Part shown: piece by piece, positions 1-64,000 of the stretch | How the letters are laid out: every line of letters starts with the position of its first letter | Position numbering within the stretch: position 1 is the stretch's first letter | Sequence record: PP400786 | From: Escherichia phage FL12 | Strand: one strand, 5' to 3' | DNA: 64,000 nt | Notes under the pieces: generated by a model | Told to the model about the DNA's origin: nothing | Databases searched by the model: none | What the model saw: the letters and a program-made list of their open reading frames with translations, nothing else | Translations under genes and position numbers: made by a program

Positions 1-1
1 T

Positions 2-834
<833 letters not shown>

Positions 835-835
<1 letters not shown>

Positions 836-1083
836 TGGAAGGTTTAATTGAAGCTATTAAATCAAACGACCTCGTAGCCGCTCGTAAATTATTTGCTGAA
901 GCCATGGCTGCAAGAACGACTGATTTAATTAAAGAAGAAAAAATCGCTATCGCTCGTAATTTCTTAATCGAAGGTGAAGAACCTGATGACGAGGATGATG
1001 ACGAAGACGAAGATAGTGATGATAAAGACGACAAAAAAGACAAAGATTCTGATGAAGATGACGAAGACGAGGATGATGAATAA
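835..1083 (+). CDS. 67: prohead core protein gp67
   Basis: 82 aa, start overlaps gp20 stop (TAATG); extremely acidic D/E-rich C-terminal tail typical of T4 gp67. Confidence 0.85.
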
Positions 1084-1508
1084 TGCTTCTGATCCCTGAA
1101 ACTCATGAATTAGTTCTCGAGAATGTCGAAGCACTTATTCCTGAAGCACAGGGTCGCTTTGACGAATTGTCTTCTGCTTTAAATAAAGACGATATAAATA
1201 CAATTGTCGAGAATATGCTTGATGATGAAACTGATTTAGCGGTTGCATTAGCTTCTATTAATGAAAATATGCCGTTAAATGAATTTATCGTTAAACATGT
1301 TTCTGCCCGTGGTGAAATTACTCGCACTAAAGATCGCAAAACCCGCGAACGTAATGCATTTCAAACTACCGGGTTGTCTAAAGCAAAACGTAGACAAATT
1401 GCTCGTAAAGCTACCAAAACGAAGATTGCCAATCCAGCAGGTCAATCTCGTGCTCAGCGTAAGCGTAAAAAAGCTCTTAAACGCCGTAAAGCATTAGGAT
1501 TAAGCTAA
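1083..1508 (+). CDS. 68: prohead core protein gp68
   Basis: 141 aa, TAATG overlap with gp67, basic C-terminus; T4 gp68 position and length. Confidence 0.85.
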
Positions 1509-2146
1509 TGAATGAACCCCAATTACTAATTGAAACTTGGGGTCAACCTGGCGAAATTATTGATGGCGTGCCAATGCTTGAATCTCATGATGGAAAAGAC
1601 TTAGGTTTAAAACCGGGTTTATACATCGAAGGAATATTCATGCAAGCGGAAGTTGTCAATAGAAATAAACGTCTTTATCCAAAACGTATATTAGAAAAAG
1701 CGGTAAAAGACTATATTAATGAGCAAGTTTTAACTAAACAAGCTCTCGGAGAATTAAATCATCCTCCACGCGCTAATGTTGACCCGATGCAAGCCGCTAT
1801 CATTATAGAAGATATGTGGTGGAAAGGAAATGACGTATACGGACGAGCTCGTGTTATTGAAGGTGACCATGGTCCTGGAGATAAATTAGCAGCTAATATT
1901 CGTGCCGGATGGATTCCAGGAGTTTCTTCTCGTGGATTAGGTTCATTGACTGACACAAATAAAGGTTATCGTATCGTAAACGAAGGATTCAAATTAACTG
2001 TAGGTGTTGATGCAGTATGGGGTCCAAGTGCTCCAGATGCATGGGTAACTCCTAAGGAAATTACCGAATCACAGACGGCGGAAGCCGATACAAGTGCCGA
2101 TGACGCCTATATGGCTCTCGCAGAGGCCATGAAAAAAGCGTTATAA
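1508..2146 (+). CDS. 21: prohead core scaffold protein and protease gp21
   Basis: 212 aa, same length and position as T4 gp21. Confidence 0.9.
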   Translation: MNEPQLLIETWGQPGEIIDGVPMLESHDGKDLGLKPGLYIEGIFMQAEVVNRNKRLYPKRILEKAVKDYINEQVLTKQALGELNHPPRANVDPMQAAIIIEDMWWKGNDVYGRARVIEGDHGPGDKLAANIRAGWIPGVSSRGLGSLTDTNKGYRIVNEGFKLTVGVDAVWGPSAPDAWVTPKEITESQTAEADTSADDAYMALAEAMKKAL

Positions 2147-2149
2147 ATA
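2142..2149 (+). promoter_or_regulatory. T4-type late promoter TATAAATA upstream of gene 22
   Basis: Exact TATAAATA about 28 nt upstream of the gene 22 ATG. Confidence 0.55.
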
Positions 2150-2176
2150 TTATTATCTAAACAACAGGACTACAAA

Positions 2177-2986
2177 ATGCTTAAAGAACAACTGATTGCC
2201 GAAGCGCAGAAAATTGATGCTTCCGTTGCTCTTGATAGTATTTTCGAATCAGTTAATATTTCTCCGGAAGCAAAAGAAACTTTCGGCACTGTATTCGAAG
2301 CTACCGTCAAGCAGCACGCCGTTAAATTAGCTGAATCTCATATCGCTAAAATTGCTGAAAAAGCAGAAGAAGAAGTAGAAAAAAATAAAGAAGAAGCAGA
2401 AGAAAAAGCTGAGAAGAAAATCGCTGAGCAAGCTTCTAAATTCCTTGACCATCTTGCAAAAGAATGGCTCACTGAAAATAAATTAGCAGTAGATAAAGGT
2501 ATCAAAGCCGAACTGTTTGAATCCATGCTTGGTGGATTGAAAGAGCTCTTCATTGAACACAACGTTGTTGTTCCAGAAGAATCAGTTGATGTTGTAGCTG
2601 AAATGGAAGAAGAGCTGCAAGAACATAAAGAAGAATCAGCTCGTCTGTTCGAAGAACTCAATAAGCGTGACGCATATATCAATTATGTGCAGCGTGAAGT
2701 GGCATTGAGCGAAAGTACTAAAGATCTGACTGAGTCTCAAAAAGAAAAAGTCTCTGCTCTGGTCGAAGGTATGGATTATTCAGATGCATTCTCAAGTAAA
2801 TTGAGTGCAATCGTAGAAATGGTGAAGAAATCTAATAAAGATGAAAGCACTATTACTGAGAGTATAAATACTCCTGATACTGAAGCAGCCGGACTGAATT
2901 TCGTCACTGAAGCTGTAGAAGATAAAGCTGCACAGGGTGCAGAAGATATTGTAAGTGTATATGCGAAAGTCGCATCTCGTTTCTAA
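2177..2986 (+). CDS. 22: prohead core scaffold protein gp22
   Basis: 269 aa, Glu/Lys-rich coiled-coil-like sequence, T4 gp22 length and position. Confidence 0.9.
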   Translation: MLKEQLIAEAQKIDASVALDSIFESVNISPEAKETFGTVFEATVKQHAVKLAESHIAKIAEKAEEEVEKNKEEAEEKAEKKIAEQASKFLDHLAKEWLTENKLAVDKGIKAELFESMLGGLKELFIEHNVVVPEESVDVVAEMEEELQEHKEESARLFEELNKRDAYINYVQREVALSESTKDLTESQKEKVSALVEGMDYSDAFSSKLSAIVEMVKKSNKDESTITESINTPDTEAAGLNFVTEAVEDKAAQGAEDIVSVYAKVASRF

Positions 2987-3004
2987 TTTTAAAGGTTAAC
3001 ACAA

Positions 3005-4570
3005 ATGACTATCAAAACTAAAGCTGAACTTTTGAACAAATGGAAGCCATTACTGGAAGGTGAAGGTTTACCGGAAATTGCTAATAGCAAACAAGCGATT
3101 ATCGCTAAAATCTTTGAAAACCAGGAAAAAGATTTCCAGACAGCTCCGGAATATAAAGACGAAAAAATTGCTCAGGCATTTGGTTCTTTCTTAACAGAAG
3201 CTGAAATCGGTGGTGACCACGGTTACAATGCTACCAACATCGCTGCAGGTCAGACTTCTGGTGCAGTAACTCAGATTGGCCCAGCTGTTATGGGTATGGT
3301 ACGTCGTGCTATTCCTAACCTGATTGCTTTCGATATTTGCGGTGTTCAGCCGATGAACAGCCCGACTGGCCAGGTATTCGCACTGCGTGCAGTATATGGT
3401 AAAGACCCAATTGCTTCCGATGCTAAAGAAGCATTCCACCCAATGTATGGTCCAGATGCAATGTTCTCTGGTCAGGGTGCTGCTAAGAAATTCGCTGCTT
3501 TGAAAGCAAGTGATACTCTTGAAGTTGGAACTATTTACACCCACTTCTTCCAGGACACTGGTACTGTATATCTGCAAGCTACAGAAGTTAAGCAAATTGA
3601 TACTAGTGCATCTGACGCAGCTAAATTAGATGCTGAAATTAAGAAACAAATGGAAGCTGGTGTACTGGTAGAAATCGCTGAAGGTATGGCTACTTCTATC
3701 GCTGAACTCCAGGAAGGTTTCAATGGTTCTACCGATAACCCATGGAATGAAATGGGCTTCCGTATCGATAAGCAAGTTATCGAAGCTAAATCTCGTCAGC
3801 TGAAAGCTGCTTACTCTATTGAATTAGCACAAGACCTTCGCGCTGTTCACGGTATGGATGCTGATGCTGAACTGTCTGGTATTCTGGCTACCGAAATTAT
3901 GCTGGAAATCAACCGCGAAGTTGTTGATTGGATTAACTACTCCGCTCAGGTTGGTAAATCTGGTATGACCCTGACTCCGGGTTCTAAAGCTGGTGTATTT
4001 GACTTCCAGGACCCAATCGATATTCGTGGTGCTCGCTGGGCAGGTGAATCCTTTAAAGCTTTGTTGTTCCAGATTGACAAAGAAGCAGTTGAAATTGCTC
4101 GTCAGACCGGTCGTGGTGAAGGTAACTTCATTATCGCTTCCCGTAACGTAGTTAACGTTCTGGCTTCAGTTGATACTGGCATTTCTTATGCTGCACAGGG
4201 TCTGGCTACCGGCTTTAACACTGATACTACCAAGTCAGTATTTGCTGGTGTTCTGGGTGGTAAATACCGTGTATATATCGACCAGTATGCTAAACAGGAT
4301 TATTTCACTGTAGGTTATAAAGGTCCGAACGAAATGGATGCTGGTATTTACTACGCTCCATATGTAGCTCTGACTCCGCTGCGTGGTTCCGATCCGAAGA
4401 ACTTCCAACCGGTAATGGGATTCAAAACTCGTTACGGTATCGGTATCAACCCATTTGCAGAATCCGCTGCTCAGGCTCCGGCTTCTCGCATCCAGAGCGG
4501 TATGCCTTCTATTCTGAATAGCCTTGGTAAGAACGCTTACTTTAGACGTGTATATGTTAAAGGTATCTAA
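3005..4570 (+). CDS. 23: major capsid protein gp23
   Basis: 521 aa; N-terminus MTIKTKAELLNKWKPLLEGEG recognised as T4 gp23 precursor; strong codon bias. Confidence 0.97.
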   Translation: MTIKTKAELLNKWKPLLEGEGLPEIANSKQAIIAKIFENQEKDFQTAPEYKDEKIAQAFGSFLTEAEIGGDHGYNATNIAAGQTSGAVTQIGPAVMGMVRRAIPNLIAFDICGVQPMNSPTGQVFALRAVYGKDPIASDAKEAFHPMYGPDAMFSGQGAAKKFAALKASDTLEVGTIYTHFFQDTGTVYLQATEVKQIDTSASDAAKLDAEIKKQMEAGVLVEIAEGMATSIAELQEGFNGSTDNPWNEMGFRIDKQVIEAKSRQLKAAYSIELAQDLRAVHGMDADAELSGILATEIMLEINREVVDWINYSAQVGKSGMTLTPGSKAGVFDFQDPIDIRGARWAGESFKALLFQIDKEAVEIARQTGRGEGNFIIASRNVVNVLASVDTGISYAAQGLATGFNTDTTKSVFAGVLGGKYRVYIDQYAKQDYFTVGYKGPNEMDAGIYYAPYVALTPLRGSDPKNFQPVMGFKTRYGIGINPFAESAAQAPASRIQSGMPSILNSLGKNAYFRRVYVKGI

Positions 4571-4585
4571 TCTTTGACGATTTAA

Positions 4586-4614
4586 GGGACCTTCGGGTCC
4601 CTTTAGTTGTTTTT
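4586..4614 (+). terminator. rho-independent terminator after gene 23
   Basis: GGGACCTTCGGGTCCC hairpin followed by a T-rich tract. Confidence 0.7.
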
Positions 4615-4618
4615 ATGG

Positions 4619-4626
4619 TATAAATA
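4619..4626 (+). promoter_or_regulatory. late promoter TATAAATA for gene 24
   Basis: Exact TATAAATA about 28 nt upstream of the gene 24 ATG. Confidence 0.6.
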
Positions 4627-4653
4627 AATCATATAAACCAAAAGGAAAGCGCA

Positions 4654-5937
4654 ATGGCTAAAATCAACGAACTTCTGCGCGAATCAACCACAACGAATAG
4701 CAACTCAATCGGTCGCCCAAATCTCGTTGCTTTGACTCGCGCTACCACTAAATTAATATATTCTGACATTGTAGCAACGCAAAGAACTAATCAACCTGTT
4801 GCTGCTTTTTATGGTATCAAATACCTTAACCCAGACAACGAATTTACATTTAAAACTGGTGCTACTTACGCTGGCGAAGCTGGATATGTAGACCGAGAAC
4901 AAATCACAGAATTAACAGAAGAGTCTAAATTAACTCTCAATAAAGGCGATTTATTCAAATATAATAATATCGTCTATAAAGTGTTAGAAGATACACCATT
5001 TGCAGATATTCAAGAAAGTGACTTAGAGCTAGCTCTTCAGATTGCAATTGTTCTTTTAAAGGTTCGTCTATTTTCTGATGCAGCGTCAACAAGCAAATTT
5101 GAAAGCTCTGATAGTGAAATTGCGGATGCTAGATTCCAGATTAATAAATGGCAAACCGCAGTTAAATCTCGTAAACTTAAAACTGGCATTACAGTTGAAT
5201 TAGCACAAGATTTAGAAGCAAATGGATTCGATGCTCCTAATTTCTTGGAAGATTTGCTTGCAACCGAAATGGCAGATGAAATCAATAAAGATATTCTGCA
5301 GTCTTTGATTACAGTGTCAAAACGTTATAAAGTTACAGGAATTACTGATACTGGATTCATTGATTTGAGTTATGCATCTGCACCTGAAGCGGGTCGTTCA
5401 TTATATCGAATGGTATGTGAAATGGTTTCACATATCCAAAAAGAATCAACTTATACAGCAACGTTCTGTGTTGCTTCAGCTCGTGCTGCTGCGATTCTTG
5501 CTGCATCAGGTTGGTTAAAACATAAACCAGAAGATGATAAATATCTTTCACAAAATGCCTACGGGTTCTTAGCTAATGGTTTACCACTTTATTGCGATAC
5601 TAACAGCCCATTAGATTATGTAATCGTTGGTGTAGTAGAAAATATCGGTGAAAAAGAAATCGTTGGATCAATTTTCTATGCTCCATACACTGAAGGAGTA
5701 GATTTAGATGACCCGGAACATGTCGGTGCTTTTAAAGTTGTTGTTGATCCAGAAAGCTTACAACCGTCTATCGGTTTATTAGTTAGATATGCTTTATCAG
5801 CAAATCCTTATACCGTAGCAAAAGATGAAAAAGAAGCAAGAATAATTGATGGTGGAGACATGGATAAAATGGCGGGTCGTTCAGATTTGTCTGTTTTATT
5901 AGGTGTTAAATTACCAAAAATTATTATTGATGAATAA
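4654..5937 (+). CDS. 24: capsid vertex protein gp24
   Basis: 427 aa, T4 gp24 length and position; gp23-like fold segments. Confidence 0.92.
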   Translation: MAKINELLRESTTTNSNSIGRPNLVALTRATTKLIYSDIVATQRTNQPVAAFYGIKYLNPDNEFTFKTGATYAGEAGYVDREQITELTEESKLTLNKGDLFKYNNIVYKVLEDTPFADIQESDLELALQIAIVLLKVRLFSDAASTSKFESSDSEIADARFQINKWQTAVKSRKLKTGITVELAQDLEANGFDAPNFLEDLLATEMADEINKDILQSLITVSKRYKVTGITDTGFIDLSYASAPEAGRSLYRMVCEMVSHIQKESTYTATFCVASARAAAILAASGWLKHKPEDDKYLSQNAYGFLANGLPLYCDTNSPLDYVIVGVVENIGEKEIVGSIFYAPYTEGVDLDDPEHVGAFKVVVDPESLQPSIGLLVRYALSANPYTVAKDEKEARIIDGGDMDKMAGRSDLSVLLGVKLPKIIIDE

Positions 5938-5943
5938 AACAAA

Positions 5944-5968
5944 GGGACCGAAAGGTCCCTTTTTATTT
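5944..5968. terminator. bidirectional terminator between convergent genes 24 and rnlB
   Basis: GGGACCGAAAGGTCCC hairpin flanked by A-tract on one side and T-tract on the other. Confidence 0.7.
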
Positions 5969-6971
5969 AGCTCATTAACTCAATCCAAGCTGGACGAAGT
6001 ACATCTTGCACCATTTTAACTAATTCCTTTTTAATCAAAGAAGGATTATCTGCTTGAGTTAGAGTAATACCTTCACGAGAAGTTTCTTCCAAAATATCTT
6101 GAACAGTTAGCCCCATCACCTTTCCAAAATCCTTTGGACCAATTTCGCCAATTTTAGAAATAACGTTATTTACTCGGTTCAGTGTAACGTAACAAGCTAA
6201 AATCCCCACCAATTTGTTATCAGCTTCTGACAGTTCAACTTTAGCTTTAATAGGCTTATCAGACTTTTTCTTTTCACTAAATTTGGAATTCTTGCATTTA
6301 ATCGCTACACGATTGCGATTAGGCAGCCAAGAAGGATAACAAGGTTTCAATACATATCCTTCAGCAGTAAATACTTCGCCTTTTGCTTCGGCATTCCAGA
6401 CGCATTTATTTGCATCAACTAATCCAGCATGGTCTACTGTAAAATTATAATCTTGGACGACAGAATCTAAATCATTTGGCAATTTAATAAGCTCTTCAAA
6501 TTTACCGCGACCTAAAAGTGGAGCCATTTTAAATTTAAATGTATTACAGAATGATTCCATCATATAATCGTCGACATAAGTCACATCACCACTTTCTGTA
6601 GTGACAATAATGTCAAATACATAAAAATCTTTATCACCATAATCAACATTCTTCTGAATGCCAGGTCCAGCGAATTCGCCAAAGACTTGATAAGATACAA
6701 CCGCTGAGGTTTCCATAATATCTTGTACTGCTTTAATGGAATCAGCGTAATTCTTTAGAATAATTTCATACCCAAAGAAATCTTCAGCGGGAAGAATCGG
6801 TCCAGTACGTTTAGCGCAAGTTACTTTATCACGCTCAATAATCAATGAGAAATTTGTGCCGTGAATCTTTTCACGAGCTACCCATTCGCCGCCAGTCAAT
6901 CCTAAGTTATAAAGTTTTTCAATAAATTTAGAGTTGTAATGATTTTCAAGACTGCTATACTTTTTAAACAT
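5967..6971 (-). CDS. rnlB: RNA ligase 2
   Basis: 334 aa; nucleotidyltransferase motif I lysine in REKIHGTN; T4 Rnl2 length and position. Confidence 0.9.
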
Positions 6972-6980
6972 AATTAATCC

Positions 6981-7259
6981 TCAAAATGTAATTTCTAACC
7001 AATCACCATCACGCTGATCACTATTGACTTTAAAGCTGAATCCTTCTTTTCTCAGCCAATCACCAATTTCTTCAGTAATCAATTTATCACGAGCAATACA
7101 ATAATAACTAAAATGCGTTTTACCTTGTTCAGCTGCTTTATTAGCAAGTTCCGAAAAATCTTTAATAAAACACTCTAGCTTAAACTGTTTACTTTTTAAT
7201 GCTTTTTCGCGCAATTGATTAGCAAAAGATTCATTTTCATAAAGATCATACTGTTCCAT
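6981..7259 (-). CDS. hypothetical protein (position of T4 24.2)
   Basis: 92-aa ORF, compact spacing in minus-strand operon. Confidence 0.6.
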   Translation of the reverse strand: MEQYDLYENESFANQLREKALKSKQFKLECFIKDFSELANKAAEQGKTHFSYYCIARDKLITEEIGDWLRKEGFSFKVNSDQRDGDWLEITF

Positions 7260-7461
7260 TTTTCACCTTTTTATTGATATGTCTTTTTCTATAGACAACT
7301 TTTTCTCGAGTTTCAAATTTATTCTTAGCAGTCATAGCTCGAGCCCATAATACAGCCACTTCTTTTGCCTGTAAGTTCAATTCACGAGCAATTTCAATGA
7401 ATGACTTTCCAGACTCATGAAGAGTAAACACCACAACCTCAGTTCTCATAATCAATCTCAT
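7246..7461 (-). CDS. hypothetical small protein (position of T4 24.3), possible HTH
   Basis: 71-aa ORF overlapping the downstream ORF start; basic C-terminus. Confidence 0.55.
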   Translation of the reverse strand: MRLIMRTEVVVFTLHESGKSFIEIARELNLQAKEVAVLWARAMTAKNKFETREKVVYRKRHINKKVKNGTV

Positions 7462-7526
7462 GTTATCGAGTTGGTGCCATTATATACATCATTTTCTGAT
7501 TGTGTTTTGTGTGCTTTCAAAATGAA

Positions 7527-7546
7527 GAAAGGGGCCGAAGCCCCCT
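7527..7546 (-). terminator. terminator hairpin downstream of hoc
   Basis: GGGGGCTTCGGCCCC hairpin with T-tract on minus strand. Confidence 0.6.
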
Positions 7547-7550
7547 ATGA

Positions 7551-8969
7551 TTATGGATAGGTATAGATGATACCAGTTTCTAAAGCAGTTTTATGAATGA
7601 TGTATCCATTACGTGATTCTTGAACATCAACTTCTGGATAGTCTTTCATCATCTTCTGAAGAGTGTAACGATGCAGGTAATATTTACTATCTGGATCGTC
7701 AGTTTTCCAATCTTTACCTTCTTCAGTCATTTTTTGGATTTCATCCATAACCCACCAACCGCACCAGATGTAAGCTGAAGTACGATGTGGAAGAGGATGA
7801 ACATAAGGTAATTCACCTTCTGGTTCTGGAGCAACTTTATCAGTTACCTGAACTTGACCTTCTGCTGTGATAGTTTTGCTATCATAATCAGTAGCAGTAA
7901 CAGTTGCAGTAACTTCAATAGTTTGACTTCCAATAGATGATGTATCAACGGTGTATACATTAGTTGACCCTTCTACAGGAGAAGAATCTTTCTTCCATGA
8001 ATACGCAATTTGTGCTTCTTCTGGAGCATCAGTAACATTAGCAGTAAATGTAGCCGAAGCATCTTGCTGGACGTTAATAGAAGGAGGAGTCAATGTAACC
8101 TGTGGATTCATTGTCTTCTTATTAACTGTCAATGATACTTCATTAGAAGTAACTTCCTTTTCATTGTAATTTTCTGCCGTTACTTGCGCTACGCATTTAA
8201 TTCTTTTTACTCCACTTGTAGTTGGAGTGTAATTGAACGTAGCATTAGTTTCTCCACCAACTTGTGAATCATCTACATACCATTTATATGTAGCAGACGC
8301 TCCAACAGGTTGAGAAACCAAGGCAGCAGTAAATTGAACTGGGGTTCCAATTACTCCAGCTGAAGGACTATCAGGAGTTACGGCTAATGTAGTTGTCTGC
8401 GTCTTTTTATTAACAGTCAGTGACACTTCATTGGAAGTAACTTCCTTTGTATCATAATCTGTCGCGGTTACTTGAGCTACACACTTAATTGTTTTAACTC
8501 CGCTTGTGTCAGGAGTGTAATTGAATGTAGCGTCAGTTGCTTCGCTTACAGGAGAACCGTCAACGTGCCATTGATACGTAGCAGATGCACCTGGCGGCTG
8601 TGAATCTAAGGCAGCGGTAAATTGAACGGCTGTTCCAATCACTCCAGCCGCAGGACTAGCAGGAGTTACAGCTAAGGTAGTCGTTTGTGTCTTATTTTGA
8701 ACTGTGATAGTTGTTGTCGCTTCAGCCGTTTCCGGGCCTCCTTCAGAAAGTGTATTTGTTGCAACAACTTTAATTGTTTTTGTTCCAGCAGGTCCTTTTA
8801 ATACATAATCAAAAGTTGCCGCTGATCCTTCTTGTGGAGCATTATCTACACTCCAAGCATAGGTAATAGTTCCACCTCCAGTTTGACCACTGGGTGCAGC
8901 AGTAAACTGCTGAGTCTGATCTATAACTCCAGTAGGTGTTTTAGGAGTTATATCAACTGTAAAAGTCAT
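7551..8969 (-). CDS. hoc: outer capsid decoration protein Hoc, 472 aa with four Ig-like domains
   Basis: Ig-like repeats rich in T/V/A plus conserved C-terminal capsid-binding tail; about 96 aa longer than T4 Hoc (376 aa). Confidence 0.9.
   Translation of the reverse strand: MTFTVDITPKTPTGVIDQTQQFTAAPSGQTGGGTITYAWSVDNAPQEGSAATFDYVLKGPAGTKTIKVVATNTLSEGGPETAEATTTITVQNKTQTTTLAVTPASPAAGVIGTAVQFTAALDSQPPGASATYQWHVDGSPVSEATDATFNYTPDTSGVKTIKCVAQVTATDYDTKEVTSNEVSLTVNKKTQTTTLAVTPDSPSAGVIGTPVQFTAALVSQPVGASATYKWYVDDSQVGGETNATFNYTPTTSGVKRIKCVAQVTAENYNEKEVTSNEVSLTVNKKTMNPQVTLTPPSINVQQDASATFTANVTDAPEEAQIAYSWKKDSSPVEGSTNVYTVDTSSIGSQTIEVTATVTATDYDSKTITAEGQVQVTDKVAPEPEGELPYVHPLPHRTSAYIWCGWWVMDEIQKMTEEGKDWKTDDPDSKYYLHRYTLQKMMKDYPEVDVQESRNGYIIHKTALETGIIYTYP
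8118..8693 (-). repeat. tandem duplication of a ~288-bp unit (two ~96-aa Ig-like domains) inside hoc
   Basis: Hoc residues 93-188 and 189-284 are near-identical in sequence (KTQTTTLAVTP...EVTSNEVSLTVNK twice). Confidence 0.85.
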
Positions 8970-8978
8970 AAGTTATCC

Positions 8979-9659
8979 TTATTTTAATGTTACGAAAGAA
9001 GAATTGCGTGTTTCACGAATTAGAACTGATCCGTCACGATTAATGTAGTAAATTAAACTAAACAAAGTTTGATGCGCAGACGCATGTTCAAAACTGGTTG
9101 GGCGAGATTTCCAATCTGGAGTTTCAGCTATCCATTGATAAATCCACCAAGGAACAGTGCAGAATCCTGGATTTTTTCCAATCAGCTGAAGATTTGGACT
9201 AAAGTTTTCCGGAAGAGTAAATACAGACGGCTTTTCAGATTCAATAATCTCAGCTACAGCCTGTTCGAATTTTTCTTCAACAAAAGGAGTATCTTCAATC
9301 AAAACTGAGGTATTTTCAGGAATTTTATCCGTTTCTACTACTTCAATTTTAATGTCAGATTTAACCGGAGAATCAATCAGAAGTGCTGCTTCTGGATTGA
9401 CTTCTTCATCGTCATATTTTAATCCCTCTGCAGCATCAGCAGCATCAATTAAGTCTTTAATAGATAACCCATCAGTCTCTGGCATAGGTTCACTAGCGAG
9501 CTTCTGGAGGGCTTCTTCAATATCAACAACGATATTATCAAAAGATTTATTCTTTTTGACCTTTATACCAAACTGTTCAGCATATTCAGCTAATTTAGCT
9601 TTAGCTTCTTTGTTATCATCAAGAGCCTTCAGCTCTGCAATATAATCTTTATCTATCAT
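8979..9659 (-). CDS. inh: inhibitor of prohead protease Inh
   Basis: 226 aa, T4 Inh length and position downstream of hoc. Confidence 0.8.
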   Translation of the reverse strand: MIDKDYIAELKALDDNKEAKAKLAEYAEQFGIKVKKNKSFDNIVVDIEEALQKLASEPMPETDGLSIKDLIDAADAAEGLKYDDEEVNPEAALLIDSPVKSDIKIEVVETDKIPENTSVLIEDTPFVEEKFEQAVAEIIESEKPSVFTLPENFSPNLQLIGKNPGFCTVPWWIYQWIAETPDWKSRPTSFEHASAHQTLFSLIYYINRDGSVLIRETRNSSFVTLK

Positions 9660-9672
9660 AATATTTCCTCAG

Positions 9673-9680
9673 TATAAATA
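9673..9680 (+). promoter_or_regulatory. late promoter TATAAATA for uvsW
   Basis: Exact TATAAATA about 30 nt upstream of the uvsW ATG. Confidence 0.55.
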
Positions 9681-9709
9681 TAGATATATTTATTACATGG
9701 TATTTAGAC

Positions 9710-11221
9710 ATGACTGACATTAAAGTACATTTTTATGATTTTAGTCACGTGAGAATTGATTGTGAAGAAAGTACATTTCATGAACTCCGTGATTTCTTTA
9801 GCTTTGAAGCTGACGGGTATCGTTTTAATCCTCGCTTCAGATATGGCCACTGGGATGGACGAATTCGTCTTTTAGATTATAATCGTCTTCTTCCATTCGG
9901 CTTAGTCGGGCAAATTAAAAAGTTCTGTGATAACTTTGGCTATAAAGCCTGGATTGACCCACAAATTAACGAAAAAGAAGAATTATCAAGAAAAGATTTT
10001 GATGAATGGCTTTCTAAATTAGAAATCTATTCAGGAAATAAAAGAATTGAACCACACTGGTATCAAAAAGATGCAGTGTTCGAAGGATTAGTTAATCGTC
10101 GTAGAATTCTTAATCTTCCAACATCCGCTGGTAAATCTTTAATTCAAGCTTTGCTTGCGCGGTATTATTTGGAAAATTATGAAGGTAAAATTCTTATCAT
10201 TGTTCCAACAACTGCTCTGACAACTCAGATGGCTGATGACTTTGTTGACTATCGTTTATTCAGTCATGCAATGATAAAGAAAATTGGTGGCGGAGCATCA
10301 AAAGATGATAAATATAAAAATGATGCACCAGTCGTTGTTGGTACATGGCAAACTGTAGTTAAACAACCGAAAGAATGGTTCTCACAGTTTGGAATGATGA
10401 TGAATGATGAATGCCATCTTGCTACAGGAAAAAGTATTTCATCTATCATATCAGGTTTAAATAACTGCATGTTTAAATTTGGTCTATCAGGTTCATTACG
10501 TGATGGCAAAGCCAATATCATGCAGTATGTTGGAATGTTTGGTGAAATATTTAAACCAGTAACGACTTCTAAATTAATGGAAGATGGACAAGTAACTGAG
10601 TTAAAAATTAATAGTATTTTTCTTCGCTATCCCGATGAGTTCACTACTAAATTAAAGGGAAAAACTTACCAAGAAGAAATAAAAATTATTACTGGGCTCA
10701 GTAAAAGAAATAAATGGATCGCTAAATTAGCTATTAAGCTTGCGCAAAAAGATGAAAACGCTTTTGTCATGTTTAAACATGTATCACATGGTAAAGCTAT
10801 TTTCGATTTAATTAAAAATGAATACGATAAAGTTTATTACGTATCAGGGGAAGTTGATACCGAAACCCGCAATATAATGAAAACCTTAGCTGAAAATGGT
10901 AAAGGAATAATTATAGTAGCGAGTTATGGCGTATTTTCTACTGGTATTTCAGTTAAAAATCTGCATCACGTTGTTTTAGCGCACGGTGTTAAATCAAAAA
11001 TCATTGTATTACAAACAATCGGTCGTGTATTACGTAAGCATGGTTCTAAGACAATAGCAACAGTCTGGGACCTCATAGATGACGCAGGCGTCAAGCCAAA
11101 ATCTGCTAATACGAAAAAGAAATATGTTCATTTGAACTATCTTTTAAAACACGGCATTGATCGTATTCAGCGCTACGCAGATGAAAAATTTAATTACGTA
11201 ATGAAAACAGTTAATTTATAA
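9710..11221 (+). CDS. uvsW: UvsW DNA/RNA helicase
   Basis: 503 aa; Walker A (TSAGKS) and DECH box (MMNDECH) helicase motifs. Confidence 0.93.
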   Translation: MTDIKVHFYDFSHVRIDCEESTFHELRDFFSFEADGYRFNPRFRYGHWDGRIRLLDYNRLLPFGLVGQIKKFCDNFGYKAWIDPQINEKEELSRKDFDEWLSKLEIYSGNKRIEPHWYQKDAVFEGLVNRRRILNLPTSAGKSLIQALLARYYLENYEGKILIIVPTTALTTQMADDFVDYRLFSHAMIKKIGGGASKDDKYKNDAPVVVGTWQTVVKQPKEWFSQFGMMMNDECHLATGKSISSIISGLNNCMFKFGLSGSLRDGKANIMQYVGMFGEIFKPVTTSKLMEDGQVTELKINSIFLRYPDEFTTKLKGKTYQEEIKIITGLSKRNKWIAKLAIKLAQKDENAFVMFKHVSHGKAIFDLIKNEYDKVYYVSGEVDTETRNIMKTLAENGKGIIIVASYGVFSTGISVKNLHHVVLAHGVKSKIIVLQTIGRVLRKHGSKTIATVWDLIDDAGVKPKSANTKKKYVHLNYLLKHGIDRIQRYADEKFNYVMKTVNL

Positions 11222-11234
11222 GGGCTTCGGCCCT

Positions 11235-11477
11235 TTGGAGAAAAAGATGTTACTAAAATTTAAACAATTTCTTTATGAAGCTTCTATTGATGAATTTATG
11301 GGTAAAATTGCCTCTTGTCAAACATTAGAAGGTTTAGAAGAACTTGAAGCTTATTATAAGAAAAGAGTCAAAGAAACTGAATTAAAAGATACTGATGACA
11401 TCTCTGTAAGAGATGCTTTGGCAGGAAAAAGAGCTGAATTAGAAGATTCAGACGATGAAGTAGAAGAAAGCTTTTAA
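11235..11477 (+). CDS. uvsW.1: UvsW.1 small acidic protein
   Basis: 80-aa ORF immediately after uvsW, preceded by GGGCTTCGGCCC hairpin. Confidence 0.75.
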   Translation: MEKKMLLKFKQFLYEASIDEFMGKIASCQTLEGLEELEAYYKKRVKETELKDTDDISVRDALAGKRAELEDSDDEVEESF

Positions 11478-11532
11478 ATTAAAAAAGGCCCAACCAAAAA
11501 GGAAGGGCCAAAACTATAGACTAAAGGTCACA

Positions 11533-11700
11533 CTATAGCAAAAGTTGTGTTTCATTTAATTGTTCTTCCGAACTTTCTGAAACTGGTAGTTCTTTAATGT
11601 AATTATAGCAAGGCCCAGGATGTACAGGACCTTTGTCTGTTTCAACAACCAATGCAGAATCGATTGGAGTTTTACAGACAACACAAATCTTATCTGACAT
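11533..11700 (-). CDS. small Cys-containing protein, 55 aa (position of T4 uvsY.-2); absent from supplied ORF track
   Basis: ATG at 11698-11700 (complement), MSDKICVVCKTPIDS...HPGPCYNY, stop at 11533-11535. Confidence 0.5.
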   Translation of the reverse strand: MSDKICVVCKTPIDSALVVETDKGPVHPGPCYNYIKELPVSESSEEQLNETQLLL

Positions 11701-11728
11701 GATTGTCTCCTCTGAATTATATATCTAT

Positions 11729-11953
11729 TTATACAACTCTCATATGCATATCAATGCCCATATCTTTAGAATAAAAATATTCATCAAGATATCCGGCAAA
11801 TTTTCCTTTAATATAAAGGACATCTTCACCACACGGGTGGTCGGCCAGGATACGAATATCCTGACGCTTAAGATTATGCTTTTTCATTAAGAATTGAATT
11901 TCCGTTTCAAATTCTTCTTCATAATTAAAAGCATCATCAATGCTATATCTCAT
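11729..11953 (-). CDS. hypothetical protein (position of T4 uvsY.-1)
   Basis: 74-aa ORF, start overlaps uvsY stop (ATGA-type coupling). Confidence 0.65.
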   Translation of the reverse strand: MRYSIDDAFNYEEEFETEIQFLMKKHNLKRQDIRILADHPCGEDVLYIKGKFAGYLDEYFYSKDMGIDMHMRVV

Positions 11954-12366
11954 TATTTTCCAACCTCAAATGCTCGCATGTCTTGAATATGCTTAATAGC
12001 AAATCCGCGTGATTTAATAGCATCAAGAGCTCCGCTACAGAAATCCAATAAAATTCCCCAATACTGTAACGAGGTATCAACTTTTAAAACATCCTTATCA
12101 GCTGATAGAACTGTCTTCATTTCTGATTTCTCATAACGGTCCATACTAAATTCATCACCATCTCCTCGTCCCGAGTAGTAGTCTAATCTAGCTTTAAGAG
12201 CAACTTTTTTCTGTGCGTCAATTCTAAGCATTTCCTTTTTAATACTTGAATGCTTATTAAGCCATTTACTATATAACATCACATTATTAGCTGCTTCATA
12301 CTGTAATTTAGTCGAATCTATAAACACATCTTTCTTCAATTCTTCTTGAAGATCTTCTAATCTCAT
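11953..12366 (-). CDS. uvsY: recombination mediator UvsY
   Basis: 137 aa, same length and position as T4 UvsY. Confidence 0.92.
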   Translation of the reverse strand: MRLEDLQEELKKDVFIDSTKLQYEAANNVMLYSKWLNKHSSIKKEMLRIDAQKKVALKARLDYYSGRGDGDEFSMDRYEKSEMKTVLSADKDVLKVDTSLQYWGILLDFCSGALDAIKSRGFAIKHIQDMRAFEVGK

Positions 12367-12432
12367 ATTGTTCTCTATTCAATTGTTATTGGATGGACTT
12401 AGATTCATTATACCACGTTTTAACGTGAAGCA

Positions 12433-12831
12433 TTATACCCTATTACTCGAAGCCAGTTGCAGTTTTATCTGCTCAATATCATCAGGGTTATCGATGACCG
12501 AAAAGCGTATTTCTACTATCAGAGTATAATCATCATAAACTGGTATCACATTAACTGATAATTTATCAATACGTGGCTCATAGTTTCTTACTGCGCTTTC
12601 AATATTGCGCTCAACTGTGTCAGCAGTAAGAGGAGTCATATTTTCAAAAAGCTGGTCTGATAAATCACATCCAAATTCAGGGTCAAACGGTCTTGAACCT
12701 TTTCTTGTTGTAATAATTCCCAAAAGACTGTTTTTAATTGACCTTAATCCAAGTGATCTGGAAACATCTTTGTTCCAATCCATTTTCATTTCCGGGTCAA
12801 TATCAGAATAAAGCTTATTAATATTTGCCAT
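12433..12831 (-). CDS. 25: baseplate wedge subunit gp25
   Basis: 132 aa, T4 gp25 length and position. Confidence 0.9.
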   Translation of the reverse strand: MANINKLYSDIDPEMKMDWNKDVSRSLGLRSIKNSLLGIITTRKGSRPFDPEFGCDLSDQLFENMTPLTADTVERNIESAVRNYEPRIDKLSVNVIPVYDDYTLIVEIRFSVIDNPDDIEQIKLQLASSNRV

Positions 12832-13457
12832 TATAGTAACTCAAAGAACTCTTTGAGGCCTCTTAATACGTGAGCATGGGTTTTTCCACACTCTGGACAC
12901 TTAATTGGAACAGCCAAATAAACGGTAGGTTTTAAAAGCATATCTTTTATAGCTACAATATCTGACTCTGTGATGATAGAATATAAATCTTCCAACTCTT
13001 TTTCATTTAAGTCTTCAATTGGAATGCTTTCACCGTTAGCATGAATCGTTTCTATACATGATACTATCATGTGGGCTATATTTTTATCATCAAAAATTTT
13101 AGGGTAATGGAACTTAATTTTAATGTCACCCAGTGTATACCAGAGGTCTTCTGATGCATCTATTTGTGTATGTAATAGATTTATATGGGTTGGTATTTCA
13201 GTTCCACAGGTGCACTTCCAGGAGTTTTCGTGATTAACTTCACCGAGAGAATGTGCCCATAAATGAATCAGCAGTAGTTCTGATTCTTGGCGGTTTAAAT
13301 CTTTTGCATTTGTGCAGTCTTTGATTAGCTTTTTAACAATTACTTCTACAGAACCATTATTTTTGGCAGTAATAAGTTCTAGATATTCTTTAAGCGTGAA
13401 TGCGCGACAATTGATTATTTTAGAACCAACTCTCACATCAAATTTGTATTCATACAT
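12831..13457 (-). CDS. 26: baseplate hub subunit gp26
   Basis: 208 aa, T4 gp26 length and position. Confidence 0.85.
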
Positions 13458-13478
13458 ATTTAGCTCCTTTATTTATCA

Positions 13479-13490
13479 TATTTATAAATA
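13479..13490. promoter_or_regulatory. overlapping divergent late promoters for genes 26/25 (minus) and 51 (plus)
   Basis: TATTTATAAATA: TATAAATA on plus strand (13483-13490) overlaps its reverse complement (13479-13486). Confidence 0.55.
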
Positions 13491-13507
13491 GAATAAAAGG
13501 AGCATCT

Positions 13508-14257
13508 ATGGCAAACATTATTCGTTGTAAATTACCAGATGGTGTTCATCGTTTTAAACCATTTACGGTAGAAGATTATCGAGATTTTTTGTTAGTTCGA
13601 AACGATATAGAACATCGGTCACCACAAGAACAAAAAGAAATAATTACTGATTTAATTGATGATTATTTTGGAGACTATCCAAAGACTTGGCAACCATTTA
13701 TATTTTTGCAGGTATTTGTAGGGTCTATAGGTAAAACAAAAGTACCAGTCACATTTGTATGTCCAAAATGTAAAAAAGAAAAGACAGTTCCATTTGAAAT
13801 ATATCAAAAAGAATTAAAGGAACCTATTTTTGATGTAGCTAATGTTAAAATTAAATTAAAGTTTCCTTCTGAGTTTTATGAAAATAAAGCAAAGATGATT
13901 ACTGAAAATATTCATTCTGTTCAAGTAGATGAAATTTGGTATGATTGGAAGGAAATTAGCGAGTCTAGTCAAATAGAACTCGTTGACGCCATCGAGATAG
14001 AAACATTAGAACAAATTCTCGATGCAATGAATCCTATTAATTTAACTCTACATATGTCATGCTGTAATAAGTACATTAAAAAATACACTGATATAGTAGA
14101 TGTGTTTAAGCTATTAGTTAACCCAGATGAGATATTTACTTTTTATCAAATTAATCACACACTTGTAAAAAGTAATTATAGCTTAAATTCAATAATGAAA
14201 ATGATTCCTGCTGAGCGCGGATTCGTATTAAAACTGATTGAGAAGGATAAACAATAA
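13508..14257 (+). CDS. 51: baseplate hub assembly catalyst gp51
   Basis: 249 aa, T4 gp51 length and position. Confidence 0.85.
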
Positions 14258-15432
14258 TGAGTATGTTGCAACGCCCCGGATATCCAAATCTCAGCGTTAA
14301 ATTATTTGATAGCTACGACGCTTGGAGTAATAATAGATTTGTTGAATTAGCTGCTACTATTACCACATTAACTATGCGGGATTCTCTTTATGGCCGAAAT
14401 GAAGGAATGCTGCAGTTTTATGATTCTAAAAATATCCATACAAAAATGGATGGAAATGAAATAATTCAGATTTCTGTAGCTAATGCAAATGATATTAATA
14501 ATGTTAAAACACGAATTTATGGATGTAAGCATTTTTCAGTGTCAGTAGATTCAAAGGGTGATAACATCATTGCTATTGAATTGGGAACTATTCATTCTAT
14601 AGAAAATCTTAAATTTGGCAGACCGTTTTTCTCTGATGCAGGTGAATCTATAAAAGAAATGCTTGGTGTCATTTATCAGGATCGCACGTTATTAATTCCA
14701 GCAATAAATGCTATAAATGCTTATGTTCCTGATATTCCATGGACTAGCACATTTGAAAACTATTTGTCGTATGTCAGGGAAGTTGCTCTAGCTGTAGGAA
14801 GTGACAAATTTGTATTTGTGTGGCAAGACATCATGGGAGTTAACATGATGGACTATGATATGATGATAAATCAAGAACCGTATCCAATGATTGTCGGTGA
14901 GCCATCTTTAATAGGTCAATTCATCCAAGAATTAAAATATCCATTAGCATATGATTTCGTTTGGTTGACTAAATCGAATCCTCATAAACGCGACCCAATG
15001 AAAAACGCTACTATCTATGCTCATTCATTTTTAGATTCTTCATTGCCAATGATTACTACAGGAAAGGGAGAAAACTCTATTGTAGTGTCAAGGTCAGGTG
15101 CTTATTCTGAAATGACTTATAGGAATGGATATGAAGAAGCTATTCGTCTTCAAACTATGGCACAATACGATGGCTATGCTAAATGTTCTACTGTCGGTAA
15201 TTTTAACTTGACTCCTGGCGTTAAAATTATTTTTAATGATAGTAAAAACCAATTTAAAACAGAATTTTACGTTGATGAAGTTATCCACGAATTATCCAAT
15301 AATAATTCAGTAACTCATCTATATATGTTCACTAATGCAACGAAACTGGAAACAATAGACCCAGTTAAGGTTAAAAATGAATTTAAATCTGATACTACCA
15401 CTGAAGAAAGTAGTTCTTCCAATAAGCAATAA
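14257..15432 (+). CDS. 27: baseplate hub subunit gp27
   Basis: 391 aa, T4 gp27 length and position. Confidence 0.92.
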
Positions 15433-15910
15433 AGAAGTTTCTATTCCTAAAATGGGTCTTAAACATTATAACATTTTAAAAGATGTTAAAGGTCCTGATG
15501 AAAATTTAAAACTTCTTATTGATTCTATTTGTCCGAATTTATCACCAGCAGAAGTTGATTTCGTTTCCATTCATTTATTAGAATTTAATGGAAAGATTAA
15601 ATCTCGTAAAGAAATAGATGGTTATACTTATGACATTAATGATGTTTATGTATGCCAAAGATTGGAATTTCAATACCAAGGAAATACATTTTATTTTAGA
15701 CCGCCTGGAAAATTTGAACAATTTTTAACTGTGAGCGATATGTTATCCAAATGCTTGCTTAAGGTCAATGATGAAGTTAAAGAAATTAATTTTCTTGAGA
15801 TGCCAGCATTCGTTTTAAAATGGGCAAATGATATTTTTACAACTTTAGCAATTCCTGGCCCTAATGGTCCAATAACCGGAATTGGCAATATTATTGGATT
15901 ATTTGAATGA
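15377..15910 (+). CDS. 28: baseplate hub distal subunit gp28 (start may be a later in-frame ATG)
   Basis: 177-aa ORF overlapping the 3' end of gene 27 by 56 nt. Confidence 0.8.
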
Positions 15911-17679
15911 AAAAGCCACAAGAAATGCAAACGATGCGTAGAAAAGTTATTTCAGATAATAAACCAACACAGGAAGCGGCTAAATCCGCTTCTAACACTT
16001 TATCTGGACTTAACGATATATCTACGAAATTGGATGATGCTCAAGCTGCTTCTGAATTAATTGCTCAAACTGTCGAAGAAAAATCGAATGAAATAATTGG
16101 AGCAATTGACAATGTAGAAAGCGCAGTGAGTGATACTACTGCTGGTTCTGAGTTAATTGCTGAAACTGTCGAAATTGGCAATAATATTAATAAAGAAATC
16201 GGTGAATCGCTCGGAAGTAAATTAGATAAATTAACGAGTTTACTCGAGCAAAAAATCCAGACAGCCGGAATTCAACAAACAGGAACTAGTTTAGCTACGG
16301 TTGAAAGCGCTATTCCTGTTAAAGTTGTTGAGGACGATACAGCTGAATCTGTGGGTCCTTTATTACCGGCTCCTGAAGCAGTTAATAATGATCCTGATGC
16401 TGATTTTTTCCCTACCCCTCAGCCAGTTGAACCTAAACAAGAATCGCCAGAAGAAAAACAGAAAAAAGACGCATTTAACTTAAAATTATCTCAAGCTTTA
16501 GATAAATTAACAAAGACTGTTGATTTTGGATTTAAGAAATCCATTTCAATTACTGATAAAATATCAAGCATGCTATTTAAGTATACCGTTAGTGCTGCTA
16601 TTGAAGCTGCTAAAATGACTGCAATGATATTGGCTGTTGTTGTTGGAATAGATCTGCTGATGGTTCATTTCAAATATTGGTCAGATAAATTTTCGCAGGC
16701 TTGGGATTTGTTTAGTACAGACTTTACTAAATTCTCTAGCGAAACCGGAACATGGGGTCCTTTATTACAGAGCATCTTTAGTTCTATTGATGAAATTAAA
16801 AAATTCTGGGAAGAGGGAGATTGGGGCGGTTTGACGGTAGCTATTGTAGAAGGGCTTGGAAAGGTTCTTTATAATTTAGGAGAACTTATTCAGCTTGGAA
16901 TGGCTAAATTATCTGCTGCAATTCTTCGAGTTATTCCTGGTATGAAAGATACTGCTGATGAAGTAGAAGGAAGAGCATTAGAAAATTTCCAAAATTCTAC
17001 TGGAGCATCTCTCAATAAAGAAGACCAGGAAAAAGTTGCAAATTATCAAGATAAACGAATGAATGGAGACCTTGGTCCGATAGCAAAAGGATTAGATAAA
17101 ATTGCTAATTGGAAAACTCGTGCATCTAATTGGATTCGTGGGGTTGATAATAAAGAAGCACTAACTACCGACGAAGAACGCGCAGCAGAAGAAGAAAAAT
17201 TAAAGCAACTTTCACCGGAAGAAAGAAAAAATGCTTTAATGAAGGCTAATGAAGCCCGTGCCGCAATGATTCGCTTTGAAAAATATGCTGATTCAGCTGA
17301 TATGAGTAAAGACTCAACGGTTAAATCAGTTGAATCTGCCTATGAAGACCTTAAAAAACGGATGGATGACCCGGATTTAAACAATTCACCGGCAGTTAAA
17401 AAAGAACTTGCTGCTAGATTTTCTAAAATTGATGCTACTTATCAAGAGCTCAAGAAAAATCAGCCTAATGCCAAACCTGAAACTTCTGCTAAATCGCCAG
17501 AAGCGAAACAGGTCCAGGTTATTGAAAAGAACAAAGCACAGCAAGCTCCTGTTCAGCAAGCATCTCCTTCAATCAATAATACTAATAATGTTATTAAGAA
17601 AAATACTGTCGTTCATAATATGACACCTGTCACAAGCACAACTGCTCCTGGTGTATTTGATGCGACTGGAGTTAATTAA
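15907..17679 (+). CDS. 29: baseplate hub subunit / tail length determinator gp29
   Basis: 590 aa, T4 gp29 length and position. Confidence 0.9.
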   Translation: MKKPQEMQTMRRKVISDNKPTQEAAKSASNTLSGLNDISTKLDDAQAASELIAQTVEEKSNEIIGAIDNVESAVSDTTAGSELIAETVEIGNNINKEIGESLGSKLDKLTSLLEQKIQTAGIQQTGTSLATVESAIPVKVVEDDTAESVGPLLPAPEAVNNDPDADFFPTPQPVEPKQESPEEKQKKDAFNLKLSQALDKLTKTVDFGFKKSISITDKISSMLFKYTVSAAIEAAKMTAMILAVVVGIDLLMVHFKYWSDKFSQAWDLFSTDFTKFSSETGTWGPLLQSIFSSIDEIKKFWEEGDWGGLTVAIVEGLGKVLYNLGELIQLGMAKLSAAILRVIPGMKDTADEVEGRALENFQNSTGASLNKEDQEKVANYQDKRMNGDLGPIAKGLDKIANWKTRASNWIRGVDNKEALTTDEERAAEEEKLKQLSPEERKNALMKANEARAAMIRFEKYADSADMSKDSTVKSVESAYEDLKKRMDDPDLNNSPAVKKELAARFSKIDATYQELKKNQPNAKPETSAKSPEAKQVQVIEKNKAQQAPVQQASPSINNTNNVIKKNTVVHNMTPVTSTTAPGVFDATGVN

Positions 17680-17687
17680 GGAATAAT

Positions 17688-18782
17688 ATGGCAATTGTTA
17701 AAGAAATAACTACTGATTTAATTAAAAAGTCCGGTGAGAAAATTTCAGCCGGACAGAGCACTAAATCAGAAGTAGCAACTAAAACATACACTGCCCAGTT
17801 TCCAACTGGACGTGCTAGTGGTAATGACACTACAGGGGACTTCCAGGTAACAGATCTATATAAGAATGGATTATTATTTACTGCATACAATATGTCATCT
17901 AGGGATTCTGGAAGTCTTAGATCGATGAGATCTAACTACTCTTCTTCATCTTCGAGTATTTTAAGTACAGCTAGAAACACTATTAGTAGTACAGTATCAA
18001 AACTATCAAATGGATTAATATCAAACAATAATTCAGGAACAATAAGTAAAGCTCCTGTCGCAAACATTCTTTTACCGAGATCTAAATCTGACGTTGATAC
18101 ATCATCACATAGATTTAATGATGTTCAAGAAAGTCTTATCAGCAGAGGCGGAGGTACTGCTACTGGTGTGTTAAGTAATATTGCTTCAACTGCAGTATTT
18201 GGGGCACTGGAAAGTATAACACAAGGTATAATGGCTGATAATAATGAACAGATTTATACGACAGCCAGAAGTATGTACGGTGGTGCTGAAAATAGAACTA
18301 AAGTGTTTACATGGGATTTGACTCCACGTTCAACAGAAGATTTAATGGCTATTATTAATATCTATCAATATTTTAACTATTTTTCTTATGGTGAAACAGG
18401 TAAATCTCAATATGCTGCTGAAATAAAGGGGTATTTAGATGATTGGTATCGTTCTACGTTAATTGAACCTTTATCTCCGGAAGACGCAGCTAAAAATAAA
18501 ACACTATTTGAGAAAATGACAGCAAGTTTAACGAACGTTCTTGTAGTTTCAAACCCGACAGTTTGGATGGTGAAAAACTTTGGTGCAACATCTAAGTTTG
18601 ATGGAAAAACGGAAATATTTGGTCCATGCCAAATACAGAGCATTAGATTTGATAAAACACCTAATGGTAACTTTAACGGATTAGCTATTGCTCCAAACCT
18701 CCCTAGTACATTTACTCTCGAGATTACTATGAGAGAAATTATCACGTTAAACCGTGCTTCTTTATATGCGGGGACTTTTTAA
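17688..18782 (+). CDS. 48: baseplate tail tube cap gp48
   Basis: 364 aa, T4 gp48 length and position. Confidence 0.9.
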   Translation: MAIVKEITTDLIKKSGEKISAGQSTKSEVATKTYTAQFPTGRASGNDTTGDFQVTDLYKNGLLFTAYNMSSRDSGSLRSMRSNYSSSSSSILSTARNTISSTVSKLSNGLISNNNSGTISKAPVANILLPRSKSDVDTSSHRFNDVQESLISRGGGTATGVLSNIASTAVFGALESITQGIMADNNEQIYTTARSMYGGAENRTKVFTWDLTPRSTEDLMAIINIYQYFNYFSYGETGKSQYAAEIKGYLDDWYRSTLIEPLSPEDAAKNKTLFEKMTASLTNVLVVSNPTVWMVKNFGATSKFDGKTEIFGPCQIQSIRFDKTPNGNFNGLAIAPNLPSTFTLEITMREIITLNRASLYAGTF

Positions 18783-19747
18783 TGTATTCTTTAGAGGAAT
18801 TTAATAATCAAGCAATAAACGCAGATTTCCAACGTAATAATATGTTTAGCTGCGTTTTTGCGACAACTCCATCAACTAAAAGCTCTTCGTTGATAAGTTC
18901 AATTAGCAACTTTTCTTATAATAACTTGGGCCTAAATTCAAATTGGTTAGGATTAACTCAAGGTGATATTAATCAGGGAATTACCACGCTAATTACAGCT
19001 GGCACACAAAAACTAATAAGAAAATCAGGAGTCAGTAAATATCTTATTGGTGCCATGAGTCAACGTACTGTCCAGAGTTTATTAGGCTCATTTACAGTTG
19101 GTACATATTTAATTGACTTCTTTAACATGGCATATAACTCATCTGGATTGATGATATATTCTGTAAAAATGCCAGAGAATAGATTATCTTATGAAACTGA
19201 CTGGAACTATAATTCCCCTAATATTCGTATAACTGGGAGAGAATTAGACCCTTTGGTTATTTCATTTAGAATGGATTCAGAAGCTTGTAACTATCGTGCA
19301 ATGCAAGACTGGGTTAACTCTGTTCAAGACCCAGTAACTGGACTACGTGCTTTGCCGCAAGATGTCGAGGCAGATATTCAGGTTAATCTTCATTCTCGTA
19401 ATGGATTGCCTCATACTGCGGTGATGTTCACCGGATGCATTCCAATATCAGTGAGCGCTCCTGAGCTATCATATGATGGAGATAACCAAATAACTACATT
19501 TGATGTTACTTTTGCGTATAGAGTGATGCAGGCTGGAGCAGTTGATAGGCAAGCTGCGCTTGAATGGCTTGAATCTGCTGCTATAAATGGTATTCAAAGC
19601 GTTCTCGGAAATAGTGGAGGTGTTACTGGACTATCTAATTCGCTTTCACGACTCAGTAGATTAGGGGGAACTGCAGGAAGCATTTCAAACATTAATACTA
19701 TGACAGGAATTGTCAATTCGCAAAGTAAAATATTAGGAGCAATATAA
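18782..19747 (+). CDS. 54: baseplate tail tube initiator gp54
   Basis: 321 aa, T4 gp54 length and position. Confidence 0.9.
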   Translation: MYSLEEFNNQAINADFQRNNMFSCVFATTPSTKSSSLISSISNFSYNNLGLNSNWLGLTQGDINQGITTLITAGTQKLIRKSGVSKYLIGAMSQRTVQSLLGSFTVGTYLIDFFNMAYNSSGLMIYSVKMPENRLSYETDWNYNSPNIRITGRELDPLVISFRMDSEACNYRAMQDWVNSVQDPVTGLRALPQDVEADIQVNLHSRNGLPHTAVMFTGCIPISVSAPELSYDGDNQITTFDVTFAYRVMQAGAVDRQAALEWLESAAINGIQSVLGNSGGVTGLSNSLSRLSRLGGTAGSISNINTMTGIVNSQSKILGAI

Positions 19748-19751
19748 CAAC

Positions 19752-19780
19752 GGGGACCTTTCGGTCCCCATATTTTTATT
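19752..19780. terminator. bidirectional terminator between gene 54 and the minus-strand alt region
   Basis: GGGGACCTTTCGGTCCCC hairpin followed by T-tract. Confidence 0.7.
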
Positions 19781-20066
19781 TACGGAATGAAATGAAAGCA
19801 GCAACTGAAGCAACTAAACCGTCTTCAATATAAACCTCAATTTTTACCGGAGCTTCTGACTCAAATTTACCTGTTACTACACCTTGGAAAATACTTTCAG
19901 TCTGTTCTGGCTTTGAAAAATTTTCAGAAGGAAAAATTCCGAACTTTTTATCTGTTCCAAAAATTTTGATAAATTCATCGTAAACTGCTTCATTAAAAGC
20001 ATTATCAGCAGGAATAACGCCTTCAACTACAAGTTCTTGACCTAAAAAGCGCAAAGAAGATTTCAT
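19776..20066 (-). CDS. hypothetical protein (position of T4 alt.-3)
   Basis: 96-aa ORF directly downstream of an early promoter with GAGGA Shine-Dalgarno. Confidence 0.65.
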   Translation of the reverse strand: MKSSLRFLGQELVVEGVIPADNAFNEAVYDEFIKIFGTDKKFGIFPSENFSKPEQTESIFQGVVTGKFESEAPVKIEVYIEDGLVASVAAFISFRK

Positions 20067-20097
20067 TTTGTGTTCCTCATGTTATGTCAGTAAGACT

Positions 20098-20127
20098 ACT
20101 ATAACACAACACGAGGGACTTGTAAAC
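20098..20127 (-). promoter_or_regulatory. sigma70-like early promoter (TTTACA-17-TATAGT); copy 1 of a 53-bp repeated cassette
   Basis: Minus strand TTTACA then 17-nt spacer then TATAGT; near-identical cassette recurs at 33344-33396. Confidence 0.6.
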
Positions 20128-20487
20128 TACATTTTGAACTTTTTAGTACGCGGAATAGGCATGCGTCAATTTTATACTGCTTCATTGTTTGAAGAGCAGT
20201 ATCAAAAACAGCGTTAATGACGCCAATTGGATTTCCACCCAAGTTTCTAAGTTTAACCAGTGATAATTTCTCGTTGACACCTATCATTACGATATGCATC
20301 ATTTTATCGCCCGGCTTAACGTTTTTATTCGTATCACCGCCAGAGGTGTATGTACAAAATCTAAATCCAGGAAGCACGCTTTCTTCGCCGGCTTGAATAG
20401 CAAAAATTTGTGGTATTTTATGCTTAGGATTTAAGTTAACAACCGGCGCCGAAGCGCCGTCAAATAATTATGTAATAAGTTCCATGA
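20099..20487 (-). pseudogene. 5' partial duplicate of alt (Alt residues ~1-130) with in-frame TAA at codon 6
   Basis: Minus strand reads ATG-GAA-CTT-ATT-ACA-TAA then continues in frame with PGFRFCTYTSGGDTN...DKMMHIV...QYKIDAC matching the Alt N-terminus. Confidence 0.65.
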
Positions 20488-20488
20488 T

Positions 20489-22579
20489 TTATCCTTGAAC
20501 GAACTTGTAAGGCATGTTTGCAATATCTATGCAAGACGCAATAATTCCAAGAGATGATTCTACTTTCTGTTTAACATTTGATGAAACAAATGATGCAAAG
20601 TCAACTCTGTCTTCTATATCACCTGTCATTGTAACCAATTCACCAGTTTCCATTAAATGGTCTCCGTCATAGATTACCGATTCGGTGAGTTCTTCTGTGG
20701 TCATGACTTCAGCTTGAATGAGTTTTGTATTATTAGATGTTGTTCCGTCATTATTAGAAGCATCAGTTATTTTATTAACTTTGACCATTAATCCGCGCGG
20801 TAGAATAACTTCAGCTTCTGTTGCTATTCCGAGACTTCCTGGATATACAACATTAACTTTATGTGCGCCGTCAATTGCCCATCCTATTTGAACTTTAACG
20901 TATTCAGGATTTTCTTTATACGCTCTTATTTCGTTTGGATTAATAGTTATTCCTTCTTCATTTTTATCAACTGTCAATTCATTACGAGCTTCTGGTTCTA
21001 AAAGACCAATACCAGCATGTGTAATTCCAAAACGCCCAAAAATGATAGGAGTTAAAGAAGTAGATACAAAATTTCTGAAATAGAACACTTTATTTTTAAC
21101 TAACGCTTCATATATAGGAGCAGTCATACTTTGAGCACGATAAACTGTAATGCCTTCTGGTATACGGTCACCATTTTCAAAAGCTGAATCTAAGTTATTT
21201 ATAGCAGATTCAATTTCTTTTTCACTCATTACATCATATCGTTCTGGATTGTAACGACCTAAAAGAAGATTATTGATGTCAGTATATCCTGAACCGCAAT
21301 ATTCTCTAATGCCACGCTTTTGTGATGGAGTATATTTAGAACCATCGCGGGCAATAGTAATATCAATCATTGGACCAGCACCAATTCCAGAAAAACTGTA
21401 AATCATTCGTTTGAGGAATTTAGTTTTTGCTGCGTTCCAGGAATTTTTAGTTATTTCTTCCCAGACTTCATCTGGTTGTCCTTTACGATTTTTATTATGA
21501 TTAGCAAGCCATTTATCTTTATAATCTTCAAAGAATTGATTTACAGCTGCTGCGTATTTCTCTAAACATTTTATTGAAGTAGTTGGTTCATTTTTAATTG
21601 CATTAAAAATTACTTCTTTAATTTTTTCTGAAACTTCACCGACTTGACTCATTGGAAAGAATTTATAATCATAGTGAAGTTCATCTGCCGTTCCTTCAGC
21701 AATAATTTTTGCTGCCTTTGTTTTAGAAGCTAATGAATTAATTCCAATTTTCATTTCTTCTGCTTCGGGAATTAAAGGTGCAGTAGCTGGTTTATTAAAA
21801 TTAGCTGCTGTAGATTCATACTTCTGGAATAATTCACTTTCAAATCTAGAAGATTCCAATGACTGACTTTGTGCAATTGCTCTACGGGAAATTTTAACTT
21901 TAACAATTACGGCTTGGTCAGAACGTTTATCATTTTCTTGTGCAATAGATGCTGCAATTGCCTCATTTTTAGTTACTTGAGCTCCAGTATCTTTATTGAT
22001 ATAAACATCACCGACCTTCGATTCAACTTTAGTAAAGAGCTCGGTACTAATTTCCGGAACCCCTGGAATGTCTTCTAGTGATACATTTTTGCGATGTATA
22101 AGAATATATGCATACTTTTTATCATAATCCCAGAGTTCCTTAAGAAGGACGTATCTGCCACCTGAACGACTACGGATAAGTCTATCAGCAATAACTTGAA
22201 TTTGTCGAGCTTGACCAGCAGTTTTAGACTTAAGAATACGGAGCATACAGGCATCAATTTTATACTGACGCATTGTTTGCATTGCAACAGTAAAAACTGA
22301 ATTGATATAATTAATTGGGCTTGGACCAAGACCTTTTAATTTAGCAATTGAACCTTTAGCGGTTAATGTAAAAGGAACAATATGCATCATTTTGTCGCCC
22401 ATTTTTAAATCACGATTAGTATCACCTCCAGATGTATAGGTACATAAACGAAAGCCTGGTTGTTCAATTGCATCATCAACGTGAACTGAAAAAATTTGCG
22501 GTATTTTCTTCTTTGGATGTAAGTTTGTAATTGGAAGAGTAGTATCTTCGTCAAATAATTCTGTAATAAGTTCCATCAT
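20489..22579 (-). CDS. alt: ADP-ribosyltransferase Alt (packaged, modifies host RNA polymerase)
   Basis: 696 aa, T4 Alt-like length and position between 54 and 30. Confidence 0.85.
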   Translation of the reverse strand: MMELITELFDEDTTLPITNLHPKKKIPQIFSVHVDDAIEQPGFRLCTYTSGGDTNRDLKMGDKMMHIVPFTLTAKGSIAKLKGLGPSPINYINSVFTVAMQTMRQYKIDACMLRILKSKTAGQARQIQVIADRLIRSRSGGRYVLLKELWDYDKKYAYILIHRKNVSLEDIPGVPEISTELFTKVESKVGDVYINKDTGAQVTKNEAIAASIAQENDKRSDQAVIVKVKISRRAIAQSQSLESSRFESELFQKYESTAANFNKPATAPLIPEAEEMKIGINSLASKTKAAKIIAEGTADELHYDYKFFPMSQVGEVSEKIKEVIFNAIKNEPTTSIKCLEKYAAAVNQFFEDYKDKWLANHNKNRKGQPDEVWEEITKNSWNAAKTKFLKRMIYSFSGIGAGPMIDITIARDGSKYTPSQKRGIREYCGSGYTDINNLLLGRYNPERYDVMSEKEIESAINNLDSAFENGDRIPEGITVYRAQSMTAPIYEALVKNKVFYFRNFVSTSLTPIIFGRFGITHAGIGLLEPEARNELTVDKNEEGITINPNEIRAYKENPEYVKVQIGWAIDGAHKVNVVYPGSLGIATEAEVILPRGLMVKVNKITDASNNDGTTSNNTKLIQAEVMTTEELTESVIYDGDHLMETGELVTMTGDIEDRVDFASFVSSNVKQKVESSLGIIASCIDIANMPYKFVQG

Positions 22580-22599
22580 ATCCTCTCTAGTGTTTATTC

Positions 22600-22607
22600 T
22601 ATTTATA
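22600..22607 (-). promoter_or_regulatory. late promoter TATAAATA (minus strand) upstream of alt
   Basis: TATTTATA on plus strand about 20 nt upstream of the alt start; AAAGGCCCGAAGGCCTTT hairpin just upstream. Confidence 0.5.
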
Positions 22608-22628
22608 AAATTAAAGGCCCGAAGGCCT

Positions 22629-22817
22629 TTAGTAATCTAGTGGTAAGAGAGTACGATATATTTCAAACTTTGGTCCTTTTTCATAGGCATCAAATGTTTC
22701 TGTAAATTTATTATAAGCGTATGCATCTACAAATTCGAGAATGACTTGTGATACAGAAGTAGAAACATCTCCACCTTCTTTTTGAGCAATGACAATTGTT
22801 TCTAAGTAAGCTTTCAT
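22629..22817 (-). CDS. hypothetical small protein
   Basis: 62-aa ORF, start overlaps gene 30 stop. Confidence 0.55.
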   Translation of the reverse strand: MKAYLETIVIAQKEGGDVSTSVSQVILEFVDAYAYNKFTETFDAYEKGPKFEIYRTLLPLDY

Positions 22818-24277
22818 AGACCAGTTACCTCATGAAAATCGCCAAATACATCTTCGAACGTATTAGCTTTAGTTTTATCTTCACGTAAACGAATCGCAAT
22901 CGGAAGAAATAATTTAACGTAATCAGTGCGGCCATCAGATTTTAACCAACCGTTGCATTCGCACTCTAGAATTTTTCCAATATAATAATTTTGGTTTTCC
23001 ATAATGCGAGTACGGTCAAGTTCATGTGATTTTACACCGGCTTTATCTTTTAAGCCTGAGCCAGCATTTACCTTAATTTTTCCACACTCTGACTCAAGAA
23101 TAAATCCACCCGCTTTAGTAGGGTCTTTACGGTGAGGATAAATTCCTACAATTTTTAAATCAACATCAATTACTTCTTTAAATTTATAGAGATTTTTTGA
23201 ACGAGCATTTTCCCATAATCCATCGATATTTTTGAGAATAATACCTTCAAGACCTTGGTCAATATACTTTTTATAAATTACCTTAGCTTCATCTAGGTTA
23301 TTTACTATCTGGTTTTCAATTAAAATTACTTTATCATAGCCTGATGTCATTTGTTCTAGTTTAGAAAAACGTACATCATATTTTAAACGAAATGCTGGAA
23401 GACCATATATTTCTACTAATGGAACATAGTCCCAGACCTGAAACTTCATGCATTGAGCTTCTTTTTCAGAAATGGTTCCCTTTAAAGATTTATTAGCGAT
23501 TCCATTAGAAGTAGTACGTGATTCAGCTACTTCGGCGAATTCTTTGGCTTTACTAATTTCAGGATGAGCATCAAAAAGAAAATCTAGGCCTTCTGGCTCC
23601 TTTTTAACTTGCTCATGGTATACCAATTCGCCATCAATTAACACGCCTTCTGGATGAATCTTGCGGGCTTCAGCGGTCATTTTAATTAACTCTTCCTTAA
23701 GAAGATCTAATCCTAGATATTCATTACCAGCTCGTGATAAAAGACGAACATCATCTAATTCATCACCTCTGACTTCAGCAAAGCACCGAGCTCCATCAGC
23801 TTTTAACTGGGCAAAAGCTGGAAATTTGATATTCTTATTAATGCCTTTTTCATCATAAGAACTTGCCAGCATTTGAGGTTGTTCAGGAATTAAACCTGGC
23901 CAAACTTTGTTCGCAATAGATACTGATGCACCGCATTCAAGGTCTCGCATCATCACCCGACGCAAAACTTCAACATCATCTTTTTTACCATCAGTGATAT
24001 ATCCAGTTAATTCCTCAATTGCTGCATTTCCAGTCAATTTCCGAGTAGCTAACGTGAATTCAATGAAGTCAAGCATATCGGTAATAGTCAACATTCCAAA
24101 ACTCTGGGTAGCAATACCCGGTTTAGGCCATTTCTTGATATAATACTGTAACCCACGAGAATAAGTCAGACGATATACTCGTTTAAGCAATTCATTATCT
24201 TTATTCTTTTCAAGAATTGCTTGCTTCTGCTTAGTTGATCCAATAGATGCTATTTCATTCAGAATTTTAAGAATCAT
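22814..24277 (-). CDS. 30: ATP-dependent DNA ligase gp30
   Basis: 487 aa; adenylation motif KADGAR (KxDG); T4 DNA ligase length. Confidence 0.95.
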   Translation of the reverse strand: MILKILNEIASIGSTKQKQAILEKNKDNELLKRVYRLTYSRGLQYYIKKWPKPGIATQSFGMLTITDMLDFIEFTLATRKLTGNAAIEELTGYITDGKKDDVEVLRRVMMRDLECGASVSIANKVWPGLIPEQPQMLASSYDEKGINKNIKFPAFAQLKADGARCFAEVRGDELDDVRLLSRAGNEYLGLDLLKEELIKMTAEARKIHPEGVLIDGELVYHEQVKKEPEGLDFLFDAHPEISKAKEFAEVAESRTTSNGIANKSLKGTISEKEAQCMKFQVWDYVPLVEIYGLPAFRLKYDVRFSKLEQMTSGYDKVILIENQIVNNLDEAKVIYKKYIDQGLEGIILKNIDGLWENARSKNLYKFKEVIDVDLKIVGIYPHRKDPTKAGGFILESECGKIKVNAGSGLKDKAGVKSHELDRTRIMENQNYYIGKILECECNGWLKSDGRTDYVKLFLPIAIRLREDKTKANTFEDVFGDFHEVTGL

Positions 24278-24543
24278 TGTTCATCCTTTAGAGTTTGGTT
24301 TACAGCTCTATTATAAATCAATTCATCATTAAGCTCAGTCAAAGACCTGTGGTACGTGGTTCTAACTTTATTTCCTTGCATCCAGTGCTTGATATAAATG
24401 AAACCTTGCTCTACACATTTTTTAAAAATTCGTTCGTCTTTTTGAGCTCGGAATTCTGGATTGCATCTAAAAAATTGATTTACGTGACCGTAATCACGTG
24501 TAGTATTACCTTCATTTTCATAAATAGTGTGAACAACAAACAT
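24274..24543 (-). CDS. hypothetical protein (position of T4 30.1)
   Basis: 89-aa ORF, stop/start overlap with gene 30. Confidence 0.6.
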   Translation of the reverse strand: MFVVHTIYENEGNTTRDYGHVNQFFRCNPEFRAQKDERIFKKCVEQGFIYIKHWMQGNKVRTTYHRSLTELNDELIYNRAVNQTLKDEQ

Positions 24544-24554
24544 TAGAATGCTCC

Positions 24555-25406
24555 TTAGAAAATATTATCACCACTAGTAAGTCTATTAAAATACCCTGCG
24601 TCGCCAGGCTTAATATAACTCCACGTGTGGAATGGATTCATATGATACGGGTGTGTATAATATGGATTATATGGATGTGTATAATATGGATGATATGGAT
24701 TTAATCCAGGCGTTCTCCAGGTAGTGTTCCAAGGAAAAGAATCGTTTTTAACCATCTTCTCAATTACATCTTTTATAACTTTTTCACTATCAAAACTTTC
24801 TTTATTTTCCTTTGGTGAAAAAAGCTTATTTTCTACATCATTCCATGTATAAACTCGCTGCGCAGTTTTTGGAATATTGTCACGCTCTCCTCGAGCCATC
24901 CAATAAACCGGAACATTTAATATTTCACTCGCATGATCGCAATGGTGAGCGAGATCGTCAATATAACAAATTACGTTATATTTCTCTTTTGCCTTTTTGA
25001 ACAACTCTTCTTTTGAAGAATCATGACTACACATCAGTACTTCTGAGAAGGCACCAGGAAAAAGAGCATTCAAATTAAATTGACGATTCAGCAGAGCGTC
25101 AATAGAATCACCCAGCGCTGTAACAGCTACAAAATTATAATCTTCTTTTAATTTGTTAATTACACACAGAGCATCTTTATATGGAGACAAGTAACGAATA
25201 AAATCCGAACGATTGTATTTTTCAATTAACTTGACGCCAAGTTCTTCATCACAATTAAAAAGTTTACCTGGAGAGATAAATTTCTCATCTTGGATCATTT
25301 TTAAAATATGTTCCAATGGAAGATTATATTTCTGAGCAAAATAAGGAAGGCCTGATTGCCAGCTTAAACATACTCCATCAATATCAGTTAAAATAGTAGG
25401 CTTCAT
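24555..25406 (-). CDS. HAD-family phosphatase-like protein with Pro/Tyr/His-rich C-terminal repeat (position of T4 30.2)
   Basis: 283 aa; N-terminal LTDIDGV (DxDG HAD motif I); C-terminal PYHPYYTHPYNPYYTHPYHMNP. Confidence 0.7.
   Translation of the reverse strand: MKPTILTDIDGVCLSWQSGLPYFAQKYNLPLEHILKMIQDEKFISPGKLFNCDEELGVKLIEKYNRSDFIRYLSPYKDALCVINKLKEDYNFVAVTALGDSIDALLNRQFNLNALFPGAFSEVLMCSHDSSKEELFKKAKEKYNVICYIDDLAHHCDHASEILNVPVYWMARGERDNIPKTAQRVYTWNDVENKLFSPKENKESFDSEKVIKDVIEKMVKNDSFPWNTTWRTPGLNPYHPYYTHPYNPYYTHPYHMNPFHTWSYIKPGDAGYFNRLTSGDNIF
24640..24700 (-). repeat. short tandem DNA repeat (GTGTATAATATGGAT-like units) in the 3' part of the HAD-like gene
   Basis: Imperfect direct repeats in the plus-strand sequence. 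Confidence 0.6.
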
Positions 25407-25867
25407 AGAGAGTCTCTTAATAGGTTTAACACATCAATAAATTCAGCTTCGGTTAGTATTGTATCATCTTTTGTTAGACCACTAGCCATGCTGTGCTTCA
25501 AAACTTTTCCTTTCGAGGCTTGTAATGCATCGCGAAAGCCCTTGTTTTGGATCGCTGCTTCAAAATATGCATTTGTGTATAATTCTTTCCACGCCGGGGA
25601 GTATCTTGAAAACGGAACTCCAAGCCAGAAGAGGGTCCCACGGTCCTGAGCTCTAGCATAAGACCTTCCAGCTTGTTGAGCGGCAAGCCCGGATAACCCA
25701 AATATACGGCGTTGTTGTTCAACATTTTTCACCTTGCATCCTTGGAGGAATCCTTCGAGACCTCCAAATTGAATGCCATCCATAACGAAAGGCCATTGGG
25801 CGAAATTACTTAATGCACATGATGGCCATTTAAAATTGCTTCTTATCTCTAGCTCAGACATTTTCAA
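25403..25867 (-). CDS. NADAR/YbiA (DUF1768)-like protein (position of T4 30.3)
   Basis: 154 aa; CALSNFAQWPFVMDG...EGFLQGCK resembles the YbiA/NADAR SNFxxWP...DG...E(H)Y(F)Q..K motif. Confidence 0.6.
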   Translation of the reverse strand: MKMSELEIRSNFKWPSCALSNFAQWPFVMDGIQFGGLEGFLQGCKVKNVEQQRRIFGLSGLAAQQAGRSYARAQDRGTLFWLGVPFSRYSPAWKELYTNAYFEAAIQNKGFRDALQASKGKVLKHSMASGLTKDDTILTEAEFIDVLNLLRDSL

Positions 25868-26060
25868 TACTTATAATTTCAACATCAGCCCAATGACCAT
25901 AGCAAGGAAGACGAAATTCAACTGGCCAGTTAGGGTCCTTTTCTAATATAATAGACTCAACTTGTGGTTCTTCATGTTCATCAGTATATGGATTTTTATC
26001 TGTTACTTTATATGTGACCTTAATGTACTGAATTCCAAAAATCTTATTAATTATATTCAT
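25854..26060 (-). CDS. hypothetical small protein
   Basis: 68-aa ORF in tight operon spacing. Confidence 0.55.
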   Translation of the reverse strand: MNIINKIFGIQYIKVTYKVTDKNPYTDEHEEPQVESIILEKDPNWPVEFRLPCYGHWADVEIISIENV

Positions 26061-26254
26061 ACTAATTCCTTTAATCCGTAAATAGGAGATAATTCATCAC
26101 CCATACGAAGGTCTTCATTTCCATCTACCCAGGAAACAATATAAGCCTCTTTTATTTGAATACCACTCCATTTAAATGGAGGTAGAACCTTAGAAATTAA
26201 TCCAGGTATACCAACTCCCTTTAATTCAACAGTTTGACCTAAAAAGAATTTCAT
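26057..26254 (-). CDS. hypothetical small protein
   Basis: 65-aa ORF, stop/start overlaps with neighbours. Confidence 0.55.
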   Translation of the reverse strand: MKFFLGQTVELKGVGIPGLISKVLPPFKWSGIQIKEAYIVSWVDGNEDLRMGDELSPIYGLKELV

Positions 26255-26541
26255 TAGAACCTCATCTGAAAACCGTGTGATTTAACATTACCGCCGCCAA
26301 TGTCAGAAATGTTAATTTCACGCGCAATTGAAGGGTCAATGTCAATTTCACGATTGAGTTTAGTGATAGCTAGAGTATCACGCCCATTTACAGTACGGAA
26401 CTCTAAAGGGCAGACTACATTAACGTAGTTTTTAATTGATTCACTGGTAGGTTGCAAATGAGCAGGAAGGTCTTTAGGCGCCTTAGAGAAAACTACTTCA
26501 CAGAAGTTTTTGCGGGTATCAAAATAAGTAGTCATAAACAT
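26254..26541 (-). CDS. hypothetical protein
   Basis: 95-aa ORF preceded by GC hairpin and Shine-Dalgarno. Confidence 0.6.
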   Translation of the reverse strand: MFMTTYFDTRKNFCEVVFSKAPKDLPAHLQPTSESIKNYVNVVCPLEFRTVNGRDTLAITKLNREIDIDPSIAREINISDIGGGNVKSHGFQMRF

Positions 26542-26582
26542 AGTATTTTCCTCAGTAAGGGGCCGAAGCCCCTCATTTTATT

Positions 26583-26960
26583 TTAAATATCAAATTCGTT
26601 AAGAACTACATCAAAGATCGCTTCAAGATGCTCAGGTTTAGCTCTGTTACTCAGAATATGACGAATCCAAGTTTTAACCAGAAGCTTGCGATTAACACCA
26701 TTCCAACAAGGATGAGTCCCTAAATCACGTTGACGAAAATCATCATCTAATGCGATTTTAAAAGAAGAGCCTTCTTTTGTGATTGAAACCGTGATGCCAT
26801 TTTCAAATCGCATATAAACGTAGTTAGGAGTCATATACTGTTCAATTTCGCATACTGATCCATTTTGATGTTTCCAAAGGCAAATAGTATCAATAGAACC
26901 TGCAATACCGTTAGAAACATATTTACGTTCAAAGTTGATGTAGTTCATTTTATTCTCCAA
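26583..26960 (-). CDS. hypothetical protein
   Basis: 125-aa ORF. Confidence 0.6.
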   Translation of the reverse strand: MENKMNYINFERKYVSNGIAGSIDTICLWKHQNGSVCEIEQYMTPNYVYMRFENGITVSITKEGSSFKIALDDDFRQRDLGTHPCWNGVNRKLLVKTWIRHILSNRAKPEHLEAIFDVVLNEFDI

Positions 26961-27015
26961 GATGTTTAATTGTGGTACAGGTATATAATATCATATCCTG
27001 TACCAAAGTAAACAA

Positions 27016-27348
27016 TTATTTTACTACTTTCCAATGTTGCATGTCAAGTTTACCAACTTTTTTCATCTTCTCAATTAAACGTTCGGCACGTTGGCGAGCT
27101 GTAACATAATACCATTCACCTAATTCATTTTGTTCAATTTTTCCAACGATTACTGTATTCAATTCATAAATCCAACCAGTAAAGAAATTATGAACTTGAA
27201 TTGTAAAGGTGAAATCTGTTCCCATACCTTCTGTCGTTTCTACTTCAATAATATCACCTTCAACTGCCATTAAGAACCACATAGTTTCATTATATTTACC
27301 ATTGAAGCATTTAGTTTTAACTGCAGCGTTCAGATTAATCGTTTTCAT
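27016..27348 (-). CDS. hypothetical protein
   Basis: 110-aa ORF. Confidence 0.6.
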   Translation of the reverse strand: MKTINLNAAVKTKCFNGKYNETMWFLMAVEGDIIEVETTEGMGTDFTFTIQVHNFFTGWIYELNTVIVGKIEQNELGEWYYVTARQRAERLIEKMKKVGKLDMQHWKVVK

Positions 27349-27426
27349 TTTATTCTCCTTTGTTTGTGTAAGATAATACTATCACAAAGGAACCATGCTG
27401 TAAACAACTTTATGCAATCTTTGGAA

Positions 27427-27453
27427 AATAAAAAAGGACTCCCGAAGGAGTCC
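27427..27453 (-). terminator. terminator after the small basic protein gene
   Basis: GGACTCCTTCGGGAGTCC hairpin followed by T-tract on minus strand. Confidence 0.65.
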
Positions 27454-27458
27454 TCAAC

Positions 27459-27636
27459 TTATGCTTTCTGCTTACCAAAACGAGAAGCATCATCTCGAAG
27501 AACCGCACGTGCTCGGCGCATGATCTTCTCAACAGTTTGATTGATACGAGAGTTCGACCCACGCTTGTAACCAGCGCGTTTAGAATCACCAACTTTCTTT
27601 TCAACTGCTTTCTTTGCTTTAGCTTGTTTTGCCATT
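27459..27636 (-). CDS. small highly basic protein, ~58 aa (track ORF extends to 27677; start assigned to MAKQAK with AAAGAG Shine-Dalgarno)
   Basis: MAKQAKAKKAVEKKVGDSKRAGYKRG..., Lys/Arg-rich, preceded by ~240 nt of non-coding leader. Confidence 0.55.
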
Positions 27637-27879
27637 ATAAATTCTCTTTTAAATGAAAATGCAGGACTTATTGGCATTGCCTGCGCAAGCCCTCAAGGGG
27701 AACATAGGTTTTTGGATATTTAACGACCAGGATAACCATAAACCCGTCATCATTCACATTCAAGAGGTACACCGTAAAACTGTCGGGGTCTTAAAACTAT
27801 AATGATTCGCAAATCATTAATCAGACAGTTCGACGGCTCCTCGATTTAGCTCACACTAAGGCAGTGAATCTCCAATAAA

Positions 27880-28128
27880 TTACTTCAATGTTACCACAAA
27901 GTGACGAACTGCTTTTCGTGCAGCAGAAGCCAGAGGCTTAGCATATTTAAGTTCATCTTTTTCCTGAAGCTCAGCAGCTAATGCAGTTTGAGCAGGATTC
28001 AGATGTTTGAAATAACGCAGGATTTCAAGAGCTTCGGCTTCAACATCAATAGATGCGCCATAGTTTTCGTGACCATTATTCCATGCGTTTCGTTGCAGTT
28101 CAAGAGCGTGTTGTAATTGTTTAATCAT
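27880..28128 (-). CDS. rIII: lysis inhibition accessory protein rIII
   Basis: 82 aa, T4 rIII length and position upstream of gene 31. Confidence 0.85.
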   Translation of the reverse strand: MIKQLQHALELQRNAWNNGHENYGASIDVEAEALEILRYFKHLNPAQTALAAELQEKDELKYAKPLASAARKAVRHFVVTLK

Positions 28129-28275
28129 TTAAAAATTCTCGTTAGAGATTAAAACTCGGTAGTCACGTTCTTCTGAATTTCATCTTCTTTCGACAGATCT
28201 CTCAGTTGTAGACTACCACGTAGAATTGTTCGGTTAACTTATTATTCCGACACCCAATTCATATTATTATTTATA

Positions 28276-28611
28276 TCACTTATAAAGACACGGAATAGCT
28301 TTATAGTGACAGGTAACGAATTTTTGTTTAATTTCTTTTGGCTGCTTAAGACCCAGAGCTACAAAAGGGTGTGGAACGTTTCGAATTTGACCAACTGGAA
28401 GAGAAGTCAAATCACCAACTTCACAGAAACCTTCAGGAACATCAGGACCAACAGAGTGAACTACACACAGTTCAGGAACTTCACCTTGAACACGTTTACC
28501 GATAATAAGTCCTGATTCTGTAACTTCTTCATCACCGGCTTGTGCAGGTTCAGAAACTAAAATAACATATTCACCGACAGCACGAATTGGTAGCTGTTGT
28601 ACTTCAGACAT
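28276..28611 (-). CDS. 31: GroES-like co-chaperonin gp31
   Basis: 111 aa, T4 gp31 length and position. Confidence 0.9.
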
Positions 28612-28667
28612 CGTTTTTCCTTTTTGTTAACAGATGAATTAATAATAACAAATAATTCTTAAAGCAT

Positions 28668-28976
28668 TTATTTACCAATAAATTGGAGCAAATGCTCAAC
28701 TTTCATACCATTAACAGAAATCAATTTGTCAATAGAAAAACCTCGCCATGCACCAAGCTCAACATCAAATACTGGAATCATATCCGTAGATTCTTTCCGA
28801 GTAGATTCAGTCAATTTACCAGTTTGCATGGTTGGCATAAAGTCTGCATCACGAGTACCTTTCATAGTACGAATAGTACCATCAGACTTTTCAAAAACTA
28901 CGTTTGAAACACCCATGGACAGTTTAGTTTTCAAAATTTCACGAATTGCTACTTTCTGCTCAGTTGTCAGTTTCAT
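28668..28976 (-). CDS. hypothetical protein (position of T4 31.1)
   Basis: 102-aa ORF. Confidence 0.6.
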   Translation of the reverse strand: MKLTTEQKVAIREILKTKLSMGVSNVVFEKSDGTIRTMKGTRDADFMPTMQTGKLTESTRKESTDMIPVFDVELGAWRGFSIDKLISVNGMKVEHLLQFIGK

Positions 28977-29213
28977 TTATTTACCTATCACAGTTTTAAT
29001 ATGAGTTGTTCCACGTTCTTTAAGGGTGGAAAGCAATTTTTGGCATTTTTCTAAATCAGATTTCCAACTATATGGTCTATCAATACTAGTCCAATCAGTT
29101 TTATAATACTGTTTCCATTTAGAGAAAAAATATTTCTTATACTCTACAGCAAATGAGATGTTCTCATTAGAATAAGAACTAATTGCTGTGAGCTTTACCA
29201 AACGAAATTTCAT
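28977..29213 (-). CDS. hypothetical protein (position of T4 31.2)
   Basis: 78-aa ORF, ATGA overlap with cd stop. Confidence 0.55.
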   Translation of the reverse strand: MKFRLVKLTAISSYSNENISFAVEYKKYFFSKWKQYYKTDWTSIDRPYSWKSDLEKCQKLLSTLKERGTTHIKTVIGK

Positions 29214-29794
29214 TATTCACCGCAGAATTCGTTGATATTTTCCCAGTTTAACTTATTCAAGTTTTTCTTAGGAACATTAAACACTTCAATACCTGCATTT
29301 CGCAGAATATCATCCCAGCCAGGTTTATTTTTATCGTATGTTTCGCAATAAACCAGCTTTTTAATACCAGATTGAGCTATCGCTTTTGCACAATCTGGGC
29401 AAGGAGAAAGTGTTACATACATAGTAGCACCTTCAATTGAAGAACCATTTCGTGCAGCAAACAAAATTGCATTTAGCTCAGCATGAATTTCATTTTTAGA
29501 CGACCATTCAGAGTGAGCGCTGCGGTGTTCTTTCGCTAAGACAAAACGATCAGTTGAACCAAACGATACACATTCGGGCTTATGACCTTGAATGATAGTA
29601 TGTTTAGGTTTATTCAACAACCAACCTTGCTCGGCAGCATAATCACAACAGTTCACACCACCAGCAGGTGAACCATTATATCCGGTAGAAATAATACGTC
29701 CATTCTTTTCAATTACTGCTCCTACCTTCCAGGAGCAACATTTTGATTCTTGTGATACTAAATATGCAATTTGAAGTACTGTACTCGCTTTCAT
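29213..29794 (-). CDS. cd: dCMP deaminase
   Basis: 193 aa; zinc-dependent deaminase motifs HAE and PCPDC. Confidence 0.93.
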   Translation of the reverse strand: MKASTVLQIAYLVSQESKCCSWKVGAVIEKNGRIISTGYNGSPAGGVNCCDYAAEQGWLLNKPKHTIIQGHKPECVSFGSTDRFVLAKEHRSAHSEWSSKNEIHAELNAILFAARNGSSIEGATMYVTLSPCPDCAKAIAQSGIKKLVYCETYDKNKPGWDDILRNAGIEVFNVPKKNLNKLNWENINEFCGE

Positions 29795-30129
29795 TTCATA
29801 ATCACCAAATAAGCAGATTTAGCAGTTTCAACACGATAAATTTCGTGACGAAGTTTAGTTATACTTTTAATAACAGAACTAATTATATTCTGCCCATCTT
29901 TAAAGCGGTTTTTCTTATCAATAAAAATTGCGCCAACCATCTTTTTGTGAAGCTCAACTGGATACTTCGTCACAATAATAGCATCATACACAGAAGGATG
30001 AATACTATTCACCAGAGTATCATTCATTAAAGTTATTCTAATGAACTTTGCTGTTTCAGAGTCAAGCGCTCTATGACCACCAGTATCATTTTCAAGACAA
30101 TTATCAATTATATCAGTTAAATTCATCAT
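29791..30129 (-). CDS. hypothetical protein
   Basis: 112-aa ORF overlapping cd start. Confidence 0.6.
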   Translation of the reverse strand: MMNLTDIIDNCLENDTGGHRALDSETAKFIRITLMNDTLVNSIHPSVYDAIIVTKYPVELHKKMVGAIFIDKKNRFKDGQNIISSVIKSITKLRHEIYRVETAKSAYLVIMK

Positions 30130-30362
30130 AGTACGCCATACACCCTTTGTGCTTCAACTAATCCATCAAAATCCAGTTTAAGATGCGATATTTGATCGCC
30201 ATCGCCTGGATTCACAATTACTAATACTGAACGAGGAGTTTCGGTAATAACACGAACCGATGTTTCAGGAAATCTTTCAGAAACCTTATTTACCAATTCC
30301 TGCGCAAATAGCTTAACTTTTTCTTGGAATTCTTTAACAGTAATCGGTTTTTCACTTAGCAT
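30126..30362 (-). CDS. hypothetical protein
   Basis: 78-aa ORF. Confidence 0.55.
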   Translation of the reverse strand: MLSEKPITVKEFQEKVKLFAQELVNKVSERFPETSVRVITETPRSVLVIVNPGDGDQISHLKLDFDGLVEAQRVYGVL

Positions 30363-30423
30363 TTTGTTTTCCTCATTTGTTTGGTAGAGCTATAATATCA
30401 CAACTCTACCGTAAAGTAAACTA

Positions 30424-30699
30424 TTAAATCGCTTTGAATTCCGCAGTTTGAGATTCAAAGCGAATGTCGCCTTTGATAACTAACTCAGCATCAAGACCGA
30501 ATACAACAATGATATGCGCGGAACCTGGATACAACGTAATTGCAATAGAATCCACTTGGTCTGGAAGCAAAGTGTTCAATACATGAGTCACTTGAGCATG
30601 AATTCGAAGCTCGGCTGCGTTATCAAGCTTTTCAAACATATTATTAGCGATAATTTGACTAAACACTACTTCTACGATTTTAGAATAAGTCGGAAACAT
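30424..30699 (-). CDS. hypothetical protein
   Basis: 91-aa ORF. Confidence 0.55.
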   Translation of the reverse strand: MFPTYSKIVEVVFSQIIANNMFEKLDNAAELRIHAQVTHVLNTLLPDQVDSIAITLYPGSAHIIVVFGLDAELVIKGDIRFESQTAEFKAI

Positions 30700-30763
30700 A
30701 TTTACCTCACATAATTTTCTTCAAGCCAATCAATAATATCACAAGTTTCATGGTGCAAAGCCA

Positions 30764-31964
<1,201 letters not shown>

Positions 31965-31968
<4 letters not shown>

Positions 31969-32195
31969 TTATTTTTCTCAACTAATGATTGAATATAATC
32001 ATGTAGGTCTTTAGATGCTTTGCCCCACTTATTTTGATATTCATTTTTGAGATTAGCACGTGATTGAGCTAATAAAACATCATTAGTTGGAGGTAAAGAT
32101 TCTAACCGCTGAATCTGGCGTCCATAAATCATTGCAGCCATCTCGGATTCATAAATCAATCCTTTGAGATGTTCAAATTGATGCCATGAAATCAT
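31965..32195 (-). CDS. hypothetical protein
   Basis: 76-aa ORF. Confidence 0.55.
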
Positions 32196-32491
32196 TTACA
32201 TTTATCCTCTTTTAGCTCTTGACGATAATAACATATCATAGTTTTCTGGTCATGTACATATCGTTTTACATCATTAAGCCAAATACGAAATTCCTGGGAA
32301 TCTTCAAATGGCATACCGACCCAAGCTTTACCATCGATAACTTTAACTTGCCAAGATAGTTTAGCTTCATCATATGACTTTATTTGCACAGGCCAATTAG
32401 GATGAACTGTTTCTTTCTTTACTTCTAGAGGCTTTGTCGAACAACCAACTAGAAGACCAATAGATAATATTACTGCTGATAGTTTAATCAT
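32192..32491 (-). CDS. putative outer-membrane lipoprotein, candidate o-spanin (Rz1 equivalent)
   Basis: 99 aa; signal peptide with lipobox LLVGC; adjacent to candidate i-spanin. Confidence 0.6.
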   Translation of the reverse strand: MIKLSAVILSIGLLVGCSTKPLEVKKETVHPNWPVQIKSYDEAKLSWQVKVIDGKAWVGMPFEDSQEFRIWLNDVKRYVHDQKTMICYYRQELKEDKCK

Positions 32492-32841
32492 TTAGAAAGG
32501 TCCTGGATGTCTTCTGCGAACTTGTTGAAGGAGTTGTTGATTTGTTTTTCAACCAATCCTGGCTTATGAGCCACCACATCCGCCTTCTTTGCGTCTTTGC
32601 GCAGTTTTTCATTTTCACGCTCAATAGCAGCAATTGCCTCACGATTTTTATTATTCATCGCATCAATATAATTATACTGAATTCGCAAATTATTTAATGC
32701 TAAGGCGTTTTCATTGGCCGTTTTTGTAATTTCTACAACAGACGTTTCTAATCTTTCTACCTTATTTTTTAAAATAATAGATGTTCCGCCTAATGCTATT
32801 ACAATTAATAGCAAACCTGCTGTCGTATTACTTAATTGCAT
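32488..32841 (-). CDS. putative i-spanin (Rz equivalent)
   Basis: 117 aa; N-terminal transmembrane helix followed by coiled-coil-like periplasmic region. Confidence 0.6.
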   Translation of the reverse strand: MQLSNTTAGLLLIVIALGGTSIILKNKVERLETSVVEITKTANENALALNNLRIQYNYIDAMNNKNREAIAAIERENEKLRKDAKKADVVAHKPGLVEKQINNSFNKFAEDIQDLSK

Positions 32842-33338
32842 AAAGTTTTAATAACCTCTACAATATCGTCTTGAGAAAGACCGTTAATTAAAATATGATG
32901 TTCAGCCGGAGATTTAGAAATTTTAAAGCATGCCGCAACATCTTCTGCCATATCTGATGCACTACGATTTGGATTACTAATTCCAAGACGATGCTTTCCA
33001 GTCAAAGGATTAACGATGATATAGCATTTACAGCTATTGATATGAACATTAGGTTGAGTCTGATTAATGAATACTTCGCACTCATACTTAGCGAGTTGAT
33101 TTTCTAAAAAGACTTTCATCTCCTCAACCGCATCAGGAAGCATATCACGGGCTTGCTCAAGACGACGATTTCGATATTCTTTAATGGTCGTTTTCCGCTT
33201 GACTTGCTTAGCTAAATCTTTCTTAAGATCGGTGATATATCCAACTCGACGATTTCCTTTGAATACAGAAATCCCATCTGTAGTATCACCGTATGCTTCA
33301 ACGACCATTTCAGTAGTAATAAGCTGTAAATCCATCAT
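32832..33338 (-). CDS. alc: Alc, inhibitor of host transcription on cytosine-containing DNA
   Basis: 168 aa, T4 Alc length and position between pseT region and rnlA. Confidence 0.8.
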   Translation of the reverse strand: MMDLQLITTEMVVEAYGDTTDGISVFKGNRRVGYITDLKKDLAKQVKRKTTIKEYRNRRLEQARDMLPDAVEEMKVFLENQLAKYECEVFINQTQPNVHINSCKCYIIVNPLTGKHRLGISNPNRSASDMAEDVAACFKISKSPAEHHILINGLSQDDIVEVIKTLCN

Positions 33339-33366
33339 AAAGTCCTCATGTTATGTCAGTAAGACT

Positions 33367-33396
33367 ACTATAACACAACATGAGGGACTTGTAAAC
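33367..33396 (-). promoter_or_regulatory. sigma70-like early promoter upstream of alc; copy 2 of the 53-bp cassette
   Basis: Minus strand TTTACA, 17-nt spacer, TATAGT; 52/53 identical to the 20075-20127 copy. Confidence 0.6.
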
Positions 33397-33399
33397 AGC

Positions 33400-34987
<1,588 letters not shown>

Positions 34988-35014
34988 AATAAAATGGGCC
35001 TTGCGGCCCACTCC

Positions 35015-35517
35015 TTAAAAGTATTTTTTAAAACTCATCATAACTTTATCATCAACATCATTATCAATCTGTGCAACAAGGTAAGATGACAGTTCTACTT
35101 CTTGTGGCGCGGATTGAACATTATCAGAATTAAGATATTCACGAATCCAAGGATACGGATGTTTAACCGGAGCATCGGTAATTGGGCATGGAAGACCACA
35201 CTGTTTCATACGAGATACAGTTAAGTAATCAATAAAGCTCCACATGCTATTTGTATTTAATCCAGGAACATCACCATCTTTAAATAAATGAACTGCCCAA
35301 TCTTTTTCTTGGCGGTTAACTTCCATGAAAATATCAACTGCTTCTTGTTCACACTCTTGAGCAATTTTAACCCATTCATCACCATCAGTGCCGGATTGAA
35401 GTTGACGAATAATATATTGAGTGCCTTTAAGATGAAGCTGCTCATCACGAGCAATGAACTTCATAATCTTGGCATTACCTTCCATGATTTCCATGTTCTT
35501 ATGGAAGTTAAAGGTAC
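35015..35517 (-). CDS. nrdB: ribonucleotide reductase small subunit NrdB, exon 2
   Basis: Encodes ...TFNFHKNMEIMEGNAKIMKFIARDEQLHL..., aligning with E. coli R2 ELMEGNAKII; joins exon 1 to give SFACTFNF. Confidence 0.88.
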
Positions 35518-36107
35518 CGTTATGTTCGATTGAGCTCGCTAATTCTCAACCCGTTCTCTTATGAACTGCTACATATTACTATGCAGACCAGACTATATCA
35601 CAATCCCAGAGGGATTCTCCCCATTTCGAGTCGCTTGACCCTACGTCCGAAGACTAGTCGTTGAACCTTGCTTTGCAATTGTCGCCGTGCCATCGTTTAT
35701 ATGTTGATGGTGATAAATCTTTCTTATCACAATATGGACAATTCAATTGAATTCTATTTGGATTTAATTTACATCTGTCATTATGTTTTAGATAAAATCC
35801 AGGACCTTTACCAATGTGCCCGCAGAAATCACATGTGATTTCTTTTTGTGCAGGATGGGTCCCGTTCTTAACCATTTCTAATGTTTTTGCTGATGTTCTT
35901 TTCTTATGGTCCCATCAGAATCTTTAAGTAGGTCCGTCAGCATCTATCCAAATTTTTCTATAGTTCAATTGTGCATCCTCTTAAAAGTATAATCATATTA
36001 TACTAATTAAAGGTGCAAGCAAAACCTTGGCTGCTAGTTTTCCTATAAAGGACTTTCCAGCAATTAAAGGAGTTTTCGATAAACGTTACCGTTTAAAGGC
36101 GCATTTT
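35518..36107 (-). mobile_element. group I self-splicing intron in nrdB (590 nt)
   Basis: Interrupts NrdB after conserved YVSFA; 5' splice site after U (GCGU), 3' end ...GAACAUAACG; core-like GGGUCAAGCGACUCGAAA and GAUAUAGUCUG elements resemble the T4 td intron. Confidence 0.8.
35654..35875 (-). CDS. truncated intron-encoded endonuclease remnant (I-TevIII-like C-terminal Zn-finger fragment)
   Basis: 73-aa ORF inside the nrdB intron with CDFCGH...CPYCDKKD Cys motifs. Confidence 0.5.
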   Translation of the reverse strand: MVKNGTHPAQKEITCDFCGHIGKGPGFYLKHNDRCKLNPNRIQLNCPYCDKKDLSPSTYKRWHGDNCKARFND

Positions 36108-36783
36108 ACGCAAAAGATACATAAAAACGAATAGCTTCTAAGGCATTAATAACGTGCAAACAGAGGTAAAGAGATTTCATTAAAGCACGTTTAGCTTCGG
36201 CTTCTTGTTTAATAGCTCGGTTTAAACGAAAGTCGGCATCAGGAGATTCTTTAGCTAGTTCTACAAATTCTTTAGCATTTTCCCATTCACGGGTTTTAAC
36301 CAAGACATCATCATAATAACGTCCAATGGATTCAGCTCGTTTCATAATAGCTTCATCTAATACAATCTCATCAAATACCTTTGACGGATCAGTATAAAGA
36401 TTTCGCATGATATGAGTATATGAACGACTGTGAATAGTTTCACTAAAAGTCCATGTAGCAACCCATGTATCTAATGAAGGATCTGAAAGCAATGGCATAA
36501 GTACCGCAGATGGTGCACGACCTTGAATGCTATCAAGTAACGATTGATATTTAAGATTATTAGTAAAAATATTTTGTTGATACTGAGGAAGTTTATTAAA
36601 TTGAGTAGCATCCATCATCAAGTTAACTTCTTCAGGACGCCAGAAAAACGAGAGCTGACGTTCAATAAGTTCTTCAAATACCCTATGTCGTTGAATATCA
36701 TAACGTGCAATTCCAAGACCAGACCCAAAAAACATGGGTTCTGTTAAAACATCGACCTGTTTAGTATTAAAAACTGTACTCAT
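36108..36783 (-). CDS. nrdB: ribonucleotide reductase small subunit NrdB, exon 1
   Basis: Encodes MSTVFNTKQ...LEAIRFYVSFA matching class Ia R2 up to the conserved RFYVSFA segment. Confidence 0.88.
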
Positions 36784-38375
36784 TATTTTGTCCTGTAAAC
36801 TAAATTTCCACAGTCCCAGATTCTTCTAAGACCATTTGCATAACAATTTTCTACTTCAGTTATTGTATCATCATAATTTTTAAGCTTGTTTTTAAGCTTA
36901 TGTTTCATATAGCTTGAGCGGTGAAATACCTCTCCTTTATCGACGTACCAATAACACGGCTCAGAGATATGACTAAATTCCATGACAGAGTCATAAACAT
37001 TTGATAATGTACTGCACCATCTTCGATTGCCATAAGATAGACAATTAATTCCTTTTAATAATTTTGAGACTCCTCCTACAACACAAACCCCCAATTTTGA
37101 ACACATCCTTAAAAGTTCATCACCTGAGCTATATCTAGATTTACCGATAGAAATAATTTGAACTAACTCATTATTGTAATAAAGTCCTTTATACGTATGA
37201 GCTCCCGAGCAAAATCCTTGAAGATGATTCTTATTAATAAATTCTTTTGCCTCATCCTTATTAACAAAACGCGCTTTGCATTTTCGGGCTGGTATTCTTT
37301 CTGATAATCCTAATTTATGCTTTATAATGGATTTCCAGATCTCTCTTTTTGTATCATCAATCCATTCATTTTCGAAGATGTGAAGTAATTGAATTCCTTG
37401 TGCTTCACACATCTCTGTCTTCATCAAATGATAAGTTTCTTTAATTTTATCTGTTTCCTTTGACCCGCTAGAATGCCAATAAATTCCATCGTATTCTATA
37501 GCCAATTTTTTCTCAGGAATGTAAATATCTAATTCATACGGAGGAATAATTTTTCTAGTTTCTACGCAATCAAATCCTAGATCTAAAATGAATTGCTCTA
37601 TAGAACTTTGAGTATAATGAACGTCAATTAGTCCTTTGGATGAAAGAGCTCTATAAGCCGTCATCCGAGAACAATTTGCTAATTGTTGTAGTTCTTCTAT
37701 AGAAATTTTGTAATTGATTTTATCTAGTATATCATGATTAATATGACCGTTATTTTTAATAGATTTTCCTATAGATGAATATAACGATGCCTTATATTCT
37801 TCAGTCCAATTTAATTTGGTCTTCTTAGATTTTTCGCGAGATTTTTTAGAATGCAGAATATCAACTGATTTACCGTTTTCTATAACTTTTCTCGCTTCTT
37901 TCACACTTTCTAATTGTGAATTATGCGTTACCCCATATCGTTCAATTAAAGTTTTTCTATTTTTATTTCTTGAAATTTTTTGATGAGTTGTTCCATATTT
38001 TTCTAAAGAATTTTTGTGTTGAAGTTCAGACAAATATTTTTTATATTTTTCTTTTCCACCAAAATTTGTATCACGGCTTTGAGTTCTCTTATCCGCGAAA
38101 AATATCCCTGCGCAGGATTTACTACATGTTGCTGGAAATACACGTTTCTTTGCTGTTTTCAGAGAAATGAAATTTCCACAAACTGCACATTTTAGATCGT
38201 TAATGTCAATGCCTTCCATAATTTGGAACACATTGAGCTTAAAATCTATTCCATCAGTTAGAAGAGCTTTATCTTCTTCTGTTAGTCTAGATTTAAGTTT
38301 TTCTTCTCCAAATGGAAGAAACTTTCCGTTTTTGTATATATTATCAAACATAGCGTTATTCTTAGTTAACCACAT
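36783..38375 (-). CDS. 530-aa multi-domain putative nuclease (Zn ribbon, YG-x-x-H repeats, HTH, Vsr/PD-(D/E)xK-like motif) in the nrdA-nrdB intergenic slot
   Basis: CAVCG...CSKSCAG; KYGTTHQ / RYGVTHNSQ repeats; HTH-like ISIEELQQLANCSRMTAYRAL; YELDIYIPEKKLAIEYDGIYWHS. Confidence 0.7.
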   Translation of the reverse strand: MWLTKNNAMFDNIYKNGKFLPFGEEKLKSRLTEEDKALLTDGIDFKLNVFQIMEGIDINDLKCAVCGNFISLKTAKKRVFPATCSKSCAGIFFADKRTQSRDTNFGGKEKYKKYLSELQHKNSLEKYGTTHQKISRNKNRKTLIERYGVTHNSQLESVKEARKVIENGKSVDILHSKKSREKSKKTKLNWTEEYKASLYSSIGKSIKNNGHINHDILDKINYKISIEELQQLANCSRMTAYRALSSKGLIDVHYTQSSIEQFILDLGFDCVETRKIIPPYELDIYIPEKKLAIEYDGIYWHSSGSKETDKIKETYHLMKTEMCEAQGIQLLHIFENEWIDDTKREIWKSIIKHKLGLSERIPARKCKARFVNKDEAKEFINKNHLQGFCSGAHTYKGLYYNNELVQIISIGKSRYSSGDELLRMCSKLGVCVVGGVSKLLKGINCLSYGNRRWCSTLSNVYDSVMEFSHISEPCYWYVDKGEVFHRSSYMKHKLKNKLKNYDDTITEVENCYANGLRRIWDCGNLVYRTK

Positions 38376-38391
38376 CCTTGTGGTAATTATA

Positions 38392-39381
38392 TCATAATTT
38401 ACAGGATGAACAATCTTCAGCTTTTGGAGTTTCTATTTCATAATCATCAGTACCAGAACCATCACGGGTATTATGATAATAGAAATTTTTAATGCCATAA
38501 TACCATCCGTATAGCATGTCATCAATCATTATTGACATTGGAACCTTTCCTTTTGGAAAAATCTGCGGGTCATAATATGTATTCGCTGAAGCTGATTGAC
38601 ATACCCATTTCAGCATAATAGCTACCTGCGTAAGATAAGGTTTATTACCTTTCTTAGCTAATTTCCATGTATAGTCGTAAAGGTCTATGTTATGCTCAAT
38701 ATTGGGCACGACTTGATTAAAGGAGCCCTCTTTTGATTCTTTAACAGAGACTGGTCCACGTGGAGGCTCGATACCGTTTGTACTGTTAGAAACTTGGGAA
38801 GATGACTCACATGGCATAAGTGCTGATAATGTGCTATTACGGATGCCAAAGAGCTTAAGGTCTTCCCGCAGCGCCGACCAATCACAAACGTATTTTGGAG
38901 CTGCGATTTGGTCAATCTTTTTATTGTACCAGTCGATAGGTAATTCGCCTCGAGACCAACGAGTGTCTGAATAATATTCGCAAGGTCCTTTTTCTTTGGC
39001 GAGCTTAATGGATGCTTTAATGAGTCCATACTGTAATCTCTCAAATAGTTCATGTGTTAAATCGTTAGCATCTTCATAAGAAGCAAAGTTACTTGCCAGC
39101 CAAGCTGCATAGTTGGTAACACCTACACCAAGATTTCGACGCTTTTTAGCTTTTTCTGCTTCAGGAACTGGATATCCTTGGTAATCCAAAAGATTATCAA
39201 GAGCACGAACTTGAACTTCTGCCAATTCATTAATTTTATCTTGGTCTTGCCAGTCAAAATTATCCAGTACGAATGCGCTAAGGGTACAAAGCCCCACTTC
39301 TCCCTTGTTTTCAATAACTTCTATTGTAGTATACTCATCATCTTCGTAAAATTCATCTACAAATTCATAATCAATATTCAT
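38392..39381 (-). CDS. nrdA: ribonucleotide reductase large subunit NrdA, C-terminal piece (329 aa) with novel acidic N-terminal leader
   Basis: After leader MNIDYEFVDEFYEDDEYTTIEVIENK, sequence GEVGLCTLSAF... to C-terminal CSSCKL aligns with E. coli R1 residues ~456-761. Confidence 0.85.
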   Translation of the reverse strand: MNIDYEFVDEFYEDDEYTTIEVIENKGEVGLCTLSAFVLDNFDWQDQDKINELAEVQVRALDNLLDYQGYPVPEAEKAKKRRNLGVGVTNYAAWLASNFASYEDANDLTHELFERLQYGLIKASIKLAKEKGPCEYYSDTRWSRGELPIDWYNKKIDQIAAPKYVCDWSALREDLKLFGIRNSTLSALMPCESSSQVSNSTNGIEPPRGPVSVKESKEGSFNQVVPNIEHNIDLYDYTWKLAKKGNKPYLTQVAIMLKWVCQSASANTYYDPQIFPKGKVPMSIMIDDMLYGWYYGIKNFYYHNTRDGSGTDDYEIETPKAEDCSSCKL

Positions 39382-40081
39382 TTAATTCTTTTACCTTTTT
39401 TCTAGTAATTCCTAAAGCTTTAGATGCTCGATGTATTGATTGATATTCTATACCGTTTATTTTTACAGCAATTAAGTTATGGGGTTTTAATCCCTTTGGA
39501 TGAGGTTTACTGACGAAAACTAAATTATCAAGCTCTGAAATCTTATCCAATTTCTTACACTTAAATCCTTTGTGATGCGACCGTTTACCTTTACAAACGG
39601 CTGACATTGCAGATGGATTTAAATTATGCTCTTTACAAAATTCGTTAAGACCTCGATGAATTTCCTCATGACCATCAGGAAATGTAAACACCCAAGATGT
39701 TTGAAGTCGAGATTTAACTTCTGGAGACATAGGAATACCTTTGTTCCAAGCTGGTTTGCCTTTATTATTTTCAGATACAGAAATAGCCAATTTTCTTCTA
39801 AGCCACCCATGGCGTTTATTGGTGTTCTTTCGTTCAATATTATCTTTAGAATAAACACACATCATATTAGCGGCAAATATCAATTTATGATTATTTGGAT
39901 ATATCTTTACTAATAATTGATGAGCTATGTAATGCTCTTCTGGCGTCAAATCTACCAGGTTTTCCTTTGTATCAGAACCACCAATACACAGAGGTATAAT
40001 ATGGTGTGATTCGGTATAGCAATCTAATTTTCTATTCTTAGCTTTAGAAATAAGGTTATTGTAAATTTTAAAATAATCCAT
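39371..40081 (-). CDS. HNH homing endonuclease (Mob-like) inserted within nrdA
   Basis: 236 aa; HNH motif ESHHIIPLCIGGSDTKENLVDLTPEEHYIAH; NUMOD-like GKPAWNKG motif; stop overlaps NrdA C-piece start. Confidence 0.85.
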   Translation of the reverse strand: MDYFKIYNNLISKAKNRKLDCYTESHHIIPLCIGGSDTKENLVDLTPEEHYIAHQLLVKIYPNNHKLIFAANMMCVYSKDNIERKNTNKRHGWLRRKLAISVSENNKGKPAWNKGIPMSPEVKSRLQTSWVFTFPDGHEEIHRGLNEFCKEHNLNPSAMSAVCKGKRSHHKGFKCKKLDKISELDNLVFVSKPHPKGLKPHNLIAVKINGIEYQSIHRASKALGITRKKVKELNEY

Positions 40082-40126
40082 AACTTTTCCTCTTGTTATG
40101 GATTATTTATTAACGGTCTGTGTACT

Positions 40127-41560
40127 TTATTTGCTTTGAATTATACCGTCAGGATTAGCTTCATAAAACTTAGCTACATCCGACTTCTTAATTTTGATTA
40201 AACGGGTTTGTTGGCTATTCACATCATTTGTTGGAATAGCAATTTCACAACACAAGTTACTCTGACGAATAGGCGCCTTTTCGCGAATAAACGGAGTGTA
40301 GTTATTCGTATTATCAATGAACTGTACATAAATCCTTGCTGTTCCTGAACGTTCAGTCATGAGCAATTCAAATAGTTCACGGGCTTTAATACGCTTTTTA
40401 CGAATATTAGGGTCTTTTTCTGCTGCTTCGTATAATTCACGGAAACGGTCTTGGTCTTTAAAATAAGAATAATAAAGCTCGCCACCCATTTCATGTGGAC
40501 TGAACAAAGTAATGTAATCGTTCTTTCCAAAACGTTCCATCATCAAATCATTCAGCTGAACACCATAATCCATATGACGAATGCGGTTTTCTTCTACGCC
40601 TTTGTTATTTTTCAAAACGAGAAGATTTTCAACTTCCAAATGCCAAATAGGATAATAAGCAGTAGCAGCGCCGCCACGAATTCCACCCTGTGAACATGAT
40701 TTAACTGCAGTCTGAAAATGTTTCCAAAAAGGAATAACACCAGTATGGCGTACTTCACCCATGCCAATCTTAGAACCTTCGGCACGAATCATACCAACGT
40801 TAATACCAATTCCAGCGCGTTTAGAGATATATTCAACAATTGAAGCGGAAGCCTTATTGATAGACTTCAATGAATCTCCTGCCTCAATAACAACACATGA
40901 ACTAAACTGTCGAGTAGGAGTACGACAACCAGCCATAATAGGAGTTGGCAGTGAAATTTGTCGGGTTGATACTGCTTCATAAAAACGAATAACGTGTTTT
41001 AGTCTATCAACAGGTTCATCTTGATGCAGTGCCATTCCAATAGTCATAAATGCAAACTGTGGAGTTTCATAAATTTGACCAGTGGTTTTATCTTTAACTA
41101 GATATTTTTCTTTTAATTGCATCGCCCCGGAATAAGTAAATTCCATATCCCGCTCATGCTTAATTTTTGATTCTAAAAATGTAATTTCTTCTGCTGAATA
41201 TTTTGACAATAATTCAGGGTCGTATTTACCTTCATTTACACAGTAAGAAATATGGTCAATAAATGAACGTGGTTCATACTGCCCATAAACATGCTTACGA
41301 AGAGCGAACATTAGACAACGTGCAGCTACATATTGATAATCAGGCTCTTCAACCGAAATAGAATTCGCAGCGGCCTTAATGACAATAGTCTGAATATCAT
41401 CAGTTGTCATTCCATCACGGAGATAAGATTTAATATTTTCATATAATTCATAAGGATCTACTGATGTTCCTTCAGCTGCCCAAGATAAAACTTTAATAAT
41501 TTTTTGTGGGTCAAAGCTCTGAGAAACACCACTACTTTTGATAACATTAATTAATTGCAT
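40127..41560 (-). CDS. nrdA: ribonucleotide reductase large subunit NrdA, N-terminal piece (477 aa) with 28-aa C-terminal read-through tail
   Basis: Contains active-site SNLCCEIAIPTNDVN (E. coli SNLCLEIALPT...NDVN) then non-homologous tail ending in TAA. Confidence 0.88.
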   Translation of the reverse strand: MQLINVIKSSGVSQSFDPQKIIKVLSWAAEGTSVDPYELYENIKSYLRDGMTTDDIQTIVIKAAANSISVEEPDYQYVAARCLMFALRKHVYGQYEPRSFIDHISYCVNEGKYDPELLSKYSAEEITFLESKIKHERDMEFTYSGAMQLKEKYLVKDKTTGQIYETPQFAFMTIGMALHQDEPVDRLKHVIRFYEAVSTRQISLPTPIMAGCRTPTRQFSSCVVIEAGDSLKSINKASASIVEYISKRAGIGINVGMIRAEGSKIGMGEVRHTGVIPFWKHFQTAVKSCSQGGIRGGAATAYYPIWHLEVENLLVLKNNKGVEENRIRHMDYGVQLNDLMMERFGKNDYITLFSPHEMGGELYYSYFKDQDRFRELYEAAEKDPNIRKKRIKARELFELLMTERSGTARIYVQFIDNTNNYTPFIREKAPIRQSNLCCEIAIPTNDVNSQQTRLIKIKKSDVAKFYEANPDGIIQSK

Positions 41561-41877
41561 AAGTCCTCAACTTGAAAATCGTCTTTAAACAATCGGTTAA
41601 CTATATGAGCTATTATATCACCATGACACGGCTTTGGTTTACATGTGCATCCTAGCCTCATTCCACGTAAAGGCTCTAAATGTGCTTTAGTTATTTCTCC
41701 GGATTTAATTCGACGTATAAAATCTTTTTTGAATAATTCAATGGCAGCCTCCCGGCTGCCAGCATCTTTACCGACGTAATTTCCCCAAAATGTACCACGG
41801 TGAATATTAACATCAAAGTCGGATTTATATTTATTCACTACCCGACATAGACGGCCCACGCTGGAATAATTCGTCAT
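41551..41877 (-). CDS. DUF4326-like small protein (position of T4 nrdA.1)
   Basis: 108 aa; C-terminal [20 protein letters not shown] resembles the DUF4326 C-x-C-x(4)-CHGD signature. Confidence 0.6.
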
Positions 41878-42106
41878 ATTGTTTTTCCGTTAAAACAGTA
41901 ATATCGTAGTAACAGTCAGAAGAAGTTTTAACTGTGGAAATTTTATTATCAAAATACTCACGAGTCATTTTATGAGTATAGTATTTTTTACCATAAATGG
42001 TAATAGGCTGTTCTGGTCCTGGAACTTCTAACTCGCTTGGGTTAGGAAGTGTAAAAAGAACTACGCCAGAAGTATCTTTAAATCGTAAAATCATATATCC
42101 TCGCAA
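41831..42106 (-). CDS. hypothetical protein (position of T4 nrdA.2)
   Basis: 91-aa ORF. Confidence 0.55.
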
Positions 42107-42114
42107 TAATAAAA

Positions 42115-43798
<1,684 letters not shown>

Positions 43799-43808
43799 AT
43801 TATTTTCC

Positions 43809-44051
43809 TCAAACAGACTTTTTCACAATTTTCCAATCAGCTTTAAACTGTTCAACGTCAGAATGGTAAATCCAGAATCCTGCGCTTTCTCCATCCTCAT
43901 AAAGAGGGCATCCATCACATTCATCTTCCCATCCCATATCACGCAAAAGACGTTCAGTTTTTTCAACAAGTTCAGAATCTTTACCGATGATATTAAAATA
44001 CCATTTACCCCTAACTTCTGAATCTTTAATGCTCTGACGTTGTAATCTCAT
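43809..44051 (-). CDS. hypothetical protein (start placed at MRLQRQ with AAGGAG Shine-Dalgarno, downstream of an early promoter)
   Basis: Track ORF starts at 44087, which lies upstream of the predicted promoter -10 (44078-44083). Confidence 0.55.
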   Translation of the reverse strand: MRLQRQSIKDSEVRGKWYFNIIGKDSELVEKTERLLRDMGWEDECDGCPLYEDGESAGFWIYHSDVEQFKADWKIVKKSV

Positions 44052-44106
44052 TTTTATTCTCCTTAGTTGATAGGGTAATAGTATCACACTACTACCCTAC
44101 TGTAAA

Positions 44107-44487
44107 CTACTTTTTGAAAGTTTTTCGTAAAAGTTCAATGATTTCATCTACATTGTTTTCATCTACAATGCAGTGAATTTTTGTTACGCCAGAAACTGTG
44201 TCTTCGGTTTCATCTTCTTCAGAAGTCGGTTCTTTATACTCACGAAAACAATGAAATTCGTCTTCGCAAATTTCTAAAAGTCTATCTTTGAGATAAAAAT
44301 GCTTTCCATTTGCGCATTCAATGTGTTTTACTGCTTTGTATCCATTGGCGACGGAAACTTCTTTAACTTCAAACCATCCGCCATTATCTCGAATAGCTTT
44401 AACTATTGATGAATTAGAACGTGGACTATAATTAATAAATGTATCAATAAGTCTTGGAACAAGTTCATACTTTCTACCGGTATACAT
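44107..44487 (-). CDS. hypothetical protein
   Basis: 126-aa ORF. Confidence 0.6.
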   Translation of the reverse strand: MYTGRKYELVPRLIDTFINYSPRSNSSIVKAIRDNGGWFEVKEVSVANGYKAVKHIECANGKHFYLKDRLLEICEDEFHCFREYKEPTSEEDETEDTVSGVTKIHCIVDENNVDEIIELLRKTFKK

Positions 44488-44531
44488 TGCGTTTTCCTCA
44501 TTTTAATAGGGGCTTGATAGCCCCTTGATAA

Positions 44532-44759
44532 TTACTGCTCAATAAATCCAGTGTAAAATTCTACATCTTCAGCATCCATACCGTCACAATATTCATTAAC
44601 CATAAATTGTTTAAGACGATTTAAAGGACCTTCAATAACAACTGAAACATTGCAGTTAGGATCATTTAGTGCGCTTGTAATACGGAGTTCAGGATAACGA
44701 TTACGAATAATTTCTTCAATATATTCAAAATCAACAACATCAATATCAATTTTAGCCAT
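44532..44759 (-). CDS. hypothetical small acidic protein (start placed at MAKIDID with AAAGAGGAAAA Shine-Dalgarno)
   Basis: Track ORF starts 8 codons upstream at 44783. Confidence 0.55.
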
Positions 44760-44805
44760 GTTATTTTCCTCTTTAATCATCATCAGCAGTATTGCCGATA
44801 GTTGT

Positions 44806-44835
44806 ATAGTACCATAGTCCTTGTTGTATGTAAAC
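44806..44835 (-). promoter_or_regulatory. sigma70-like early promoter (TTTACA-17-TACTAT) immediately downstream of the gene 32 terminator
   Basis: Minus-strand hexamers with 17-nt spacer and A/T-rich upstream element; module recurs at 61744-61825. Confidence 0.55.
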
Positions 44836-44854
44836 TGTTTTGTGAAAAAATTTT

Positions 44855-44885
44855 GAAATAAAAAAGGGGACCTCTATGGTCCCCA
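44855..44885 (-). terminator. rho-independent terminator after gene 32
   Basis: GGGGACCATAGAGGTCCCC hairpin followed by TTTTTTATTT on minus strand. Confidence 0.75.
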
Positions 44886-44906
44886 ATTAATTAGTAATAT
44901 AATCTA

Positions 44907-45815
44907 TTAAAGGTCATTCAAAAGGTCATCCAGGTCCGTGTCATCAGCACTAGATGAACTACCAGAGCTTGAGCTCATAAAATCATCTTCAGTTTTTGTA
45001 TTGAAGTCATCAACATTGAATGCATCCAAATCATCAGCAACTTTATCAGCTTTCTTAGCAGCAGTTGCTGCGGCACCACCCATCACAGCAGTTCCCATAA
45101 CTTGACTGAACTTAGTGCTCAGTTCTTCGAACGATTTGAATTTATCTTTAGAAGTCATTTCAGAAAGGTCAACCATTTGTTCGAACAGTTCTTTCTGGAA
45201 AGATTCGTCATCAATGTTTGGAATCGCAGATTGATTCAGGAATTTAGATTCGTCGTAGTTACTAAATCCGGAAACTTGTTTAACTTTCAGTACAAAGTTA
45301 GCACCTTCCCACGGACAAGTTACATCAACCGGAGTTTCACCCATTTCAACATCAACTGCAATCATCGCGTTGATTTTATCCCAGATTTTCTTACCGAAAC
45401 GGTATTTAAATACTTTACCTTCATTTTCTGGAGCAGCTGGGTCTTTTACAACAAGAATATTAGCCCAGTAAGAAGTTTTACGTTTAACAAGACTGTACTC
45501 TTTATTGTCAGTGTTGTACAGATCATTTTTACTGATGTATTGACATACTGGGCAAGAATCGTAATCACCGTGGGTAGATGAACATGTTTCAATATACCAT
45601 TTACCATTTTTCTTGAAACCGTGATTTACAAGAATTGCGAATGGTGCTTGTTCATCATTTTTAGACGGAAGAAAACGAATTACTGCTTGACCGTTACCCG
45701 CATTGTCGAGTTTCAGTTTCCACTCGCCTTTATCTTCAGAAGAAAAACCACCTTTATTTCCAGCCAGTTTAGCCATTTGTGCAGCGAGTTCAGCAGTAGA
45801 TTTACGTTTAAACAT
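44907..45815 (-). CDS. 32: single-stranded DNA-binding protein gp32
   Basis: 302 aa; Zn-binding His/Cys cluster ([11 protein letters not shown]) and acidic Ser/Asp-rich C-terminus typical of gp32. Confidence 0.95.
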
Positions 45816-45914
45816 TTTTATTTCCTTTTTAATTTAATTAACAGTTGGTGCTATGACGATGTATGACCTCATAGCTGGTCAGTGAGATAATTATAATCTA
45901 TTTATAATAAGCAA

Positions 45915-46568
45915 TTAATACTTGCAAGATTTCACAGTTTCAATGAAAACATTTTTAGCTTTCTGTGAATCAATATTTAAAATTTTTCTATAAGCCTTTA
46001 ACTTTATAGAATAATTATTCCAGACTAAATTATCAGTCTGTTCATCGTGTTTATCAATTATATTTAAAAATGAATCAAGCAAGATAAACGTCTCAAACGA
46101 AATTATGTTCGATTGCAGAAGTTTAAAAATATAACTTGACTGAACTTTTGGATTATACTCAAAAATTTCTTTAAAAGCAGAAACTTCAACTTTTTTACTA
46201 AAATAATAAATGTTACGAATATCTTCTTCAAACTTAAATTTAATTTGCTTTAAGCGTCCGATATATTCACGATAAAACACAAGTGCATCAGCGTCAGAGA
46301 TGTCACCAATCCAAGCATCCTGGTTAGCAACCAGATTGCTTATAAAGATTAAAGCAAGTTCCTTTAATTTATATTTTTCTGATAACTTCTGGAAAAAATA
46401 CTTATCCCTTCGCTTTTGATAAGCGGCATCAGACACCCGCATGCACCAATTATACTTAATTACATCATACTTTCCATTCATATGTTGTTTTATCATTAAG
46501 TATAATTTATAAACTGATTTACCATCAATATATCTTTCACCACCAGCAGGCATGCGGAGTTTAATCAT
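45915..46568 (-). CDS. 59: helicase loader gp59
   Basis: 217 aa, T4 gp59 length and position. Confidence 0.9.
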   Translation of the reverse strand: MIKLRMPAGGERYIDGKSVYKLYLMIKQHMNGKYDVIKYNWCMRVSDAAYQKRRDKYFFQKLSEKYKLKELALIFISNLVANQDAWIGDISDADALVFYREYIGRLKQIKFKFEEDIRNIYYFSKKVEVSAFKEIFEYNPKVQSSYIFKLLQSNIISFETFILLDSFLNIIDKHDEQTDNLVWNNYSIKLKAYRKILNIDSQKAKNVFIETVKSCKY

Positions 46569-46912
46569 AGTAGAAAATCTAATGTATTAGTTTTTTCGCA
46601 ACGAACAACAGAAGGACGTAAAAGATTTTCATCAATAGCTTCTGACTGAATTTTTTCAATTATACCCGAAGGAATAAATTTAGCAAATTGAGTTTCAGGA
46701 ATAGAGTTTTCTTCCAAGAATGCTGTCGTAGCTTCAAGATAACTCATTCCAAACTCTTCTACCATTTTTTCAATAATAAATCCATTTTCTTGACGATCAA
46801 GAAGCTTTGCTATTTCATCCTTTTCTTTCTTAATTGAAAGTTCTTTTTCTGAAAGACCGGTCTCATCGACCGGACGAATATCATTTAGAGAAAACTGTGT
46901 CATAAAGTTCAA
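46565..46912 (-). CDS. 33: late transcription co-activator gp33
   Basis: 115 aa, position between 59 and dsbA. Confidence 0.85.
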   Translation of the reverse strand: MNFMTQFSLNDIRPVDETGLSEKELSIKKEKDEIAKLLDRQENGFIIEKMVEEFGMSYLEATTAFLEENSIPETQFAKFIPSGIIEKIQSEAIDENLLRPSVVRCEKTNTLDFLL

Positions 46913-47150
46913 CTACCTCTTCAGTTTCAGCTTCAAACACATCACGGTTATCTTTATGATACAAAGCTAACAGACGATTAAACATCTTGCCATCAACACC
47001 AAGTTCATCTTTAGCACGAATTCGAATATCTTTAATCAATTCATTATAACCGGAAATTTTCAGTTTATGATCAGATGCTTCTTTAATAAATTTAGCCAAG
47101 TCTTCGCCGTGGATAGCTTCATCAAATTCAACCATTTCTTTTTTAGCCAT
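46881..47150 (-). CDS. dsbA: dsDNA-binding protein DsbA
   Basis: 89 aa, position between rnh and 33. Confidence 0.8.
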   Translation of the reverse strand: MAKKEMVEFDEAIHGEDLAKFIKEASDHKLKISGYNELIKDIRIRAKDELGVDGKMFNRLLALYHKDNRDVFEAETEEVVELYDTVFSK

Positions 47151-47158
47151 TATTCACC

Positions 47159-48076
47159 TCAAAATTCATTAATGCTATTAGTTAATTTAGAAAGACCCGC
47201 TTTTACAAAATATGAATAAATTTTGCCACGCGGTGGTAATTTATATGAATTATAGTAATTCACAATGTTTGAAGCAATATTATCAGGAATATAATCAAAA
47301 TCAATTAGAACTAGATTTTCTTTATAACGATTATATTCAGATTCTGTGAGAAGCACCTTAGCTTGCTCACGGTCATTAGCAATAGCTTCAACGATTGAAG
47401 TTTTCATTGAAGGAGTTCGTTCACCTTCAACTTTGGTAAACCAAAAGTCAGATCGTACTTTAACTGAAGCAACGTTATCCTTTTTGTCACCTTTAAGGAT
47501 TTTAGTCATACAGTCAATTTCAGCAGAACCGCTTTTAATTTTAACCCATTTCTTGTGCATCGGTGACCATTGCTTAACATTTGGATATTTGTGAAGCTGT
47601 GTAAAGTCACCATCCGACGAAATGATTAAAATCTTATGTCCTTCTAAAGAGAACTTTTTAACAAGAACAGCAATATGGTCATCTGCTTCATACTTATCAA
47701 TATCCATAACAATGTATGGCATATAAGCTTTCAATTCATCTATAACTTTATGGCTGGATTCAAAATAACCTTCCCAGTCCCAAGTAGATTCTTCTCGTGC
47801 TTTTCCACGGTTTTTCTTGTAATAATACGCAAAATCACGACGCCAGTATCCAGATTTCGCGTTATCAATACACAATACAATTTTAGTGTATCCAAGAGCT
47901 TTTGCTTTTTTGACATTAAACTTAATTGAGTTCAATATCAAATGACGAACCATTGATAAATTAATTTTTTCTTTATCTGGGAAGTTTACCAAAGCAGTTG
48001 AAAGCGCAATTTGACTAAAGTCAATTAAGCAGATTCCTTCTTTGTAATCTTCATCCAGCATCATTTCTAAATCCAT
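47159..48076 (-). CDS. rnh: RNase H (5'-3' exonuclease / flap endonuclease)
   Basis: 305 aa from MDLEMMLDEDYKEG; track ORF extends 5 codons upstream. Confidence 0.92.
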   Translation of the reverse strand: MDLEMMLDEDYKEGICLIDFSQIALSTALVNFPDKEKINLSMVRHLILNSIKFNVKKAKALGYTKIVLCIDNAKSGYWRRDFAYYYKKNRGKAREESTWDWEGYFESSHKVIDELKAYMPYIVMDIDKYEADDHIAVLVKKFSLEGHKILIISSDGDFTQLHKYPNVKQWSPMHKKWVKIKSGSAEIDCMTKILKGDKKDNVASVKVRSDFWFTKVEGERTPSMKTSIVEAIANDREQAKVLLTESEYNRYKENLVLIDFDYIPDNIASNIVNYYNSYKLPPRGKIYSYFVKAGLSKLTNSINEF

Positions 48077-48138
48077 ATGAACCTCGTTCAATTAGTGAGA
48101 TTTCTATTATATACCATCCGAATCTTAAAGTAAACAAG

Positions 48139-48146
48139 TATAAATA
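48139..48146 (+). promoter_or_regulatory. late promoter TATAAATA for gene 34
   Basis: Exact TATAAATA about 35 nt upstream of the gene 34 ATG. Confidence 0.6.
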
Positions 48147-48180
48147 CTTATTATTGAAAACACAATAGGAGCCCGGGAGA

Positions 48181-51100
48181 ATGGCCGAGATTAAAAGAAA
48201 GTTCAGAGCAGAAGATGGTCTGGACGCAGGTGGTGATAAAATAATCAACGTAGCTTTAGCTGATCGTACCGTAGGAACTGACGGTGTTAACGTTGATTAC
48301 CTAATTCAAGAAAACACAGTTCAACAATACGATCCAACTCGTGGATATTTAAAAGATTTTGTAATCATTTATGATAACCGCTTTTGGGCTGCTATAAATG
48401 ATATTCCAAAACCGGCAGGAGCTTTTAATAGCGGACGCTGGAGAGCATTACGTACCGATGCTAACTGGATTACAGTCTCATCTGGTTCATATCAATTAAA
48501 ATCAGGTGAAGCTATTTCGGTTAACACTGCAGCTGGTAATGGTATTACATTTACTTTACCATCTACTCCAATTGACGGTGATACTATCGTTCTCCAAGAC
48601 ATTGGAGGAAAACCTGGAGTTAATCAAGTTTTAATTGTAGCTCCAGTGCAAAGTATTGTAAACTTCAGAGGCGAGCAAGTACGTTCAGTACTAATGACTC
48701 ATCCAAAGTCACAGTTAGTTTTAATTTTTAGTAATCGTCTGTGGCAAATGTATGTAGCTGATTATAGTAGAGAAGCTGTAGTTGTAACACCAGCGAATAC
48801 TTATCAAGCGCAATCCAACGATTTTATCGTACGTAGATTTACTTCTGCTGCACCGATAAATATTAAACTTCCGAGATTTGCTAATCATGGCGATATTATT
48901 AATTTCGTTGATTTAGATAAACTGAATCCACTTTATCATACAATTGTTACTACATACGATGAAACGACTTCAGTACAAGAAGTTGGAACTCATTCCATTG
49001 AAGGCCGTACATCTATTGACGGTTTCTTGATGTATGATGATAATGAGAAATTGTGGAGATTGTTTGACGGGGATAGTAAAGCGCGTTTACGCATTATAAC
49101 GACTAATTCTAATATTCGTCCAAATGAAGAAGTTATGGTATTTGGTGCGAATAACGGAACAACTCAAACAATTGAGCTTAAGCTTCCAACTAATATTTCT
49201 GTTGGTGATACTGTTAAAATTTCCATGAATTACATGAGAAAAGGACAAACAGTTAAAATCAAAGCTGCTGATGAAGATAAAATTGCTTCTTCAGTTCAAT
49301 TGCTGCAATTCCCAAAACGCTCAGAATATCCGCCTGAAGCTGAGTGGGTTACAGTCCAAGAATTAGTTTTTAATGGTGAAACTAATTATGTTCCAGTTTT
49401 AGAGCTTGCTTATATAGAAGATTCTGATGGAAAATACTGGGTTGTACAGCAAAACGTTCCAACTGTAGAAAGAGTAGATTCTTTAAATGATTCTACTAGA
49501 GCAAGATTAGGCGTAATTGCTTTAGCTACACAAGCTCAAGCAAATGTCGATTTAGAAAATTCTCCACAAAAAGAATTAGCAATTACTCCAGAAACGTTAG
49601 CTAATCGCACTGCTACTGAAACTCGCAGAGGTATTGCAAGAATAGCAACTACTGCTCAAGTGAATCAGAACACCACATTCTCTTTTGCAGATGACCTTAT
49701 CATTACTCCTAAAAAGCTGAATGAAAGAACTGCTACAGAAACTCGTAGAGGTGTCGCAGAAATTGCTACGCAGCAAGAAACTAATACAGGTACTGATGAT
49801 ACTACAATCATTACTCCTAAAAAGCTTCAAGCTCGTCAAGGTTCTGAATCATTATCTGGTATTGTAACTTTTGTATCTACCGCAGGTGCTACTCCAGCTT
49901 CTAGCCGTGAATTAAATGGTACGAATGTTTATAATAAAAACACTAATAATTTAGTTGTTTCACCTAAAGCTTTGGATCAGTATAAAGCTACGCCTACTCA
50001 ACAGGGTGCAGTAATTTTAGCAGTTGAAAGTGAAGTAATTGCTGGACAAAGTCAGCAAGGATGGGCAAATGCTGTTGTAACGCCAGAAACGTTACATAAA
50101 AAGACATCAACTGATGGAAGAATTGGTTTAATTGAAATTGCTACGCAAAGTGAAGTTAATACAGGAACTGATTATACTCGTGCAGTCACTCCTAAAACTT
50201 TAAATGACCGTAGAGCAACTGAAAGTTTAAGTGGTATAGCTGAAATTGCTACACAAGTTGAATTCGACGCAGGCGTCGACGATACTCGTATCTCTACACC
50301 ATTAAAAATTAAAACCAGATTTAATAGTACTGATCGTACTTCTGTTGTTGCTCTATCTGGATTAGTTGAATCAGGAACTCTCTGGGACCATTATACACTT
50401 AATATTCTTGAAGCAAATGAGACACAGCGTGGTACACTTCGTGTGGCTACACAAGTTGAAGCTGCTGCAGGAACATTAGATAATGTTTTAATAACTCCTA
50501 AAAAGCTTTTAGGTACTAAATCTACCGAATCGCAAGAGGGTGTTATTAAAGTTGCAACTCAGTCTGAAGCTGTGGCTGGAACGTCAGCAAATACTGCTAT
50601 ATCTCCAAAAAATTTAAAATGGATTGTGCAGAGTGAACCTTCTTGGAGAGCAACTACTGCGGTAAGAGGGTTTGTTAAAACTTCATCTGGTTCAATTACA
50701 TTCGTTGGTAATGATACAGTCGGTTCTACCCAAGATTTAGAACTATATGAGAAAAATAGCTATGCAGTATCACCATATGAATTAAACCGTGTATTAGCAA
50801 ATTATTTGCCGTTAAAAGCAAAAGCTGCTGATACAAATTTATTGGATGGTCTAGATTCATCTCAGTTCATTCGTAGGGATATTGCACAGACGGTTAATGG
50901 TTCACTAACCTTAACCCAGCAAACGAATCTGAGTGCCCCTCTTGTATCATCTAGTACTGCTACGTTTGGTGGATCAGTTTCGGCAAATAGTACATTAACT
51001 ATTTCTAATACTGGAACGGCAACTCGTCTGATTTTTGAGAAAGGACCTCAAACTGGAACTAACCCAGCACAGACGATGACTATCAGAGTTTGGGGAAATC

Positions 51101-52053
51101 AGTTTGGCGGCGGTTCAGATACAACACGTTCTACTGTATTTGAAGTTGGTGATGAAACATCTAATCACTTTTATTCTCAACGTAATACAGCTGGAAAGAT
51201 ATTGTTTAATATCAATGGTACTGTAATGCCGATAGATGTAAATGCTTCTGGTTCATTGAATGCGAATGGCGTTGCAACATTTGGTAATTCAGTTACTGCT
51301 AATGGAGAATTTACCAGTAAATCAGCAAATGCTTTTAGAGCAATAAATGGAAATTACGGATTCTTTATTCGTAATGCTGGTAATGACACCTATTTTATGC
51401 TCACTGCAGCCGGTGATCAGTTTGGTGGATTTAATGGATTACGTCCATTATCAATTAATAATCAATCCGGTCAAGTTACAATTGGTGAAGGGCTTATCAT
51501 TAGTAAAGGTGGAGCAACAATTAACAGCGGTGGTTTAACTGTTAACTCGAGAATTCGCTCTCAGGGTACTAAAACATCTGATTTATATACCCGTGCGCCA
51601 ACATCTGATACGGTAGGATTCTGGTCAATTGATATTAACGATTCAGCCACTTATAACCAGTTCCCGGGTTATTTTAAAATGGTTGAAAAAACTAATGAAG
51701 TGACTGGGCTTCCATACTTAGAACGTGGCGAAGAAGTTAAATCTCCTGGTACACTGACTCAGTTTGGTAACACACTTGATTCGCTTTACCAAGATTGGAT
51801 TACTTATCCAACTACCCCAGAAGCACGCACCACTCGCTGGACACGTACATGGCAGAAAACCAAAAATTCTTGGTCGAGTTTTGTTCAGGTATTTGATGGA
51901 GGTAACCCTCCTCAGCCGTCTGATATCGGTGCTTTGCCATCTGATAATGCTACAATGGGGAATCTTACTATTCGTGATTTCTTACGAATTGGTAATGTTC
52001 GCATTATTCCTGACCCAGTGAATAAATCTGTTAAATTTGAATGGATTGAATAA
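48181..52053 (+). CDS. 34: long tail fibre proximal subunit gp34
   Basis: 1290 aa, T4 gp34 length and position; repetitive beta-rich sequence. Confidence 0.95.
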   Translation: MAEIKRKFRAEDGLDAGGDKIINVALADRTVGTDGVNVDYLIQENTVQQYDPTRGYLKDFVIIYDNRFWAAINDIPKPAGAFNSGRWRALRTDANWITVSSGSYQLKSGEAISVNTAAGNGITFTLPSTPIDGDTIVLQDIGGKPGVNQVLIVAPVQSIVNFRGEQVRSVLMTHPKSQLVLIFSNRLWQMYVADYSREAVVVTPANTYQAQSNDFIVRRFTSAAPINIKLPRFANHGDIINFVDLDKLNPLYHTIVTTYDETTSVQEVGTHSIEGRTSIDGFLMYDDNEKLWRLFDGDSKARLRIITTNSNIRPNEEVMVFGANNGTTQTIELKLPTNISVGDTVKISMNYMRKGQTVKIKAADEDKIASSVQLLQFPKRSEYPPEAEWVTVQELVFNGETNYVPVLELAYIEDSDGKYWVVQQNVPTVERVDSLNDSTRARLGVIALATQAQANVDLENSPQKELAITPETLANRTATETRRGIARIATTAQVNQNTTFSFADDLIITPKKLNERTATETRRGVAEIATQQETNTGTDDTTIITPKKLQARQGSESLSGIVTFVSTAGATPASSRELNGTNVYNKNTNNLVVSPKALDQYKATPTQQGAVILAVESEVIAGQSQQGWANAVVTPETLHKKTSTDGRIGLIEIATQSEVNTGTDYTRAVTPKTLNDRRATESLSGIAEIATQVEFDAGVDDTRISTPLKIKTRFNSTDRTSVVALSGLVESGTLWDHYTLNILEANETQRGTLRVATQVEAAAGTLDNVLITPKKLLGTKSTESQEGVIKVATQSEAVAGTSANTAISPKNLKWIVQSEPSWRATTAVRGFVKTSSGSITFVGNDTVGSTQDLELYEKNSYAVSPYELNRVLANYLPLKAKAADTNLLDGLDSSQFIRRDIAQTVNGSLTLTQQTNLSAPLVSSSTATFGGSVSANSTLTISNTGTATRLIFEKGPQTGTNPAQTMTIRVWGNQFGGGSDTTRSTVFEVGDETSNHFYSQRNTAGKILFNINGTVMPIDVNASGSLNANGVATFGNSVTANGEFTSKSANAFRAINGNYGFFIRNAGNDTYFMLTAAGDQFGGFNGLRPLSINNQSGQVTIGEGLIISKGGATINSGGLTVNSRIRSQGTKTSDLYTRAPTSDTVGFWSIDINDSATYNQFPGYFKMVEKTNEVTGLPYLERGEEVKSPGTLTQFGNTLDSLYQDWITYPTTPEARTTRWTRTWQKTKNSWSSFVQVFDGGNPPQPSDIGALPSDNATMGNLTIRDFLRIGNVRIIPDPVNKSVKFEWIE

Positions 52054-52061
52054 GAGGTATT

Positions 52062-53177
52062 ATGGAAAAATTTATGGCAGAGTTTGGACAAGGATATGTC
52101 CAAACGCCATTTTTATCGGAAAGTAATTCAGTAAGATACAAAATAAGTATAGCGGGTTCTTGCCCGCTTTCTACTGCAGGACCATACGTTAAATTTCAGG
52201 ATAATCCTGTTGGAAGTCAAACATTTAGCGCAGGTCTTCATCTAAGAGTTTTTGACCCTTCCACCGGAGCATTAGTTGATAGTAAGTCATATGCTTTTTC
52301 TACTTCAAATGATACTACATCAGCTGCTTTTGTTAGTTTCATGAATTCTTTGGCGAATAATAGACTTGTTGCTATATTAACTAGCGGAAAGGTTAATTTT
52401 CCTCCTGAAGTAGTATCTTGGTTAAGAACCGCAGGAACGTCTGCTTTTCCATCTGATTCTTTATTGTCAAGATTTGACGTATCATATGCTGCCTTTTATA
52501 CTTCTTCTAAAAGAGCTATTGCATTAGAACATGTTAAACTAAGTAATAGAAAAAGCACAGATGATTATCAAACTATTTTAGATGTTGTATTTGACAGTTT
52601 AGAGGACGTTGGAGCCACAGGATTTCCTAAAAGAACATACGAAAGCGTTGAGCAATTTATGTCGGCGGTTGGAGGAACTAATAACGAAATTGCACGTCTA
52701 CCAACTTCAGCTGCCATAAGTAAATTATCTGACTATAATTTAATTCCTGGCGATGTTCTTTATCTCAAAGCACAGTTATATGCTGATGCCGATTTACTTG
52801 CGCTTGGAACTACAAATATATCTATCCGTTTTTATAACTCATCGAATGGATATATTTCCTCGACACAAGCTGAGTTTACCGGGCAAGCTGGTTCTTGGGA
52901 ATTAAAAGAAGATTATGTGGTTGTTCCAGAAAACGCTGTCGGATTTACGATATATGCACAGAGAACTGCGCAAGCTGGTCAAGGTGGCATGAGAAATTTA
53001 AGCTTTTCTGAAGTGTCAAGAAATGGCGGTATTTCAAAACCCGCTGAATTTGGCGTCAATGGTATTCGTGTTAATTATATCTGTGAATCCGCTTCACCTC
53101 CGGATATAATGGTACTTCCTACACAAGCATCGTCTAAAACTGGTAAAGTGTTTGGGCAAGAATTTAGAGAAGTTTAA
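52062..53177 (+). CDS. 35: long tail fibre hinge (knee) protein gp35
   Basis: 371 aa, T4 gp35 length and position. Confidence 0.9.
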   Translation: MEKFMAEFGQGYVQTPFLSESNSVRYKISIAGSCPLSTAGPYVKFQDNPVGSQTFSAGLHLRVFDPSTGALVDSKSYAFSTSNDTTSAAFVSFMNSLANNRLVAILTSGKVNFPPEVVSWLRTAGTSAFPSDSLLSRFDVSYAAFYTSSKRAIALEHVKLSNRKSTDDYQTILDVVFDSLEDVGATGFPKRTYESVEQFMSAVGGTNNEIARLPTSAAISKLSDYNLIPGDVLYLKAQLYADADLLALGTTNISIRFYNSSNGYISSTQAEFTGQAGSWELKEDYVVVPENAVGFTIYAQRTAQAGQGGMRNLSFSEVSRNGGISKPAEFGVNGIRVNYICESASPPDIMVLPTQASSKTGKVFGQEFREV

Positions 53178-53182
53178 ATTGA

Positions 53183-53208
53183 GGGAGCCTTCGGGTTCCC
53201 TTTTTCTT
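53183..53208 (+). terminator. terminator-like hairpin after gene 35
   Basis: GGGAGCCTTCGGGTTCCC hairpin followed by T-tract. Confidence 0.6.
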
Positions 53209-53216
53209 TATAAATA
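53209..53216 (+). promoter_or_regulatory. late promoter TATAAATA for gene 36
   Basis: Exact TATAAATA about 24 nt upstream of the gene 36 ATG. Confidence 0.6.
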
Positions 53217-53239
53217 CTATTAAAATAAAGGGGCATACA

Positions 53240-53929
53240 ATGGCTGATTTAAAAGTAGGTTCAACAACTGGAGGCTCTGTCATTTGGCATCAAGGAAATT
53301 TTCCATTGAATCCAGCCGGTGACGATGTACTCTATAAATCATTTAAAATATATTCAGAATATAACAAACCACAAGCTGCTGATAACGATTTCGTTTCTAA
53401 AGCTAATGGTGGCACAGATTCTCAAGGTTTCCAAAAAGAAGTAGAATTTAAAAAAGGTGTTAAGATTTCTGCAACGTTTCCTGGCGGTTCAAACCTGAAT
53501 GGGTTATATTCTGGCAATGGAGATGGAGCTTCCAGAGAAAAAGCTAACATGGATTTACGTTCATGGTACGGCATTGGTATTTGGAACTCATGCACAGGTG
53601 ATGGGTTCCAGGGACGCACAATCTGGTTTAATGTCAGGCGTGGTACAGTTGAAACACTTGGCGATATTGTTTCGGGCCGGCAAGTTATTTCTAATGCTTC
53701 AGGACCGACCGGCCCAGCACACTTAACTCGCAAAGATTATGTTGATGGAGCAATAAATAATGTTACAGCAAATGCGAACTCTAGAGTGTTGCGTTCTGGT
53801 GACACTATGACAGGTAATTTAACGGCGCCAAACTTTTTCTCGCAGAATCCCGCATCTCAACCTTCACATGTTCCACGATTTGACCAAATCGTAATTAAGG
53901 ATTCTGTTCAAGATTTCGGCTATTATTAA
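53240..53929 (+). CDS. 36: long tail fibre distal connector gp36
   Basis: 229 aa, position between 35 and 37. Confidence 0.9.
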   Translation: MADLKVGSTTGGSVIWHQGNFPLNPAGDDVLYKSFKIYSEYNKPQAADNDFVSKANGGTDSQGFQKEVEFKKGVKISATFPGGSNLNGLYSGNGDGASREKANMDLRSWYGIGIWNSCTGDGFQGRTIWFNVRRGTVETLGDIVSGRQVISNASGPTGPAHLTRKDYVDGAINNVTANANSRVLRSGDTMTGNLTAPNFFSQNPASQPSHVPRFDQIVIKDSVQDFGYY

Positions 53930-53937
53930 GAGGACTT

Positions 53938-56900
53938 ATGGCTACTTTAAAACAAATACAATTTAAAAGAAGCAAAACCGCAGGTGCACGTCCTGCTGCT
54001 TCAGTATTAGCCGAAGGTGAATTGGCTATAAACTTAAAAGATAGAACAATTTTTACTAAAGATGATTCAGGAAATATCATTGATCTAGGTATTGCTAAAG
54101 GCGGCCAGGTTGATGGTGATGTGACTATCAATGGTAAATTAACATTAAATGGCGCGTATGTTCAGACGCTGGCTGGTATTAATACCACGGGTGGTATTAA
54201 TTCTGGGGCCGCTATAAGTGCAACAACTTATTATGCTCGGTCTGGTTCTTTTTATGCTCGTGCTCCAGATGCCAATGCGAATACACATATTTGGTTTGAA
54301 AATAACAATGGTATAGAACGTGGTGTGATTTGGGCTGTTCCGAACACTTCAGACCTTGGCCAGGTCAAAATTCGTGCAAAAACTACAGGTGGTGTTTTTG
54401 CCGGCGAGTACAGTTTCCGCTCTGATGGCCAATTTGAGGTTCCTGTAGCAGTTAAAATCGGCGGGGCCGCGATGCTAACCAAAGACGGTAACATTACATC
54501 GGGTTCATTGTTTGGTGGTAATCTTAATAACTATTTGAATACCATTAAAAATGACATTGTTACTGGTGATAATAAGAAAGTGAGTAAAACCGGTGACACG
54601 ATGTCCGGTAACTTGACTATTAACGCTAACTTAAAAGTCGAAAACTCTAACGGAACGTTTGTTGATTTAGGTTCAGAGAACTCTGATAAGAATAGCAGAT
54701 TAACTCTTGCTCGTAAAATTGGCGATGGCGCTGGTGTAGCAATGCTTAAAGTTACTCCTGAAGGAAACGTGCAATTTGGTTATCAACCTACAGTTGCTAC
54801 TCCATCTCCTACCAAGTATATTCTAATTAAATCTAACGGTCTTGAAGTAGAAGGGGATTTAGTTTTTAAGCAAACTTACCGTGGTGTTGAAGAAGCAGTT
54901 GATATTACTAATCAGACTATTGACCTTAATAGCCTTATTATTAGAGGATCAGATTTAGGTACTCGTAAGCTGTATAAATGCAGATCATCTGGAGGTGGTT
55001 CTAATATATTGAACAAACCTACATCTGATGGCAACTTTACTCTTGAAGTTCTGTCTTTACGCAAGGTTTCTGATACCGATTGGTCATGTAAGCAGACCTT
55101 TACTACAAAGAACAATAATGTTGTAGGCGTATATGTTCGCTACGGGCAAGTCGGCTCATGGACTGAGTGGAAAGAGGTTGTTGCTGGTGTTCAACCAATT
55201 AATTTAGGTGGTACTGGAGCAACTTCTGTAGCTGCTGCCCGTAATAACCTTGGTGTTGGTGAAGGCCAAACTGTAACATTCGGTAATTTAGTTACCAACA
55301 ATTTAAATGCAAACGGACAAGTTAAAATCGGCAGGACCGGCGATGCATTAAGAATTTGGAATGCTGAATATGGTGCTATTTTCCGTCGCTCAGAAACAGC
55401 ATTACATATTATCCCGACTCCTAAAGACGCCGGTGAAAGCGGTGGAATAAGTAATCTTCGTCCATTAAGTATCGGCCTTAATAATGGTATGGTGCAAATG
55501 CGTCATTCTGTTGAGTTAGGCGATGATGGAGCTGGCGGTAATATGATTACTGTTGATAATGATAGTAAAAATGTTGTGATAACTTCTAATGCCAGATTAA
55601 GCCCTAATTTCCGCATGCAATTAGGGCAGGCGTCGTACATTGATGCCGAATGCACTACCTCTGTTCGCCCTGCTGGAGCTGGTTCATTTGCTTCACAGAA
55701 TAATGAAAACGTTCGTGCCCCGCTCTATATGAATATTGATAGGACTGATAATAGTACTTATGTTCCTATTTTAAAACAACGTTATGTTCAAGGAAATAGC
55801 TGTTATTCTTTAGGTACTTTAATAAATAACGGTGATTTTCGTTTACATTACCATGAAGGCGGCGACGGTTCTTCGACAGGTGCAGTTATAAAAGATATTT
55901 CCTGGGAATTTAAACGTAATGGTGATTTCTATTCTCCGGGGCGTTTGCGCACTGCAAACGTTTATATCGGAACTGATGGTAACATTACAGGTGGTTCTGG
56001 TAATTTTGCCAACTTAAATACCACGTTAAACCGTAAAGTTAATGTTGGCGGTTGGGCTGGTAGTTCTTATGGTGGATGGTACAAATTTGCTACGGTAACA
56101 ATTCCTCAAGGTACTGGTACAGTAACTTTTAAGATTTCTGGTGGTGCTGGTTTTAATTTTAAAAGATATAGCCAAGCTTCTATTGCTGAGATAGTTCTTC
56201 GCACAGGTAATAATAATCCTAAAGGCATAAACGCTGTACTATGGAACAGGTCAGACCTAAGTTTTAATCAGATAGCTACTATGAATACATCTGGTGATAC
56301 TTATGATGTATACGTGTTCTGTGACGGTTATACAAATGCATTAGTGGTTGAATATTCTTGTAGTGAAAACTCTTCGGTAACTGTAGTCGGTCTTAACGGA
56401 GGCATTCAACCGGCTGTTGATGCATTGCCTGAGGGACATGTTGTAGGTAAAACAGTTCGTCTGTTAAATAATATTGGCGGAACTTTCGCAGCCGGCGAAT
56501 CTGACATTGTTACTCGTGGTGAATACGTTACTGATAATCAAAAAGGCATGCGTATTAAATCTAACGGTAATAATATCGGTTCTAATGCTGCTATACTTCG
56601 AAATGACGGCAGAAGTTTTTATATTTTAGCTACAGATAAAAATACAGCAGAAAAATCCGATGCAGCTAATGGTGATTGGAACTCATTGCGTCCTTTTACA
56701 ATAAGCATGACTACCGGTGAAGTATCAATGAATAACGGCATAACTGTTCGTAACTATGCCACATTCTATAATGATATTGTTCTCAAAGATAATGGTTATA
56801 TTCACTTTAATAAGTCTGGCAATAATCCAAGAAACATGAGTATATTCCATGCCGGAGATGCCACACGTGGTAACCGTATTGAAATTGCTGATGATTCAAG

Positions 56901-57477
56901 TTATTTAGTTTATTTTCAACGTTTACCGGGCGGCGCTAACCAGTGTACATTTAACTCTGCTGCTCTTTCTGGTATAACGCAGACTAACTCTTTTGGTGTC
57001 AATACATCAAACGCACTTGGTGGAAATAGTATAACGTTTGGTGATAATGACACTGGTATTAAGCAAAATGGTGATGGATTATTAGACATATATACGAACA
57101 GCGTACAAGTGTTCCGTTTCCAAAACGGTGATTTGTACTCATACAAAAATATAAATGCTCCAAACGTTTATATTCGTTCTGATATTCGTTTAAAATCCAA
57201 CTTTAAACCTATCGAAAATGCACTCGATAAAGTTGAAAAACTTAACGGTGTCATTTACGATAAAGCTGAATACATCGGTGGAGAGGCAATTGAAACTGAA
57301 GCGGGTATTGTGGCTCAAACGTTACAAGACGTTTTACCAGAAGCTGTCCGTGAAACAGAAGACAGTAAGGGTAATAAAATACTCACTGTTTCTTCTCAAG
57401 CCCAGATTGCTCTTCTGGTTGAAGCTGTGAAAACACTTTCTTCTCGTGTAAAAGAACTTGAATCTAAACTTATGTAA
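53938..57477 (+). CDS. 37: long tail fibre distal subunit gp37 with C-terminal intramolecular chaperone domain (T2-type)
   Basis: 1179 aa; C-terminal 98 aa starts at conserved S|DIRLK motif (57181) typical of S74-type auto-cleaving chaperone domains. Confidence 0.9.
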   Translation: MATLKQIQFKRSKTAGARPAASVLAEGELAINLKDRTIFTKDDSGNIIDLGIAKGGQVDGDVTINGKLTLNGAYVQTLAGINTTGGINSGAAISATTYYARSGSFYARAPDANANTHIWFENNNGIERGVIWAVPNTSDLGQVKIRAKTTGGVFAGEYSFRSDGQFEVPVAVKIGGAAMLTKDGNITSGSLFGGNLNNYLNTIKNDIVTGDNKKVSKTGDTMSGNLTINANLKVENSNGTFVDLGSENSDKNSRLTLARKIGDGAGVAMLKVTPEGNVQFGYQPTVATPSPTKYILIKSNGLEVEGDLVFKQTYRGVEEAVDITNQTIDLNSLIIRGSDLGTRKLYKCRSSGGGSNILNKPTSDGNFTLEVLSLRKVSDTDWSCKQTFTTKNNNVVGVYVRYGQVGSWTEWKEVVAGVQPINLGGTGATSVAAARNNLGVGEGQTVTFGNLVTNNLNANGQVKIGRTGDALRIWNAEYGAIFRRSETALHIIPTPKDAGESGGISNLRPLSIGLNNGMVQMRHSVELGDDGAGGNMITVDNDSKNVVITSNARLSPNFRMQLGQASYIDAECTTSVRPAGAGSFASQNNENVRAPLYMNIDRTDNSTYVPILKQRYVQGNSCYSLGTLINNGDFRLHYHEGGDGSSTGAVIKDISWEFKRNGDFYSPGRLRTANVYIGTDGNITGGSGNFANLNTTLNRKVNVGGWAGSSYGGWYKFATVTIPQGTGTVTFKISGGAGFNFKRYSQASIAEIVLRTGNNNPKGINAVLWNRSDLSFNQIATMNTSGDTYDVYVFCDGYTNALVVEYSCSENSSVTVVGLNGGIQPAVDALPEGHVVGKTVRLLNNIGGTFAAGESDIVTRGEYVTDNQKGMRIKSNGNNIGSNAAILRNDGRSFYILATDKNTAEKSDAANGDWNSLRPFTISMTTGEVSMNNGITVRNYATFYNDIVLKDNGYIHFNKSGNNPRNMSIFHAGDATRGNRIEIADDSSYLVYFQRLPGGANQCTFNSAALSGITQTNSFGVNTSNALGGNSITFGDNDTGIKQNGDGLLDIYTNSVQVFRFQNGDLYSYKNINAPNVYIRSDIRLKSNFKPIENALDKVEKLNGVIYDKAEYIGGEAIETEAGIVAQTLQDVLPEAVRETEDSKGNKILTVSSQAQIALLVEAVKTLSSRVKELESKLM

Positions 57478-57507
57478 AAGAGGGCTTCGGCCCTCTAAGG
57501 ATTTTTA

Positions 57508-58287
57508 ATGGCAATTGTAGGTGTTCCTGGCTGGATTGGCGAATCTGCCGTGAATGAAACCGGACAACGTTGGATGGATGCTGCGATGAGAGCTGTTCGT
57601 GTTTCAGTTCCCGGTTGGATGAGCTCAATGGCTGGACAATCTAAAGAAATTATTCACACGCTTGGAGCAGACCATAACTTCAATGGTCAATGGTTCCGAG
57701 ATAGATGTTTTGAGGCAGGTAGTACACCTATAGTGTTTAATATTACAGGTGATTTAGTATCATATTCTAAAGATGTTCCTTTATTCTTCATGTATGGAGA
57801 TACACCGAATGAATATGTTCAGTTGAATATACACGGCGTAACGATGTATGGACGTGGCGGTAATGGCGGTAGCAATAGTCCTGGCTCAGCTGGAGGTCAT
57901 TGTATTCAAAACGATATTGGTGGGAGACTAAGAATTAATAATGGTGGAGCTATTGCAGGCGGCGGCGGCGGCGGCGGCGGCGGTAACAGGGGTAGACTAG
58001 TATTTGGTGGCGGCGGTGGTCGTCCATTTGGTGCTGGTGGGTCTTCCTCTCATATGAGTGCTGGTGCAACCGCTGGCACCATTTACGCTCCGGGTGCAGG
58101 ATCTGTCGGTGAGGGGTCTCTTAGTGCATATACAGGCGGGTCTGGTGGTGAAGTTGGCTCCGCAGGAGGTAGATGTAATACTCACGGTGCCGGTACAGAA
58201 TATAACGGCGGTGCTGCCGGTTATGCCGTCATAGGATCTACACCGACATGGCAAAACGTTGGAGCAATATATGGTCCAAGAGTATAA
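57508..58287 (+). CDS. 38: tail fibre tip adhesin gp38 (T2-type, glycine-rich motifs)
   Basis: 259 aa with poly-Gly/Gly-rich motifs separated by variable segments; located after gene 37 and before holin t. Confidence 0.88.
57958..57984 (+). repeat. (GGC)8-GGT trinucleotide repeat encoding a 9-Gly run in gp38
   Basis: ggcggcggcggcggcggcggcggcggt read directly. Confidence 0.9.
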
Positions 58288-58317
58288 TTTGAATAAATAT
58301 CCTTAAAAGGAGGGTCT

Positions 58318-58974
58318 ATGGCAGCACCTAGAATATCATTTTCGCCCTCTGATATTCTATTTGGTGTTCTAGATCGCTTGTTCAAAGATAACGCTACCGG
58401 GAAGGTTCTTGCTTCCCGAGTAGCTGTCGTAATTCTTTTGTTTATAATGGCGATTGTTTGGTATAGGGGAGATAGTTTCTTTGAGTACTATAAGCAATCA
58501 AAGTATGAAACATACAGTGAAATTATTGAAAAGGAAAGAAATGCACGCTTTGAATCTGTCGCCCTGGAACAACTCCAGATAGTTCATATATCATCTGAGG
58601 CAGACTTTAGTGCGGTGTATTCTTTCCGCCCTAAAAACTTAAACTATTTTGTTGATATTATAGCATACGAAGGAAAATTACCTTCGACAATAAGTGAAAA
58701 ATCACTTGGAGGATATCCTGTTGATAAAACTATGGATGAATATACAGTTCATTTAAATGGACGTCATTATTATTCCAACTCAAAATTTGCTTTTTTACCA
58801 ACTAAAAAGCCTACTCCCGAAATAAACTACATGTACAGTTGTCCATATTTTAATTTGGATAATATCTATGCTGGAACAATAACAATGTACTGGTATAGAA
58901 ATGATCATATAAGTAATGACCGCCTTGAATCAATATGTGCTCAGGCGGCCAGAATATTAGGAAGGGCTAAATAA
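58318..58974 (+). CDS. t: holin T
   Basis: 218 aa; N-terminal transmembrane segment and large periplasmic domain; T4 holin length. Confidence 0.93.
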   Translation: MAAPRISFSPSDILFGVLDRLFKDNATGKVLASRVAVVILLFIMAIVWYRGDSFFEYYKQSKYETYSEIIEKERNARFESVALEQLQIVHISSEADFSAVYSFRPKNLNYFVDIIAYEGKLPSTISEKSLGGYPVDKTMDEYTVHLNGRHYYSNSKFAFLPTKKPTPEINYMYSCPYFNLDNIYAGTITMYWYRNDHISNDRLESICAQAARILGRAK

Positions 58975-59247
58975 TTATTTGTTCGTATACATCTCTAGAT
59001 ATCGATATACACCCTCAAAACCCTCGTTGAATTCGTCGATGAGGGTTTTCTTATCTTTTTGAGTTAATTCAGAAACAATTTTACGGAATGAATTCTGATT
59101 TAATTTTCTACCTTCATGCGTTACTCCAATCTCATTCAGAAATGCAATAAAATTAGCACGATTTTCAACAATATCTTCTCTGGAAAATTTAATCAAAATA
59201 GACGCAACAGTAATAATTTCACGAACTGTATCAATATTTTTATTCAT
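58975..59247 (-). CDS. asiA: anti-sigma70 factor AsiA
   Basis: 90 aa, MNKNIDTVREIITVASILIKFSRED recognised as AsiA. Confidence 0.92.
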   Translation of the reverse strand: MNKNIDTVREIITVASILIKFSREDIVENRANFIAFLNEIGVTHEGRKLNQNSFRKIVSELTQKDKKTLIDEFNEGFEGVYRYLEMYTNK

Positions 59248-59256
59248 TAACTATAC

Positions 59257-59412
59257 CACTCAATTAGTTGACTTTGTTATAATATCATCAGACGCTTGAT
59301 TTGTAAACTGGTCTGTGTTATTTTCTTCAAAAATTTTTTCTACGAATTCTTTGAACGACTCACGTTCCTGAGCTACATTATGCTCGATTACCTTTTCAAG
59401 ATTATGACTCAT
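59257..59412 (-). CDS. hypothetical small acidic protein, 51 aa (absent from ORF track)
   Basis: ATG overlaps arn stop (ATGA); MSHNLEKVIEHNVAQERESF... Confidence 0.45.
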
Positions 59413-59687
59413 TCAAAATAATCTTCAATTTCGTAATCATGGACATAAATCATTATAGTTTTTAATACATCATCAATACTTTTTCCTGGAGCTGGAATTA
59501 CGTAAAAATATCCTGCTTTTGAGAGGTCTTTATAAGTTCCAACCAAGAAATCATTATTCTCGAGATGTAGTTCTTCAACTAATTCATTAACAATTGAGTG
59601 GTATAAATTTGGTAGAAACTTATATAGCTTTTCTAGAATATCAATTTTGATTGTGTATTGAACCACAGATTGAGAATCAATAATCAT
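59409..59687 (-). CDS. arn: Arn, anti-restriction protein (inhibitor of McrBC)
   Basis: 92 aa, highly acidic, position upstream of asiA. Confidence 0.85.
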   Translation of the reverse strand: MIIDSQSVVQYTIKIDILEKLYKFLPNLYHSIVNELVEELHLENNDFLVGTYKDLSKAGYFYVIPAPGKSIDDVLKTIMIYVHDYEIEDYFE

Positions 59688-59770
59688 AGACCTTCCCCTT
59701 ATGTTTCTGTTTGCGATTAGATTCTTTAAACGCTTTCTTCTTATCCTTATGGACAGAAGCTTTATTAAAA

Positions 59771-59989
59771 TTATGTTTTGCGACTAAATTGTTCATAGTG
59801 CTGAATTACCTCTCTCAAACATTTGCATGTGAATGAAAACTTTTTAGCTACACCACATTCAAATATATGTTCTCTTAAATCACGTGTATCAGTATATCCC
59901 ATCTCAACGATAAAATGCCGTATTAGATTTTTATCTTTATCATTGAGAGAATTAAAATAATCGGATTTTGAATTAATTTCCCTGGCCAA
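59771..59989 (-). CDS. hypothetical protein
   Basis: 72-aa ORF. Confidence 0.55.
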   Translation of the reverse strand: MAREINSKSDYFNSLNDKDKNLIRHFIVEMGYTDTRDLREHIFECGVAKKFSFTCKCLREVIQHYEQFSRKT

Positions 59990-60269
59990 ATTGAATCACC
60001 TTCAGTTGACGTTTTAGCTCTTTTATCATCTCTTCGTTCATCGCAATATAAAGATCGCGTAAAGCAGGTTTTAGCATTCCATTTACTGGAGAACTAAATG
60101 GACATACATAATCTTTTCCTACGAGCTTTTTAGTGAATTCCATATCACAGAACTGAAATGCCGGTTCATTAGCATAAATTCCCCAATTAGTTGACATCAT
60201 TTTATTGGCATATTCTAGTGCCTGGATTTGATTCATAATTCCATCAATTTGAAACTTTTTAATATTCAT
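59973..60269 (-). CDS. hypothetical protein
   Basis: 98-aa ORF. Confidence 0.55.
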   Translation of the reverse strand: MNIKKFQIDGIMNQIQALEYANKMMSTNWGIYANEPAFQFCDMEFTKKLVGKDYVCPFSSPVNGMLKPALRDLYIAMNEEMIKELKRQLKVIQFGQGN

Positions 60270-60730
60270 TAGTAAAGGTCCTCAGAGTAAAGTTCTTTTT
60301 CACTACCACCACGTTCAATACGTACTTGTCCAGCGTAAGTTGCAATAATCATTGCTTCTTCACGTGTCCAATAATTACTATATTGGTCAATAAACCCTTG
60401 GTCATCATCACAAACTTGTTGAGTAACTAATTGAGGTTTAACTACATCTAAAACTTCTGCCATATCTTTAGAATAATGACGAGCACCTGGAATAACAAGA
60501 GTTCGTCCATCTTTTAATTTAAAACGGTTGGCTGCGCAAACAATTCGTCGTTGATACTTTTGGTTTTCATCCCAGTATGCAGACTGCCAACAGATTTCAG
60601 GAACTTCATCTAAAACATTTTGTTCTGTGTATTCACCACTGTAAGAAGCTAATTTAGCCGCCAAACTTTCTGGAGTCTCACGTGACAAAGCTTTATCTAA
60701 CAGAGCTAAACGTTCTTTAAAAGTTTTCAT
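60269..60730 (-). CDS. hypothetical protein
   Basis: 153-aa ORF, ATGA overlap with upstream ORF. Confidence 0.6.
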
Positions 60731-61056
60731 TTAAACCATCCTTTAATACGCCGCCACAAAGTTTTCTGTTGAGCTTTGTTAACACCAATTGAGCGAATAA
60801 CTGGTTGAGATTCCTGGAATTCTTTATAATCAGCAAGGTAAATTTCGTAAGCTGAATCCGTAAAGGAACTTATCGCTGCCATAAAATTATTGCGAATACC
60901 TACTGGAGCATCTTTACTTTCACGAATAATCATGTATTTACCAGTCTTAATCTTTACGATAGTTCCAAGATAAGCTCCGTGGTACCAAATATCCCAACCC
61001 TCTTGAGTAGGTTCTGCGCAACGACGGAGTTCATTAACAATTTCTAACTTGTTCAT
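60727..61056 (-). CDS. hypothetical protein
   Basis: 109-aa ORF. Confidence 0.6.
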
Positions 61057-61066
61057 TATTTATTCC

Positions 61067-61702
61067 TCACAGTTCAGATGCTACAGTGATTACGGCTTCA
61101 ATGTTTTCTGCCGAGCGTTTAATGTCAAGATACACATTACCGTTTTTAGCGATTTTACATGACATTCCGATGTCAGTAAATTTCTGAATATGATGTTCCA
61201 TCATTTTGTATCCAAAAATTCGCATATTTCCATTGTTGTTAATTTCAAAATTACGAATTCCGTTAGTGCGTTTTTCTAAAATAGCAAGATAATTACTACG
61301 ATAAATTTCAACCTTTTTAAGAACAAATCCATTTTTATCTAAAAGTTTTAACACGAAGTCTTTATCTTCTTCCATATCGGAAGTAATCTCGCGAGCTTTA
61401 CGAGTTGCTCGTTTTTTCAGTAGTTCCGGAGCATTTTCCTGTGCGTATAAAGTAGCTGCATTTGAAATAATATCCTGGGCTTCACCTGTAATGATTAATC
61501 CATCACCAGATTTCTCCACCAGGCCTTTTTTGATCAATACCCCAATATTACTATTAACTACTGCGTTACCTAAATCTGGATGCACCTCACGAACTTCTGC
61601 AGCTGTAATGAAATCTTTCTTAGCAATGGTAATTAAAATCACAGCAGTTTTTTCATTCAGAACATCGTTAGAAGCTTTGATGATGTAAGTTACTTTAGAC
61701 AT
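61067..61702 (-). CDS. motA: middle transcription activator MotA
   Basis: 211 aa, T4 MotA length; follows an early promoter. Confidence 0.92.
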   Translation of the reverse strand: MSKVTYIIKASNDVLNEKTAVILITIAKKDFITAAEVREVHPDLGNAVVNSNIGVLIKKGLVEKSGDGLIITGEAQDIISNAATLYAQENAPELLKKRATRKAREITSDMEEDKDFVLKLLDKNGFVLKKVEIYRSNYLAILEKRTNGIRNFEINNNGNMRIFGYKMMEHHIQKFTDIGMSCKIAKNGNVYLDIKRSAENIEAVITVASEL

Positions 61703-61743
61703 TTTCTAATCTCCGTAATTCTGTATCAGTAGTTGATAGTTGT

Positions 61744-61773
61744 ATAGTACCACAGTATGCTTTGGTTGTAAAC
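61744..61773 (-). promoter_or_regulatory. sigma70-like early promoter (TTTACA-17-TACTAT) for motA
   Basis: Same module as at 44806-44835, including upstream A/T-rich element. Confidence 0.55.
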
Positions 61774-61795
61774 CGTTTTGTGAAAAAAATTTTTG

Positions 61796-61825
61796 AAATA
61801 AAAAAGGGAGAGCCGAGGCTCTCCC
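61796..61825 (-). terminator. rho-independent terminator upstream of the motA promoter
   Basis: GGGAGAGCCTCGGCTCTCCC hairpin followed by TTTTTTATTT on minus strand. Confidence 0.7.
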
Positions 61826-61830
61826 TAAAA

Positions 61831-61980
61831 TTACTGCATGACAGTTATCACAGTCATGATAACACGTTGAATTCCGAACGCAAGAAGACCTCCTGCTATG
61901 GCTGGAACAACGCCTAAACCCGCCAGTAAAATGCTACCAGATACTAATGCAGCGCTTGTAATACCTATGAATGGACTCAT
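61831..61980 (-). CDS. small hydrophobic membrane peptide, 49 aa (absent from ORF track)
   Basis: ATG overlaps gene 52 stop (ATGA); MSPFIGITSAALVSGSILLAGLGVVPAIAGGLLAFG... Confidence 0.5.
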   Translation of the reverse strand: MSPFIGITSAALVSGSILLAGLGVVPAIAGGLLAFGIQRVIMTVITVMQ

Positions 61981-63305
61981 TTGATTTCCTCTAAATCTTT
62001 AGTGTATTCTGTAACTACATCAGTAGTTTTCCAATATTCGTTTTCTTCTTTTTTAGCTTTAGCTTCTTCAGCAAGTTTCTTTGCTTCGTCGGAAGTCATA
62101 TGAAAAATATTCATACCAACTAGTTTATCAACATAAGAAGAATACATATCGATTTTCGAAAGTTCTTCGGTCAGTTCTTTACGAGTTTTACCCTGCACAA
62201 CGATTTCACCTGAAATTACTTTCTTAATGAAATGCGCCTTGGCAAAGGCTAAACGAAAAGCTGATTCAGTTTCTTTAATTTTGTTATCAATTCGTTTTTG
62301 AACATAAGTTTTACGAACTTCAACAAAGTCTTTAATTAAATCAACTACGTTATCGTAAACTTGTAGTTTTCCTTTCTCATTAATAACCGTAATATTCTGA
62401 GAACGACGCTCAATCAACCCGAAGTCTTTCATGATTTTTGCATGGCGTTCTTCTTCATTATCACTCAAAGAGTATTCTTTGCGGAATTTAATTTTAAAGC
62501 CAAAACCATGCTCACCACAAGCATCATCCCATGTAATGAAGCCTTTATCTTCAAGCGGGTCTAAGATTTTACTCACATAAGTTTCACGATCATACTTATA
62601 TGGAATCTCAGTGATATGCATTTGAGTTCGTGAAGTAAACTTATATGTTCCACGAATTTCATACTGCCCATCAATTTCAACGACTTCACCACGAAATTCT
62701 GGGAATTCTACCTTCGGTTTAGTTACTTTCTTTCCTTGAAGAGCTTGTAATACAGCTTTCTTAACAGAAGAAACACTATGAGGAAGAATGTAAGTTGCAT
62801 AACCAGTTGCAATACCGGAAACGCCATTAAGAAGAACAGTAGGAATAACAGGCAAATAGAAAGCAGGCGGAATGTGTTCTTTATCTTGATGTACCGGAGC
62901 ATATTCAGTATCTTTATATACGTTATAGAAATTTTTACTTACACGAGCAAAAATATAACGACTTGCTGCTGCTTTTTGAACGGTACGAGAACCAAAGTTT
63001 CCTTGACCATCTAACAGAGGAAAGTTATTATTCCAAGTGTTAGCCATCAAAGCACCTGCGTCTTGCGCAGAGTTTTCACCGTGATGATATCCAAGGTCCG
63101 CTACACCACCTGCAATAGAAGCGAGTTTGTGAAACTTATCTTTATTTCCCCGTGCCAAATCAAGAGCTCGAGCAATAACAAATCGTTGAACTGGCTTAAA
63201 TCCATCAATCATATTTGGGATAGCACGATTTTCAACCGTGTACATAGCATAAGCCAATGCTTCATTATCAATGATACTTTTTAAATCGCGATTATTCAGT
63301 TGCAT
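61977..63305 (-). CDS. 52: DNA topoisomerase II medium subunit gp52
   Basis: 442 aa, GyrA-like breakage-reunion domain; T4 gp52 length. Confidence 0.93.
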   Translation of the reverse strand: MQLNNRDLKSIIDNEALAYAMYTVENRAIPNMIDGFKPVQRFVIARALDLARGNKDKFHKLASIAGGVADLGYHHGENSAQDAGALMANTWNNNFPLLDGQGNFGSRTVQKAAASRYIFARVSKNFYNVYKDTEYAPVHQDKEHIPPAFYLPVIPTVLLNGVSGIATGYATYILPHSVSSVKKAVLQALQGKKVTKPKVEFPEFRGEVVEIDGQYEIRGTYKFTSRTQMHITEIPYKYDRETYVSKILDPLEDKGFITWDDACGEHGFGFKIKFRKEYSLSDNEEERHAKIMKDFGLIERRSQNITVINEKGKLQVYDNVVDLIKDFVEVRKTYVQKRIDNKIKETESAFRLAFAKAHFIKKVISGEIVVQGKTRKELTEELSKIDMYSSYVDKLVGMNIFHMTSDEAKKLAEEAKAKKEENEYWKTTDVVTEYTKDLEEIK

Positions 63306-63309
63306 AAAT

Positions 63310-63450
63310 TTACCATACTAGTGAATGTAGTGCCATAATAACATCAGAAATGAAAAGCACGACTTGAATTAATCCGAACATTACTCCATAATATAGTGCT
63401 ACCAATAAAGTAGCAAGGGCTAATGAATAGCCCAAGATTTTCTTAATCAT
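63310..63450 (-). CDS. small hydrophobic peptide, 46 aa
   Basis: MIKKILGYSLALATLLVALYYGVMFGLIQVVLF...; minus-strand ORF not in track. Confidence 0.45.
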   Translation of the reverse strand: MIKKILGYSLALATLLVALYYGVMFGLIQVVLFISDVIMALHSLVW

Positions 63451-63601
63451 TGGTAGATAACAACACAAATGTTAAATATGCACACATACCCTGGGCTAAA
63501 GCTTGTGAAAACACACTGCTAGCATCGATACAGATAGTTAAAACACATGCTACTATCCAACAAATAAATGAAATAACTCCTAATAGTTTTGCAATATTCA
63601 T
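63446..63601 (-). CDS. ac: small membrane protein, 51 aa, candidate Ac (acridine sensitivity)
   Basis: MNIAKLLGVISFICWIVACVLTICID...; length and position (between 52 and stp) match T4 ac; GAGGAAAA Shine-Dalgarno. Confidence 0.5.
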
Positions 63602-63608
63602 ATTTTCC

Positions 63609-63689
63609 TCACTGGCGTCCGAAGACGCCTTTAGTTTTAAGATTATTACGATAGAACTGCATCACATGTTCGTTGTGGAAATTACTCAT
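63609..63689 (-). CDS. stp: Stp peptide (26 aa), activator of the host PrrC anticodon nuclease
   Basis: Minus strand encodes [26 protein letters not shown], recognised as T4 Stp; absent from ORF track (<60 aa). Confidence 0.85.
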
Positions 63690-64000
63690 TAATATGCCTG
63701 CAAAACGAATTTAAAATTATCAGCCAACATACGGTTCATTTCTTCAAGTGTTTGATACTCAGAATGATGATTACGAGTAAACGCTAAAGCTAACTGTCCT
63801 TTTCCAAATCCCGTCGTCAGAGGTTTCATCTTAGAAGCAGGCAGATAAAATACTGTGTATGGAACATTGTTATTTGCAATAGTACGTGCAAGCTGAGACC
63901 GACGTTGACGAATATGACTTAAAACCGCACTGAATCCTTGCTTAGAACGCTGATTACCTACATAAAATCGTGCAGACACGCACGGATTACTAAATGGACG
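63689..64000 (-). CDS. ndd: probable Ndd (nucleoid disruption) C-terminal part; 5' end beyond window
   Basis: Frame open from window end to TAA at 63689-63691, which overlaps the stp ATG; T4 order is ndd-stp-ac-52. Confidence 0.55.

Follow-up and report, generated by a model that had tools for sequence, protein, structure and literature searches.

The Hoc protein of a T4-like coliphage carries four Ig-like domains in a common two-unit layout

Hoc (highly immunogenic outer capsid protein), the capsid decoration protein of T4-type phages, falls into length classes that differ by whole domains. In the window, i.e. the complete 64,000-nt stretch of Escherichia phage FL12 DNA analysed here, a first-pass annotation described a Hoc of 472 aa instead of the 376 aa of T4, and explained the surplus by a recent tandem duplication of an Ig-like domain. 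This raises the question of whether the additional domain arose lately in this genome or belongs to an older, shared variation of the gene. The length difference of 96 aa is confirmed by the open reading frame list and by phmmer. The gene is a single open reading frame with an ATG start and an intact reading frame, and its product matches T4 Hoc (PDB 5vf3_Z, 376 aa) with an E value of 1e-229. The alignment falls into two stretches, T4 1-134 with query 1-134 and T4 102-376 with query 198-472, which is the pattern that an additional copy of the stretch around T4 residues 93-188 produces. At the nucleotide level the gene is 96.6% identical to the annotated hoc of phage Ge15 (PP359696). Its surroundings, with rnlB (5967-6971), two small ORFs, hoc, inh (8979-9659) and uvsW (9710-11221), have the gene order of T4-type genomes, and the position between inh (hoc.1) and 24.3/24.2/rnlB agrees with the annotated loci of T4, Ge15, UGKSEcP1, RB3 and DalCa. 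Since the first 25 kb of the window are also about 96.8% identical to many Tequatrovirus genomes, we regard the gene as very probably the intact hoc of a Tequatrovirus (a T4-like coliphage), in the common two-unit 'a-b' allele of the domain 2 array described below.

This Hoc has four Ig-like domains in its fibre, followed by a capsid-binding C-terminus, as opposed to three Ig-like domains in T4 (Table 1). An AF2 model built with 34 homologues has four beta-sandwich domains over residues 1-378 at a pLDDT of about 87-95, with strands at 3-91 in D1 (pLDDT about 88-95) and at 290-376 in D3; the C-terminal domain is modelled with low confidence. Pfam places a PKD domain above the cut-off at residues 195-267, within unit B, while the Ig_3 and I-set matches at 289-373 (D3) lie just below their cut-offs. 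When the model was searched against the PDB with Foldseek, the best matches were four-Ig strings (Dscam1, Sidekick and ICAM-5 D1-D4, E about 1e-13), and the RB49 Hoc fragment 3shs was found as well. Pfam, AF2 and Foldseek hence agree on an N-terminal string of Ig-like (PKD/I-set-like) beta-sandwich domains and, together with phmmer, on the assignment of the surplus to a fourth such domain, as had been proposed; this domain is a paralogue of T4 domain 2. The C-terminal domain is homologous to T4 Hoc 281-376. The contacts to gp23 described by Fokine et al. (2023; PMC10385173), in T4 numbering among others Tyr293, His295, Arg300, Trp309, Trp310 and the ESRNG loop, are retained: in the protein of the window they are Y389, H391, H395, R396, W402, W405, W406 and E451-S-R-N-G455, all of them invariant or nearly so in the homologue alignment.

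Table 1. Features of the hoc locus, in window coordinates
Feature	Position	Strand	Basis
hoc CDS for 472 aa, with the stop codon at 7551-7553	7551..8969	-	ORF list, phmmer, identity to Ge15
Ig-like domain 1 (D1), residues 1-92	8694..8969	-	aligns with T4 Hoc 1-92; AF2 beta-sandwich
Repeat unit A ('a' type with SPVSEATD at its centre), residues 93-188	8406..8693	-	repeat searches, direct count, unit typing
Repeat unit B ('b' type with SQVGGETN at its centre), residues 189-284	8118..8405	-	nucleotide identity to T4 D2, Pfam PKD
Ig-like domain equivalent to T4 Hoc domain 3 (D3), residues 285-380	7830..8117	-	aligned to T4 189-284
C-terminal capsid-binding domain, residues 381-472	7554..7829	-	nearly identical to T4 Hoc 285-376
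Putative intrinsic-terminator-like hairpin AGGGGGCTTCGGCCCCTT with T-rich tail	7519..7546 (hairpin 7529-7546)	-	consensus scan

The two central domains form a tandem repeat whose dimensions match the earlier description in every detail. Tandem Repeats Finder reports a period of 288 with 2.0 copies and 78% matches at 8113-8693, a separate repeat search returns two 288-nt copies with 77% identity, and the segment 8118-8693 corresponds exactly to codons 93-284. Counted position by position, residues 93-188 and 189-284 agree at 77 of 96 amino acids (80.2%) and their codons at 223 of 288 nucleotides (77.4%), a similarity that chance could not produce. Both units start with KTQTTTLAVTP and end with EVTSNEVSLTVNK. 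The 65 nucleotide differences are distributed over codon positions 1, 2 and 3 as 13, 11 and 41, which gives a dN of 0.117, a dS of 1.115 and a dN/dS of about 0.1 (Nei-Gojobori). For comparison, D1 and D3 plus the C-terminus have a dS of 0.08-0.46 among five Tequatroviruses (window, T4, Ge15, UGKSEcP1 and RB3). Identity is spread over the whole repeat, with 15-21 matches per 24-nt block, and the longest uninterrupted run in register measures 15 nt.

Each unit resembles units of other phages more than it resembles its neighbour. Unit A shares 100% nucleotide identity with unit 1 of Ge15 and 88% with unit 1 of UGKSEcP1, but only 80% with T4 D2. Unit B, on the other hand, is 98% identical to unit 2 of Ge15, 92% to the single unit (D2) of RB3 and 86.8% to T4 D2 (dS 0.37). 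By these identities, unit A is the surplus domain in comparison with T4, and unit B the counterpart of T4 domain 2. The added domain, which the first-pass annotation put ahead of the conserved C-terminus, thus sits between D1 and the T4-D2 counterpart and does not adjoin the C-terminal domain. T4 Hoc (PDB 5vf3, 8t1x, 8t9r) is otherwise the same gene at the same locus and has all named gp23-contact residues; it lacks the 96-aa D2-type unit that occupies residues 93-188 here.

The layout is by no means private to this phage. Hocs of 472 aa with the identical arrangement D1, a, b, D3 and C-terminus are found in Ge15, PhiZZ30, SHFML-11, slur02/04, wV7, fPS-90 and the BASEL 'capsid whiskers' phages; these Tequatrovirus genes are 88-97% identical to that of the window over the full 1419 nt, have the same neighbours and show only allelic differences. 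A comparison of Hoc lengths across T4-type phages, which had been recommended as a check, revealed classes of 376, 472 and 568 aa with one, two and three units. Among the 120 best protein clusters, 80 fall in the 376-aa class, 29 in the 472-aa class and eight in the 568/570-aa class, although these clusters are the best-scoring matches to this query and share ancestry, so that architecture counts are not independent samples. Several 472-aa clusters hold 50-170 member sequences. The classes lie exact multiples of 96 aa (one unit) apart, and with the conserved unit order described below this marks the D2 array of Tequatrovirus Hoc as variable in copy number from one to three units.

For an estimate of frequencies, copy number was taken from the span per record and then from the places per record that a single unit matches. 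Whole-gene megablast coverage was dropped as a measure, because one-unit genes join into places with 100% coverage. In an evenly spaced sample of the megablast ranking, 22 records spanned about 1419 nt and 30 about 1131 nt. A blastn search of the phage record collection with unit B alone gave 890 places in 616 records, and in an even sample of 60 the number of places per record was one in 36, two in 22, and three and four in one each. With tblastn, a 568-aa Hoc retrieved about 20 distinct records with a gene of 1704-1710 nt. Roughly 59% of the approximately 616 deposited T4-type hoc genes would accordingly have one unit, 37% two and 3-4% three, estimates that rest on samples of 52-60 records and on the ratio of places to records rather than on a full census. 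The two-unit layout of this phage is an ordinary, common variant.

To describe the arrays we typed units by their central motif as a (SPV.EA), b (SQV.GE), c (SLV.GE) or d (SQI.EA). Single-unit proteins contain a (66), b (11) or d (4). The two-unit architectures are a-b (22 and the window), a-c (3), a-d (2), b-c (1) and a-a (1), and the three-unit architectures are a-b-c (4), a-d-c (2) and a-b-d (2); the orders b-a, c-a and c-b do not occur among the typed architectures of the 120 best clusters. Three-unit Hocs of 568/570 aa (UGKSEcP1/2, YUEEL01, EC101, slur03/08/14 and T4_ev151) draw on the same unit family in the same order, with a and b or d as the first two units and usually a 'c' type (SLVDGETT), which is absent from the window, as the third. 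Independently of the central motif, 24 of the 39 first units in multi-unit proteins end in an 'LSVT' tail, which all 47 units in second or third place lack. The fixed order and the distribution of this tail identify the units as position-specific paralogues, and taken with the substitution pattern, units A and B appear to be old paralogues of this kind that evolve under purifying selection. In unit A of the window the tail reads 'TKEVT' in place of the 'LSVT' seen in many first units. It is important to note that the patterns at diagnostic sites make the units strongly mosaic across the 120 homologues. The single unit of T4 (D2) combines a b-type centre with a-like ends and a first-unit-type LSVT tail. 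We considered whether it might be a simple 5'-A/3'-B chimera, i.e. a deletion scar, and dropped this idea in view of the a-b-a pattern, the pervasive mosaicism and the tail motifs. Owing to the mosaicism a simple tree-like history does not hold, and the present forms may reflect either loss from an a-b(-c) array or gain by exchange.

Tequatrovirus Hoc is polymorphic, with one, two or three domain 2 units (376, 472 or 568 aa), and compared with T4 this phage has an additional 'a' unit between D1 and the T4-type D2. In the proposed history, recombination has very probably reshuffled the units from phage to phage. The polymorphism shows that copy number changes on evolutionary time scales, probably through exchange between phages. 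As to the direction of change, a multi-unit array (a-b or a-b-c) could be ancestral for T4-type hoc and the one-unit form of T4 a derived deletion, a scenario to which we give slightly less than an even chance. It would account for the conserved unit order in all multi-unit forms and for the existence of one-unit genes of the a, b and d types. Likewise, the a/b divergence exceeds that of the flanks, and RB3, which has one unit of the b type, is separated from the window by a dS of only 0.12 in D3 plus C-terminus while its unit shares 92% identity with unit B. A separate allele lineage of 471 aa (Mosigvirus O157tp3, Tequatrovirus DalCa) also has four Ig-like domains, two of them D2-like. However, units a and b share 80% identity, against only 50-54% with the Mosigvirus-type d2, so the a/b split either followed the divergence of that lineage or the units were homogenised later. 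Moreover, the T4 unit, with its b centre and LSVT tail, lacks the simple 5'-a/3'-b structure that unequal crossover within an a-b array should leave, and ancient one-unit a and b alleles joined by unequal exchange would yield the same unit tree.

The Mosigvirus-type Hoc deserves a closer comparison. That of E. coli O157 typing phage 3 (471 aa), shared with DalCa, has four Ig-like domains with two D2-like domains in tandem. Its C-terminal domain is 98% identical to that of the window at the protein level, and the corresponding DNA (window 7551-7826) is 96-98% identical to O157 typing phage 3, DalCa and phiC120, whereas the Ig string is only 42-65% identical and its DNA too diverged for megablast. 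The D2-like pair is 40% identical mutually and 43-54% identical to unit A; the former value indicates that this duplication is older or independent. As one 471-aa four-Ig Hoc is common to a Tequatrovirus (DalCa) and a Mosigvirus (O157tp3), the whole Ig string seems to have been exchanged between genera, with a breakpoint at the boundary between the Ig part and the C-terminal domain. With two four-Ig allele lineages present, gain and loss of domains in Hoc are recurrent. Beyond these phages, published descriptions of PNJ-9 (two Ig-like domains), Muldoon (ten) and PG7 (one) report an Ig string on the conserved capsid-binding domain with differing counts and distant sequences.

With regard to function, conservation of the C-terminal domain suggests that it would anchor one Hoc at the centre of each gp23* hexamer, as seen in the structure of T4 Hoc (PMC10385173). 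The four Ig-like domains would project as a linear fibre one domain longer than that of T4, and scaling from the published 180 A of the four-domain T4 fibre, the gain would be about 45 A on roughly 180 A. Unit A would add one more potential glycan- or surface-binding module. In PNJ-9, whose two-Ig Hoc variant has been functionally characterised, domain 2 binds MUC2 fucose and the SLT motif is required (PMC11853027). This motif is kept at the end of both units of the window, as S183-L184-T185 and S279-L280-T281.

The extra domain might nevertheless be neutral length variation, with the number of units drifting by recombination without an effect on fitness. Hoc is non-essential (PMC10580926) and all three length classes coexist in phages of the same hosts, which speaks for this explanation, but we consider it less likely than not. 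The low dN/dS in both units is a sign of purifying selection, position-specific unit types are maintained, and both units retain the motif implicated in MUC2-fucose binding by PNJ-9 domain 2 (PMC11853027). At the other end, a fully adaptive account would treat the units as ordered cassettes, with a first, b or d next and c last. Their copy number (1-3) and mosaics would be reshuffled time and again between co-infecting phages, and the variation would be maintained by selection that acts on the length of the fibre, on its binding to glycans or on escape from antibodies; Hoc length would then be adaptive and tunable, and the three-Ig form of T4 a derived deletion. Taken as a whole, this account is speculative and rather unlikely.

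We now return to the age of the duplication. If the gene had arisen from a T4-like 376-aa hoc by tandem duplication of the domain 2 segment, shortly before sampling and in this phage's lineage only, the perfect 288-nt register of the units and their shared first 11 and last 13 residues would be readily understood. Yet the dS of 1.1 between the copies is 2.4 to 14 times that of orthologous hoc parts among Tequatroviruses, the same a-b layout recurs in about 230 other records, and units A and B each have their own, closer orthologue in Ge15. Hypermutation after a recent duplication would leave these orthologous units in other phages unexplained. Neither near-identical synonymous sites nor absence from close relatives, the hallmarks of a recent tandem domain duplication, were found, and with about 37% of genes in the two-unit form the claim of recency is untenable; such an origin is highly improbable. 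Near-identical units were absent from every sampled multi-unit Hoc, where pairs share 56-85% of their amino acids with a median of 79% (55 pairs from the 120 best protein clusters). The synonymous divergence, the closer orthologues elsewhere and the absence of near-identical units together place the a/b split before the diversification of the sampled T4-type hoc genes, so that the pair was not created recently in this genome.

An assembly artefact through false repeat expansion, which had been named as the finding that would overturn the annotation, has nothing in its favour beyond the presence of a tandem repeat and can be excluded, given copies that are 22.6% diverged with a longest identical run (15 nt) below any usual assembly k-mer, an intact reading frame, a purifying-selection pattern in both copies and the same 1419-nt gene in hundreds of independent assemblies. 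The same short runs of identity weaken the suggestion that the repeat is a ready substrate for expansion or contraction, as long uninterrupted identity between the copies, typical of a recombination-prone repeat, is missing from this genome. Recombination in T4 depends on the length of homology and needs longer stretches. Intragenic homologous crossover would thus be expected to be rare, and, as far as the sequence of the two copies allows a prediction, it is unlikely to be frequent between units A and B in this phage.

How much of this is new? Hoc homologues (650) have been described as strings of Ig-like domains on a conserved C-terminal domain, from one in PG7 to ten in Muldoon (PMC10385173, section 3.6), and the number of Ig-like domains varies greatly even among close relatives of T4 (Fokine et al. 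2023, PMC10385173). The four-Ig Hoc found here is real but ordinary, and variation in domain number among Hoc homologues has been published before (Fokine et al. 2023). A limited text search of the literature found no paper that describes the 376/472/568 series of Tequatrovirus or the order of its unit types, and PMC10580926 and PMC13248984 contain nothing on domain number beyond the T4 layout. We see the series and the ordered units as a modest refinement of known variation. For the window itself this matters little, as hundreds of public genomes already carry the 472-aa form with a Hoc annotation. Phage display and vaccine scaffolds make use of Hoc, which has also been implicated in mucus adherence (BAM model). 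In T4, the laboratory reference, Hoc is present in its short form, although in nature it occurs with one, two or three domain 2 units, and the natural 376/472/568-aa series offers ready-made isogenic-style variants with which mucin binding, particle dispersion and immunogenicity could be probed as a function of fibre length or domain 2 number.

Several deposited hoc genes depart from the expected form. In Escherichia phage T4_ev151 (LR597660.1; 301-2007 of the extracted locus) hoc encodes three units (a-b-c, 568 aa), in contrast to the 376 aa of reference T4, so that the region either does not stem from T4 or was acquired by recombination. In Escherichia phage T2 (PV648363.1, 8283-9399) the match covers 1117 nt instead of the expected 1131 nt and three CDS pieces are annotated, which is consistent with a disrupted hoc. 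The two-unit gene is annotated as 'capsid whiskers protein Hoc part 1 / part 2' in NHEP10 and FriedrichMiescher (MZ501066, 13298-14714), and this two-part annotation suggests that hoc is frameshifted or interrupted in some phages.

Finally, the locus shows a few features outside the coding sequence. Only 9 nt separate the stop codon of inh from the start of hoc (window 8969-8979). No T4 late-promoter consensus TATAAATA was found on the minus strand directly upstream of inh or hoc, and the sole nearby match lies at 9673-9680 on the plus strand, ahead of uvsW. The gap between inh and uvsW (9660-9709) comprises just 50 nt without a segE homing-endonuclease gene, while in T4 strain 147 segE (144-761 of the extracted locus) lies upstream of hoc and inh. 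Antisense ORFs within hoc on the plus strand (7620-7778, 7951-8169 and 8832-8987) are taken as mechanical by-products. The strong, G+C-rich AGGGGGCTTCGGCCCCTT hairpin begins 5 nt past the hoc stop codon, and a rho-independent terminator is annotated in phage DalCa at the equivalent place 3' of hoc; across 7400-9750 there are five terminator-like sites, compared with 1.3 in shuffled sequence.

Follow-up and report, generated by a model that had tools for sequence, protein, structure and literature searches.

The window analysed here, a 64,000-nucleotide stretch of Escherichia phage FL12 (sequence record PP400786), comes from a Tequatrovirus, and its genes follow the T4 order: ligase (30), alt.1, alt, a remnant of a second Alt-like gene and alt.-3, with gp54 and gp48 on the opposite strand. 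The region is 96-99% identical to many Tequatrovirus genomes; in nucleotide comparison the best regional matches are EC128, fPS-2 and AV119, and T4 stands at about 95-96%. The features on which the argument turns are given below by position, all of them on the minus strand.

19776..20066, minus strand: alt.-3 (DUF5498, 96 aa), the next functional gene, with its promoter embedded in the 3′ end of the remnant
20098..20126, minus strand: T4-type (sigma-70-like) early promoter of alt.-3, TTTACA-17-TATAGT with an extended -10 TG
20099..20485, minus strand: alt-paralogue remnant at the locus of T4 alt.-1 plus alt.-2, 128 codons with TAA at codon 6, codons 1-117 homologous with the Alt N-terminus
20127..20129, minus strand: TAG that once ended the full-length paralogue, no longer in frame and read through (in T2, ...AAGTTCAAAATGTAG)
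20138..20146, minus strand: deletion junction, the one remaining copy of the 9-bp direct repeat CTAAAAAGT
20321..20329, minus strand: A-run AAT AAA AAC, codons 53-55, intact in the window, one A lost in T4 and many relatives
20444..20459, minus strand: hairpin CGGCGC-UUCG-GCGCCG, 24 nt past the remnant ATG, a perfect 6-bp stem with a UUCG tetraloop
20468..20470, minus strand: ochre codon TAA in place of GAA (Glu6), codon 6 of the remnant
20489..22576, minus strand: intact alt, 695 aa counted from its second ATG, with the ADP-ribosyltransferase domain spanning residues 378-627
22600..22607, minus strand: late-promoter motif TATAAATA, upstream of alt

Terminator hairpins were seen on either side of this group of genes, a bidirectional one at 19750-19771 (both strands) between alt.-3 and gene 54, and one with a UUCG loop after alt.1 at 22612-22631 (minus strand), which the late-promoter motif of alt adjoins. 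T4 alt is a late gene, and late transcripts from this motif would cross the remnant.

Read directly from the sequence, the minus-strand stop of alt is the TAA at 20491-20489, followed by the spacer ATC and the remnant's ATG at 20485-20483. The first six codons are ATG GAA CTT ATT ACA TAA, and the frame beyond the TAA stays open until a TAG at 20101-20099. A reading made from the sequence alone had described a minus-strand Alt-like frame with an in-frame stop at codon 6, and this description holds both for the coordinates and in BLASTP with the stop masked, where the translation shares 69 of 117 residues (59%) with the window's Alt, with 1 gap, at E=1e-46. Identity of this extent to Alt residues 1-117, at such an E value, makes the Alt-like frame real and far beyond chance. 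The translation also matches positions 2-120 of PHROG 802 (E=5.3e-51), which places an Alt-type N-terminal region in it, as well as phrog_23015 (1.7e-41) and phrog_15247 (2e-48). The similarity to Alt had been carried to residue ~130; the homology is real, but it ends at residue ~117 (window ~20138), and the last 12 codons of the remnant (SKCSLQVPRVVL) are an out-of-frame reading of the final 11 bases of a paralogous gene plus the promoter. The string CAAATAATT.TGTAATAAGTTCCAT, which had been taken for a duplicated 5′ UTR, turns out to be the reverse complement of codons 1-9 (ATGGAACTTATTACA.AATTATTTG) and is coding sequence; upstream of the ATG, all that alt and the remnant have in common is a Shine-Dalgarno-like AGGATA.

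A complete Alt-like gene of 2,058 nt (685 aa) occupies this position in T2, T6, RB18, PP01 and Shfl2. The T2-type paralogue begins at the same ATG, three bases after alt, and is labelled alt.-2 in some records; it is 41% identical to the window's Alt over the whole length and, in T2, carries ADPrib_exo_Tox (PF03496) at residues 416-620. The first 350 nt of the paralogue (those of T2, T6 and UTI-E4 included) are 94-98% identical to the remnant at the DNA level. The window is collinear with T2 through alt and these first ~350 nt, and then passes to the paralogue's last bases and alt.-3, and the sole gap relative to T2 is flanked in T2 by CTAAAAAGT on either side (break-point contexts CGCGTACTAAAAAGTaaaac on the left and GGAATGTCTAAAAAGTtcaaaatgtag on the right). 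In the intact genes CTAAAAAGT stands at offsets 339 and 2038 from the ATG, the first repeat being codons 114-116 and the second lying 11 bases ahead of the stop. The deletion measures 1,699 bp: between the ATG and the ribosome-binding site of alt.-3, T2 has 2,106 nt and the window 407 nt, a difference that agrees with the two repeat offsets.

As 1,699 is not divisible by three, the deletion shifts the frame. Residues ~117-683 are gone with it, the whole catalytic domain included, and neither PF03496 nor any other Pfam domain was matched in the 128-aa remnant translation, the region of the catalytic domain having been deleted entirely. Past Ser116 the remnant frame takes in the end of the paralogue in a shifted register (SKCS...), goes through the former TAG and runs into the alt.-3 promoter. 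The term decaying duplicate, used in the sequence-only reading, is thus apt, while its partial 5′ duplicate is not, since what lies here is a full-length tandem paralogue minus an internal 1,699 bp, which leaves the first sixth of the gene.

The junction is identical in all 20 of the remnants examined (the window, T4T and 18 others), and the 1,699-bp deletion was found in about 90 records. All sampled remnants have AAAATG and CCCTC on the right flank, where the intact copies vary; on the left flank the remnants are as diverse as the intact copies. Because the remnants share one right-flank haplotype and the intact copies do not, a single deletion event followed by recombination seems the more likely origin, and recurrent independent deletions at the same repeat seem less likely on the same grounds. 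A third alt copy in T2-type phages was also considered and rejected; the three places per record are the 5′ end of the paralogue, a promoter/3′ piece 1.7 kb away, and alt. In UTI-E4 the full-length second Alt-like gene (locus 2403-4461) carries a 1-nt insertion (T) near nt 857, and its annotation divides it into two ORFs; this would be an inactivation in its own right or else an error of assembly. Of the intact copies, this gene comes closest to the window's remnant in its 5′ 350 nt (98.6%).

The in-frame TAA was examined with a 55-nt query centred on the variable base, for which the megablast seed (28-mer) must include that base. With T at this position (TAA) the query matched 44 records at 100%, and with G (GAA) it matched ~449; the 44 include 12 RefSeq duplicates and so stand for about 32 phages. 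By full-length matches across the junction or by reading of the locus, 31 of the 32 are of the deletion type, and the remaining one, FN, has coordinates near-identical to those of F1; a TAA in a full-length copy was seen in none of the TAA phages. A sequencing error at this codon, which the sequence-only reading had named as a possible refutation, is excluded by the occurrence of the identical 55-mer in so many records, and the TAA is genuine.

The T4 counterpart is broken at a different place. In T4 codon 6 is GAA and one A is missing from AATAAAAAC, a loss that splits the frame into ORFs of 61 and 67 aa; for this reason the T4 locus is annotated as alt.-1 plus alt.-2. The 1-nt frameshift of T4 is absent from the window, which keeps AATAAAAAC and has E6* instead, and the two are allelic variants of the same remnant. 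Lesion states were read from an alignment of 26 loci comprising remnants and intact copies. On the shared deletion, the TAA occurs alone in the window, fPS-2, fPS-90, EC128 and SG1, and the loss of one A from the A-run occurs alone in T4, T4T, G8 and two IMG/VR contigs. Both lesions are present in Lutter, slur03 and F26; they are joined by a further -1 in a T-run in IME537 and PD112, by a 7-nt insertion in HY03 and by a 9-nt deletion in F1. Neither is present in AV121, FL23, N2 and SYGD1 (locus 416-802 in each), where the 128-aa ORF is open, and FL44 is a fifth phage with the open truncated frame (128 aa). Some records call the AV121-type 128-aa ORF an ADP-ribosyltransferase, though it is without the catalytic domain.

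Among the 49 non-duplicate records listed, roughly 8 have the TAA only, 17 the frameshift only, 19 both and 5 neither, counts inferred from match lengths (421, 420 or 419 nt) together with the list of TAA records rather than from base-by-base reading. The existence of all four combinations of the two main lesions implies recombination between the sites, which are 140 nt apart, or repeated slippage in the A-run. Several of the lesions could be assembly errors, and those of HY03 call for caution because its record may contain sequencing errors: alt is annotated there as a 645-nt fragment with an opposite-strand ORF upstream (HY03 locus 165-809 and 812-1230). A query with the remnant's 5′ end and N at the variable base found 4 loci in IMG/VR, too few for a population survey, and the population counts given here come from the annotated phage collection in place of IMG/VR.

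The feature is the pseudogene known from T4 as alt.-1/alt.-2, in an allelic form. The sequence-only reading had suggested a comparison with these genes (AF158101, HM137666), and when it was run they proved to share with the window the locus, the junction and the out-of-frame tail into the alt.-3 promoter, at 94-95% DNA identity (94.3% over 389 nt against AF158101). T4 alt.-1 and alt.-2 figure among the paralogous duplications of alt given by Nolan et al. 2006 (PMC1524935), the sole paper returned by a full-text literature search for alt.-2; a search for the function of the Alt-like paralogue found nothing relevant. The T4 GenBank note speaks of a [quoted passage not shown], and the annotation of T4T of [quoted passage not shown]. 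The allele of the window, E6* without the frameshift, is itself nothing new: about 30 deposited phage genomes have it, and one of these already calls it a putative pseudogene. The one so labelled is g192c of Yersinia phage fPS-2, of the same allele class (TAA at codon 6, in frame) and 98.8% identical, with five single-base differences in 421 nt; it is annotated from the same GTG (92 aa) as [quoted passage not shown].

The remnant of fPS-2 is paired with a 682-aa T4-type alt and that of the window with a 695-aa T2-type alt. Set against T4 Alt, that of the window is mosaic. It is almost unchanged over residues 1-246 and ~598-695, whereas residues ~247-597, the central part with the catalytic domain, are far more diverged and 13 residues longer, giving 71% identity overall. 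When the region is aligned with T2, alt included, DNA identity is ~96%; the phages closest in the remnant, EC128 and fPS-2, carry a 682-aa alt of T4 length. This pattern suggests that T-even phages exchange the enzyme core much as a cassette.

The parent gene is the full-length paralogue of T2, T6, RB18, PP01 and Shfl2, with the same start and the same hairpin. To compare constraint in the two forms, we classed the variable sites of codons 1-117 against the intact T2 frame in 8 intact copies and 18 remnants. We used a census of changes shared with intact copies or private to remnants in place of pairwise dN/dS because most of the polymorphism predates the deletion. Changes that occur in one or more of the 8 intact copies comprise 30 synonymous and 1 non-synonymous change, and those found in remnants only comprise 7 synonymous, 6 non-synonymous (V15A, A32T, G49D, N53D, G83S and F111L) and 1 nonsense change and 2 indels, private to remnants being judged against these 8, of the roughly 400 intact copies that the database has. 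The contrast gives a Fisher p of 2.7e-5 when disruptive changes are included and of 1.4e-3 for non-synonymous against synonymous changes alone. To judge by these substitutions, the N-terminus of the intact paralogue is under strong purifying selection and the remnants look unconstrained in both halves. The intact paralogue thus differs from the remnant in having residues 117-685 with PF03496 as well as this strong purifying selection, neither of which the remnant retains. The first ~110 nt, hairpin included, are almost invariant in remnants and intact copies alike, which could reflect constraint at the level of the RNA rather than just recent common ancestry.

We consider it very probable that the segment is a non-functional, decaying pseudogene remnant of the full-length Alt-like paralogue. 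An ancestral T-even phage would have had two tandem, co-transcribed genes for packaged ADP-ribosyltransferases, alt and its ~41%-identical paralogue. In the T4/FL12 lineage, replication slippage or illegitimate recombination between the two CTAAAAAGT repeats would then have removed the 1,699 bp, leaving the 5′ stub fused out of frame with the gene's final bases and the frame running into the alt.-3 promoter. In the proposed order of events the stub would have accumulated its lesions afterwards, because no enzyme remained for selection to act on, and the persistence of its DNA would be due to its small size, to a loss that is probably recent and to the alt.-3 promoter in its 3′ end. No enzyme is possible from the FL12 remnant, since the catalytic domain is missing and the frame ends at codon 6; by the Pfam search, even the full 128-aa product would be without that domain. 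The remnant's ATG is still good, with an AAGGA site at -5.2 kcal/mol against the anti-SD (nearby real genes, -5.2 to -6.9). Ribosomes are accordingly expected to initiate there and, because of the change of GAA to TAA at codon 6, to terminate after Met-Glu-Leu-Ile-Thr, and we infer that no product is made beyond this pentapeptide. The stub may still have a role in some backgrounds, such as the five phages with an open 128-aa frame.

The codon that was changed has a counterpart in Alt itself. The N-terminal 117 residues of T4 Alt are homologous to the remnant, the MELITE propeptide region included, and Alt differs from it in having a catalytic domain. According to a review of T4 head assembly (PMC9026906), the gp21 protease, whose cuts fall after Glu, removes a propeptide of ~7 residues from the N-terminus of Alt. 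Glu6 would be the P1 residue of this gp21 site, MELITE| (ITE|), at the end of the Alt propeptide, and we treat it as a coincidence that the mutated codon is the one for the presumed P1 Glu.

The sequence-only reading had also raised the expression of the fragment from internal starts, and its observation that the ORF 20099-20377 begins at GTG agrees with the program's ORF list. In such a case the stub would yield a small Alt-N-terminal protein, made either from the GTG at 20377 (92 aa) or from the ATG at 20302 (67 aa, the equivalent of Alt.-2), which might have the prohead core or Alt as partners. The frame is indeed open from codon 7 to codon 128 in FL12, T4 alt.-1 overlaps alt.-2 by ATGA in a classic coupling arrangement, the two pieces have separate PHROGs families, and in a T4 time course the RNA of alt.-1/alt.-2 is classed as middle (PMC9697503, Table S2). 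We nevertheless regard such a protein as very unlikely. The internal starts pair weakly with the anti-SD, at -2.4 kcal/mol for GTG37 and -3.6 for ATG62/63, well short of the nearby real genes; GTG37 reads GTA in T4; a stable hairpin stands between the TAA and these starts; and a product begun at codon 37 or 62 would be without the N-terminal propeptide. The frame of Alt.-2 is itself broken by the additional indels of IME537, PD112, HY03 and F1, and two of the remnant-only substitutions, G83S and F111L, fall in this part. Neither Alt.-1 nor Alt.-2 protein was detected in the same T4 time course, a result that concerns T4 and not this phage and a class of small proteins that are easily missed. 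The origin of the segment may also be questioned. On one reading, with which the wording of the older T4 GenBank note agrees, only the 5′ part of alt was ever duplicated and this lineage never had a full-length second gene, which is refuted by the findings that the remnant is 94-98% identical in DNA to the paralogue and shares only ~59% protein identity with alt, that the sequence past the junction is the paralogue's final 11 bases and stop, and that the junction is a 9-bp repeat found twice in the intact gene. We give next to no credence to the TAA being a sequencing error in a true frame of 128 open codons: open-frame alleles do exist (AV121, FL23, FL44, N2 and SYGD1), but the 44 records with the TAA 55-mer were independently deposited, and an open-frame product would still have no catalytic domain.

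Another possibility is that the DNA is kept for a non-coding role, in which the hairpin protects or defines the 3′ end of the alt mRNA and the rest serves as spacer or context for the alt.-3 promoter. Locally the hairpin dominates the folding (centroid structure, -12.8 kcal/mol), and it is nearly invariant in the 26 sequences of remnants and intact paralogues, and no equivalent is present at the homologous position of alt; it could affect the translation of the second gene or the stability of the alt mRNA. As a canonical terminator it was rejected, being followed by no T-run and absent from the calls of the terminator scan. The alt.-3 promoter at 20126-20098, a site annotated as a promoter in phage Lutter as well, is preserved exactly, with the deletion end-point just upstream of its A-rich region; because the promoter occupies these positions, the TAG stop of the remnant frame lies inside the TATAGT -10 box. 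In T4 both the RNA and the protein of alt.-3 are classed as early (PMC9697503, Table S2). Staphylococcus phage SAJK-IND (MG010123.1, 31849-31896) also has 48 nt with 97.9% identity to the early promoter region of T-even alt.-3, near the end of its 32-kb record, where they are probably contamination or a chimeric assembly. Against a non-coding role for the segment, the 121-nt region folds no better than its shuffles (z=-0.30), and of the 390 bp the promoter needs only about 60. Intact paralogues have the hairpin just as well, inside their coding sequence, where it encodes D-G-A-S-A-P, so it was not made for the remnant. We find such a role unlikely as the reason for the segment's presence, if somewhat less so than an expressed small protein; it would in any case be compatible with a decaying pseudogene and would not replace that explanation.

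Returning to the pseudogene remnant, its loss of function could in principle have been of use to the phage. At least two lesions have put the paralogue out of action, the 1,699-bp deletion and, separately, the +1 frameshift in the full-length copy of UTI-E4. It is conceivable, at low probability, that losing the second packaged ADP-ribosyltransferase is adaptive where hosts sense or resist it, with the stub kept as a patch of homology or, where its frame is open, with a dead Alt-N-terminal protein acting as a competitor. If this were true, the stub would serve as a patch from which the gene could be regained by recombination in mixed infections, or alternatively the 128-aa alleles of AV121, FL23, N2 and SYGD1 would encode catalytically dead proteins vying for places in the prohead core.

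For annotation, the right label for the 92-aa GTG ORF at 20099-20377 is a pseudogene fragment of a second Alt-like gene; several GenBank records wrongly name such an ORF protein-coding or "RNA polymerase ADP-ribosyltransferase". To what had been described for T4 our analysis adds the exact deletion, between 9-bp direct repeats, of 1,699 bp and out of frame. It adds that the frameshift of T4 and the ochre codon of FL12 are alternative secondary lesions on one common deletion, and that all four combinations of lesions occur. The locus thus provides a tidy worked case of pseudogene decay in a compact phage genome, with little import beyond annotation.

Follow-up and report, generated by a model that had tools for sequence, protein, structure and literature searches.

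We analyzed a 64,000-nt stretch of DNA from Escherichia phage FL12 (record PP400786; hereafter the window) and found that the gene at 25403..25861 on its minus strand is very probably adfN, which encodes a minimal, stand-alone NADAR-fold enzyme of 152 aa directed against DarTG1. Judged by its sequence, the window comes from a T4-like (Tequatrovirus) phage genome and the gene is the ortholog of T4 gene 30.3. We established this orthology, the intactness and full length of the allele, the conservation of its catalytic residues and the NADAR fold of its product. The guanine-ADP-ribose (G-ADPr) glycohydrolase activity and the protection against DarTG1 are inferred for the window allele from the T4 protein, which differs from it at 2 of 152 residues, and the window phage is likewise predicted to be DarTG1-resistant. 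The function of adfN is already known, having been established experimentally between 2023 and 2025, and our analysis adds no new biology to it. Finding an intact, characterized anti-defence gene in this phage is nevertheless useful for annotation and for predicting host range.

The window protein is identical to T4 gp30.3 (NP_049816) at 150 of 152 aa (99%), with the substitutions K11R and M125I, and is 100% identical to the 30.3 product of phage AR1. As the two substitutions are conservative, they would not be expected to make the protein differ functionally from T4 AdfN. Its match to PF08010 (Phage_30_3) covers profile positions 1-138 of 138 and, at 234.6 bits (E 3.6e-70), exceeds the cut-off of 36; PHROG 652 is also matched (E 1e-51). 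Using tblastn, we located adfN homologs in 1510 phage records, near full length in 1503 of them, and most database records label these homologs 'hypothetical protein'. Compared to T4, the gene has 14 nucleotide differences that alter 13 codons, 11 of them synonymously and 2 non-synonymously; compared to RB69, 38 codons differ, 33 synonymously and 5 non-synonymously. This pattern, together with the conservation of the protein, rules out that the ORF at 25403..25861 arose by chance.

The surrounding genes agree with this assignment. As in T4, adfN is placed between 30.2 and 30.4 and upstream of gene 30, which encodes the ligase. The window is collinear with T4 genes 30, 30.1, 30.2, 30.3, 30.4 and onward to 30.9, rIII and 31, and the block from 24200 to 27700 is 97% identical to many T-even phages of E. 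coli and Yersinia. A preliminary description of this DNA had called the neighbourhood hypervariable, which holds only in part. Within Tequatrovirus the block 30.1-30.9 is stable, being collinear with T4 and encoding proteins that are 97-100% identical, save for the tail of gp30.2. Across the wider T4 superfamily, however, the small genes from rIII to 30.3 do vary, while 30.3, 30.2 and 30 tend to stay linked. Other small genes flank the 30.3 homologs of Acinetobacter, Klebsiella, Vibrio and Rhizobium phages; 30.3, 30.2 and 30 remain linked in the Acinetobacter and Klebsiella phages; and the RB69 record has no annotated 30.5.

Several further features of these loci were recorded. The window encodes an Alt-type ADP-ribosyltransferase of 696 aa at 20489-22579 on the minus strand (PF03496, E 1e-37). 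Its gene is found some 3 kb downstream of adfN, as in T4, so that one strand encodes at close range both a phage enzyme that transfers ADP-ribose and one that removes it. In the Acinetobacter phage Konradin, gene 30.3 has an ADP-ribose pyrophosphatase gene, nudE, some 2.5 kb upstream. A PF08010 member with 38% identity is encoded at 6001-6468 of locus L007, on a metagenomic contig of about 308 kb (the longest contig of the cluster is 424 kb) that holds many small unannotated ORFs and resembles a jumbo phage; within 3-5 kb of this member are a NUDIX gene and a Thg1-like gene. Two GC-rich hairpins of the window resemble terminators: one at 27434-27455 on the minus strand, immediately downstream of the 30.9-like ORF, the other at 26558-26573, between 30.7 and 30.6. 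Such sites are no more numerous than in shuffled sequence. Overall, our scan of the window for terminators and promoters returned site counts near those of shuffled sequence, and we base no claim on it.

The gene had initially been described as an ORF of 154 aa at 25403-25867. This ORF is real: in the ORF list, the minus-strand frame has its stop at 25403 and stays open to a TTG at 25867, and both of the peptide strings quoted for it, CALSNFAQWPFVMDG and EGFLQGCK, are found in its translation. Its start, however, had been placed two codons too early. The true start is most likely the ATG at 25861, because T4 annotates the same 459-nt CDS, because this ATG is part of ATGTCTGA, in which the gene overlaps the 30.4 stop, and because the published E36/K43 numbering falls on a Glu and a Lys only when counted from the ATG. 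The resulting CDS (25403..25861, 152 aa, ATG start and TGA stop) agrees with the ORF list, T4 orthology and PF08010, and the two extra in-frame codons, TTG AAA at 25862..25867, are probably not translated as part of AdfN. The gene overlaps both of its neighbours on the minus strand. At its upstream end, the eight-nucleotide overlap (25854..25861) holds the adfN ATG inside the end of the 30.4 ORF (25854..26060), whose TGA stop lies at 25854-25856. At its downstream end, the adfN TGA and the ATG with which gene 30.2 (24555..25406) begins share nucleotides within the sequence ATGA (25403..25406). The T4 annotation also contains an internal, out-of-frame ORF, 30.3', which corresponds to 25498-25725 on the minus strand and is open for 76 codons in both the window and T4. 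The longest open stretch of this frame in RB69 is only 40 codons, which argues against a conserved coding sequence.

We next consider the protein's family. The preliminary description had proposed a YbiA/NADAR-like protein, and profile and structure comparisons agree with it. We aligned 38 members of the gp30.3 family with identities of 35-99%. Invariant in this alignment are P13, A16-L-S-N-F20, F25, E36-G-F38, Q40, K43, H123, T134 and L136-T137, among others. The alignment's profile matches E. coli YbiA (2b3w; E 0.0018), which is its sole sequence match in the PDB, and it aligns the family's E..Q..K motif with YbiA SEHYFQAQK. The two families are bridged by six of the 38 members, each of which has a match of its own to PF08719 NADAR (best E 1.5e-7). 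In structure comparisons, too, YbiA (2b3w) is among the two best matches of the AdfN model. The window protein contains the NADAR motif E-x-[FY]-x-Q-x-x-K as E36-G-F-L-Q40-G-C-K43, and its key residues can be placed on the minus strand of the window. The catalytic Glu36 (codon GAA, 25754..25756) is invariant in the 38 sequences and aligned with the Glu of YbiA SEHYFQAQKF; Lys43 (AAG, 25733..25735), a catalytic or ADP-ribose-contacting residue, is likewise invariant and supported by the YbiA alignment. His123 (CAC, 25493..25495) is invariant as well and, in the AF2 model, belongs to the last beta-strand (residues 120-123). The residue at this position of the last strand separates the NADAR branches, being His in phages, Glu in YbiA and Asp in DarG1 (PMC11543638, PMC11125620), and it marks the window protein as a member of the phage branch. 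The C-terminal alpha-helix of the AF2 model, residues 138-151 (25409..25450), is intact in the window.

Searches with the single sequence gave a different result. A Pfam scan of the window protein at E<=10 returned only PF08010 and no match to PF08719 (DUF1768), so that the profile check proposed for the DUF1768 assignment is negative, yet NADAR membership holds. The phage branch has a Pfam family of its own, PF08010, and the missing match consequently reflects the partitioning of the database and does not refute membership. By these profile comparisons, the window protein is a member of PF08010, the sister family of PF08719, and not of PF08719 itself. A true NADAR would thus escape a simple search of Pfam for DUF1768, and the NADAR link emerges only when profiles, bridging members and structures are compared. 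The window protein also had no match in NCBIfam and no DarG-type match in PADLOC, and a phmmer search of the PDB with its single sequence returned only a spurious weak match (3rjz, E 0.6). The PADLOC profile PDC-M42C, an uncharacterized candidate defence system component, was weakly matched by 25 of the 37 family members in set A2 (best E 3.4e-5), and the window protein itself did not match it.

The T4 protein has been studied directly. T4 gp30.3 is already named AdfN (anti-DarT factor NADAR), a guanine-specific DNA ADP-ribosylglycohydrolase that is necessary and sufficient to render T-even phages resistant to DarTG1 (PMC11825919). Johannesman et al. (2025), who gave 30.3 its new name adfN, traced the ability of T2 and T4 to resist DarTG1 to the 3' part of this gene; T4 and T2 become DarTG1-sensitive when it is deleted, and RB69 is rescued when it is expressed (PMC11825919). 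In the same work, E36A, K43A and C-terminal truncation each impaired the function of T4 AdfN, the purified protein stripped ADP-ribose from DarT1-modified DNA in vitro, and it neither bound DarT1 nor had an effect against DarTG2 (PMC11825919). A 2024 study found in vitro that T4 gp30.3 removes guanosine-ADPr and not thymidine-ADPr (PMC11125620), and according to work from 2026, the T4 NADAR comprises just the NADAR core and leaves cytidine-ADPr in place (PMC12945103). In a 2025 transposon screen of T4, 30.3/adfN was conditionally essential on DarTG1 hosts only, where insertions in it were lost, and it was dispensable on hosts without DarTG1 (bioRxiv 10.1101/2025.11.20.689424). At 99% identity to this published protein, the window gene bears out the earlier proposal of a phage counter-defence that removes ADP-ribose from DarT-modified guanine, whereas the nucleotide salvage offered there as an alternative finds no support.

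Based on these studies, the window gene would act as follows. The gene is transcribed together with the other genes of the counter-clockwise early region that lie from rIII to gene 30. When the phage infects a DarTG1-bearing host, the DarT1 toxin would ADP-ribosylate guanines of the phage DNA and block its replication. AdfN would then hydrolyse the N-glycosidic bond that joins ADP-ribose to guanine, freeing ADP-ribose and restoring the unmodified base, so that replication could proceed. It would do so enzymatically, as the host's DarG1 antitoxin does, without binding the toxin, and its specificity for guanine adducts would leave the thymine adducts of DarT2 unaffected.

The activity of AdfN depends on its setting. 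AdfN(T4) is fully effective only during T-even infection (PMC11825919), it rescues T5 and Bas25 weakly (PMC11125620, PMC11825919), and it fails to rescue E. coli from DarT1 that is expressed without infection (PMC11125620). Because AdfN performs poorly outside T-even infection, its hydrolase activity alone does not fully explain its function in vivo, and these observations indicate that a T-even factor or context is needed for full function. The translationally coupled gene 30.2 could encode such a factor, forming with 30.3 a two-gene anti-DarT1 module. We regard this proposal as unlikely; the grounds for it, all of them synteny, are the ATGA overlap, the adjacency of the two genes out to Acinetobacter phages and their similar distribution (30.2 in 1439 phage records and 30.3 in 1510). 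Gene 30.2 adjoins 30.3 in Konradin and lies nearby in the Klebsiella phage Roth22. We did not detect it beside the 30.3 homologs of a Vibrio schizo-T4 phage or a Rhizobium phage, which rules out a universal pairing, and the two genes may both simply belong to the conserved backbone of the T4 superfamily. Its product, gp30.2, starts with MKPTILTDIDGV, which resembles motif I of HAD phosphatases (an N-terminal DIDGV), and it has no Pfam match at E<=0.1 and no sequence match in the PDB. Nearly all of its divergence from T4 is located in a C-terminal tail rich in Pro, Tyr and His, with four differing residues upstream of residue 235. The tail has an extra 10-aa repeat (YTHPYNPYYT) in the window compared to T4 and is absent from many phage homologs. 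The main text of the T4 transposon-screen preprint does not mention gene 30.2 (bioRxiv 10.1101/2025.11.20.689424).

The same dependence on T-even infection could also be accommodated if AdfN mainly degraded low-molecular-weight immune signals or by-products derived from ADP-ribose, with DNA de-ADP-ribosylation as a side activity. This proposal for phage NADARs came from comparative genomics and predates the DarT1 work (PMC9503650), and some family members, in Konradin and on the jumbo-phage-like contig, do lie near NUDIX genes. We consider it very improbable, as DarTG1 sensitivity is the sole phenotype in both targeted and genome-wide T4 screens, the substrate in vitro is guanine-ADPr in DNA and RNA (PMC11125620, PMC12945103), and no signal-degrading activity has been reported for AdfN in the literature.

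The similarity to YbiA raises the alternative that AdfN is a YbiA-type metabolite N-glycosidase, or an enzyme that salvages nucleotides or riboflavin intermediates, and acts on small molecules and not on DNA. YbiA 2b3w is among the two best structural matches and is the only PDB sequence match of the family profile, and salvage had been raised in the preliminary description. The branch-defining residue of the last strand, however, is Glu in YbiA and an invariant His in the AdfN family, DNA has been demonstrated as a substrate of the T4 ortholog, whose phenotype is specific to DarTG1, and the gene is dispensable on DarTG1-free hosts. An activity on small metabolites is accordingly given hardly any weight.

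Alt and Mod enzymes modify protein arginine, and the T4 record annotates RNA polymerase as the target of Alt. That AdfN reverses or edits the modifications made by the phage's own Alt, ModA and ModB is so improbable that it can be set aside: the Alt-type gene does lie downstream on the same strand and such transferases share early expression with T4-like NADARs (PMC9503650), but this proximity reflects the conserved synteny of T4, in which gene 30 separates the two, and no operon pairing, and the NADARs tested so far act on N-glycosidic adducts of bases (PMC11125620, PMC12945103).

The reading of the window gene as an anti-DarTG1 adfN can be compared with related systems. Its closest counterpart is T4 gene 30.3, with which it shares an identical length, the overlaps with 30.4 and 30.2, the gene order, the residues E36, K43 and H123, and the C-terminal helix. 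The RB69 protein is 96% identical to the window protein over residues 1-137 and is encoded at the same locus. Unlike the full-length window gene, however, it is cut short after T137, where the insertion of a single T gives rise to a stop (ACT TGA), and lacks the last helix; RB69 is DarTG1-sensitive because of this truncation (PMC11825919). We confirmed the extra T in the RB69 record, and the window has the T4-type sequence without the insertion. Since helix 138-151 is complete and the sequence is of the T4 type, the window allele is predicted to be functional.

Database proteins from T-even phages and metagenomes show that adfN has repeatedly been lost in nature, through deletions or frameshifts. 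One such protein (P0014) fuses the N-terminus of gp30.7 to AdfN residues ~75-152 at a shared RD(L/R)GT junction, another (P0052) fuses the N-terminus of gp30.8 to residues ~103-152, and a third (P0016) is a frameshift in which the 30.3' frame runs into the AdfN frame. P0007 and P0017 are N-terminally truncated relatives of AdfN. All five proteins are without E36 and K43.

Among its more distant relatives, YbiA (2b3w; PF08719) is ~20% identical to the window protein and has a Glu where AdfN has His123. YbiA is chromosomal, LexA-regulated and linked to the cleavage of riboflavin intermediates (PMC11125620, PMC11543638). DarG1, the NADAR antitoxin of DarTG1, is represented by the Geobacter/Trichlorobacter lovleyi protein (8bat) and the E. 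coli C7 NADAR, among others. DarG1 belongs to the BC4488 branch, which has an Asp in the last strand in place of His123, and is 219 aa long, whereas AdfN has 152 aa and only the core domain, without the helix and sheets at the N-terminus from which DarG1 builds an electropositive channel (PMC12945103). AdfN cannot substitute for DarG1 in uninfected cells (PMC11125620). Unlike DarG1, AdfN is an orphan: it is flanked by 30.2 and 30.4, and domain searches of its neighbours found nothing like DarT. AdfA (the T4 gp61.2 family) and AdfM (the T4 Tk.4 macrodomain) are also phage counter-defences against DarTG, without being homologs of AdfN. AdfA reportedly associates with DarT1, the toxin, instead of acting as an enzyme (PMC11825919), and AdfM is a macrodomain protein directed at the thymine-ADPr of DarT2 (bioRxiv 10.1101/2025.11.20.689424).

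Follow-up and report, generated by a model that had tools for sequence, protein, structure and literature searches.

On the minus strand of the window (the whole 64-kb stretch of phage DNA analysed here) the reading frame of nrdB, the gene of the small subunit of ribonucleotide reductase, is interrupted by 590 nt. What is this intervening sequence, is a single NrdB still made across it, and by what means has it been maintained? The window comes from a Tequatrovirus, a T4-like coliphage; the 24 kb around the locus are ~96% identical to FL44, FL23, F26, SG1, Manna and Lv5cm. An nrdB intron with a defective I-TevIII endonuclease has been textbook knowledge for T-even phages since the late 1980s and early 1990s. 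The intron reported in the first-pass annotation is real and was rightly interpreted; it is a minor allele of this long-known element.

Exon 1 (positions 36108–36783, minus strand) has 676 nt and comprises codons 1–225 and the first base of codon 226; exon 2 (positions 35015–35517, minus strand) has 503 nt, including the stop codon at 35015–35017. The intron, positions 35518–36107 on the same strand, is thus situated behind the first base of codon 226. The frame of exon 1 runs from 36783 to 36108, where TAA follows directly upon ...RFYVSFA, the T of TAA being the last exon base. The intron begins with AAAAUGCGCC and ends with ...GAACAUAACG. Joined exons (676 + 503 = 1179 nt) are in frame and give a product of 392 aa reading ...RFYVSFA-C-TFNFHKNMEIMEGNAK...; the predicted junction in the spliced RNA is ...UUUGCGU|GUACCUUU.... 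The exon and intron coordinates proposed earlier all agreed, on the minus strand, with the ORF list and its translation.

The best control on the splice junction is a natural one, the intronless nrdB of phage N2. Its length is exactly 1179 nt, its sequence passes through the junction as TTTTGCA|TGTACC without indel, and its product differs at 9 of 392 aa. Both exons of the window are colinear with this gene, and the junction claimed in the first-pass annotation was found to be exact. In comparison with T4 NrdB, which is 4 aa shorter, the spliced product shows 93% identity.

We saw that Rfam, run at gathering thresholds on the whole 64-kb window, returned no family. When the ~1-kb region was searched with an E-value threshold, family RF00028 matched positions 35569–35809 with 34 bits (E = 1e-6; gathering cut-off 50). 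Homologous introns without an ORF exceeded the threshold of 50 for the same family: CE1 with 68.6, DCP80 with 74.1 and SP21535 with 69.1 bits. Taking 290 nt out of the P6a loop of the window intron gives the SP21535 intron (300 nt) with 100% identity; the two share a prefix of 142 nt and a suffix of 165 nt, the overlap being a 7-nt repeat, ACAATTG. The low score of the window intron is therefore caused by the ORF remnant, a 290-nt insert in the P6a loop, rather than by the core; since the identical SP21535 intron passes 50 bits, the ribozyme part of the window intron should by itself score above this cut-off as well. With the 590-nt segment as query we found homologous intron DNA in 128 phage records, which, together with the E-value of 1e-6, shows that the match is not one of chance. 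When IMG/VR viral contigs were scanned for exact copies of the P7–P7.1 core string, no locus emerged; the annotated phage collection was the source of the relatives used here.

The RNA fold was assessed over 11 distinct introns, trimmed of the ORF, with 15 hand-drawn helices of 87 pairs: P1, P2, P3, P4, P5, P6, P6a, P6b, P7 (pseudoknot), P7.1, P7.2, P8, P9, P9.1 and P9.2. In 99.5% of cells the 87 pairs were paired. Compensatory double changes were observed at nine pairs (three in P2, two in P9.2 and one each in P5, P6b, P7.2 and P9), in comparison with none in six controls with slid partners. Helices P3, P4, P7 and P8 are invariant among the 11 introns, so that covariation is uninformative for them; they were assigned by the Rfam consensus. 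RNAalifold independently produced P1, P2, P4, P5, P6, P6a, P7.1, P7.2, P9, P9.1 and P9.2, and the unconstrained minimum free energy (MFE) fold of the full 610-nt segment, with the remnant in place, recovered all nested helices save P2. A first hand-drawn register of P6a, which had 4 mismatched cells, was dropped and the RNAalifold register GUUUUGC/GCAAAGC was adopted. Given the RF00028 match, the ORF-less homologues above threshold and the covarying helices, the claim of a group I intron in nrdB is upheld.

All the RNA elements lie on the minus strand. P1 (36099–36111) pairs exon bases GCGU (36111–36108) with the internal guide GCGC (36102–36099); it is invariant in the 11 introns and present in the RNAalifold and MFE folds. 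Within it, the 5′ splice site is marked by the wobble pair U36108–G36102, also invariant in the 11 introns; at the 3′ splice site the final intron base, 35518, is G. The P2 hairpin with its GUAA loop (36080–36095), where three of the compensatory pairs fall, is followed at 36032–36072 by the 5′ strand of P3 (36072–36067), P4 (36062–36057/36037–36032) and P5 (36052–36049/36044–36041), which were placed by the Rfam alignment, the MFE fold and, for P5, a compensatory pair. The 5′ strands of P6 and P6a occupy 36019–36030, and in the RNAalifold register, with 9/9 pairs formed in the 610-nt MFE fold, their 3′ partners are at 35666–35676; hence the position of the ORF remnant in the P6a loop.

The 3′ half of the catalytic core (35589–35660) was placed by the Rfam alignment and the MFE fold, with one compensatory pair in P7.2. 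It consists of the P7 5′ strand (35660–35655), P7.1 (35654–35645), P7.2 (35641–35628), the P3 3′ strand (35622–35617), P8 (35615–35603) and the P7 3′ strand (35595–35589); P7, a pseudoknot, was assigned by the conserved R/S elements. The last segment, 35518–35586, holds P9 with a GUAA loop (35586–35569), P9.1 (35566–35553), P9.2 (35551–35528) and the terminal G at 35518; it has support from RNAalifold, the MFE fold and compensatory pairs (one in P9, two in P9.2). P10 has 2 bp at most. The hairpins P7.1 and P7.2, GUC-UUCG-GAC and GGGUC-AAGC-GACUC at 35654–35628, with a U-A pair of P7.2 replaced by C-G in DCP80, are extra elements between the P7 5′ and P3 3′ strands, and we therefore assigned the intron to subgroup IA2, the type of the T4 td, nrdB and nrdD introns; in sequence, too, it closely resembles the 3′ half of the T4 td intron.

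The T4 and RB3 alleles of the nrdB intron have been described as self-splicing (PMC2790892, PMC1865063). Through the identity of its ribozyme with these splicing relatives, we infer that the window intron self-splices too. The primary nrdB transcript would fold into the P1–P9.2 ribozyme; free guanosine would attack after U36108, and the terminal G at 35518 would then direct exon ligation, to yield an mRNA for the 392-aa ribonucleotide reductase small subunit.

How close is this intron to the known ones? The first-pass annotation had pointed to three RNA motifs resembling the T4 td intron, and all three are present: GGGTCAAGTGACTCGAAA with one mismatch, GATATAGTCTG exactly, and a P9 similar to that of the td intron. 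Over 590 nt, identity is 99.0% to FL23, 98.5% to Lv5cm, 96.3% to T4 and 98.2% to RB3, the last counted in two pieces outside the deleted part. The window intron is thus an allele of the classical T-even (T4/RB3) nrdB intron and more than a td-like one. Alleles of about 99% identity can already be found in GenBank, and the highest value for any database record is 99.0%, so that the window allele has no exact counterpart there.

The T4 intron shares with that of the window the gene, the insertion site (TTTTGCGT|...|GTACC), the 96.3% identity over the whole intron, a large I-TevIII deletion in the same short repeat and a retained C-terminal zinc-finger remnant. It differs in length (598 nt versus 590 nt) and in its neighbour genes, mobE and nrdB.1 in place of hef; the core polymorphisms of the window ribozyme are RB3-like rather than T4-like. 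The window allele is also further decayed: a loss of 6 nt takes out TATAAATA, the stub is frameshifted by 2 nt and the junction is short of another 2 nt, so that the open frame has 73 aa as opposed to the annotated 97 aa of T4. According to PMC1865063 and PMC2790892, where Eddy & Gold 1991 is cited, the T4 element is a group IA intron with a defective I-TevIII; in the T4 record (NC_000866) the two parts of nrdB are annotated as a join that encloses ‘I-TevIII ... defective’.

The ribozyme core of the RB3 nrdB intron is identical to that of the window save for a 6-nt hairpin-loop deletion in the latter. The RB3 intron, however, is 1091 nt long, with mobE upstream and an intact 269-aa HNH I-TevIII of which the window lacks residues ~15–196 in frame; RB3 I-TevIII is active and makes the intron mobile (PMC1865063). 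The same hef–nrdB layout as in the window, with introns 98–99% identical, was found in U5, FL23/FL44, Lv5cm, G8, F26, LH2 and Manna; those aligned (U5, FL23, Lv5cm and LH2) also have the 6-nt hairpin-loop deletion. Unlike the window, U5 has an intron of 1083 nt, with a full-length ORF disabled by a 2-nt frameshift. The GenBank record of Lv5cm already carries the annotation ‘defective intron-associated endonuclease’.

What is left of the endonuclease can be read from the alignment with RB3, which revealed four lesions (all elements on the minus strand). First, in the hairpin that hides the ribosome-binding site of I-TevIII (35977–36013, with AAGAGGA at 35976–35982; placed by alignment and one compensatory pair), 6 nt are missing from the loop, and with them the TATAAATA late-promoter motif, present in RB3, T4, HY03, S16 and DCP80 and absent in the window; the logic of this hairpin and late promoter is described in PMC2988022. 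Second, a 2-nt deletion in the 5′ stub shifts the frame to TAA, so that the aligned N-terminal stub (35924–35968) reads LNYRKIWIDADGPT and then stops. Third, ~0.5 kb is deleted, including the HNH domain and most of the DNA-binding region; the alignments place this junction at 35903–35916 (GATGG|GACCATAAG), within an imperfect repeat, GAAGA[A/C]C, which is also the site of the T4 junction. Fourth, 2 more nt are lost at the same junction; this closes the out-of-frame ATG on which the annotated 97-aa ORF of T4 depends.

The remnant ORF (35654–35875, minus strand) corresponds to I-TevIII residues 197–269 (PHROG 12324 positions 197–269, E = 8e-51). The alignment with RB3 I-TevIII showed one synonymous difference and no amino acid difference, and both CX2CX12-13HX3C zinc fingers are kept (C211/C214 and C242/C245 in the numbering of PMC1865063). 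Pfam HNH_3 matches residues 4–48 of RB3 I-TevIII and has no match in the 73-aa ORF. The claim of a truncated I-TevIII-type ORF with zinc fingers only is confirmed on all these points. The minimal DNA-binding domain of I-TevIII was defined as residues 166–269 (PMC1865063), of which the window encodes just 197–269, an incomplete domain. A construct almost equivalent to the remnant, fragment 194C of Robbins et al., takes up two zinc ions and forms dimers, yet leaves the homing site unbound (PMC1865063). With the HNH domain lost as well, the remnant can neither cut nor bind DNA, and we consider the 73-aa ORF best read as a pseudogene fragment.

One could speculate that the 73-aa zinc-finger ORF still encodes a functional small protein, for instance a dimerisation module poisoning the I-TevIII of co-infecting phages, or a regulator. 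The frame is intact, identical in amino acids to RB3 197–269 and open in several deletion variants (T4, FL23, Lv5cm, LH2, FL18 and AV114), and the corresponding fragment is able to fold and to dimerise, as just noted. Even so, the ORF has neither the TATAAATA late promoter nor a Shine–Dalgarno sequence upstream of its ATG (AAACATTAGAAATG), and the fragment does not bind DNA. Synonymous and non-synonymous counts over the 73 codons gave 0–5 substitutions in 222 nt, a number too small for selection to be demonstrated, and the final ~25 nt coincide with P6a′, P6′ and the 5′ strand of P7, a constraint on the 3′ end that explains the conservation in part. In addition, the ORF is missing in part or altogether from close relatives (SG1, 420 nt; SP21535 and CE1, about 300 nt), and an intron-bearing allele is already immune to I-TevIII. 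We regard a functional protein as very unlikely.

Could nrdB be a fractured gene, with halves translated separately and assembled without any RNA splicing? A precedent stands in the same operon, where nrdA is split by a MobE-like ORF without an intron signature and its two products appear to assemble in this way. For nrdB, though, all parts of a group I ribozyme are present between the two halves, in a form identical to introns that pass the Rfam threshold, and the T4 allele, as mentioned, was described as a self-splicing intron. Once joined, the exons form one frame exactly as long as nrdB without the intron; exon 2 lacks both a tail sequence and a start codon where it meets the intron, its first ATG being 8 codons in. 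A fractured nrdB is thus extremely improbable, and we return to a group IA2 intron that would be spliced out.

The nrdA arrangement itself deserves description. The gene (38392–41560, minus strand) is split by a 236-aa HNH/NUMOD endonuclease ORF at 39371–40081, whose first ~77–130 aa are 45–55% identical to MobE. The break falls between residues 449 and 452 of T4 NrdA, between the active-site cysteines of NLCCEI and GLCTLS. NrdA-a (40127–41560, minus strand; 477 aa) ends in a basic C-terminal tail of 28 aa, and NrdA-b (38392–39381, minus strand; 329 aa) begins with an acidic N-terminal tail of 26 aa. A search of the divided nrdA with Rfam gave no sign of another intron, even at E <= 0.01. The split NrdA of Aeh1 is assembled through such tails (PMC3045599), and the arrangement in the window mirrors it. 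We saw split nrdA in 34 phage records; the mention of it in a preprint is limited to ‘Aeh1 and several others ... unpublished’. Further along, the td ORF for thymidylate synthase (42115–42975, minus strand) is uninterrupted; its product has 286 aa, the T4 length, and an N-terminus near-identical to T4 Td. The phage of the window is therefore without the td intron and the I-TevI that T4 carries.

Turning to mobility, I-TevIII is dead through four lesions, and the intron cannot home by its own means; the T4 allele, whose deletion is practically the same, is not mobile without help (PMC1865063, PMC2790892). The earlier claim of an intron immobile on its own holds, given the loss of the HNH domain seen in the RB3 alignment and with Pfam. 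That the intron might still be autonomously mobile has nothing in its favour beyond the I-TevIII origin of the ORF and has a probability close to nil, as deletion or frameshift has removed the HNH domain (HNH_3, RB3 residues 4–48) and everything up to residue 196, the minimal DNA-binding domain begins at residue 166, and the T4 allele with nearly the same deletion does not move alone.

For the T4 nrdB intron, mobility in trans is provided by MobE, a free-standing HNH endonuclease encoded next to it that nicks nrdB near codon 42; the process has been termed ‘trans homing’ (PMC2790892). Dependence of the window intron on a trans-acting endonuclease, as suggested in the first-pass annotation, is a sound inference, the idea being already published for the T4 allele. 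In the window, the slot between nrdA and nrdB that holds mobE/nrdB.1 in T4 is occupied by hef (36783–38375, minus strand), encoding a Vsr-like free-standing homing endonuclease of 530 aa (PHROG 3339, E = 2e-150). Its product is 99.2% identical over 530 residues to the Hef of phage U5 (ABI48935), encoded at the same place directly upstream of nrdB, and more remote homologues bear the annotation of Hef-like homing endonucleases. In U5 the annotated start of hef is 14 codons further upstream, at a non-ATG codon; the same upstream sequence is present in the window.

The stop codon of hef overlaps the start of nrdB (ATAATGA), which puts the intron site at ~0.7 kb from hef, inside the roughly 2-kb range of co-conversion quoted for T4 homing events (PMC2790892). 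According to a review, nrdB is cleaved by U5 Hef (PMC2988022), and according to a second source U5 Hef cuts near its own locus. Because of the 99% identity to U5 Hef, the cleavage of nrdB by the latter and the distance of ~0.7 kb, Hef is the obvious candidate and a likely helper, or trans-mobiliser, of the window intron. The similarity to trans homing by T4 MobE lies in a defunct I-TevIII intron less than ~2 kb from a free-standing endonuclease gene that targets nrdB; the difference lies in the enzymes, MobE being HNH and the window Hef Vsr-like and EDxHD-related, and mobilisation driven by Hef is our conjecture. Linkage of hef and intron is not obligatory, since phage N2 carries hef and no intron. 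To look for a co-conversion tract centred on Hef, mismatches between the nrdB exons of the window and those of 15 phages were counted in bins; the profiles were mosaic and no tract was singled out.

Taken jointly, we are highly confident in a T-even nrdB IA2 intron that splices out, carries a dead I-TevIII and is kept by vertical inheritance, most likely with Hef-driven spread in addition. In such spread Hef would cut the nrdB of a co-infecting phage and the intron would be carried over by co-conversion, much as MobE does with the T4 allele.

The hef-carrying records bear on the fate of the endonuclease gene. In every one sampled, and the sample is small, I-TevIII is defective, by different routes: in U5 (intron of 1083 nt) by a 6-nt deletion in the promoter loop and a 2-nt frameshift in the HNH region; in the window, Lv5cm, F26, FL23, FL44, G8, LH2, Manna, ESh36 and FL18 by the T4-type deletion; in SG1 (420-nt intron) by a larger deletion; SP21535 and CJY920 have ORF-less introns of about 300 nt, and the nrdB of N2 is intronless. 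Among the sampled phages with a mobE-like gene, the ORF is intact in RB3, HY03 and S16, and T4 has the deletion. The junctions fall in distinct repeats, GAAGA[A/C]C for the T4 type, AAGAAC in AV114, AGAT in SG1 and ACAATTG in the ORF-less introns; deletions therefore recur at short direct repeats. Such recurrence, in a small sample, fits the usual decay in a homing cycle. Somewhat short of an even chance, in our judgement, is a stronger reading, in which the nrdB intron of the hef lineage became a passenger of Hef, transferred by co-conversion in co-infections, with selection on I-TevIII relaxed as a consequence. If true, it would extend trans homing of the MobE type to an unrelated family of endonucleases and provide a natural decay series of the homing cycle. 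The hef-linked alleles may form a compact natural series on how an endonuclease gene decays once a neighbour can carry the intron.

There are also consequences for annotation. At default thresholds Rfam can miss phage introns that bear an ORF. In the present case the intron is missed on account of the remnant in the P6a loop, and several GenBank records therefore list nrdB as two genes. In the records of FL23, FL18 and ESh36 nrdB appears as two separate genes, and the intron carries four small ‘hypothetical proteins’ on the antisense strand; the matching plus-strand ORFs of the window (35530–35664, 35668–35838, 35814–35927 and 36027–36134) are most likely spurious gene calls.

Two more features of exon 1 were observed. 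Codon 42 of nrdB (36658–36660) is CGT (Arg) in the window; T2 nrdB, with the MobE nick site there, has AAG. Arg codons CGG and CGA occur at this place in some phages that carry mobE (PMC2790892), and the window nrdB, with Arg as in those carriers, may be a poor substrate for MobE. A hypervariable, mosaic stretch is found at nt 500–600 of nrdB (window ~36184–36283), where 47–50 of 100 positions in T4, U5, ESh36 and S16 do not match the window; in the bins flanking it, three Tequatrovirus phages (T4, U5 and ESh36) have 0–10 differences. This pattern suggests that the stretch may be an alternative allele swapped in by recombination.

Follow-up and report, generated by a model that had tools for sequence, protein, structure and literature searches.

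A further copy of hef, the homing endonuclease gene of phage U5, lies between nrdA and nrdB in Escherichia phage FL12 and very probably encodes a Vsr-like nuclease fused to a Mom-like GNAT domain

The window analysed here is a 64,000-nucleotide stretch of DNA from Escherichia phage FL12 (sequence record PP400786), in which the slot between nrdA and nrdB is filled by a single reading frame of 530 codons, hereafter hef. The ORF listing confirms its extent and position as described in the first-pass annotation, whose junctions (a start at nrdB and an end 17 nt after nrdA) are nevertheless reversed: the gene is read from the minus strand, with its ATG near nrdA. The nrdA stop codon (38392–38394) is followed 16 nt downstream by the hef ATG (38375), and at the other end the hef TAA (36785–36783) overlaps the nrdB ATG (36783–36781) as TAATG, with the nrdB Shine–Dalgarno sequence AGGA contained in the last hef codons. 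Homology with T4 ends 2 nt upstream of the hef ATG (38378) and restarts 1 nt past the stop codon (36784); these breaks at the ends of the ORF indicate that hef exactly replaces the T4 genes mobE and nrdB.1. The slot had been equated with that of mobE, a position which the ORF does occupy, but in T4 it holds two genes, both of which are replaced. A second hef-like copy was not found within the 64-kb window. The features of the locus are collected in Table 1.

Table 1. Features of the nrdA–hef–nrdB locus of FL12, with positions in the window and residues of the hef product
Feature	Residues	Position	Strand	Remarks
nrdA, C-terminal part		38392..39381		flanks hef on its 5' side
hef	1–530	36783..38375	-	530 aa, ATG start, stop codon included (ORF listing)
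N-terminal region	1–254	37614..38375	-	extended, mostly helical array; presumed DNA-binding
Four-Cys zinc ribbon	C63, C66, C84, C88	38112..38189	-	
Helical KYG repeats, K..T..xKYG(V/T)TH.Q	~100–160	37896..38078	-	DUF7487-like
Helix-turn-helix-like pair	224–246	37638..37706	-	AF2 helices 226–233 and 237–246
Vsr-like EDxHD-type nuclease	255–354	37314..37613	-	Vsr/DUF559/I-Bth0305I type
Mom-like GNAT-fold domain	355–530	36786..37313	-	
TAATG overlap, hef stop/nrdB start		36781..36785	-	direct sequence reading
nrdB exon 1		36106..36783		flanks hef on its 3' side

The true start of hef may be Met9, with its ATG at 38351. The equivalent sequence, MFDNI..., forms the N-terminus of most Hef relatives, and residues 1–6 are of low confidence in the structure model. 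The 544-residue annotation of the U5 protein begins 14 codons upstream of the FL12 start, at an ATG that reads AAG in the FL12 window. A well-spaced Shine–Dalgarno sequence was not found for either start candidate, Met1 or Met9.

On the coding strand, hef contains no terminator-like site, MotA box or late-promoter motif (TATAAATA), and sigma-70-like sites within the gene did not exceed those in shuffled sequences. Together with the nrdB Shine–Dalgarno sequence inside its 3' end, this makes the proposed co-transcription with nrdA and nrdB plausible, and we infer that nrdB is probably expressed by read-through from nrdA. The T4 cassette offers a close parallel: mobE/nrdB.1 and hef are both promoter-less and dependent on nrdA transcription, and MobE shares with Hef not only the genomic slot but the target gene, nrdB (PMC2988022). 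MobE is, however, an unrelated protein, an HNH nicking enzyme of 141 residues, and T4 has a middle promoter for nrdB downstream of mobE, of which no counterpart motif was found in hef.

When positions 36000–39500 were compared with phage genomes by megablast, the matches were T4-like phages (genus Tequatrovirus) and a 4.2-kb record from phage U5. The FL12 protein aligns without gaps to U5 Hef (ABI48935.1, AY262133.2) with 526 of 530 residues identical (99%), the FL12-to-U5 substitutions being A89S, T98I, S417T and V436A, and the two genes differ at 7 of 1590 nucleotides (99.6% identity). In its GenBank record U5 has the order nrdA–hef–nrdB, hence the same slot, and the same stop/start arrangement with nrdB; beyond the four substitutions, it differs in the annotated start described above. 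FL12 Hef also matched PHROG 3339, ‘homing endonuclease’, with an E value of 2e-150; an NCBIfam search with it gave no match. We are therefore highly confident in identifying the ORF as hef, a gene of T4-like phages for a free-standing homing endonuclease, in its nrdA–nrdB slot.

The gene was reportedly first described in phage U5 by Sandegren, Nord and Sjoberg in 2005 (Nucleic Acids Res 33:6203), who are said to have found that U5 Hef also cuts its own phage’s DNA in vitro and to have called hef homing ‘most likely’, without demonstrating it directly. The paper on I-Bth0305I counts ‘bacteriophage Hef type homing endonucleases’ among the members of the Vsr-like EDxHD family (PMC3239194). Hef, named in 2005 and classified in 2011, was thus already known, and FL12 carries a further copy of it. 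The first-pass annotation had arrived at the right functional class, a free-standing homing endonuclease, but had set the ORF apart as a possible new type of nuclease, which its near-identity to U5 Hef in the same slot contradicts. The wording ‘not HNH (Mob/Hef-like)’ was doubly off, because Hef is not an HNH enzyme and because the ORF is Hef.

The N-terminal region of the protein combines several candidate DNA-binding elements, all of which had been picked out from the letters and are present in the translation. The segment CAVCG...CSKSCAG corresponds to C63, C66, C84 and C88, the cysteines of a zinc ribbon that are retained in 81–85 of 88 aligned relatives, some of which match zinc-ribbon Pfam families. 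The repeats KYGTTHQ (125–131) and RYGVTHNSQ (145–153) belong to a helical stretch that resembles DUF7487: this Pfam family is matched by 55 of the 88 relatives (best E 2.8e-56), including relative P0004, 65% identical to FL12 Hef, at its residues 83–150, and not by FL12 Hef itself at E values up to 1. The helix-turn-helix-like segment ISIEELQQLANCSRMTAYRAL occupies residues 224–244, with weak Pfam matches in this region to HTH_11 (E 0.13) and UPF0175 (E 0.1). No match to residues 1–254 was found among solved structures. The N-terminus varies among relatives, whereas residues 255–530 are constant. Modular homing endonucleases of phages are usually built in this way, from a specificity module and a catalytic one.

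The constant part begins with a nuclease domain that adopts the Vsr-type variant of the PD-(D/E)xK fold; the earlier description of a multi-domain nuclease is supported. The Vsr/DUF559-type motif recognized in the first reading, YELDIYIPEKKLAIEYDGIYWHS, lies at residues 280–302, and the Glu, Asp and His expected of an EDxHD catalytic motif are conserved. The putative catalytic residues are E281, D283, E294, D296, H301 and possibly D309; among the 88 relatives E281 is kept in 85, D283 in 88, E294 in 87 and H301 in 88. Since the four cysteines, these four nuclease residues and many residues of the C-terminal domain are invariant or conserved in at least 90% of the relatives, they are not chance features. 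Pfam matches of FL12 Hef to MTES_1575 (E 1.7e-4) and DUF559 (E 0.011) both fell below the cut-offs. At E values up to 1, Pfam gave no GIY-YIG or HNH match in FL12 Hef; membership of either the Seg-type (GIY-YIG) or the Mob-type (HNH) enzymes was rejected on this basis, as had been anticipated.

The sequence similarity to I-Bth0305I (PDB 3r3p) is weak, with E values of 0.029 for the single sequence (phmmer) and 4.9e-4 for the family profile. D283 and H301 of Hef align with D196 and H213 of I-Bth0305I, the residues mutated in the crystal (D196A, H213A), and D309 lies one column off D222, the last Asp of the I-Bth0305I motif, in the HMMER alignment, being Asp in 50 of the 88 relatives with 27 gaps. 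Besides the aligned catalytic Asp and His, the two proteins have a similar modular order, in which the nuclease comes after an N-terminal region that in Hef is presumed to bind DNA. They differ in that I-Bth0305I is intron-encoded and only 266 residues long, with the nuclease at its end, whereas Hef is free-standing and has both an additional C-terminal Mom-like domain of ~175 residues and a much larger N-terminal region containing the zinc ribbon.

The C-terminal domain, some 170 residues that the first reading could not assign, is assigned here as a Mom-like GNAT domain: it has a GNAT fold that is closest to that of Mom, a tRNA-dependent DNA-modifying enzyme (PMC13219725). Mom (Pfam PF25680) was matched by 25 of the 88 relatives, mostly below the gathering score (best E 1.1e-7), and not by FL12 Hef alone at E values up to 1. 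Likewise, a single-sequence hhalign comparison with Mu Mom was weak (E 0.037), and the relationship became convincing only with the Mom family profile: a profile of the Hef C-terminal domain compared with one of 112 bona fide Mom proteins gave an E value of 4e-5 and a probability of 70% over 128 columns.

Residues important for Mom activity are H58, Y59, R111, S124, D149, R151 and Y159 (PMC13219725, PMC7261163; numbers in the latter are lower by 10), among which R111 is specific to Mom and not general to GNATs (PMC13219725). In the profile alignment, H58 of Mom (phage Mu, PDB 8bv8) corresponds to Hef H384 (kept in 86 of 88 relatives), R111 to R423 (87), R151 to R452 (88) and Y159 to Y461 (85). 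In contrast, Y59 corresponds to L385, and Tyr is not conserved at this position; D149 corresponds to N450, which is Asn in 63 and Asp in 25 of the 88; W48 and W181 are not conserved in Hef; and S124 falls in an alignment gap beside the VVGG(A)SK loop, where S437 (85 of 88, helix α3) is a possible counterpart. The conserved GG(A)SK loop contains V436 in FL12, a position that is Ala in U5 and in 69 of the 88 relatives. Before its last strands the Hef domain contains a basic helical insertion (KHKLKNKLK..., residues ~486–513), located where Mom has its essential HTH-like insertion; both proteins thus have a helical insertion before the last strand. Mu Mom is free-standing, whereas the Mom-like domain of Hef is fused to a nuclease.

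Throughout the Hef family the constant core joins a Vsr-like nuclease to a Mom-like GNAT domain that is strongly conserved. The latter is as conserved as the nuclease and is therefore under selection for some function, most likely engaging DNA or flipping a base at the target, or else forming a dimer; a role as a catalytic DNA-modifying enzyme, suggested by the conserved residues, is less likely. To our knowledge, no modification activity has been described for any Hef. The fusion itself is not a new observation, Mom–nuclease (restriction-type) fusions having been published for jumbo phages (PMC7824862).

The distribution of hef is that of a mobile element. By megablast, 15 of 829 phage records with nrdA/nrdB flanks carry the hef insert, and a hef copy of at least 95% identity is present in 16 records; the T4-type mobE/nrdB.1 cassette is found in ~20. 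A 50%-identical copy occupies the same nrdA–nrdB slot in Acinetobacter phage Acj9, while Escherichia phage RPN226 (Tequatrovirus) has a 43%-identical paralogue between its capsid vertex and major capsid genes, and Campylobacter phages have 11–12 hef-like copies each. Metagenomes contain more than 2000 family members, and the layout of Hef recurs in many predicted structures of viral proteins. No meaningful inverted or direct repeats were found flanking the hef insert, and a transposon-like element, which was considered for this locus, was rejected for want of such terminal repeats. The 5' part of nrdB was compared among the FL12 window, U5, Manna and T4. Next to hef, FL12 and U5 are near-identical for ~120 nt, after which identity becomes mosaic, at 30–63% in 30-nt windows. 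This pattern looks like a co-conversion tract; judged from the sequences, the mosaicism would also fit target-site immunity.

These features suggest how hef may spread. The gene would be transcribed within the nrdA–hef–nrdB message, and the variable N-terminal region of its product, comprising the zinc ribbon, KYG helices and helix-turn-helix, would bind a specific DNA site near the gene. A review names nrdB as the gene cleaved by the homing endonuclease Hef of U5, and so as the Hef target (PMC2988022). At the bound site the Vsr-like EDxHD domain would cut, with D283 binding metal and H301 acting as general base, and by analogy with I-Bth0305I Hef probably works as a dimer. If a relative without hef infected the same cell, T4-type recombination would mend the break with the hef-carrying genome as template, and the recipient would thereby gain hef together with the nrdB sequence beside it.

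Plain homing leaves the strong conservation of the Mom-like domain, equal to that of the nuclease, unexplained, and this conservation speaks for a different reading, in which Hef would be a single-chain protein resembling a restriction-modification system: the Mom-like domain would covalently modify adenines of the phage’s own DNA and the nuclease would attack host DNA, or that of co-infecting phages, lacking the modification, possibly alongside homing. Iyer et al. proposed the same for the Mom–REase fusions of jumbo phages, with five ‘momylating enzymes’ in PA5oct (PMC7824862). A tblastn search with FL12 Hef hit the PA5oct record at five sites that carry the annotation ‘Hef-like homing endonuclease’; as the number agrees, these are probably the same proteins. 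The conserved counterparts of Mom R111, H58, R151 and Y159 and the resemblance of the VVGG(A)SK loop to a GNAT cofactor-binding motif point the same way, yet the replacement of D149 by Asn in FL12 Hef and most relatives, the loss of Y59 and W181 and the lack of an aligned counterpart for S124 do not. Hef-like genes, moreover, lie next to or within essential genes, where homing endonucleases are classically found; a genome may hold as many as 12 divergent copies, and their N-terminal DNA-binding regions vary. Site-specific selfish elements would account for this pattern better than a system protecting a whole genome. The cleavage by U5 Hef of its own phage’s DNA, reported as noted above, also argues against such protection, and we regard this reading as unlikely.

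Two further readings of the ORF fare worse. That hef is a decaying, inactive copy carried along in the nrd operon would be in keeping with the frequent degeneration of homing endonuclease genes after fixation, with the truncation to 73 residues of the I-TevIII-like ORF in the neighbouring nrdB intron and with V436, a rare residue at a conserved position; it is very unlikely given a reading frame that is intact and full length, the retention of every conserved residue of the nuclease and of almost all those of the Mom-like domain, and a difference of only 4 amino acids from a U5 protein that is active according to the literature. Least credible of all is a new class of nuclease that stands apart from the known homing endonuclease families and serves phage–phage exclusion or anti-defence, as the first-pass annotation had ventured. 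Marker exclusion is a known by-product of T-even free-standing homing endonucleases and so a possible effect of Hef (PMC2988022), but the protein is nearly identical to one that is already named and published, its fold and profile place it in a known family, and the matched PHROG is labelled ‘homing endonuclease’, all of which contradict a separate class. PADLOC gave only a weak match to a ‘homing endonuclease’ model (‘HEase’), which lends no specific support to that guess; a defence or anti-defence system was rejected on this result.

The homing endonuclease hef of FL12 is, in our judgement, very likely functional or recently functional. Its identity with U5 hef, its position, its fold and the conservation of its residues are observed directly, and cleavage and homing would follow from the literature on the U5 protein and by analogy with the family. 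Recognition of the gene is of practical use in annotation, since many GenBank records label Hef ‘hypothetical’ or ‘HNH endonuclease’. Some Acinetobacter phage records carry the label ‘putative nuclease/acetyltransferase protein’.

A more speculative role for the second conserved domain concerns the element’s own target. The insertion of a free-standing homing endonuclease gene does not disrupt the site that its product cuts, so that marking of adenine there would provide self-immunity. The Mom-like domain of Hef, brought to the site by its tether to the sequence-specific N-terminal region, might be active in this way, conferring an epigenetic self-immunity, or it might couple cleavage to the modification state of the DNA; we consider either improbable. 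If true, the novelty would lie in extending the published idea of Mom–nuclease fusions to the T-even Hef, which has been studied experimentally, and in the role in site-specific self-immunity. With the chemistry and structure of Mom now published, the role of the Hef domain has become testable, and the answer could change the view of this endonuclease family.

The nrdA gene of the window is carried in two parts because of a 935-bp insert that holds an ORF with HNH and NUMOD-like domains; no group I intron was found at this insert with Rfam. The break lies just past the residue equivalent to T4 NrdA 449, separating the catalytic NLCCEI cysteine from the next active-site cysteine. The upstream NrdA fragment carries an extra basic tail of 28 residues and the downstream fragment an extra acidic head of 26 residues (MNIDYEFVDEFYEDDEY...). 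Both the split and the added tail and head resemble the nrdA of Aeromonas phage Aeh1, which is split by mobE and in which such tails are required for assembly (PMC3045599). Copies of the HNH ORF with at least 95% identity occur in approximately 18 phage records, for example vB_EcoM_112.

Features of the nrd region of the window and relatives of Hef at other loci
Feature	Sequence	Coordinates	Strand	Identity to Hef	Location
nrdA, upstream part	window	40127..41560	-		
Insert in nrdA, 935 bp	window	39277-40212			
HNH + NUMOD-like ORF, 236 aa	window	39371..40081	-		inside nrdA insert
nrdA, downstream part	window	38392..39381	-		
nrdB exon 1	window	36106-36783			
nrdB intron, group I	window	35495-36105			
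ORF, 73 aa	window	35654..35875	-		in nrdB intron
GIY-YIG-domain ORF, 144 aa	window	34577..35011	-		downstream of nrdB
Hef relative, Acinetobacter phage Acj9	L005	2501-4102		50%	nrdA-nrdB slot
Hef relative, Escherichia phage RPN226	L006	2288-3799		43%	between capsid vertex and major capsid genes

As in T4, nrdB is interrupted by a group I intron, matched by the Rfam Intron_gpI model at 35569-35780 (29.6 bits, E = 1.8e-4, under the gathering score). The intron ORF has no match in Pfam and is presumably a truncated I-TevIII-type remnant. Exon 1 of nrdB is 86% identical to T4, whereas nrdA is 96-98% identical; its first ~120 nt almost match U5, the phage in which Hef was first described, with patchy similarity beyond, and the window, U5 and T4 all differ in a hypervariable stretch at codons ~170-200. 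The exon is a mosaic. By its position, the GIY-YIG-domain ORF is the counterpart of T4 denA (endonuclease II) and not of a seg homing endonuclease.

The start codon of hef itself is ambiguous (38351-38417). The ATG that gives the 544-residue annotation in U5 reads AAG in the window, because nrdA here has GAA GAT rather than GAT GAT. A candidate ATG at 38375 is immediately adjoined by AAGG, and most relatives begin at the equivalent of Met9 (38351). In the C-terminal Mom-like domain, codon 436 (37068-37070), which falls in a conserved loop, GG(A)SK, encodes Val, a residue present in only 2 of 88 relatives; U5 Hef and 69 of the 88 have Ala. Val436, in this putative cofactor-binding loop, may confer a functional difference.

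Labelling of the Hef family across databases is inconsistent: PHROG 559 names it 'HNH endonuclease', although Hef lacks an HNH motif, and several near-identical copies in GenBank (for example PP987310.1 Manna_222), like the RPN226 relative in its own record, are entered as 'hypothetical protein'. The Acj9 relative shares its slot with hef of the window, and the relatives in Acj9 and RPN226 both sit in classic homing-endonuclease slots.

Follow-up and report, generated by a model that had tools for sequence, protein, structure and literature searches.

The closest described relative of the locus reported here is the ribonucleotide reductase (RNR) of Aeromonas phage Aeh1, a genes-in-pieces enzyme encoded as nrdA-a / mobE / nrdA-b (Friedrich et al. 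2007, as cited in PMC3045599). The split RNR is an active enzyme whose tails are essential for activity and for dimerisation of the large subunit (Crona et al. 2010, PMC3045599). Two polypeptides are made, the purified NrdA-a and NrdA-b stay separate chains, and the split falls between the Cys431 and Cys31 equivalents of Aeh1 (PMC3045599). When first described, this enzyme was held up as an isolated case in a set of about 1200 nrdA sequences; a 2022 preprint already names "Aeh1 and several others". For I-TevI and Aeh1 mobE, translation of the endonuclease is controlled by a late promoter and a hairpin (PMC2988022).

Here we describe a divided nrdA in Escherichia phage FL12 (PP400786), within a window of 64,000 nucleotides, i.e. 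the whole stretch of DNA that was analysed. An earlier note on this DNA had read nrdA as two ORFs with an HNH gene between them, and all three are indeed present on the minus strand: NrdA-a (41560..40127, 477 aa), the HNH endonuclease (40081..39371, 236 aa) and NrdA-b (39381..38392, 329 aa). We put a probability of about 0.82 on the region being an Aeh1-type 'mobE-in-nrdA' genes-in-pieces cassette, that is, a 904-nt mobile unit in a loop of nrdA. The same note had placed the three ORFs in different frames, which is wrong for NrdA-a and the HNH ORF. These share a frame (both starts are 1 mod 3) with two in-frame TAA codons between them, and NrdA-b is the sole ORF of the three in another frame. 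The same-frame relation is not kept in other lineages.

Alignment with the uninterrupted nrdA genes of T4, FL18 and JS09, a check that had been proposed for T4, defines the insertion point. The cassette is a clean 904-nt insertion (window 40212..39309, minus strand) that lies opposite a gap in all three genes and contains, in order, the a-tail, a spacer with a promoter-like box and a hairpin, the HNH gene and the b-leader. Its non-ORF flanks, put beforehand at about 130 and 60 nt, are 131 and 62 nt in this alignment. The NrdA-a core (aa 1-449, 40214..41560) has the ATP-cone, RNR all-alpha and first half of the RNR barrel domains of Pfam and is 98% identical in nucleotides to intact T4 nrdA. 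It ends with SNLCCEIAIPTNDVNS, which is followed by a basic C-terminal tail of 28 non-homologous residues, QQTRLIKIKKSDVAKFYEANPDGIIQSK (40130..40213), and a stop codon (40127-40129). The NrdA-b ATG lies 11 nt ahead of the HNH stop, resulting in an 11-nt ORF overlap. In the coliphage lineage its Shine-Dalgarno sequence, AAGG at 12-13 nt upstream, is weak or distant. An acidic N-terminal leader of 26 aa (39304..39381) then precedes GEVGLCTLSAF, where the NrdA-b core begins (aa 27-329, 38392..39303). This core holds the second half of the barrel (Pfam profile positions 219-523) and is 97-99% identical in nucleotides to intact T4 and FL18. Both the tail and the leader are missing from intact nrdA.

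The homology with intact NrdA stops at NDVNS (E. coli D454) and restarts at GEVGLC (G457-C462). The split falls in a loop that has the strand of Cys439/Glu441 on one side and that of Cys462 on the other; the note had put it a few residues past the catalytic Cys/Glu region. In E. coli numbering, NrdA-a carries the equivalents of Cys225, Asn437, Cys439 and Glu441 (motifs RQFSSC and SNLCCE), and NrdA-b those of Cys462, Tyr730/Tyr731 and the C-terminal CxxC (motifs LCTL, YYHNTRDG and CSSCKL).

The HNH ORF is assigned to phrog_655, a homing endonuclease family. In Pfam it matches the HNH domain with 18.2 bits, under the gathering cut-off of 21.4, together with an I-HmuI NUMOD-like domain. It is 46% identical to Aeh1 MobE over 227 aa, i.e. 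over the full length (E 2e-59), and among 50,697 phage records the two are reciprocal closest full-length relatives, with the runners-up at 31-35%. A graded series of intermediates was also found. When IMG/VR was scanned for further cassette copies the only full-length relative was Aeh1 itself; the other 36 loci have just the N-terminal HNH domain or short fragments in common. These alignments place the HNH gene in the MobE-split lineage of homing endonucleases. With MobE of T4 it shares the association with the nrd operon and an N-terminal nuclease domain (45% identity, confined to the N-terminal 130 aa). However, T4 MobE is a 141-aa protein encoded by a free-standing gene between nrdA and nrdB that splits no gene (PMC2790892), and it is without the C-terminal NUMOD-like DNA-binding half that the FL12 protein carries. 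We therefore rejected T4 MobE sensu stricto (about 141 aa, intergenic) as an identity for the FL12 protein, which is 236 aa long, lies inside nrdA and aligns in its N-terminal part only. The canonical mobE slot between nrdA and nrdB is occupied in the window by an unrelated 530-aa endonuclease gene.

The likeness to the Aeh1 split nrdA suggested in the earlier note turned out to be stronger than proposed. In both phages nrdA is interrupted in the loop that separates the equivalents of Cys439 and Cys462, and the three products are of nearly equal size (477/236/329 aa in FL12, 473/237/323 aa in Aeh1). The spacer is 45 nt long in FL12 and 46 nt in Aeh1, in each phage the HNH ORF overlaps that of NrdA-b, and both have a hairpin at the translation start of the endonuclease. 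The a-tails (LIKIKKSDVAKF in FL12, LFKVKKSEVDKF in Aeh1) and the b-leaders (FYEDDEYTTIEV and VYEDEEYTTVEI) correspond motif for motif. Together with the reciprocal best match of the endonucleases, these features show homology between the two elements in all three parts, beyond mere similarity. There are also differences. The host gene in FL12 and its relatives is a coliphage nrdA, T4-type or JS09-type, the distal part of the a-tail differs, and the FL12 stem covers the AUG whereas the Aeh1 stem covers the Shine-Dalgarno sequence. Aeh1, which has been characterised biochemically, is a single genome, whereas the FL12 lineage is polymorphic among many phages that are near-identical in other respects, so that mobility is directly visible.

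The leader had been described as novel, but neither it nor the tail is unique to FL12: both are conserved parts of the mobile cassette. The a-tail motif L[IVF]K[IV][KR]K[SCK][DE][IV]xxF is kept in 12 lineages including Aeh1, with a net charge of +2 to +7. In the same number of lineages the b-leader, MNIDYEFVDEFYEDDEYTTIEVIENK in FL12, keeps the motif YE.V.EFYED[DE]EYTT[ILV][EQ][VI], with a net charge of -7 to -14. The charge polarity, a basic a-tail and an acidic b-leader, is maintained in 12/12 lineages. Counted from the conserved PT and [LI]CTL anchors, to which the spacing of the tails is fixed, the a-tail of FL12 has an isoelectric point of 9.3 and its b-leader one of 4.1; 10.4 and 3.8 are given for Aeh1 (PMC3045599). 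In all 12 lineages, down to about 50% divergence, both tail-coding segments read through without a break in the frame of their nrdA piece. Differences at the first, second and third codon positions number 9/9/171 in the YEDDEYTT segment of the leader and 108/33/219 in the a-tail motif, where synonymous changes dominate. Because the variation is found mainly at third positions, these counts indicate that the tails are selected as peptides, under purifying selection across the 12 lineages. A tblastn search for an origin of the tails near canonical T4 mobE (NrdB.1, nrdA 3' end) or elsewhere in the window gave chance-level matches, with best E-values of about 0.06-0.2. One could speculate that LIKIKK and TTIEVIE come together as a ribbon of complementary charge.

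The start of the endonuclease gene lies in an RNA hairpin (40071..40108, minus strand) that has a perfect 14-bp stem (AAAUAAUCCAUAAC / GUUAUGGAUUAUUU), with the Shine-Dalgarno sequence GAGG in the loop and the HNH AUG within the 3' arm. The fold of the 131-nt region has a z-score of -3.5. A hairpin over the endonuclease AUG recurs across lineages, and covariation agrees with it: in eight lineages 94.5% of cells pair, compared to 32-43% in slid controls, and three pairs have changed on both sides. A late-promoter-like box, AATAAATA (40104..40111, minus strand), overlaps the 5' arm. It is a 7/8 match to TATAAATA, the late-promoter box of T4, and the exact TATAAATA is found at the same position in three other lineages (P0006, P0007 and P0012). 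By analogy, the box probably acts as a late promoter. At the sequence level, the hairpin and the box fit the published regulation of Aeh1 and I-TevI. A scan for sigma-70 promoters and terminators found no excess over shuffled expectation, and such a scan is uninformative for T4 middle or late promoters.

About 34 GenBank records of T4-like coliphages show the nrdA-a / HNH / nrdA-b architecture, as do eight metagenomic lineages with HNH identities of 67-50%. Around 4% of related phage records carry the cassette. In the pairs HY01/ZQ3 and F26/PTE05 the nrdA backgrounds agree at just 77-78%, yet the cassette is 99-100% identical, which implies that it moved recently; both HNH alleles occur in both backgrounds. 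The closeness of the FL12 nrdA to the intact T4 gene shows that the cassette was gained horizontally, not via a common ancestor with Aeh1. Traces of co-conversion are visible at the junction, and its ends vary. The start of the NrdA-b core nearest the junction (GEVGLCTLSAFVLDNFD..., 39250..39303, minus strand) aligns as a mosaic tract that is 75-92% identical among cassette carriers, compared to 94-99% for the rest of nrdA-b among T4-type carriers. At the same place all cassette alleles read GAAGTGGG (E-V-G) and intact genes GAAATTGG (E-I-G).

Two other kinds of element invite comparison. The T4 MobA element in topoisomerase gene 39/60 (bioRxiv 10.1101/2022.08.31.505936) is likewise an HNH Mob-family gene within the ORF of an essential enzyme. 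It too gives the upstream piece a C-terminal extension and the downstream piece an N-terminal one; adjoining the junction, a short stretch of host sequence has been replaced by one that the element carries, and insertion has happened repeatedly and independently. Unlike the FL12 element, it is in a different target gene and has a translational bypass cassette; its extensions are about 44 aa long, versus 28 and 26 aa in FL12, and there is no detectable sequence similarity between the tails. The endonucleases of group I introns and inteins in RNR genes, e.g. I-TevIII in the T4 nrdB intron, also invade a conserved critical site and bring along a device that neutralises the damage, and late promoter and hairpin control is also known for intron-borne endonucleases (PMC2988022). 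The FL12 cassette differs in that it would neutralise its insertion at protein assembly, by means of the tails, rather than by RNA or protein splicing.

It is unlikely that the cassette simply inactivated nrdA, the ORFs being recent intact remnants and the phage relying on host NrdAB and/or its own anaerobic NrdDG. T4 nrdA is auxiliary and dispensable in nrd+ hosts (Miller et al. 2003, as tabulated in PMC5931544), so a recent cassette could occupy a gene that no longer works and show no decay as yet. Arrival in the coliphages was recent, so intact ORFs there carry little weight, and the low frequency of the cassette among related phages would also suit this explanation. What speaks against it is the strong peptide-level selection on the tails in 12 lineages, which would make no sense unless the split proteins are in use. 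Both NrdA pieces, with all their catalytic residues, are intact in every lineage, including those as divergent as Aeh1, and the HNH divergence parallels that of nrdA, a sign that the cassette has resided there for long and has not decayed. Moreover, the split enzyme of Aeh1 has full activity and needs its tails for it (PMC3045599).

Splicing is a far weaker contender. T-even RNR genes do carry group I introns, nrdB in this window among them. It is nevertheless very improbable that an intron restores a continuous nrdA mRNA here and that the tails are untranslated intron sequence. The earlier note had set an intron aside because the flanks are too short; this argument alone is not decisive, since 131 + 62 nt outside the HNH ORF is little, yet not impossibly little, for an intron core. 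The exclusion itself holds on other grounds. A whole-window Rfam scan at the gathering threshold was uninformative, as the limited sensitivity of the model meant that even the true nrdB intron was missed. In E-value mode, on the other hand, the nrdB intron was found as a positive control (34 bits, E 1e-6), whereas 38000-42000 gave no Intron_gpI match up to E = 10. In addition, the third-position variation of two in-frame tails reflects a constraint on peptide and not on RNA, and from the homologous gene of Aeh1 two distinct polypeptides are made (PMC3045599). More improbable still is that the tails are halves of a split or degenerate intein that joins NrdA-a and NrdA-b by trans-splicing. Metagenomic nrdA genes fractured by split inteins with embedded or adjacent endonucleases have been described (PMC2677866), a degenerate intein as the origin was brought up by Crona et al. 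(PMC3045599), and the related lineage L052 carries a genuine intein in the same gene. In FL12, stops and a frame change intervene between the ORFs, as the note had argued in dismissing an intein. Together the tails come to about 54-63 aa, far under the size of a HINT domain, no conserved Cys/Ser opens the a-tail, and the leader ends ...GEVG|LC, with no His-Asn plus Cys/Ser/Thr. A profile of ten fused tails matched no intein, other family or structure; against PDB sequences and Pfam it returned only noise (best E-values of 0.096 and 0.0017, from single members). The Aeh1 chains, once more, remain separate on purification (PMC3045599). Least credible of all is a sequencing or assembly error in a continuous gene, an outcome that the note had allowed for and in whose favour nothing was found. 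A frameshift cannot create a 904-nt insertion with an intact 236-aa ORF, and the same structure recurs in the independent GenBank records and metagenomic lineages given above.

If the region is a genes-in-pieces cassette, NrdA would be made as two polypeptides, NrdA-a with its basic tail and NrdA-b with its acidic leader, and neither RNA nor protein splicing would take part. Association of the two would rebuild the barrel and the composite active site. By comparison with the Aeh1 biochemistry, the oppositely charged, element-encoded tails may promote assembly of an (a/b)2 large subunit and of the holoenzyme with NrdB. The hairpin that buries the AUG would silence the endonuclease on early and middle transcripts of the nrd operon, and the protein would be translated from a late transcript beginning inside the 5' arm of the hairpin. 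It may then cut the uninterrupted nrdA of co-infecting phages close to the insertion site, repair copying the entire cassette and a short downstream stretch of nrdA. Indirect support for two unspliced polypeptides comes from the open ORFs with starts of their own, the selection on the tails, the intact catalytic residues and the negative intron and intein searches. Points that weigh against this picture are the dispensability of T4 nrdA, the Shine-Dalgarno sequence of NrdA-b, the inexact late-promoter box and a hairpin register unlike that of Aeh1. For FL12, we infer the two polypeptides and their reassembly, the enzyme activity, the use of the late promoter and the cleavage site; function as a split enzyme is expected from homology (46-59% identity) to the sole characterised case.

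The Aeh1-type cassette is in circulation, together with its tails, among ordinary T4-like coliphages and also in at least eight further lineages that are uncultured, and the prediction of tails and endonuclease moving as one unit is confirmed. We are somewhat inclined to see the tail, HNH gene and leader as a discrete class of mobile element that neutralises its own insertion at protein assembly, a third strategy beside introns and inteins. The basic and acidic tails would form a conserved and portable heterodimerisation module, maintained down to 46% endonuclease identity, and the element would still be homing between coliphage nrdA alleles 23% apart. If this is true, T4-like coliphages offer a genetically tractable system for studying how tails rebuild a fragmented active site. 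The system now comes within reach of E. coli and T4 genetics, which routinely use homing crosses, mutagenesis (here of the tails) and the complementation of nrdA-deficient hosts. The data set gained for comparison covers residues that do not vary, a constant spacing, the polarity of the charges and a regulatory hairpin that shows covariation. On the practical side, split nrdA genes are liable to be taken for pseudogenes or gene loss. As a separate observation, the annotation of such splits is inconsistent, e.g. the HY01 record annotates neither nrdA piece.

The window, from a T4-like coliphage, carries nrdA in two pieces, with frd, td, nrdA.2, nrdA.1 (DUF4326) and nrdB as neighbours. The ORF calls bear out the three consecutive minus-strand ORFs at the positions claimed in the earlier note: the upstream piece NrdA-a (41560..40127, 477 aa), an HNH endonuclease ORF (40081..39371, 236 aa) and the downstream piece NrdA-b (39381..38392, 329 aa), whose ATG lies 11 nt ahead of the HNH stop. 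All three were said to be in different frames. This is true of NrdA-b, but NrdA-a and HNH share a frame, in which two TAA codons in a 45-nt stretch keep them apart; this relation is not conserved in related lineages. By Pfam, NrdA-a contains the ATP-cone, the all-alpha domain and barrel profile positions 1-221, NrdA-b contains barrel profile positions 219-523, and the ORF between them shows an I-HmuI NUMOD-like domain and an HNH match that falls under the gathering cut-off. Catalytic residues are all kept in both nrdA pieces of every lineage, the sole gaps being contig truncations.

The insertion point was defined by alignment to the uninterrupted nrdA of phages T4, FL18 and JS09. The window has a clean 904-nt insertion (40212..39309) directly after ...AAT GAT GTG AAT AGC C, at a site where the T4 nrdA DNA reads ...CCAACAAATGATGTGAATAGCCCTGATGCTGAAATTGGATTGTGTAC... 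This cassette consists of a basic C-terminal extension of NrdA-a (the a-tail, aa 450-477, with the end ...GIIQSK), a spacer, the HNH ORF and an acidic N-terminal extension of NrdA-b (the b-leader, which opens with MNIDYEF...). Intact genes encode NDVN(S/N/G)-PDA-EIGLCTLSAF at the junction, and the window encodes NDVNS plus the 28-aa tail, then the 26-aa leader plus GEVGLCTLSAF. In E. coli NrdA numbering the split lies between D454 and G457, in a loop that joins the strand with N437, C439 and E441 to the strand with C462.

The proposed likeness to the split nrdA of Aeromonas phage Aeh1, with its mobE-type HNH gene, is well supported by shared geometry, HNH homology and tail homology. Aeh1 shares the geometry of the window: nrdA-A and nrdA-B encode 473 and 323 aa and mobE encodes 237 aa, with a spacer of 46 nt between nrdA-A and mobE and an overlap of 14 nt between mobE and nrdA-B. 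Aeh1 MobE and the window HNH are 46% identical across 227 residues (E 2e-59) and are mutual closest full-length relatives among 50,697 phage records, where the runner-up full-length matches reach only 31-35% identity; T4 MobE, in contrast, matches the window HNH in the N-terminal 130 residues only. The a-tails are homologous (QQTRLIKIKKSDVAKF... in the window, KEKMLFKVKKSEVDKF... in Aeh1), as are the b-leaders (...DEFYEDDEYTTIEVIEN... and ...YEVYEDEEYTTVEIEVD..., respectively). In Aeh1 the tails have pI values of 10.4 (basic) and 3.8 (acidic), and (a/b)2 assembly, NrdB binding and activity all strictly depend on them, the split enzyme being otherwise fully active (PMC3045599).

A search among 5.8 billion proteins places these two elements in a wider family. 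Full-length HNH relatives form a graded series of 67, 64, 63, 58, 55, 53, 55 and 50% identity, followed by Aeh1 at 46%, and the nrdA-a / HNH / nrdA-b order is present in all eight contigs looked up from this series. Across 12 lineages, Aeh1 among them, the a-tail follows PT-x9-L[IVF]K[IV][KR]K[SCK][DE][IV]xxF, with a net charge of +2 to +7, and the b-leader follows YE.V.EFYED[DE]EYTT[ILV][EQ][VI]-x8-[LI]CTL, with a net charge of -7 to -14; motif spacing is invariant for both. Nucleotide differences at codon positions 1/2/3 number 9/9/171 for YEDDEYTT and 108/33/219 for the a-tail motif, a pattern from which we conclude that conservation acts on the tails as translated peptides.

Some variation was also seen within the family. 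Among near-identical coliphage cassettes, b-leader codon 21 (39319-39321) is E, K or Q (GAA/AAA/CAA), and a-tail codon 472 (40145-40147) is D (GAC) in the window alone and G (GGC) in the others; both changes are non-synonymous, at charged positions of otherwise invariant tails. In one metagenomic contig (ERZ14207129 NODE_16, L052:707-2551) the 614-aa NrdA-a also has a mini-intein, which sits exactly at the catalytic Cys439 (SNL|CLSGDS...ILVHN|CLEIA). The MobE split follows only 15 residues further downstream, and one active-site segment thus holds two different selfish elements.

The coding-type constraint on the tails is also what we hold to be the stronger argument against reading the cassette as a group I intron. 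Rfam run in E-value mode returns no such intron for the cassette but does recover the T4-type nrdB intron, which lies 4 kb away (E 1e-6); a gathering-threshold scan is uninformative here, having missed the nrdB intron too. We reject the intron, in agreement with the earlier judgement that self-splicing was unlikely. The view that this is not an intein is likewise upheld, for the tails are too short for an intein or split intein and are without junction residues, and a tail profile search matched nothing. It is conceivable that the cassette inactivated nrdA, a gene that T4 can do without in nrd+ hosts, but such a loss fits poorly with the selection acting on the tails and with pieces that stay intact in old lineages. 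A sequencing or assembly artefact is excluded, as the split recurs in many independent records. We prefer an Aeh1-type split gene, and for the window phage we infer its protein products and their enzyme activity, as well as the use of the promoter and the specificity of the endonuclease.

The cassette is present in about 34 GenBank records, which stand for ~27 phages with the label Tequatrovirus or Mosigvirus, and related nrdA is present in ~800 records. The nrdA flanks are of a T4 type and a JS09 type, 77-78% identical to each other, and across these backgrounds the cassette is 99-100% identical; between phages HY01 and ZQ3, for example, the tail is 100%, HNH 99.7% and the leader 100% identical. 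Two HNH alleles, which differ mostly inside 39463-39763, are each found in both nrdA backgrounds, which implies that the cassette was recently transferred two or more times, or that it recombined after a transfer. The first ~55 nt of nrdA-b past the leader are mosaic and return to the recipient sequence at phage-specific points, which we read as the mark of homing in which co-conversion is short and varies in extent. The junction-side nrdA-b sequence is GAAGTGGG in all carriers versus GAAATTGG in intact genes, suggesting that an altered right half-site may shield carriers from self-cleavage. On a deeper timescale nrdA and HNH divergence run in step, which fits a long-resident element that also passes between relatives.

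Among the coliphages the HNH alleles are 71-82% identical in 39463-39763 (codons ~107-206) and 95-100% identical elsewhere. This stretch covers the NUMOD-like DNA-binding region, and its divergence suggests that the gene has recombined with another endonuclease gene or that its target recognition has diversified.

Translation of HNH may be regulated. In a perfect 14-bp hairpin (40108-40071), the AUG of HNH is part of the 3' arm and the Shine-Dalgarno lies in the loop; in Aeh1, by contrast, a 13-bp stem covers the Shine-Dalgarno. The hairpin is found again in most lineages, and on an 8-lineage alignment pairing holds in 94.5% of cells versus 32-43% in slid controls, with both sides changed in 3 pairs. 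Its 5' arm is overlapped by a late-promoter-like box, TATAAATA or a one-mismatch form across lineages (AATAAATA in the window, 40111-40104). A late promoter and a hairpin restrict translation to late times for I-TevI, other T4 intron-encoded endonucleases and Aeh1 mobE (PMC2988022), and by analogy the window HNH is probably limited in the same way.

The Aeh1 split was characterised in 2007-2010 and then taken as unique (PMC3045599), and a survey of split RNR genes in phages, published in 2013, mentions only Aeh1 for this split by an endonuclease (PMC3653736). A 2022 preprint speaks of several cases besides Aeh1, citing unpublished data, and has 'MobE_split' sequences in a supplementary alignment (10.1101/2022.08.31.505936), and in GenBank records the coliphage locus is annotated as a homing endonuclease plus two nrdA genes. 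Because of this prior work the kind is already known and the coliphage lineage already noticed, and specialists are unlikely to be surprised by it, although we found no published analysis of this lineage. It adds comparative constraints, and brings into the T4 / E. coli system the mechanistic question of how tails carried by the element restore an active site that has been broken up. In Escherichia phage HY01 (KF925357.1, 541-3709) the homing endonuclease is annotated and neither nrdA piece is; split genes of this type are easily recorded as missing.

Other mobile elements lie nearby on the minus strand. A group I intron (35495-36105) splits nrdB between ORFs 36106-36783 and 35015-35494; it is ~98% identical to the T4 nrdB intron, I-TevIII remnant region included, and matches Rfam Intron_gpI at 35569-35809 with 34 bits (E 1e-6), short of the gathering score (50), so that a default scan misses it. 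In place of the mobE and nrdB.1 of T4, a 530-aa ORF (36783-38375) occupies the space between nrdA and nrdB; it matches phrog_3339 'homing endonuclease' (E 2e-150) and, weakly, the VSR-like REase_MTES_1575, and in Salmonella phage SG1 the corresponding gene carries the annotation 'Hef-like'. With the cassette there are therefore three selfish elements in the 6.6-kb nrd operon. The thymidylate synthase gene td (42115-42975, minus strand) is uninterrupted in the window, whereas in T4, F26 and FL18 this locus holds the td intron, whose endonuclease gene is intact I-TevI in T4 and a short ORF in FL18. Phages that are otherwise 97-98% identical thus differ in a mosaic fashion in their introns and endonucleases.
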